A stretch of 25,229 nucleotides of DNA from Leptolyngbyaceae cyanobacterium (GTDB lineage Bacteria > Cyanobacteriota > Cyanobacteriia > Phormidesmidales > Phormidesmidaceae): the NCBI GenBank assembly GCA_050331235.1, contig JBHJHA010000106.1, positions 1-25,229 of the forward strand, given 5' to 3'. Of the stretch, positions 1 through 25,229 are shown one piece after another (positions within the stretch are counted from its first letter, which is position 1; every line of letters starts with the position of its first letter). The position numbers and the translations under genes are program-made. The notes under the pieces were generated by a model. The model did not search any database and was not told the origin of the DNA. It saw nothing but the letters and a program-made list of their open reading frames with translations.

Positions 1-178
1 TGTCTACGGGAGGTGCGGCCACAAACGCGATGACGAAGCACGCAGTCGCTGCCAGAAGGGTAGGAATCATCAACACGCCGAACCAACCCACATACAGGCG
101 GTTCTCGGTGCTGGTTACCCAACGGCAAAACTGTTCCCACAAGCTGGCGCTGCTGCGCTGCTGGAGAGTAGTTGTCAT
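1..178 (-). CDS. psbA: Photosystem II reaction centre protein D1 (5' part only, truncated at window start)
   Basis: Not in the ORF track. Manual translation from ATG at 178 gives [59 protein letters not shown], the canonical D1 N-terminus. AAGGA Shine-Dalgarno at about 190-194. Confidence 0.98.
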
Positions 179-251
179 GATGAAATAATTCCTTTTTCAA
201 GGTGTTATGTACAAACAGAAGTTCAAAAATTTGTGAACATCTGTGTTAGTT

Positions 252-280
252 ATATTAACGAGAGTGCTGAGTTTTGTAAA
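252..280 (-). promoter_or_regulatory. Sigma70-type psbA promoter (-35 TTTACA, 17 nt, -10 TAATAT)
   Basis: Minus strand reads TTTACA-aaactcagcactctcgt-TAATAT, about 70 nt upstream of the psbA ATG. TTTACA is the -35 element typical of cyanobacterial psbA promoters. Confidence 0.8.
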
Positions 281-495
281 GCGCCCTCATCTAAAGCTGG
301 TATTAAGAATATGTGGTGGTAATACCTTGAAATCCATGCTGTGTATGAGAAACAGCAGAATGCTTTGAGAGAATGCAACCTGTAGGGAGTCATCATAAAA
401 CCATCCTCTGGTAGAGAAAAAGTACATAGTTCAAAATGCTTTGGGGATAATTCCGTTACGTTCTTAAGAAAGCGGATTGCGATTACTCATCGACG

Positions 496-1512
496 ATGCC
501 AGTGTTTCTTTCTCCGTCTCCAATTTTGAAGATGACCGACTCGTCCAACTGCGTCACTTACAGTCCAGCACTCACGATTGTTCCTACCTACGAGTGCTTC
601 AATCGCTGTACCTACTGCAACTTTCGCGTTGACCCCTATCAAGACACTTGGCTATCCCTCGCGGATTTACGATCGCGGTTAGATACAGCGCGATCGCAAG
701 AGGTGATTGAGATTTTAGTGATGAGTGGAGAAGTGAATCCGCGCAGTCCTCGCCGTTCTGCCTGGTTTTCACAAATCTATCAAATTTGTGAAATAGCCTT
801 AGAGCAAGGATTTTTGCCCCATACAAATGTCGGACTACTCAGCGTCGCCGAAATGGCTGAGCTCAAAAAGGTCAATGTCTCCATGGGCTTGATGCTGGAG
901 CAACTAACGCCGGCCTTACAACAGGGGGTACATCGGCATGCTCCCAGTAAGCATCCTGAACTGCGGTTAGCCCAGCTAGAACAGGCTGGACGCTTGGGTC
1001 TTCCCTTTACGACTGGGCTGCTATTAGGAATTGGGGAAACACCGTGGGATCGGCTAGCGACGTTGGAGGCGATCGCCCAATGCCATAAAAGCTGGGGTCA
1101 CATACAAGAAGTCATCTTGCAACCCCATCAGCCAGGGGCATCCCAAGTTGAAGGGAGACACCCTTTTGACTCACAGATGCTGATAGATTTTGTGCAAGTC
1201 GCAAGGCAGGTTTTACCTGCGGACATTACGTTACAAATTCCGCCTAACCTGGTGGCTGATGAAGCGTCATTGTTAGCAGCGATCGCCTCTGGAGCTCGAG
1301 ATCTGGGTGGCTTAGGACCACTCGATGAAGTTTTCCCTGATTTTGCACACCCTCACCCTGCCCAATTAAGAACTGTATTAAACAAGGCGGGTTGGCAGCT
1401 ACAGCCCCGGTTACCCCTTTATCCTCATTACGATGACTGGCTAGATCCATCGCTGCTGGTGGCTGTTGAGCTCTGGCGAAATCGTTTAAACAGTGCGGTC
1501 ATCAGCACTTGA
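496..1512 (+). CDS. cofG: 7,8-didemethyl-8-hydroxy-5-deazariboflavin (FO) synthase subunit CofG, radical SAM
   Basis: VTYSP..TIVPTYECFNRCTYCNFR (CxxxCxxC), PHTNVG, SMGLMLE, FTTGLLLGIGET, GHIQEVILQP, QIPPNL. The true start may be the ATG at 532. Confidence 0.93.
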   Translation: MPVFLSPSPILKMTDSSNCVTYSPALTIVPTYECFNRCTYCNFRVDPYQDTWLSLADLRSRLDTARSQEVIEILVMSGEVNPRSPRRSAWFSQIYQICEIALEQGFLPHTNVGLLSVAEMAELKKVNVSMGLMLEQLTPALQQGVHRHAPSKHPELRLAQLEQAGRLGLPFTTGLLLGIGETPWDRLATLEAIAQCHKSWGHIQEVILQPHQPGASQVEGRHPFDSQMLIDFVQVARQVLPADITLQIPPNLVADEASLLAAIASGARDLGGLGPLDEVFPDFAHPHPAQLRTVLNKAGWQLQPRLPLYPHYDDWLDPSLLVAVELWRNRLNSAVIST

Positions 1513-1559
1513 GCCCTGGATTCCTCTCGGTCTCCCGGGGGCGGGCAGTGAGTCTAGCG

Positions 1560-2309
1560 CTACAGTCCACTCAGTAAACTTAGGATTGCCCGGGGATTAT
1601 CCAGTTCACCGACTAGCTTGCGGACGGGGGGCGGGGACACTCGAATCAGCGTCGGAGTTGCTGTAATCTGATCGGTCTCGGCTTGCTCTGGCTGTTGAGA
1701 AACATCGATCATTTGCAGTGTGTAGGGATGATATCGAGAACTCTCGAGAACATGCTGTAGCGTTTTAAGAATTCGTTCCGTAAATGCTGACTGCCCGGAG
1801 ACAAATAGCCGTAAGACAACGCCGTTGCTATCTGAAGAAGGTGAGACATCTGCCTGGGCTAATTCGACGGCATGATGGTTAGATAAATCGATGACTAGGT
1901 TGTGTGTTTCCCACAGCTGAGGAAACCGTGAGCGATAGGTCTCCAGCATTGTTAGATTCAAATCACTGGCTGAAGGCTGAAGACGGGTCCACTCCAAATT
2001 GCCAAGCTCAAACACTGCGTTGAGTAAGCCCTGGTAGTGGTAGACAAACGGATAGGCTTCGGCGGCAATGTGTTGGGTAGATGTAGAAGTGTGATGCCAG
2101 CAGTCGACAGTTGCGGTGAAAGCTGGCACCAAGAAATGAGGAGATTCTGGGAGTCCTAGATGTTCTTGTAGAGCACCGCATAATGTTAAATGCCACTGCG
2201 CTCTCTTCTTATAATCACGGCAAAAAACCAAATCCCCCCCTGGCGTAAAGACGGCAATGCCTTTAAACGTTGGGAGGGAATTGGCATTAGCGTTAGTCAG
2301 CCGGGGCAC
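1560..2309 (-). CDS. KaiB-domain protein (uncharacterised N-terminal domain plus C-terminal KaiB/thioredoxin-like domain)
   Basis: C-terminus VLRLFVSG...YTLQMIDVSQQPEQAETDQITATPTLIRVSPPPVRKLVGEL is KaiB-like. N-terminus FKGIAVFTPGGDL. The ORF-track start at 2402 overlaps pilT, so the GTG at 2309 just after the pilT stop is preferred. Confidence 0.85.
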   Translation of the reverse strand: MPRLTNANANSLPTFKGIAVFTPGGDLVFCRDYKKRAQWHLTLCGALQEHLGLPESPHFLVPAFTATVDCWHHTSTSTQHIAAEAYPFVYHYQGLLNAVFELGNLEWTRLQPSASDLNLTMLETYRSRFPQLWETHNLVIDLSNHHAVELAQADVSPSSDSNGVVLRLFVSGQSAFTERILKTLQHVLESSRYHPYTLQMIDVSQQPEQAETDQITATPTLIRVSPPPVRKLVGELDNPRAILSLLSGL

Positions 2310-2313
2310 TTGC

Positions 2314-3534
2314 CTAGACACGTCCTCTAAGCATTTGCGCCATCTCATTTTGCCGAGGAGACATCTCCAGAGCTGTCTCCTCAGTGATCCGACCGGCTTC
2401 ATACAAGGCGTATAACGATTGGTTCATAGTGCACATGCCATCGAAACCGCACTTAGGTATCAGGGCCTCAATCTCGTCCAGATCGCCGCGCATGATGTAA
2501 TCTTTGATGGCGTCGGTGTTGATCATGATGTCATGAAAGGCTGCCCGTTTGCCGTCCGTTGTACGGCACAGGCCTTGAGCGACCACGGCCACAAGGGACT
2601 CAGCAAGGGAAATCCGAACGGGGGTTTGTTGATCCGGCTCGTACAGATTCAAAATCCGTTCAACCGTCTTCACTGCACTATTTGTGTGTAAGGTCCCCAT
2701 TACTAGGTGGCCAGTTTGAGCGGCCTTGAGCGCCGTATTAACGGTTTCTTTGTCCCGCATTTCACCAACCAGAATAATGTCTGGGTCTTCTCTTAAAGAG
2801 GCTTTTAAAGCATTTCTGAATTCCAGGGTATGGCGGCCAACTTCTCGGTGCTTAATCAGAGAGCGACGACTCTGGTGTACAAATTCAATCGGATCCTCAA
2901 TGGTGATGATGTTCTTCGGCATCTCCTTGTTGATGTAATCCAACATGGCTGCCATCGTGGTCGACTTACCTGAACCGGTCGGACCTGTGACGAGCACTAA
3001 GCCTTTGTGATAATGACAAATGTCGCGAAGAACGCTGGGCAGATTGAGCTGCTCCATGGTCAAAATCTTATTGGGAATTAGACGGATAACCATTGCAGGG
3101 CCCGTCAGTGAGTCAAAGATATTGATCCGGATCCGTGAAAACTCAAACTGGCCGGCTCCATCAAAGTCAAGAGTCTGCTTAAATTGCTGAACTTCCTCTG
3201 GCTTGAGGACTTCTGTAAGCCAGCCATAAAAGATGGGCTCGTCAATGACGGGGTAATCGGTGGTTGTGATTTGACCGCGATCGCGGAATCGAGGCACTTC
3301 GCCAACGCCTAAATGAATGTCGGAAAACCCTTTATCAAAGGCTTCACGGGCAATTTTTTCAAGGGTCAGGGAGGGCTTAGCGGCAGCCGCGGGGGGTGGG
3401 GGAGCGCTCCGCCCTGGGATCGGCTGTTTCGGAGGAGCGGCGGGGGGCCTACCAGTTGCTGCAGGTCTTCCGGGTGGTGGTGGCGGCGGCATCCGGGAGG
3501 GAACCGCAGGCGGGCGTTGAGATTCGGCAGACAT
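2314..3534 (-). CDS. pilT: Type IV pilus retraction ATPase, PilT2-type (Pro-rich N-terminus)
   Basis: SDIHL, Walker A GPTGSGKST, Asp box ITIEDPIE, Walker B LREDPDIILVGEMRD, His box TGHLVMGTLHT. The roughly 55 aa Pro-rich N-terminal extension is typical of cyanobacterial PilT2. Confidence 0.93.
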   Translation of the reverse strand: MSAESQRPPAVPSRMPPPPPPGRPAATGRPPAAPPKQPIPGRSAPPPPAAAAKPSLTLEKIAREAFDKGFSDIHLGVGEVPRFRDRGQITTTDYPVIDEPIFYGWLTEVLKPEEVQQFKQTLDFDGAGQFEFSRIRINIFDSLTGPAMVIRLIPNKILTMEQLNLPSVLRDICHYHKGLVLVTGPTGSGKSTTMAAMLDYINKEMPKNIITIEDPIEFVHQSRRSLIKHREVGRHTLEFRNALKASLREDPDIILVGEMRDKETVNTALKAAQTGHLVMGTLHTNSAVKTVERILNLYEPDQQTPVRISLAESLVAVVAQGLCRTTDGKRAAFHDIMINTDAIKDYIMRGDLDEIEALIPKCGFDGMCTMNQSLYALYEAGRITEETALEMSPRQNEMAQMLRGRV

Positions 3535-3727
3535 AGGACGCTTTCCGTGGGTTTACAAAGGAAGTCACGCGGGCATTGCAAACAGCGTCGCAGATACCCT
3601 GAAATAATTGTTCTCTAGCTTTCCCAATTGAGGGCCTTGATTTTCGCCCCAATTCTAGTCTTTGAGTCAATGGACCATCAATGCACCATACTTTTTGTCA
3701 TTGACCGATCCATGGCTATTTTGGCTG

Positions 3728-3736
3728 TGATATACT
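3728..3736 (+). promoter_or_regulatory. Extended -10 promoter of rpsB-tsf (TGnTATACT)
   Basis: TGaTATACT lies about 20 nt upstream of the structured leader and about 100 nt upstream of the rpsB ATG. Confidence 0.65.
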
Positions 3737-3755
3737 CGTAAAGTTGTCAAAAATC

Positions 3756-3825
3756 GCACACCTGGGCTTTTGGGTGTCTTTAGTTTAATTAAAGACTGCC
3801 AGGTGGAGGTTAAACCCGAAAGGAG
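3756..3825 (+). promoter_or_regulatory. rpsB 5' leader (S2 autogenous-control RNA, t44/rpsB-leader-like)
   Basis: Outer stem CACCTGG (3759-3765)/CCAGGTG (3799-3805) and inner hairpin GTCTTTA/TAAAGAC. Contains the GCACAC, GGGTG and TGGAGG motifs seen in S2 leaders, followed by an AAGGAG Shine-Dalgarno. Confidence 0.7.
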
Positions 3826-3834
3826 TACAATTCA

Positions 3835-4623
3835 ATGCCTGTTGTTTCCCTACCCCAACTGTTAGAGTCCGGGGTTCACTTTGGTCACCAAACTCGACGT
3901 TGGAATCCGAAGATGTCACCGTACATCTTTACGTCGCGAAATGGTGTACACATCATCGACCTAGTGCAAACTGCACAGCTCATGGATGAGGCCTTTGCCT
4001 ACGTTCGTGGTGCTGCAGCCCAAGGTCAGAAATTTTTGTTTATTGGAACAAAGCGTCAGTCAGCGGGCATCATTGCTCAGGAGGCTAGTCGCTGTGGCGC
4101 TAATTATGTTAACCAGCGCTGGTTGGGGGGCATGTTGACCAACTGGGAAACTATCAAAACCCGTTGCGATCGCCTCAAAGAACTGGAAAAAATGCAGGAA
4201 ACTGGCGCATTGGCGCTGCGGCCTAAAAAAGAAGCTGCTGTGCTGCGTCGCGAGTTGGAGAAGCTGCAAAAGTACCTAGGCGGACTCAAGACAATGCGTC
4301 GACCCCCTGATGTGGCGCTCATCATTGACACCCGGCGAGAATACAACGCTGTGCAGGAATGCAAAAAGCTGGATATTCCCATTGTGTCGCTGCTAGATAC
4401 GAATTGTGATCCAGACGACGTGGATATTCCGATTCCTGCTAACGATGATGCCATTCGCTCCATTAAGCTTATTGTGGGTCGATTGGCGGATGCTATTTAC
4501 GAAGGCTCCCACGGAAGAGTCGATTCTGGTGAAATCTACGAAGACTATGACGGTGCTGAAGCGGATTTTGCTGATGAAGACGAGATTCCGTCTGCTGATA
4601 GTCAGGGTGACTCAGAAGAGTAA
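3835..4623 (+). CDS. rpsB: 30S ribosomal protein S2
   Basis: [56 protein letters not shown], acidic C-terminal tail. Confidence 0.99.
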
Positions 4624-4674
4624 CTCTGCGATCTCGCTAAAGACCGAAGCGACTTGAGAAGCAACGAGGAAAAT

Positions 4675-5337
4675 ATGGCAGATATTTCGGCAAAAATGGT
4701 GAAAGAACTGCGCGAGCAAACGGGCGCAGGCATGATGGATTGCAAAAAAGCGCTCACCGAGTCGGGCGGCGACCTAGAAAAAGCTGTCGAATGGCTCCGT
4801 CAGAAGGGGATTGCTTCTGCAGCTAAAAAAGAAGGTCGCGTGGCCGCTGAAGGACTAGTGCACAGCTATATCCACACGGGTGGTCGCGTAGGCGTACTGG
4901 TTGAAGTCAACTGTGAGACAGATTTTGTGGCTAAGGGTGATGAATTCAAGTCTTTGGCGCAAGATGTGGCGATGCAAATTGTGGCTTGCCCAAATGTCGA
5001 ATACGTTCGCGTTGACGATATCCCCGAAGAAATCATTTCAAAGGAAAAGGAAATTGAGATGGGGCGCGATGATCTGGCCAACAAGCCAGAAAACATTCGC
5101 GAAAAAATTGTTCAAGGGCTAATTGATAAGCGTTTGAAAGAGCTAGCTTTGTTGGATCAGCCATTCATCAAAGACCAAAATATAACAGTTGACGAGCTGA
5201 TCAAGAAGTTCGTTGCTCAACTGGGTGAAAATATCCAAGTTCGCCGGTTTGCTCGCTTCGTCTTGGGAGAGGGTATTGAGAAGAAAGAAGTTGATTTTGC
5301 GGCTGAGGTTGCTGCGCAGGTTGATGCTGCTAAGTAA
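4675..5337 (+). CDS. tsf: Translation elongation factor Ts (short cyanobacterial type)
   Basis: [19 protein letters not shown] and [10 protein letters not shown]. The ATG at 4675 has GAGGA upstream and is preferred over the TTG at 4654. Confidence 0.99.
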
Positions 5338-5377
5338 CTGAAGTTGTTCGCAATTCATCGTAGATTGGAGAGTTGAG

Positions 5378-5406
5378 AAGGCGGGCAAATTTGTCCCGCC
5401 TTTTTT
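5378..5406 (+). terminator. Rho-independent terminator of rpsB-tsf
   Basis: AAGGCGGG-caaatttgt-CCCGCCTT hairpin running into a T6 tract. Confidence 0.9.
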
Positions 5407-5618
5407 GATAACGGTAGAGTTGACATAGTGGTGAACACTTGATGCATAACTGTTTCAGCCTCGTTGCGCTTGGCTCGTGTAGCCTATGTGCTGGCTAGGA
5501 TAGTAATTTCTTGCAATCTTGATCCCTTTGTGTCAATGACTGAGCTGCTGTATCTGTTGCTATCGGCAAATCATGTCTAGTCGCTAGCTTTGCCCAATGA
5601 CATCATTTGAGATATCTC

Positions 5619-6689
5619 ATGGCTAGAAGCCTGGAGCAAATTAACACCGAGCTTGCCAAGCTAAGTGCTGCGACCGAAGAAATCGATCAGGAACTGAAGG
5701 ATCTCTATGGCGAGTATCTTGATGTGCTGAGTAAAGCAGTCAAGCGCCAATTGATCTTGGCGGCTTATCACCTATGCACACAAGCCTATCCGGATGAGTT
5801 CTTAACGCTCAAAGTAACGGCACGGGAACAGCTACAAAAGCAGCTGCGGCAAGCAGCCTCTCAAGGCGCTGAGCAGATTAAGCAGCTTGGTACAGTGACA
5901 AATTTGTCGGCGTTGACTTCACGTTTAGAGGCGGCAATTGAGTCTGCCGCGCAAGTGGAGTCAGAGGGGAGTGCCGCTGCGGATAACTTCAAAGATGTGG
6001 TTGACGAGTCGGCTAATCTGTCTGCTTCAGAGGATGCTGCCTTGCGGAAAGCAGGTGTTGAGGACGAGGATGAAGCTAGTCAACAAGAGATGGCTACGGC
6101 GGATGACTCGGAAACAGCCGATAGTTCGGAAGTAGCCTCGGCTATGCTGAAACGTCTCAGTACATCTTTGTCAATATTTTCGATCCTGGGGGCTGAGCCC
6201 AATACCCCTGTTAGCTTAGCGAAGCGCCACGTATTGTTGGAACGTCACTTGCGGGCTATCTTGCGGATGCTGTCGGGTTTGGTTAATCAGCTTTTGAAGC
6301 GGGTTGATATTTTGCCAGATTTACCGGAAATGGTGATTGCGGCCGCCGCAGATGAAGGCGAATCTGCTGGGCCGAGTATGCCCAACTTGCTGAACGTTTT
6401 AGTGGAAATTGGCGACCGCCCCGAGGATGATGATGACGATGACGACAGCGAGGATGCAGATCCTCTGGAGGATGACATTGTCGAGAGAGAAATGACCCAC
6501 TTAGTGGCGGTGAATCTCCGCTTGGCGGATATTGAATTTGCAGACCCCCATGCGGCGCTGTGGCGGGGACGACTGCAAGAAACCTTGCACAAGCTCAAAC
6601 AGTTGGGACGGCGCTATCAAAAGCTGCAGCAGGAAAAAGCCCGAGCTGAAGCTGAACATGCCTGGCGAGCTATCTGGTTTGAAGACTAG
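5619..6689 (+). CDS. Conserved cyanobacterial hypothetical protein (helical, acidic linkers)
   Basis: Long ORF with QLILAAYHLCTQAYPDEFL and a C-terminal AEAEHAWRAIW. I recall this type of gene following tsf in cyanobacteria. The ATG at 5619 is preferred. Confidence 0.8.
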   Translation: MARSLEQINTELAKLSAATEEIDQELKDLYGEYLDVLSKAVKRQLILAAYHLCTQAYPDEFLTLKVTAREQLQKQLRQAASQGAEQIKQLGTVTNLSALTSRLEAAIESAAQVESEGSAAADNFKDVVDESANLSASEDAALRKAGVEDEDEASQQEMATADDSETADSSEVASAMLKRLSTSLSIFSILGAEPNTPVSLAKRHVLLERHLRAILRMLSGLVNQLLKRVDILPDLPEMVIAAAADEGESAGPSMPNLLNVLVEIGDRPEDDDDDDDSEDADPLEDDIVEREMTHLVAVNLRLADIEFADPHAALWRGRLQETLHKLKQLGRRYQKLQQEKARAEAEHAWRAIWFED

Positions 6690-6755
6690 AGACCTAACGG
6701 CCTTGCCACGATTTAGTGGGAGCGATCGCTGCCGGAGCACTCGACGGGGAGAAGC

Positions 6756-7466
6756 GTGAATAGTTCGAGATCGCAGATTACGGTAGTCTTGGCGATGAGC
6801 GCCGACGGCAAAATTGCCGATTATCGGCGTACGGCGGCTCGGTTTTCCTCAACCAACGATTTGCAGCACTTAGAAGCTCAGGTAGCTCGGGCCGATGCAG
6901 TGTTGTTTGGTGCTGGGACCTTGCGAGCCTATGGCACCTGCCTCTCGGTGCGGCAGCCAGAGCTATTGGCTCAGCGCTCAGTAAGTCAACAGCCGCCGCA
7001 GCCAGTACAAATTGTGTGTTCACAGACGGGCAATCTGGCGACCAATCTTCGCTTTTTTCGGCAGTCGGTCCCGCGCTGGCTGTTGACATCGCCTACCGGT
7101 GCCGCTCATTGGCAGGGCCTTGAGGCTAAACGGGGAGACAGATCTCTCTTTCATCGTATTTTGCCAGAGCTGACCGCTACACCTGACTGGCAGCAGCTAC
7201 TAGGCCGGTTGAAGCAACTAGGACTGCATCGGATTGCCCTGCTGGGCGGAGGGACCCTCGTCGCCTCATTAGCTGAGCAAGGTGTCATTGACGAACTATA
7301 TCTGACCATTTGTCCGCTGCTAGTTGGAGGCAGTCAGTCGCCGACACCCTTTGATGGTCAAGGTCTATCCGTGACGGCGGCTGTGCCATTGCGATTAGTT
7401 GACGTGGTGACCCAGGGAGATGAAGTGTTTTTACACTATCGTCGCTGCCATCACAGCGGGGATTGA
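6756..7466 (+). CDS. RibD C-terminal (pyrimidine reductase/DHFR-fold) domain protein
   Basis: LAMSADGKI, DAVLFGAGTLR, LLGGGTL, IDELYLTICPLLVGG. No deaminase domain. Confidence 0.88.
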   Translation: MNSSRSQITVVLAMSADGKIADYRRTAARFSSTNDLQHLEAQVARADAVLFGAGTLRAYGTCLSVRQPELLAQRSVSQQPPQPVQIVCSQTGNLATNLRFFRQSVPRWLLTSPTGAAHWQGLEAKRGDRSLFHRILPELTATPDWQQLLGRLKQLGLHRIALLGGGTLVASLAEQGVIDELYLTICPLLVGGSQSPTPFDGQGLSVTAAVPLRLVDVVTQGDEVFLHYRRCHHSGD

Positions 7467-7516
7467 ATTAGGCTAAGGGAAGTTTTGCGATCGCCCCTCT
7501 GTCGTGCTCAATATTT

Positions 7517-8692
7517 ATGGTTCAACAGGCACAGCCCCAATACACCCTCACATGGATTCGCCAGCTCCGCGAAATCCCTCAAGCTGCTTGGGATGAAATG
7601 GCCCTTCCTTTGCAAACGCCCTTCTTAGAGTGGGACTGGCTGAACAACATGGAGCGCTCTGGCAGTGTTGTGGCCAATGCCGGCTGGTTGCCCAATCATT
7701 TGGTGGTGTGGCGCGATCGCACCTTAGTCGCTGCGGCACCGCTCTATCTCAAAAGCCATAGCTATGGCGAATTCGTGTTTGACCATCAGTGGGCCGAGTT
7801 AGCCCAGCGACTGGGGGTGGAATACTATCCCAAGCTATTGGGGATGTCGCCCTTTACCCCAGCCGAAGGCTATCGATTTTTGATTGCTCCGGGTGAAGAT
7901 GAAAGGCTAGTCACAGAAATGATGGTGGCTGCCATTGATCAGTTTTGCGATCGCAATAATATTTCCGGCTGCCACTTTCTCTATGCCGATCCTGATTGGC
8001 GATCGCTGATGGAAGACATCGGCTTTAAGAAGTGGCTCCACCACAGTTACGTGTGGCAGAACGAAAGCTATCAGACCTTTGAGGATTATCTTGGGCGGTT
8101 TAACGCGAATCAACGTCGCAACATTAAACGCGAGCGAAAATCCTTGGATAAGGCTGGCTTACGGCTTGAACCTATGACAACAGAGCAGCTCAGTCGCTCA
8201 CTGTGCTCTCAAATGTATGACTTTTACGCGGATACGTGCGACAAGTTTGGCTGGTGGGGCAGCAAGTATCTGACCCGCAAATTTTTTGAACAGCTTTATC
8301 CTGACTATGCCCATCGGTTGGTCCTGTTTGCCGCTTACAGCGATGATTTGGCTGATCCCGTGGGCATGTCCTTTTGTTTGTATAAGGGCGATCGCCTTTA
8401 TGGTCGCTACTGGGGCTGCCGAGAAGAATACAACAACCTACACTTCAATGCTTGTTACTATCGCCCCATTGAGTGGGCCATTGGTCAGGGTATCACGTTA
8501 TTTGACCCCGGTGCGGGTGGGCGCCATAAGAAACGGCGGGGCTTTCCAGCGCGGCCCAATTACAGCTTGCACCGATTTTACGCGCCTCGTTTGCAGGCTG
8601 TGCTCGACAATTATATCGACGATATCAACGTGGCGGAACAGCGCGAAATTGATGCGGTGAATGCCGATCTGCCTCTCAAAGAGCTGACGTAG
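7517..8692 (+). CDS. GNAT-fold FemAB-like protein (DUF482 family)
   Basis: APLYLKSHSYGEFVFDHQWA, YYPKL, PFTP, LYGRYWG, LHFNACYY, FDPGAGGRHKKRRGF. Confidence 0.9.
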   Translation: MVQQAQPQYTLTWIRQLREIPQAAWDEMALPLQTPFLEWDWLNNMERSGSVVANAGWLPNHLVVWRDRTLVAAAPLYLKSHSYGEFVFDHQWAELAQRLGVEYYPKLLGMSPFTPAEGYRFLIAPGEDERLVTEMMVAAIDQFCDRNNISGCHFLYADPDWRSLMEDIGFKKWLHHSYVWQNESYQTFEDYLGRFNANQRRNIKRERKSLDKAGLRLEPMTTEQLSRSLCSQMYDFYADTCDKFGWWGSKYLTRKFFEQLYPDYAHRLVLFAAYSDDLADPVGMSFCLYKGDRLYGRYWGCREEYNNLHFNACYYRPIEWAIGQGITLFDPGAGGRHKKRRGFPARPNYSLHRFYAPRLQAVLDNYIDDINVAEQREIDAVNADLPLKELT

Positions 8693-8699
8693 ACTGCGG

Positions 8700-9761
8700 C
8701 TAGGCCATCCAGCGTAGTTGCTGAGTTTTGACCGGCGAGACAAAGTCACGCTGCTCGGTCTGCGATCGCTGAAACTCTGCTTTGAGCTGGTAATACCACC
8801 GCGCGAGCACATCTGAGTCTTTGATCAACCGCAGCACAGACTCATGCTGTAGTCCCGCCTGCTGTTTGATGACGACATCTCGGTCTTGGCCCAAAAAAGT
8901 GGGAATGAGGTAGCGCAAAAATGGCTTGAGTACAAAGCCCCAAGGCAAATCCCAATAAAATTCAAAGGTGACATCGGTTTGGTCATCAGTCAGCGGCGTC
9001 ACCGTTGTCAGATTAACGACCCGATATTTTTCCGTCGTGGTTTCTTCCGTCCTGACACCAGGTAGATAAAAGACAATTTCATTTTCAGGGACACCGCCGA
9101 TGAGCCAATAGCCACGGGCCATGGTGTCAGGCATTTTGTGCCGTCGCATCGCAAACCCGTAAGGAACCGGATCAAACCACTTGATCTCAGGATTGAGCTG
9201 GCTGTCCCGCCACCACCAAGACCGATGCACAAAGGGTGAGTGAGCCGGGTCCATCAGACCCACCACGGCGTGATCGATAAAACAGGGAAAGCGCATAGTG
9301 TAAGACATGACGGGTTTGGCATCATCGGCAAAACCAGGGACCCGTGGAATATCAAACTTTGGCGGCTGCGCCTGTTTTGCGTCAGGGTCAGGCATATAAA
9401 TCCAAATATTGCCTTGCACCTCTTGGACTTGGTAGCGCTGAACGTTGAAACGATTCAAATCAAGTTCCTGATCGGCCATTAGCGAAGGGATCTCAATGCA
9501 ATGGCCAGACTGGTTAAACCGCCAACCGTGATAACAGCACTGCACGGCCTCACCGTCAAACCAGCCACAGCTTAAGGGCACCGCCCGATGGGGACAAATA
9601 TCGCGAATGGCGAAGGCTGTTCCAGTATTGGTGCGGCCAAATAAGATCGGCTCATTAAGCAAGGTCTTGGCGAGCATCTGGCCAGGCTTGAGAGCGTGAC
9701 CGGGCATCGCATGGTACCAAATATTGCGCAGCAAAAACTGATTGTCTACAGAAAACACCAT
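8700..9761 (-). CDS. Rieske non-heme iron oxygenase, alpha subunit (VanA/PobA-like)
   Basis: Rieske ligands CPH...CCYHGW, mononuclear Fe motif DPAHSPFVH, C-terminal QDRDV. Confidence 0.9.
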   Translation of the reverse strand: MVFSVDNQFLLRNIWYHAMPGHALKPGQMLAKTLLNEPILFGRTNTGTAFAIRDICPHRAVPLSCGWFDGEAVQCCYHGWRFNQSGHCIEIPSLMADQELDLNRFNVQRYQVQEVQGNIWIYMPDPDAKQAQPPKFDIPRVPGFADDAKPVMSYTMRFPCFIDHAVVGLMDPAHSPFVHRSWWWRDSQLNPEIKWFDPVPYGFAMRRHKMPDTMARGYWLIGGVPENEIVFYLPGVRTEETTTEKYRVVNLTTVTPLTDDQTDVTFEFYWDLPWGFVLKPFLRYLIPTFLGQDRDVVIKQQAGLQHESVLRLIKDSDVLARWYYQLKAEFQRSQTEQRDFVSPVKTQQLRWMA

Positions 9762-10002
9762 CGCCGAGATTTCAACCGGAAAACGCCAAGTGCTAAGAAA
9801 TGTATCAGGTCAAGGGCTTAAAATTTGAACTACCGCGGTGACTTCTTACATTTTGAGACTTTTTGAATGGGTTATGGGCGATGGGGGGTGGATGCCATGA
9901 CCGATGGCTCAAGAGAAATCATATTAAGATGGAAATCCACAAAAATCGGCGATCGCCGACTCATCCCGATTTCATCCATTGATACAAAATCTGTTTTTCT
10001 GA

Positions 10003-10410
10003 ATGACACACACACCTACGGTTAACAGCCTGAGCCCGCAACAACTCACTGATCTGGATAATCGGTTATCCCAGCGGTTTATTGAGCTTGATCCCGGTGG
10101 CTACTTCTTGATTTTTCTGGATCTCGACAATAGTTTGATTTGTGCTAAACATTTCACTAACGTGATTAACGATAAAGGGTTAGCCTGTGATCCAGAAACG
10201 GGCGAACCTCTACCCTGTGAGGGGGGAGTGCAGCGTCAACATTCCTATCTGTATACCGGAAGGACCGCTAAGGAGCTGTGCATCGCCATTTTTGAAGCGA
10301 GCGATCGCCCCTGCCCCATCACCATGTTGGATCATGCGGCTTACCTGGGCCGTGAGATGGTCAGGGCTGAGCTGGCCCTGGTCTCAGGTCAAGACTACGT
10401 GCAGGACTAG
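10003..10410 (+). CDS. DUF4346 domain protein
   Basis: LSQRFIELDPGGYF, GRTAKEL, LDHAAYLGRE..RAE, C-terminal YVQD. Confidence 0.85.
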   Translation: MTHTPTVNSLSPQQLTDLDNRLSQRFIELDPGGYFLIFLDLDNSLICAKHFTNVINDKGLACDPETGEPLPCEGGVQRQHSYLYTGRTAKELCIAIFEASDRPCPITMLDHAAYLGREMVRAELALVSGQDYVQD

Positions 10411-10444
10411 TGCTGGGTCCAAAGCCCGTCACAAGCTGGGTATG

Positions 10445-10490
10445 AACAAAAAACAAACCGGGTCAGGGAGGCCTCCCTGACCCGGTTTGT
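10445..10490 (-). terminator. Intrinsic terminator for psb32 (possibly bidirectional)
   Basis: Perfect 38-bp palindrome at 10453-10490, followed on the minus strand by a T tract. Lies between the convergent DUF4346 and psb32 genes. Confidence 0.85.
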
Positions 10491-10537
10491 CATTGGCCGC
10501 ACCAGTTCATTGACTAGTCGGCTGACCTAACGCATCC

Positions 10538-11242
10538 CTAGCCGCCGATAGCCTGATAAATGTAATAGGTCGCCATGGGAATCACCGTTGCTGCAATTAA
10601 AAAGCCGACGACGATAATGGTGGCGTTGCCTCGGTTTTCTTCAGTTTCTTCCGCTGAAGCAAAGGTGCTTTCCATCTCAAAGGAGGAAACCTCGGCTGGC
10701 GGCCCTGGGTCTGCTTCACCCGAGAGAACAGCGACCAAGCGATCGCTGGCGGCTAGCAATGCTTGATTGTACTTATTACCCTGACGCAGAGGGATGCCCA
10801 CGGTGTCCGCGACAATGCTGGTGGCAATATCGTCGGAGAGATCAGTCGCTGCGGCCTCACCCACTTTCAAGGCCGCATTGTTAGTGACGTCATCTAGCAC
10901 TAATAAAGTCTGATTAGCTTGACTTTCAGGATTGGGAAACCATTTGTCCATCAAGGCATCGGCAAAGCTAGCGGGGGTTTCGCCATAGTCGAGGCGGTGA
11001 ATGGTGACGAACCGGACTTCATTACCGGTTGCTGTCGCCAGTTCCTTCAGTTCAGAGGTGAGTTTGCCTTCGTTTAGGCGGCTGATGAGACCGGCATCGT
11101 CAACGATCCAAGTGCTATCCGAGAGCGGCGGCATCTGGTAAACCCCTGTCGCAAAGGCTGGAGCCGCCATCAGCAACGTACAGCAAGTCAAAAAGGCAGT
11201 TAAAAGAGAGCCAAGCAGTGGCTTGATGACACGGTGAAGCAT
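10538..11242 (-). CDS. psb32: Photosystem II repair protein Psb32 (TPM domain)
   Basis: Signal peptide ending PAFA|TGVYQMP, VRFVTIHRLDYGET, C-terminal TM helix LIAATVIPMATYY. The ATG at 11242 is preferred over the ORF-track start at 11509. A -10 TATAGT lies at 11278-11273. Confidence 0.9.
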   Translation of the reverse strand: MLHRVIKPLLGSLLTAFLTCCTLLMAAPAFATGVYQMPPLSDSTWIVDDAGLISRLNEGKLTSELKELATATGNEVRFVTIHRLDYGETPASFADALMDKWFPNPESQANQTLLVLDDVTNNAALKVGEAAATDLSDDIATSIVADTVGIPLRQGNKYNQALLAASDRLVAVLSGEADPGPPAEVSSFEMESTFASAEETEENRGNATIIVVGFLIAATVIPMATYYIYQAIGG

Positions 11243-11505
11243 GGGAATCAATGTGTGGCAACTGTTCCTTTCACTATACTGGAACGCCTTGTCCTGAGGT
11301 CGGCTCCCACGAGAAGGAGAGGTCTCGGAAACGTCTTTGTGGCTAGAACGACAGGGAACGACAACCATCCTTTCGGAGTCTCCCCCTCTATTAAGACTGC
11401 TGGAACTGGGCTGAGCCACCATATCAATCAGACTTGATCGACTTCTTGATGAATCCTGACTGACTGCCATGAAGAGAGAAGCGGGCGTTGTGTGATTTGG
11501 CTGGG

Positions 11506-14019
11506 TCACATCAGGTTAAGGGGATCGACATCAATCGTGAGGCTCACCTGAGTTGGGCAGTGATCGAACAGATCGGTCAAGCTCGGGGGGGGCGCCAGCG
11601 GGTCACCCTTGAGCAAAATCTGCCAGCGATAGCGTCGGGCCACTCGAAGGATTGGTGCGGGGGCGGGCCCCAAGAGAGTCCACTGGGCCGTTAGTCGAGC
11701 GGTCATAAGGTCAGCGATGGTGTGGGCAGCTTGCTCTGCTGCCTGCGGGATAGGACTTGTTAGCCGCAGCAGAATCAGCTGTCCTGCTGGGGGGTAGCTC
11801 AAATCCTGTCGATGCTGGGATTCCGTTTCTAAAAAATGCTGGATATTTTGCTGCTTAACAGCTTGAATGACGGGGTTGTCGGGATTATAGGTCTGTAAAA
11901 TGACGCGACCCTGCTGATCGCCGCGACCGGCACGGCCGGCGACTTGGGTGAGTACTTGAAAAGCGCGCTCATGGGCCCGATAGTCAGCCATATAAAGGAG
12001 GCCATCGGCGGCGATGATACCGACCACGGTGACTTGGGGCAAATCAATGCCCTTAGTCAACATTTGGGTGCCGACTAGTAGATCCGCATCGCCGTCGGCA
12101 AATCGAGTTAGCAGAGCGCGGTGGGCTCCTTTGGCGCGAGTGGTGTCGCTGTCAAATCGTAGACAACTGAGATGAGGCAGTTCTTGAGCGATCGCCTGCT
12201 CGACGCGCTGGGTGCCACTGCCAAACTGTTTGAGATAACGAGAGTCACAGGCCGGGCAGGTAGAGGGGTGGGTTTGGCTAAAGCCGCAGTAGTGGCACCG
12301 CAGACGTGCAGTGGCTTGGGGATGAACTTGGTGAAAGGAGAGGGAAACGTCACAATGCGGACACATCATGACGTGACCGCAGGCGCGACAAGAGACAAAG
12401 CTACTATGCCCCCGCCGCTGAATAAATAAGATGCCCTGCTCCTGTCGCGACTTCATCTTTTCCAAGGCGGCTTTGAGCGATCGGCTAAAAATTGACCGAT
12501 TGCCGATTTGGAGCTCTAGCCGCATATCGACGACGGTGACTGGCGGTGCCGATCGCTGGTGAACGCGGTCAGGCAGGGAGAGGTAATGTTGAGAGGGTGC
12601 ACCCTTGAATGGGGAGGGGGGTGAGACAGTTTCTCCAAGATTGGTAGCCGCCTTGCCGGTGGCAGCGCTGGGTGACTCGGGGGCAGAATGCAGCGAGGCC
12701 CAAGTTTCCAAAGCGGGGGTGGCTGATCCTAAAACTACGGGACAGGGCCCACGGGCGGCGCGCCACTGGGCCACGGTGCGAGCGTGGTAGCAGGGCATGG
12801 GCTGATCTTGCTTAAAGCTCCCATCATGCTCCTCATCCAAAATAATGATGCCGAGATTTGGCAGGGGGGCAAAAATTGCCGATCGCGTCCCAATCACCAC
12901 TAATGGCGCTCCTGGCAACATCTGTCGCCAAGCATCATAGCGCTCACCCTCAGAGAGGCCGCTGTGATAAACGTAGACGCGATCGCCAAAGCGCCGCTGA
13001 AAACGATCGGTCAACTGTGGCGTGAGGCCAATCTCGGGAACGAGCACTAAGGCGGAATATCCGGCTTGGAGCCGAGGCGCGATCGCCTGCAAATACACTT
13101 CAGTTTTGCCAGAGCCGGTCACGCCGTGTAGCAGGTAAACGCCGTATCCAGTTGCCGCATGGAGGGTGGCTAAGGCGGCCTGTTGAGCTGAGGTCAATTG
13201 CTTGGGTTGGTCGGGGGCTAGGGCAGGGGTGACGGGCTGCCGCAAAATTTCGCGTTCTTCGATAGCCAAATATCCCTTTTGCGCGAGCGATCGCAGGGTG
13301 GTACTGGTAGTGCGGCAATACTGCAGTGCATCTTGCAACCACAGATCGCCGCCCCGCCGCTGCAAGAGTAAAAGCACTTCGCGCTGCCGCTGGGTGATGG
13401 CTCGGTCCTCTGCCGCGGGAACGTGGGTGACGGTGACGGCCTGTCGCCGCTTAGGTTTGGGCGGAGTTGGCAAGGCGAGATAGCTCTCCGCCCAATGTCG
13501 ATCAACCAAGGCTTGAATGCCCCGATAGGCACCGCGACACTTTTGCCGCAGATATTGCCAGGTGTAGTCGCCTTGGGCTGACTGGCGGAGTTGCGCGAGG
13601 ACACAAGCCGCGTTGGGCGATAAAAACGCTGCCGCATCTGCGGGGATGTTCTCAGGCAAAAGTTTGACCCGTCGTTGCGATCGCCCCAGCAACCCCGGTG
13701 GTAAAGCTGTGCGAATGACCTGGATCAGCGGCGTTTGATAATAATCGGCAACCTGCTCTAGCACCTGCCAGTAGGTGGGGGCAAACATTCCAGATGAGAT
13801 GACCGCGGCCACGGGGCGAATCTGCTGTTGGTCGAGGTCAGGCGGCGGTGTGCTCATTAGCCGAATGGCGATCGCGCCCAACTGCTGCGCCCCAAACGGC
13901 ACACTCAAAATGTCGCCCACAGCTACGGACAAGTCGGCTGGTACCACATAGGTATAGAGGCCTTGGGCTCCGGCAGAGTCGACGAGGGCGGCTACCCACT
14001 TAGTAGATGCGCTTTTAAT
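11506..14019 (-). CDS. priA: Primosomal protein N' (replication restart helicase PriA)
   Basis: LLHGVTGSGKTEVY, LVPEIGLTPQ, ILDEEHD, two Zn-binding Cys clusters, GTQMLTKGID, QVAGRAGR. The frame continues upstream of the ORF-track GTG (13947) through KWVAALVDSAGAQGLYTY. Start placed tentatively at ATT 14019 (see findings). Confidence 0.95.
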   Translation of the reverse strand: MKSASTKWVAALVDSAGAQGLYTYVVPADLSVAVGDILSVPFGAQQLGAIAIRLMSTPPPDLDQQQIRPVAAVISSGMFAPTYWQVLEQVADYYQTPLIQVIRTALPPGLLGRSQRRVKLLPENIPADAAAFLSPNAACVLAQLRQSAQGDYTWQYLRQKCRGAYRGIQALVDRHWAESYLALPTPPKPKRRQAVTVTHVPAAEDRAITQRQREVLLLLQRRGGDLWLQDALQYCRTTSTTLRSLAQKGYLAIEEREILRQPVTPALAPDQPKQLTSAQQAALATLHAATGYGVYLLHGVTGSGKTEVYLQAIAPRLQAGYSALVLVPEIGLTPQLTDRFQRRFGDRVYVYHSGLSEGERYDAWRQMLPGAPLVVIGTRSAIFAPLPNLGIIILDEEHDGSFKQDQPMPCYHARTVAQWRAARGPCPVVLGSATPALETWASLHSAPESPSAATGKAATNLGETVSPPSPFKGAPSQHYLSLPDRVHQRSAPPVTVVDMRLELQIGNRSIFSRSLKAALEKMKSRQEQGILFIQRRGHSSFVSCRACGHVMMCPHCDVSLSFHQVHPQATARLRCHYCGFSQTHPSTCPACDSRYLKQFGSGTQRVEQAIAQELPHLSCLRFDSDTTRAKGAHRALLTRFADGDADLLVGTQMLTKGIDLPQVTVVGIIAADGLLYMADYRAHERAFQVLTQVAGRAGRGDQQGRVILQTYNPDNPVIQAVKQQNIQHFLETESQHRQDLSYPPAGQLILLRLTSPIPQAAEQAAHTIADLMTARLTAQWTLLGPAPAPILRVARRYRWQILLKGDPLAPPPSLTDLFDHCPTQVSLTIDVDPLNLM

Positions 14020-14160
14020 ATCAACCTCACTTGATCTTGTCGGCTTCTAGTGTAGCGATCGCCAAAAAAGATTGGCATTTTTGTGCGATTATCGCTATCC
14101 TTGCAAAGCTCTGAAAATCCTTAAGATTTTCGTTGGCTTCCTAACGAAAATGCTGACCGT

Positions 14161-14178
14161 TTTACAACCAGTAACAAT
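14161..14178 (+). promoter_or_regulatory. Candidate HLR1 (RpaB) direct-repeat site upstream of the sigma factor
   Basis: TTTACAAC-CA-GTAACAAT against the consensus (G/T)TTACA(T/A)(T/A)-N2-(G/T)TTACA(T/A)(T/A), with 7/8 matches in each half. Confidence 0.45.
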
Positions 14179-14341
14179 CCTTGTGAAACGTTACACGCTA
14201 GTAAAACACCTCAATCCCTTGACCTGGAGATCATTCCACAGCATCAGAAATATTGATTTTCTAAAAAGGGTTGCTATTTTGCCACTAATTCGAGTATAAA
14301 CGCCTCAAAAGCGAAGGCTTTGGAAGCCTATTATTAACCCC

Positions 14342-15517
14342 ATGGAAGCTTTCTTTATTTCCCCTGAAACCGATTCCGAAACTTTGGCTCATGTCGGCTT
14401 GGCTGATGATGAGTTAGTCCCTGCTAATAACGAAGAGCAAACTACTGGTTCATCATCTCAATCTGAAAAAGAGGATGCTTCCTGGAACGAAGATTCTGAG
14501 GCGACGGCCCAGTACTCTGTGAGAGAGTCCCTATCGGAGCTCAGTTTGCCGGGGTATCAAAAAACGATCACCGATGATGCGGTGGGTGCATTCTTTAAAG
14601 AGATGGCTCGCTATCCATTATTAAAACCCGCTGAAGAGATCGAACTGGCTCGCCAGGTTAGATTTTTAGGCAAGCTAGAAGAATTTAGAGAGAACTGGAT
14701 CGAGGAAAATGGTAATCCGCCTAATCTGCTAGAAATGTCAGGGGGTATGGGTCTGAGCGAAGCTGAGTTTCGGCACAAACTCCATCAAGGACGAGCTGCC
14801 AAGCGTCGAATGATCCGTTCTAACTTGCGTCTAGTTGTTTCTATCGCTAAGCGCTATTTAAATCGAGGGGTACCTTTTCTTGATTTGATCCAGGAGGGAG
14901 CCTTAGGTTTAAATCGAGCCACTGAAAAATTTGATCCCGATAAGGGCTACAAATTTTCTACCTATGCTTACTGGTGGATTCGTCAGGGGATCACGCGAAC
15001 GATCGCGAACGATGCGCGGACGATTCGCCTGCCGATTCATATCGTGGAAAAGCTCAATAAATTAAAGAAGGCCCATCGAGAATTGCGCCGCGATTTGCAA
15101 CGGAATCCGACCGAGGCAGAGCTGGCTGAAGCGCTCGATATAGCCCCTGATCAGTTGCGGAGTTTGCAACAGGTTCGTCGGCGATCGCTCTCCCTCAATC
15201 ATCGCGTTGGGAAAGGCGAAGATACCGAATTGATGGAATTGCTCGAAGACGGCAATACCCAGACCCCCGAAGCCAAAATTAGCGAATCAATGATGCGCAA
15301 AGAAATCACGGGTGTCTTGTCAGAGGTGCTAACCGAACGGGAAAAGGACATCATCACACTACGCTACGGGTTGACGACCGGCGAAACCCATACGCTGGAA
15401 GAGGTGGGCAATATGTTTAATCTCTCTCGCGAGCGCGTACGGCAGATTCAAACTAAGGCGATGCGCAAACTCAGAAGGCCTCAGGTTGCTTCTCGTCTCA
15501 AAGGGTGGCTGCGCTAA
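14342..15517 (+). CDS. sigE: Group 2 RNA polymerase sigma factor, SigE-type (Synechocystis nomenclature)
   Basis: Region 1.2 DAVGAFFKEMARYPLL is characteristic of the SigE clade. Also NLRLVVSIAKRY, DLIQEG, KFSTYAYWWIRQ and the region 4 HTH SRERVRQIQ. Confidence 0.88.
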   Translation: MEAFFISPETDSETLAHVGLADDELVPANNEEQTTGSSSQSEKEDASWNEDSEATAQYSVRESLSELSLPGYQKTITDDAVGAFFKEMARYPLLKPAEEIELARQVRFLGKLEEFRENWIEENGNPPNLLEMSGGMGLSEAEFRHKLHQGRAAKRRMIRSNLRLVVSIAKRYLNRGVPFLDLIQEGALGLNRATEKFDPDKGYKFSTYAYWWIRQGITRTIANDARTIRLPIHIVEKLNKLKKAHRELRRDLQRNPTEAELAEALDIAPDQLRSLQQVRRRSLSLNHRVGKGEDTELMELLEDGNTQTPEAKISESMMRKEITGVLSEVLTEREKDIITLRYGLTTGETHTLEEVGNMFNLSRERVRQIQTKAMRKLRRPQVASRLKGWLR

Positions 15518-15616
15518 CTCACAACCGGGGTCCGTTTTGCCGTAGTCTCCCTAACAACGCCTGCCGCTGAAAACCTGAATGATGTGGGCATGATTTTTTA
15601 GAGGAGGGAGCGGTTT

Positions 15617-16882
15617 GTGGACTACAAGCAGGATCTCATCACCACAATTCACGATCTGGGCTGTGATATCGAACAGTTAGATAACCACCTGACTGAGGTT
15701 AGCCAACTCACGCCCACGGCAGTTTTGATTCCATCTTTGTATGAGGAGTTGGAACGCCCTGCCCTGACCCAGATCCGTGACCAGCTAATGCATTGCCGGT
15801 TTGTCAACACAGTGGTCATTAGCCTTTATGCCCAGACCCCTGAAGAATATTCCAAAGCGGTTGACTTTTTTAGTCCGTTGCCGCAGCCCACATACGTACT
15901 GTGGGAAAATGGTCCCCGGATTACTGAGCTGTTAGACAAGCTCCAGAGCCTGGGTCTGGACCTGCTACAGCATCGTGGTAAGGGGCGGGCGGTTTGGCTC
16001 GGGTTGGGAATTGCCTCTTTGGAGGCAGCGGCGATCGCCCTCCATGACGCAGATATTGTCACCTATGACAAAACCTATCCCCTCAAGCTGTTATTTCCGC
16101 TGCTAGAGCGAGAGTTTGGCATTGCTTTTAGTAAGGCCTATTACACTCGCTTGAGCGATCACCCTCGGCGGATGCATGGCCGAGTTACCCGCCTGTTTGT
16201 GACTCCCTTGATCACGTCACTGATGGAACTGTTTGGTTACCGCGATTACCTGCGATATCTCAACTCTTACCGCTATCCGCTTTCGGGGGAGTTTGCGCTG
16301 ACCAGTGATTTGGCCCTTAATACACGCATCCCGGCTGACTGGGGATTAGAAGTGGGATTACTGGCCGAGGTTTACCGCAATGTCGCCCGGAAGCGAATCG
16401 CGCAGGTGGACCTGGGAATTTTTGAGCACAAGCATCAAACCCTGGGCATGTCCTCTGAGCAGGGCCTGCAAAAGATGTGCCGAGATATCCTCAAGTCGGT
16501 GCTGCGCACGCTGACCGAGACGGAACAGGTGGCGATCTCTCGGGATCATATCCGGGCGTTGGGCGTGAAATTTCGTCGGGAAGCGCAAAATCTCACCCGC
16601 CAGTATTTTGTCGATGCTCGCTTTAACAGCATTGAGTACGATCGCCACCATGAAGAAGTCACCTTGGAGCAGTTTGAAAAACTGATTCTCCAAGCAGGGG
16701 AAGACTACCTCAACGATGCCACGGGCACACAGATTCCTGATTGGACGCGGGCCTTGGCGGTCATACCGGATTTGCGGGAGCACCTCCGTGACGCAACTGT
16801 GGCTGATATGGGCGATGCCCGGGAGCAAAACGAGCAAGATACCTCCAATACGATGCCGTCCCTGACGGTGGTACCGCAGTAG
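15617..16882 (+). CDS. gpgS: Glucosyl-3-phosphoglycerate synthase (glucosylglycerate biosynthesis)
   Basis: GKGRAVW, DxD motif HDADI, GRVTRLFVTPL, YPLSGEF, DWGLEVGLLAEV, HKHQ. GTG start with strong GAGGAGG Shine-Dalgarno. Confidence 0.85.
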   Translation: MDYKQDLITTIHDLGCDIEQLDNHLTEVSQLTPTAVLIPSLYEELERPALTQIRDQLMHCRFVNTVVISLYAQTPEEYSKAVDFFSPLPQPTYVLWENGPRITELLDKLQSLGLDLLQHRGKGRAVWLGLGIASLEAAAIALHDADIVTYDKTYPLKLLFPLLEREFGIAFSKAYYTRLSDHPRRMHGRVTRLFVTPLITSLMELFGYRDYLRYLNSYRYPLSGEFALTSDLALNTRIPADWGLEVGLLAEVYRNVARKRIAQVDLGIFEHKHQTLGMSSEQGLQKMCRDILKSVLRTLTETEQVAISRDHIRALGVKFRREAQNLTRQYFVDARFNSIEYDRHHEEVTLEQFEKLILQAGEDYLNDATGTQIPDWTRALAVIPDLREHLRDATVADMGDAREQNEQDTSNTMPSLTVVPQ

Positions 16883-16897
16883 AAGCGGGCGATCAAT

Positions 16898-17554
16898 CTA
16901 TTCCCTCACCTTGGGGCAAGGGCGATCGTCGGGTGCTGCCATGGAGCAGGCGTCGACTAGGCAAGACGCTTGATAGCAATCCTCAGTGGCTAGTGGCGGT
17001 GGGGGAGCCCCAAAGACCATTTCGCAACTGTAGTCTTCAAAGTTGGGCGTCATCGTGAGGGGAATGCCAAAGTCCTGGGTGAAAAAAGTCTGGGTTGGCA
17101 GCTTACACATGTTGATACACATGCCGACACAGTGACTTTGCTCTAGGTAGCGACATTTTTGAATGTGGACACCGCTGGCCTGTTCACGGGACTGCCCCTC
17201 AGCATCGAGTACGGTGACGGTTTTCACATCGCAAGGCCCTACCAGCCATTCAAATAGAACGGTGGCGAACCAGGCATTGAGCTCACAGACGAGTTGGGTC
17301 GGTGAAAACAGATTACGAATGAGCCAGAGCACGGGGGCCGGGACTAGAGACTTGAGCACAACGGCGACAAGGGCCTGCTGCTCTTGGGCATCACGACCCC
17401 GCATGATTTTTTGCGATAAATCAACAAAGCCGTCGTACCCGCTGAGGGCAGTTTTTTGGCCGACCGCATTAGCCATCTTGCGGCTAAAGAGACGAATAAA
17501 GATGCGGTCAATGAGGGTATCGTGATATTCCGTTCGGGCTTCCCCGGTTTGCAT
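16898..17554 (-). CDS. DUF4033 / D27-like (beta-carotene isomerase family) protein
   Basis: FEWLVGPC, GVHIQKCRYLEQSHCVGMCINMCKLPTQTFF, GIPLTMTPNFEDYSCEMVFG. Confidence 0.88.
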   Translation of the reverse strand: MQTGEARTEYHDTLIDRIFIRLFSRKMANAVGQKTALSGYDGFVDLSQKIMRGRDAQEQQALVAVVLKSLVPAPVLWLIRNLFSPTQLVCELNAWFATVLFEWLVGPCDVKTVTVLDAEGQSREQASGVHIQKCRYLEQSHCVGMCINMCKLPTQTFFTQDFGIPLTMTPNFEDYSCEMVFGAPPPPLATEDCYQASCLVDACSMAAPDDRPCPKVRE

Positions 17555-17621
17555 GATGAGCTGGCGATCACCTGATCAATGGTTTGTTTACTCTAGCGCG
17601 ATCGCTGCTTGCGCCTAAATT

Positions 17622-18353
17622 TTATAAAGCGGGGCGAAACTGGCCAATTTGGGTGAGTTGATCGGTCTCGACTTGTACAACGACCGCTTCTCCTGACTGG
17701 GGAAAAATGTCAGTCAGGCCTGTGATATTGACTTGGTGGGTCACCATGATGATGACTCCGCCCGCATCTGCTTCTGACACCAAATATTCTTTAACTGCGG
17801 TGGTCTGAGCCGTACTCGTACTGCGATCTCGAAAGAAAGAATTTAGCTCTGGGTACGCCTCCACCTGACCCACGTCCATGAGCTCAGCCGTCTCCAGGCA
17901 CCGGCACCATTGGCTAGAGAGGATCTGCCGGACAGCGACACCGCGATCGCGAAAGGCTTGTCCGATCGCCACGGCTTGCTCACGCCCCGCCTCGGACAGA
18001 TTACGTTGGGTAGAGCAATCTCCGAGCTGAAAGTTTTCGGGATCCCCCGTTCCTGGTGCCAGGGCATGGCGCAGGAGGACGACGTAAAGGGTGTCGGCGG
18101 GCTGCTGCAACTGTTGCCAAAGTTCCTCTGGGGTCGATGGTGGAACGGCATCGGTCACAGTCAGGGATGTGGGGGCCGACTCGGGCCTAGTTGGGGGAGT
18201 CTCGGCCATGGGCTCGGCGATCGGGGTGGTCTCTTCAGTCGGAGTGGGAGCGGGGGAATCGGCCCCCTCTGGCGACGGGCCACAGCTCAGGAGCCCACAT
18301 GTGGCTAGCAGCCCTAACAGGAGGCTCGGTAAGCGAGATGCGATTGATCCCAT
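17622..18353 (-). CDS. Histidine phosphatase family lipoprotein
   Basis: Lipobox LLSC after a hydrophobic stretch, Pro/Thr linker, LRHA catalytic motif, SSQWCRCLETA, VTHQVNI. The ATG at 18353 is preferred. Confidence 0.85.
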   Translation of the reverse strand: MGSIASRLPSLLLGLLATCGLLSCGPSPEGADSPAPTPTEETTPIAEPMAETPPTRPESAPTSLTVTDAVPPSTPEELWQQLQQPADTLYVVLLRHALAPGTGDPENFQLGDCSTQRNLSEAGREQAVAIGQAFRDRGVAVRQILSSQWCRCLETAELMDVGQVEAYPELNSFFRDRSTSTAQTTAVKEYLVSEADAGGVIIMVTHQVNITGLTDIFPQSGEAVVVQVETDQLTQIGQFRPAL

Positions 18354-18455
18354 GGCTGAGTCCAAGACACAACAGCTAATGCCTTTTATTTTGACAGGCA
18401 TTGCCGGTGCCCGGGCAGCTGATGCCGAGAGATTGGTCGAGGGTGTCCGCCGCCG

Positions 18456-19169
18456 CTAGAGCCACAGCAAAATGCCCAGAATAATGAGCAATCCTGAGAG
18501 CAACGACTGAAATCGCTCGGTGTTGAGCTGTTGGTTAATCCGGCTACCGATCGCGATCGCCACCAAAATTCCCGGCAAAGATAACCCATAAAGCTGGAAA
18601 ACTTTTAGGGTCCAGAGACCGGTAACGGCGTGGCCAAGGCTGATACTGACGCCGGTCGGCAAAAAGTAGCCCAGCAGTGTGGCACGAAATTGACGGGGGG
18701 CCCAGCGTCGCATTTCACCATAGATAACGATGGGCGGACCGTTGGTATTGTACGCCCCGCCTAGAATCCCACCGATAAAGCCAAATAGAGCTGCCCAGCG
18801 AGTGGTATCAAATCTGATCAGAGGCCACTGACCCAGCCGAAAAATGCCATATCCCACTAACAAACTGCCGAGGCAGCGGGTCATCAGGTCGCTGGGGATT
18901 TGGGTAATGAGCCAGACGCCGATGGGGATGCCACAGAGCGTAGAGAGGATCAACCGCCAAGCCGAGGCGAAATCAACTAAGCGCCAATGGCGGATCAAAA
19001 TGATGCTGGCAATCGTGGGCCCCACTAGGCCAAAGAGTGGAGTCGCGGTGGCGAGCCCTAATAATAGTGTGAGAGGCGGCATGGCGACTAAACCAGCACC
19101 AAAACCAAAGGTTGAGGCGATGAGGGTCGCAAGCAACAAGATGAGCGCAGTCAAGAATGATTCGGCCAT
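18456..19169 (-). CDS. Sulfite exporter TauE/SafE family membrane protein
   Basis: Multi-TM protein with two repeated halves: STFGFGAGLVAMP and GGILGGAYNTNGPPIVIY...FRATL. Confidence 0.88.
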   Translation of the reverse strand: MAESFLTALILLLATLIASTFGFGAGLVAMPPLTLLLGLATATPLFGLVGPTIASIILIRHWRLVDFASAWRLILSTLCGIPIGVWLITQIPSDLMTRCLGSLLVGYGIFRLGQWPLIRFDTTRWAALFGFIGGILGGAYNTNGPPIVIYGEMRRWAPRQFRATLLGYFLPTGVSISLGHAVTGLWTLKVFQLYGLSLPGILVAIAIGSRINQQLNTERFQSLLSGLLIILGILLWL

Positions 19170-19225
19170 GAAAGGTCTCTCGATCCCCCAACTATGATGA
19201 AAAGATGCATTCAGGACTTGACAGT

Positions 19226-20152
19226 ATGGGTGATATTAATCCCTACCGACTGAAAATTTCACAACTCCGAGCACTCGTGGCGATCGCCGATGCGGGAACT
19301 TTTAGTGATGCGGCCCTGCAGCTCGAGTTGTCGCAGTCAGCCGTCAGCCATGCGATCGCGACCCTAGAGGAGGCTTTGGGGGTTGTGCTTCTCAGTCGGG
19401 GACGTCAGGGCGCCGCCTTGACCCCCCTGGGTGAATCTGTCACCGCCCAGGGACGACAGATTATGCAATCGCTGGCAACCATTGGTCAGTTGGCTCAGCA
19501 GGCTAGAGGGTTACAGCAGGGGACCGTACGTGTCGCGGGGTTTCGCAGCGTGGCGACACACATCATGCCCGAGGTCATTCAGCAGTTTCGGGTGGCGCAT
19601 CCTAATATCCAAGTCCGCATCGAAGAATTTCAGCATTTCAGCCAGGTTGAGCAGGAAGTGCGCCACGGCAAAGCTGATATTGGCTTTACCTATTTACCTA
19701 CAACGGATGAATTTTCCGCGTGGGAACTCCTGCACGATCGCTATATCGTGCTGCTGCCCTCCGATAGCGACTACCTGGAAGGCTCCCACAACCTTGCCCG
19801 CCTGCGGCAACAACCGCTGATTTTGCCCCCAAAAAATGATGGAGATCGTGACCTGATTGATCAGTTTTTTGCTGCCCATGACCAGCCCTTAGAACCCGCC
19901 TACGAAGTACGGGAAGACTCCACAATCTTGAGCATGGTACAGCAAGGACTGGGAGCGACGATCATGGCTCACTTAGCTGCGGAACCCATTCCTCCCCAGC
20001 TACAGCAGGTGGAACTGCCCCGTCCCCTAGAGCGGGTGATCGGCGTCATTCAACTGGCAGATGCTCTGCAGCCGCCTCCGGTATACGCATTTATAGACAC
20101 GCTCCAGCGGGTTTGGCCCCTGTCTCGTCAGGTCGGGGCAGGGCGGAGCTAG
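19226..20152 (+). CDS. LysR family transcriptional regulator
   Basis: N-terminal HTH QLRALVAIADAGTFSDAALQLELSQSAVSHAIATLEEALGVVLLSR plus a substrate-binding domain. Divergent from the TauE gene. The ATG at 19226 is preferred over 19205. Confidence 0.93.
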   Translation: MGDINPYRLKISQLRALVAIADAGTFSDAALQLELSQSAVSHAIATLEEALGVVLLSRGRQGAALTPLGESVTAQGRQIMQSLATIGQLAQQARGLQQGTVRVAGFRSVATHIMPEVIQQFRVAHPNIQVRIEEFQHFSQVEQEVRHGKADIGFTYLPTTDEFSAWELLHDRYIVLLPSDSDYLEGSHNLARLRQQPLILPPKNDGDRDLIDQFFAAHDQPLEPAYEVREDSTILSMVQQGLGATIMAHLAAEPIPPQLQQVELPRPLERVIGVIQLADALQPPPVYAFIDTLQRVWPLSRQVGAGRS

Positions 20153-20294
20153 ATGGCGTCGTCCGCCAGCTTAACTGGTGGAGTTCTAAGATCAGCGCGG
20201 ATAGATTTAGATAAGTCCCTGTTCCCACTGGTGGAAATGTCCGCTATCCAGGATGATGGAAATATCAACACGGTTTGGGATTAGTGCGCGCAGT

Positions 20295-21602
20295 ATGGAG
20301 GCAGAGGCAACCTGGAACACCTTGCCAGAACAGCTGCTGGAGTTAGCCAAGCGGTCAGGTGCAGAAGCGGCAGAAGTGTTTCAGTCGAGCTCATCGGCGC
20401 ATCCCGTATTTTTTGAGGCCAATCGCCTTAAGCAGCTTGAGAGCAATAATTTAGAAGGAACAGCGTTGCGGCTATGGTATGACGGCCGCCCTGGCATTGC
20501 CGTTGCCCACGGCCCAATCGCACCCCAGGCCTTAGTGGATAAGGCGCTGGCCATCAGTCAGCTTAATGATCCAGAAACGATTGAGCTGCGGGAAGGCACG
20601 GCTCAGCGGTTTCCCGATGTTGGGCAAGAGGTCTCTATTACCCAGATGGTGGATTGGGGGGATGCGGCGATCGCCCAAATTCGCGATCGCTATCCCGAGG
20701 TCATCTGCGAAGCTGAGCTGGAATGTGACATTGAGACTACGCGATTTGTAAACTCTCGCGGGCTGGACTATGGCTACATAGACACCACGCTCAGCGGCTA
20801 CTTAGGGGTTGAATGGGTGCGCGGGGATGACTTTTTGAGCGTGGGCGATGGCCAGGTCCGGCGGAATGCCCTCGCGCCCGACCAGTTGGCAGAGCAGATT
20901 TTACAGCGCTTAGCCTGGGCCGAAAGTAACGTTGCCCCTGCGGTCGGCCGGGTCCCAGTCCTGTTTACGGCCAAAGCCGCCGACATTTTGTGGAGTACGG
21001 TGCAGGCTGCCCTCAGTGGCAAGCGAGTTTTAGAAGGGTCGTCTCCCTGGAGCGATCGCATCGGAGAAATCGTCACTTCCAGTGCTCTGACGTTGTATCA
21101 AGATCCCGATGTGGGTCCTTTTAGTTGTCCATTTGACGACGAAGGAACCCCGACGCAAAAGCTGGTCTTTATTGACCAGGGAGTGCTGCGACTGTTTTAC
21201 ACTGACCGCACCCTGGGGCAGGAACTGGGCGGGGGGTCCAGTGGCAACGGCTTTCGCCCTGGTTTGGGTAGCGCTCCTACTCCAGGTTTATTCAATACGC
21301 TGATCCACCCGGGAGCACTGACCCTAGTAGAGTGCATTCGTCAGCTAGACGATGCGATCGTGGTGGACCAAATCTTAGGCGAGACGGCAGGCATTTCCGG
21401 CGACTTTTCGATCAATGTTGACTTAGGATATCGGGTTGTCAAGGGGGAGATTCGCGGTCGGGTAAAAGATACGATGGTCTCGGGTAACGTCTACACAGCC
21501 TTGATGAATCTGCGCATTTTAGGCAATGATGCGGATTGGAATGGCGCTTGTTTCACCCCTTCGGTGCTGCTAGAGGGGCTCTCAGTCACCGGACCGCAGT
21601 AA
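20295..21602 (+). CDS. TldD/PmbA family protein (PmbA/TldE-like, non-catalytic subunit)
   Basis: GAEAAEVF, PFDDEGTP, GNGFR, SGDFS, GRVKDTMVSGN, TPSVL. No HExxH. Alternative start at 20253. Confidence 0.9.
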   Translation: MEAEATWNTLPEQLLELAKRSGAEAAEVFQSSSSAHPVFFEANRLKQLESNNLEGTALRLWYDGRPGIAVAHGPIAPQALVDKALAISQLNDPETIELREGTAQRFPDVGQEVSITQMVDWGDAAIAQIRDRYPEVICEAELECDIETTRFVNSRGLDYGYIDTTLSGYLGVEWVRGDDFLSVGDGQVRRNALAPDQLAEQILQRLAWAESNVAPAVGRVPVLFTAKAADILWSTVQAALSGKRVLEGSSPWSDRIGEIVTSSALTLYQDPDVGPFSCPFDDEGTPTQKLVFIDQGVLRLFYTDRTLGQELGGGSSGNGFRPGLGSAPTPGLFNTLIHPGALTLVECIRQLDDAIVVDQILGETAGISGDFSINVDLGYRVVKGEIRGRVKDTMVSGNVYTALMNLRILGNDADWNGACFTPSVLLEGLSVTGPQ

Positions 21603-21828
21603 CGTGTACAGGCTATGTACAGCCTGTGTGTCAGGTAGCTGATGCGTCTGGTCACAAAAGTAGTTACTCTGAATCTGCACCCTGCTATCAGCGACTAAAC
21701 AGAGTGACAACAGTCCAGCGAATGGGGTCAGGGGCCATGGCGGTTTAGTCCCACAATGCCCGCGATCGCGCAGCCTGTGGTCTGAAAAGGCTGTGTACTT
21801 CCTCCATGTTGTTTAGGCATACATCAAC

Positions 21829-24489
21829 ATGCTGCGCATTCGGCGCTTGCACAAATTTTTTGGTCCCAAGCGGGTTGCTTTTTTAGAAGCCTGCATCATT
21901 GGCGTTGTTTCGGGATTGGCAGCGGTAGCGCTGAAACAAAGTGTTGAAATTCTCACGGAATGGCGTCTGACGAGTACCCTGCCGACTTGGCTACTGTTGC
22001 CATCGGTGGGGTTTGTGGGGGGGATTATTTCGGGCTGGCTGTTGGAACGGGTTGCTCCAGAAGCGATTGGCAGCGGCATTCCTAAAGTCAAAGCGGCCTT
22101 GGCTTACGTTGATATTCCCTTAAATTTACGGGTGGCCTTAGCAAAGCTGAGCAGCACGATTTTGGCGTTAGGCAGCGGATTGTCGCTTGGTCGCCAGGGC
22201 CCAACTGTACAAATTGGAGCTGCCCTGGCTGCTCAGTTGAGCCAGTGGGTGCCGACTTCACCGGAATACCGTCGCCAACTGATTGCTGCTGGGGCAGCGG
22301 CGGGATTAGCCGCTGGGTTCAACGCTCCGATCGCCGGCGTCCTCTTTGTGGTAGAGGAGCTCCTCCAAGATTTTTCTAACTTGACGTTGGGAACGGCGAT
22401 CCTAGCGTCGTTTGTTGGGGCAGTGGTGTCTCGCCTGTTAGGGGGGCAGGGACTCAATCTGAGTAACTATGGCATGTTGCAAACGGGGCTTTCGGTGCAG
22501 GATTTGCCCTTTTTAGTACTGCTGGGCATTCTTGCCGGTGTCTTTGGGGGGATCTTTAGCCAAGGGGTTTTTGCCAGCCTGAACTTCTTTCAGCAAATGA
22601 AGACGATCAGCCTGCCTCTGCGTATTGGTTTGGCAGGGGGATTGACCGGGTTGGTGGGCATCGTGCTGCCGATCGCCGCCCAAGATAACACCGGGCTGCG
22701 GGAATTTTTGGTGACTGGCAGTGCTGCCTGGAGTGTGATCGCGATCGCCTTTGTCGTCAAATTTGCGCTGACGCTCGTGGCCTATGGATCAGGGGCTTCG
22801 GGCGGGTTGTTTGCGCCCGCGCTAGTGCTAGGGTCAGCCTTGGGATGTCTGGTCAGTTTTTTGGCGCAGGCCAGCCACGGCTGGTTTGGGCTACCAGTGG
22901 ATACGTTGGCCAGTAGCAACACAACCACCTATGCCTTGACCGGGATGGGTGCCTTTTTTAGCGCGGTGGCGCGGGGGCCCATTACCGCCATCGTCATTGT
23001 TTTTGAGATGACGGCAAATTTTAATCTGGTGCTACCGTTGATGATTGGCTCAGGACTGGCCTACCTCATCAGCGACAAAATCTCGGCGGGGTCGATCTAT
23101 GACCGGCTGCTGACCTTTCAGGGCATTCAGCTCACGGTGAATCCTTCGGAGGCAAATCCCTGGGCTGATCTGACAGCGGCGGATTTGATGCAGCGCCGAG
23201 TTGAGACCCTGTCTGCTACGATGACTATCGCTGAGGCCGTGGAAGCCTTTTCGCGATCGCACCATCGTGGCTTTCCCGTGCTGGCCCAGGGCAAACTGGT
23301 GGGCATTGTGACCCAGACCGATTTGGGCGAAAAATCACAAACCACTGCAAGCAGTCGCCTATTGCGGGACATCATGACGCCACATCCGGTGACAGTGACC
23401 CCCGAGTCTTCCCTCCCTCACGTGCTCGACCTGCTCAATCGCCTGAAAGTGAGTCGTATTCCAGTGACGGATGGCAACAAGCTGGTCGGCATTATCACGC
23501 GAGGAGATATTATCCGTGCGGAGTCTGAGCGTCTGAGCGGCAAAATGACCGAAGCGGGACCCGCCACAACCCCTTCCTGCGGCATTTATCGAATGCGTGC
23601 CCCGGCCACTGGTCGGGGCCGGCTACTGGTGCCGCTGAGTGATCCAGAGACGGCACCACTTCTACTAAATATGGCGATCGCGATCGCCCGCCAAGAGCAA
23701 TACGAGTTGGAATGTATTCACGTGGTTGTGGTTTCTCGGTCGATTCCCCCTGAGGAAGCGGCGGTTGATCTGACGTTTAGTCGGCAGTTGCTGAGTTTGG
23801 CCCAGCAGCGAGTCCAAAATTCCAAAGTGCCCTTGCATACGCAGATTCGGGTGGCCCACGACGTCGCCACAACACTGTTAGAAGTCATCAAAAAGCGCCA
23901 CATTGACAAAGTGCTGCTAGGGTGGCGGCGTCCCAACCATACGCCAGGGCGCCTAGTCGGCAAGGTTGTTGACACGCTGCTACGGCAAGCGCCCTGTCCA
24001 GTGATTGTGGTCAAACCTGGACGGGTAGAACAGCTCAACCACTGGCTATTGCCCTCTGCCGGTGGCCCAAACTCTAAGCTGGCCTTGCAGCTCATGCCGG
24101 CGTTGATGACCTTGGGTCATAACCCGCAGTTGTCGCTCTGCGCGATCGCTGCCACTGCCGAGCAGCAGCCACAGCTCAAAAAACAACTTTTGCGTCGAGC
24201 TACCTTTTTAGAACGGCGTCTTCACGTACCGGTCAAAACTCAAATGACTGTCCATGAAGACGTCGCTATGGCCATTGTCGAACTATGCCACTACCACCAA
24301 ATCGATGTGATCGTTTTAGGCGCGAGCCGTGAGGGGCTCTTTAGTCATGTGATCAAGGGCAATATTCCTCTGGAGGTGGCGTATCGCAGTTCGGCAACGG
24401 TGATTTTAGTGCAGCACAACTCGGTGAATGCTGAGCCAGCGCGTCTATTAAGTCGTGATGAAACCATTGATCCTGTACCCCGGACCTAG
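21829..24489 (+). CDS. ClC chloride channel/transporter with CBS pair and two USP domains
   Basis: GSGIP, GRQGP, FNAPIAGVLFVVEEL, GGLFAP, SIY. CBS motifs HHRGFPV and KLVGIITRGD. USP motifs LLVPL...CPVIVVK and VIVLGASREG. Confidence 0.93.
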   Translation: MLRIRRLHKFFGPKRVAFLEACIIGVVSGLAAVALKQSVEILTEWRLTSTLPTWLLLPSVGFVGGIISGWLLERVAPEAIGSGIPKVKAALAYVDIPLNLRVALAKLSSTILALGSGLSLGRQGPTVQIGAALAAQLSQWVPTSPEYRRQLIAAGAAAGLAAGFNAPIAGVLFVVEELLQDFSNLTLGTAILASFVGAVVSRLLGGQGLNLSNYGMLQTGLSVQDLPFLVLLGILAGVFGGIFSQGVFASLNFFQQMKTISLPLRIGLAGGLTGLVGIVLPIAAQDNTGLREFLVTGSAAWSVIAIAFVVKFALTLVAYGSGASGGLFAPALVLGSALGCLVSFLAQASHGWFGLPVDTLASSNTTTYALTGMGAFFSAVARGPITAIVIVFEMTANFNLVLPLMIGSGLAYLISDKISAGSIYDRLLTFQGIQLTVNPSEANPWADLTAADLMQRRVETLSATMTIAEAVEAFSRSHHRGFPVLAQGKLVGIVTQTDLGEKSQTTASSRLLRDIMTPHPVTVTPESSLPHVLDLLNRLKVSRIPVTDGNKLVGIITRGDIIRAESERLSGKMTEAGPATTPSCGIYRMRAPATGRGRLLVPLSDPETAPLLLNMAIAIARQEQYELECIHVVVVSRSIPPEEAAVDLTFSRQLLSLAQQRVQNSKVPLHTQIRVAHDVATTLLEVIKKRHIDKVLLGWRRPNHTPGRLVGKVVDTLLRQAPCPVIVVKPGRVEQLNHWLLPSAGGPNSKLALQLMPALMTLGHNPQLSLCAIAATAEQQPQLKKQLLRRATFLERRLHVPVKTQMTVHEDVAMAIVELCHYHQIDVIVLGASREGLFSHVIKGNIPLEVAYRSSATVILVQHNSVNAEPARLLSRDETIDPVPRT

Positions 24490-24967
24490 GAGCTACTTCT
24501 CATGGCAAAATTGCTCCGTTGCCTGCATAGCAAACGTTGCATGACCACAGTATAGATCTCAAAAAAGTAGGCTCATCACTCGCCCCGACCAGCAGTTTGA
24601 ACCGATTCTTAGAGGCTATGACCTCTGCGAGGTCCAGAACGGCCGCTTGTCCTAGTCGAGGGGGTGTGGAAAATCGAAATCTTCCGCTGATAAGTTAGCT
24701 GTGGTGTCGCGCTCATACCACTCATGCGCTACAGAACTCCTGTGCTCGTCTCAAACTTCGGTTTTGAAGGAAAAGTTGGAATTCTTAAAATTTTCTCATA
24801 ACTCCCTCAGACCCACTTCAGTTCAGCCGCGTTTAGTAGAGATGGTGTTGGTCAAGTACCAAGGCCCATCGAAATTAAAGCTTCGAGATCGCGCCCTCCG
24901 GTCATTGCTAGAGGCGAGCTGCTCTAAGTATTGAGCTACTTACACTGCTGTTTTTCTACTGAGTCCC

Positions 24968-25123
24968 ATGCAAATTAAGTATCTAACCGCATTTGTTGCT
25001 TCTGCTGTATTGTCTGTTGGTGTTGCGTCTTTGCCGACTGTATTGAGCTCTGCCCAGGCGAATCCTTGTGCGGCAGCCGTTGAAAATCCCTGTGCGGCCA
25101 AACCTTGTGCGGCCAAACCATGA
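24968..25123 (+). CDS. Small secreted Cys-repeat protein ([N/K]PCAA repeats); the literal frame ends at TGA 25121 but the repeat continues
   Basis: Not in the ORF track. Manual translation: MQIKYLTAFVASAVLSVGVASLPTVLSSAQA|NPCAAAVENPCAAKPCAAKP*. Sec-pathway signal peptide with an AQA cleavage site. Candidate -10 TACACT at 24941-24946. Confidence 0.8.
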   Translation: MQIKYLTAFVASAVLSVGVASLPTVLSSAQANPCAAAVENPCAAKPCAAKP

Positions 25124-25159
25124 GCGGCCAAACCTTGAGAGGCCAATAACTGAGCGGCA
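25085..25159 (+). repeat. 15-bp coding tandem repeat (about 5 units)
   Basis: Units aatccctgtgcggcc / aaaccttgtgcggcc / aaaccatgagcggcc / aaaccttgagaggcc / aataactgagcggca, plus an earlier copy at 25061-25075. Confidence 0.9.
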
Positions 25160-25229
25160 CAACAAGAAGAGACAAATAAAGATCAGGCAAAAAAATAAGA
25201 GAGCGGAAAGTAACAGCAAGAAAAAAAAA

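Follow-up and report, generated by a model that had tools for sequence, protein, structure and literature searches.

The end of the window, the 25,229-nucleotide stretch analysed here and the whole of contig C106 of genome G000, holds the front of a gene whose signal peptide leads into an arm of cysteine-containing (N/D)PCA(A/G) repeats, and a piece at the end of contig C57 that encodes further repeats and a YHS domain is almost certainly the rest of the same gene (Table 1). Comparison with relatives suggests that, on balance, the arm is an unmodified, inducible thiol scavenger of the cell envelope carried on an exported YHS protein. The lone peptide that first drew attention is an assembly artefact, and its value lies in the context of a portable poly-cysteine arm that occurs across several phyla, for which no model or description was found, and which breaks assemblies and is sometimes annotated as antisense.

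Table 1 Features of the repeat gene in the window and beyond it
Feature	Position	Strand	Basis
Direct-repeat box, TTCTCA-like half-sites, 11-bp period	24781..24813	+	EM motif, putative OmpR-type site
5′ part of the signal peptide, Cys-repeat and YHS gene	24968..25229	+	
Predicted Sec signal peptide, 31 codons ending A-Q-A	24968..25060	+	hydropathy, AxA motif, conservation
Arm of cysteine repeats, first three (N/D/K)PCAA units	25061..25114	+	translated frame
Decayed contig end, copying further repeat units with errors	25115..25229	+	A drift; missing cover
Off-window remainder of the YHS gene	G000:C57 49998-49405	minus	

The preliminary description had placed a gene start at 24968, followed by a 31-residue signal peptide ending in A-Q-A, and this start is real. 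Residues 1–31, judged by eye, comprise a basic N-region (K4), a hydrophobic core with an 11-residue Kyte–Doolittle mean of up to 2.27 and the A-Q-A before NPC; A31 reaches at least 90% conservation across 99 homologues, and M1 and the lysine-rich start are also kept (alignment A1). The N-terminal 39 aa share 85–92% identity with three congeners, and a fourth shares 72% over 36 aa. Because the 51-aa piece that precedes the first stop was matched in 30 of 61 genomes (own included) and in 12 of 13 congeners, the gene is not a chance frame, and the described order of signal peptide and then Cys repeats is likewise kept in homologues. Relatives include Leptolyngbya, Halomicronema and unclassified cyanobacteria. 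As had also been noted, the open reading frame list, with its threshold of 60 aa, holds only antisense shadows at this locus. After the signal peptide come NPCAA, a short spacer, NPCAA and KPCAA. The repeat had been written as (N/K)PCAA: its three PCAA units stand, whereas the K of the third may be a miscall, since KPCAA accounts for 6 of about 1000 units in homologues, against 352 for NPCAA and 198 for DPCAA, and contigs of run X1 (independent Logan contigs of the probable source sample) support the arm's first units exactly to 25074 only.

The frame shuts after 51 codons, and the single open reading frame proposed for 24968..25198 does not exist: TGA codons at 25121, 25136 and 25151 interrupt it, and 25198 closes a TAA at 25196. 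The last ~115 bases of the window are read-end error, not real stops, as follows from an A drift and from missing cover. From 25115 onwards the 15-bp register persists while successive units deviate at 2, 2, 4, 9, 8 and 8 positions, and A makes up 28 of the 33 deviations (binomial p 1.5e-9, with the three alternatives taken as equally likely). This contig end is the most A-rich among 236; the C57 end ties for second and shows a mirror decay, with A at 13 of 15 deviations. Run X1 matched the window exactly to 25074 and placed only mismatching repeat pieces on 25085–25144 (8 differences in 60), and positions 25146–25229 had no cover in four runs. That the TGA codons are real, as the end of a truncated 51-aa gene or as selenocysteine read-through, might be proposed because they fall exactly at the Cys positions of the repeat and because the YHS family includes selenoproteins. 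We give this reading hardly any weight, the lowest of those considered: a change of TGT or TGC to TGA is the same A drift, C57 encodes the YHS cysteine with TGT and none of the top 19 relative matches contains an internal stop. The in-frame TGA is accompanied neither by tRNA-Sec, which was not found among 36 assembled tRNAs (genome 95.5% complete), nor by SelA, which was over its cut-off in 0 of 21 genomes. Read-through and a true 51-aa peptide were both set aside on this evidence.

A six-frame motif scan of the genome's contigs for PCAA arrays returned only two other real arrays, one in a small lipoprotein on C18 and one at the end of C57, where an open minus-strand frame of 197 codons without a start encodes repeats and then a YHS domain. 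The C57 half scored 162.7 bits against NF041384 (cut-off 70; profile positions 2–113) and 40.7 bits against PF04945, comparable with 157.7 bits against NF041384 for the intact relative P0001. Its GGYC motif agrees with the GxC/GxU signature of NF041384, and the cysteine of G-Y-C (C188) is invariant in 99 sequences. Seventeen of 19 relative loci encode a signal peptide, (N/D)PCA(A/G) repeats and a YHS domain in one intact gene of 204–334 aa; the remaining two comprise one with DM13 in place of YHS and one broken in the repeats by a contig end. The six genes after the YHS domain on C57 keep their order in 4 of 4 congeners examined, and this order is absent from two loci of other genera. Both flanking contigs have a depth of 11.6 in run X1, whose C57-side contig matches exactly up to the repeats. 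From the facing degraded ends, the equal depth, the intact orthologues and the synteny we infer that the two pieces are one gene, no contig spanning the gap, and that it would encode a putatively exported protein of roughly 230–330 residues, its number of units here left undefined by the gap. The idea of a short stand-alone peptide therefore gives way to that of the front end of a larger YHS protein broken by an assembly gap. This bears out the alternative that had been offered, the low-complexity N-terminus of a larger periplasmic metal or redox protein, and extension of the contig, which had been advised, leads to the continuation on C57. An ECF sigma/anti-sigma pair lies ~4 kb downstream on C57 and is syntenic in 4 congeners; it was set aside as part of the system because the two loci of other genera do not have it. 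Upstream of the YHS gene, the window encodes a chloride channel with CBS and two Usp domains (21829-24489), a gene that was not syntenic with the YHS gene in 6 of 6 relative loci.

Close homologues are named YHS domain-containing (seleno)protein in databases. The YHS/NF041384 family already has a name, and the literature passages available assign it no established function. Members share the G-Y-C motif, with GxU in the Sec forms (PMC13188914, passages available); the window protein differs in having Cys rather than Sec and in the added long N-terminal (N/D)PCA(A/G) arm. In an AlphaFold2 model of P0001, built with 99 sequences, pLDDT was mostly below 50 at residues 1–108 and mostly at least 90 at 112–250, and the arm is accordingly predicted to be disordered. 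Among solved structures, phmmer with the YHS protein gave 0 matches and the best profile match was a segment of axonemal adenylate kinase 9; the best VIA-align result had Z 7.7 over 59 residues. No close solved relative was found in these searches, which barely covered residues 202–250. In the ESM Atlas, matches of the arm reached at most 0.80 and were uninformative, and the YHS domain matched YHS clusters.

The arm behaves as a portable module. No Pfam or NCBIfam model covers the (N/D)PCA(A/G) repeats, the 51-aa piece hit no family at E 0.1, and literature searches for NPCAA and variant spellings of the motif returned only unrelated matches. Among 401 genomes from the phylum, 24 match the repeat pattern, two of which have no repeat ORF, and a reversed control matched once; loci L039 and L046, pattern matches without a repeat ORF, and L068, L071, L073 and L075, weak matches in which no repeat was found, were dropped from the counts. 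Among 56 script-counted entries, in which one gene is counted twice across a gap and some near-identical ones are merged, the arm is joined to YHS in 29, thioredoxin in 6 and DM13 in 3, stands alone in about 14–15 and is cut by a contig end in 3. It is present in 109 of 119 YHS homologues, with 4–21 units at a spacing of mainly 5 or 6, and is missing from the other 10; the 25 listed of 84 plasmid matches cover the domain only. Its P-C-A core persists from phylum to phylum and on domains that are unrelated. A cupin whose HNH...H motif we take to resemble that of thiol dioxygenases lies beside about 22 of about 55 repeat loci (a hand count, with 8 from one genus); an FGE-fold lipoprotein adjoins repeat genes in 7 loci, and other recurrent neighbours are CcdA/DsbD at thioredoxin fusions, DUF4079 and a sensor kinase. 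In the genome under study, C18 carries a complete 73-aa DPCAA-repeat lipoprotein (L022:6914-7132, minus strand), a free form of the arm. A one-genome-per-species scan for KNPCA(A/G) gave at least 125 loci, 80 of them with long flanks; outside cyanobacteria the arm sits on SoxA/TsdA-like cytochromes (53 of the 125 loci listed) and on P460-type proteins, and the neighbours in the same 125 include DUF6969 (34), YeeE (16) and multihaem cytochromes (12). Three more assemblies break inside the repeat (L003, L035 and L074), so such genes are probably under-annotated.

A signal peptide followed by Cys repeats is also what a precursor modified by an MNIO (DUF692) enzyme would look like, and the preliminary description had proposed such a precursor of the HvfA kind. 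We regard this bufferin or oxazolin reading as very improbable, and the genomic evidence speaks against it. PF05114, the MNIO family, was not detected in any of the 14 genomes of the genus, the window's own among them, and turned up in 1 of 61 relatives, where no repeat peptide lies within 3.8 kb of the MNIO gene. Among further repeat-bearing cyanobacteria, 1 of 20 has an MNIO, about 757 kb from its repeat genes; DUF2063 gave 0 matches in the genome under study (95.5% complete), and the DUF692 neighbour that had been suggested as a check lies beside none of the cyanobacterial repeat genes examined. Downstream of the YHS gene on C57 and in four congeners there is no maturase. Although hydropathy, the AxA motif and conservation point to an N-terminal Sec signal, as in bufferins and oxazolins, the best BufA2 score was 16.3 (cut-off 60), on a DM13-fused relative, and no DUF2282, BufA2 or EGKCG signature was found, the repeat motif here being different from EGKCG; judged by these profiles, the window gene is not a bufferin or oxazolin. 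A survey of MNIO substrates mentions neither NPC, YHS nor cyanobacteria in the part of its main text available (PMC12452194).

Two points remain on the side of an MNIO substrate: DoxX-like genes follow a repeat lipoprotein on two plasmids, and tblastn with one MNIO query on the 80 long-flank loci matched 1, L153, the only one of the 125 loci listed with such an operon. There (L153:3276-5573), an alphaproteobacterial NPCAAK lipoprotein directly precedes BufA1-like, MNIO, DUF2063-like and DoxX-like genes. This is the one setting in which the arm might serve as an MNIO substrate; by eye, however, the operon has its own BufA1-like precursor between the peptide and the MNIO. On a Thalassobaculum plasmid (L266:4938-9501) an armless YHS gene of NF041384 heads a DUF2282–DUF692–DoxX–sigma–NrsF cluster, so that arm alone and YHS protein alone each head a bufferin-type operon. 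In one cyanobacterium (G023, a genome with 5% contamination), MNIO and DUF2063-like genes follow the gene for a 472-aa protein whose tail is rich in Cys and Gly (L029:44-3160), an arrangement that is rare in these cyanobacteria. Bufferin operons are part of a copper-stress regulon (PMC11626156, passages available). Like the predicted product of the window gene, bufferins and Buf_EGKCG/oxazolins (HvfA) are Sec-exported Cys products of a stress regulon with variable repeats and sometimes an adjacent DoxX (PMC11626156 and PMC12452194, passages available); the window gene differs in having no MNIO or DUF2063, another motif, a fused folded domain and, it appears, a two-component box rather than SigF/NrsF. 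If the cysteines indeed act unmodified, the arm would be an enzyme-free counterpart of the bufferins, with bare cysteines doing the work of thiooxazoles. The Cys-every-fifth RiPP CefA (NF038108) was also considered and rejected: it scored 12.9 bits (cut-off 30) on the degraded C57 end, and the genome's one SPASM gene, on C14, has no such peptide in 3.2 kb.

Modification of the exported repeats by a co-regulated enzyme other than an MNIO, giving a RiPP-like product, is an improbable but better-placed alternative, for which the FGE-sulfatase-fold lipoprotein is the most plausible enzyme. In the 7 loci noted above, this protein, with two invariant cysteines, is encoded directly upstream of a free repeat lipoprotein, and the genome under study carries one on C31. 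Against this, it adjoins neither repeat gene here, it scores far below the EgtB, SenA and PvdO cut-offs, and the arm is joined to several folded domains without a visible cleavage motif. Its cysteines are presumably not placed like the copper-binding pair of true FGE. On C31 (L080:4721-6348) the gene is divergent from an HNH...H cupin gene; neither had an NCBIfam family over cut-off, and the pair flanks repeat genes elsewhere.

The promoters of the repeat genes share a sequence box. EM on the 330 bases upstream of 46 repeat genes, many of whose promoters are kin, yielded TTCTCAG-like half-sites with an 11-bp period (log-likelihood 306 versus 82 for shuffled sequence), present in 41 of the 46 promoters at a posterior of at least 0.8; the sites in the window lie at 24781 (16.2 bits) and 24792 (11.7 bits). 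The box is likely to be an OmpR-type response-regulator site, and the repeat genes quite probably form a shared regulon. At 14 bits the genome-wide count was no higher than for column-shuffled motifs (41 versus 13–46), so the regulon list holds chance matches; at 18 bits it was 7 versus 2–5. The best boxes precede the C18 lipoprotein (21.9 bits, the best in the genome), AhpC/TSA, the divergent ArsS and kinase–regulator operons, genes for a further YHS protein and a DsbA-like one, DM13, EgtD and two rhodaneses; some top boxes precede the non-thiol genes for adenylate cyclase and two cellulose-synthase-like proteins. The latter (L087:1254-3494 and L093:542-2812) have a homologue after the YHS gene in L043-L045. 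On C11, a box precedes consecutive genes for rhodanese, TauE, sulfur-transferase-like and metallo-beta-lactamase-fold proteins, possibly a sulfur-detoxification operon (L097:3-3279). Box-matched genes on C6 and C19 had been labelled fasciclins, a label dropped because Pfam and NCBIfam gave no family. A sigma-70 scan gave a single weak site, which overlaps the box and is no better than chance. No RNA dataset holding this DNA was listed, which has no bearing on its expression.

A held-out test used the promoters of kinase orthologues from the best 30 of 51 matches (one family, own included): 28 of the 30 genomes reached at least 12 bits, compared with 47 of 2657 background promoters. Because the kinase promoters carry the box, which is likely to reflect autoregulation, the kinase–regulator pair is its likely owner. 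In the genome under study the operon lies on C80 (L081:3912-8190), divergent from ArsS (TIGR04167 above cut-off) and two VTT-domain genes, with boxes on both strands, an arrangement kept in most relatives examined. The kinase falls below all NCBIfam cut-offs (best TIGR01386, 215.9 versus 292.55), and the conserved residues of its outer domain include Met and a single Cys, a composition compatible with the sensing of soft metals or oxidants. CopMRS of Synechocystis PCC 6803 likewise combines a two-component system, direct-repeat boxes and an envelope metal-binding protein, with a CopR box of TTCAT-N4-5-TTCAT (PMC4182526, passages available), unlike the CTCA(G/T) at an 11-bp period here. The kinase sensor region matched 8 plasmid records, none of Synechocystis, in a collection that may lack its copS plasmid, and the available part of PMC4335983 does not contain the box. 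Tentatively, and with rather less confidence than in the shared box, we propose an undescribed cyanobacterial envelope thiol-defence regulon that would comprise the kinase, the CTCAG box, the portable poly-cysteine arm and ArsS, DsbA-like, peroxiredoxin-like, FGE-fold and cupin partners.

On the scavenger reading, the sensor kinase would detect a thiol-reactive insult through its Met/Cys outer domain, and the response regulator would bind the box and induce the gene together with other envelope thiol proteins. After export, the arm cysteines would take up a soft metal or metalloid, such as Cu(I), Hg or As(III), or be oxidized sacrificially. Resetting them would fall to thioredoxin/CcdA- or DsbA-like proteins or to the cysteine that is invariant in YHS (GYC, with Sec in its place in other bacteria); metal binding by unmodified cysteines is plausible. 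A number of units that varies from 4 to 21 suits a bulk titrant more than a defined product, and the occurrence of the arm on thioredoxin, DM13 or YHS or free, with CcdA/DsbD by the thioredoxin fusions, the thiol genes behind the box (AhpC/TSA, ArsS, DsbA-like, rhodaneses and the repeat lipoprotein) and the separate bufferin-type operons of arm and YHS (L153, L266) point the same way. Against it, many YHS homologues lack the arm, the kinase is wider than the repeat genes (48 of 61 genomes), several box matches are not thiol genes and the context outside cyanobacteria leans to sulfur. A further likeness is one of logic alone, with no homology implied: in the MrpX–YedY (MsrP) system of Azospira suillum, an inducible periplasmic Met-rich peptide of low complexity scavenges hypochlorite sacrificially and is recycled by a reductase (PMC4436054, passages available), whereas the arm is Cys-rich and its recycling would proceed by thioredoxin/CcdA. 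If the proposed thiol-defence regulon is real, it would be the first functional setting for the YHS/NF041384 family.

The sulfur context speaks for a rival to which we give much less weight, that the arm is a sulfur or selenium carrier whose cysteines, somewhat like the SoxY arm, pass sulfane sulfur to the attached domain: the YHS cysteine, thioredoxin or, in other phyla, a SoxA-like haem. The SoxA/TsdA-like fusions and YeeE-type transporters in the loci listed, the boxes ahead of rhodaneses (in one case with TauE and sulfur-transferase-like genes next), the recurrent HNH...H cupin and the Sec variants of the YHS family (PMC13188914; PMC1976440, passages available) would fit. Yet a carrier needs one arm rather than a variable 4–21 units, the free lipoproteins lack a catalytic domain, and no sulfur-induction data were found; the available part of the Sideroxydans irc cluster paper mentions no cysteine repeat (bioRxiv 2025.02.27.639646). 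That the arm is merely a spacer, or a disulfide-cross-linking tether placing the YHS domain in the envelope, fits its predicted disorder, its variable length and the armless homologues, but a P-C-A core kept across phyla and unrelated domains and a stand-alone arm gene under the same box make this an improbable reading. The scavenger thus ranks first, followed by the carrier, then by spacer and non-MNIO substrate at the same level, the MNIO product and, last, real stops.

The box and the candidate kinase–regulator pair make the regulon testable in PCC 7002, whose plasmid pAQ7 carries the cupin, kinase (G0159) and regulator (G0158) genes and, divergently, a 93-aa repeat lipoprotein and a DoxX-like gene, with boxes between. 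By gene order and its length of 279 bases the peptide appears to be the old tag G0161, which had 0–7 reads per library (PMC4628125, passages available) and a ratio of 0 at 22 °C, 30 °C, glycerol, oxidative stress, low salt, 1.5 M NaCl and heat shock (PMC3468840, passages available); unique mapping could undercount a repeat gene, and the neighbour G0162 is also near silent. Near silence is as expected of an inducible scavenger gene, whereas the absence of induction by the tabulated oxidative, salt and temperature treatments counts against one, and the inducing signal is probably none of those tabulated. No transcriptome rows for the PCC 7002 repeat genes stand in the available part of PMC9426444, searches for the locus tags returned nothing, and no copper, arsenic, mercury or sulfur induction datasets were found. 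At this locus (L262:2875-3188), RefSeq lists an antisense shadow, WP_156785491.1, in place of the 93-aa repeat lipoprotein.
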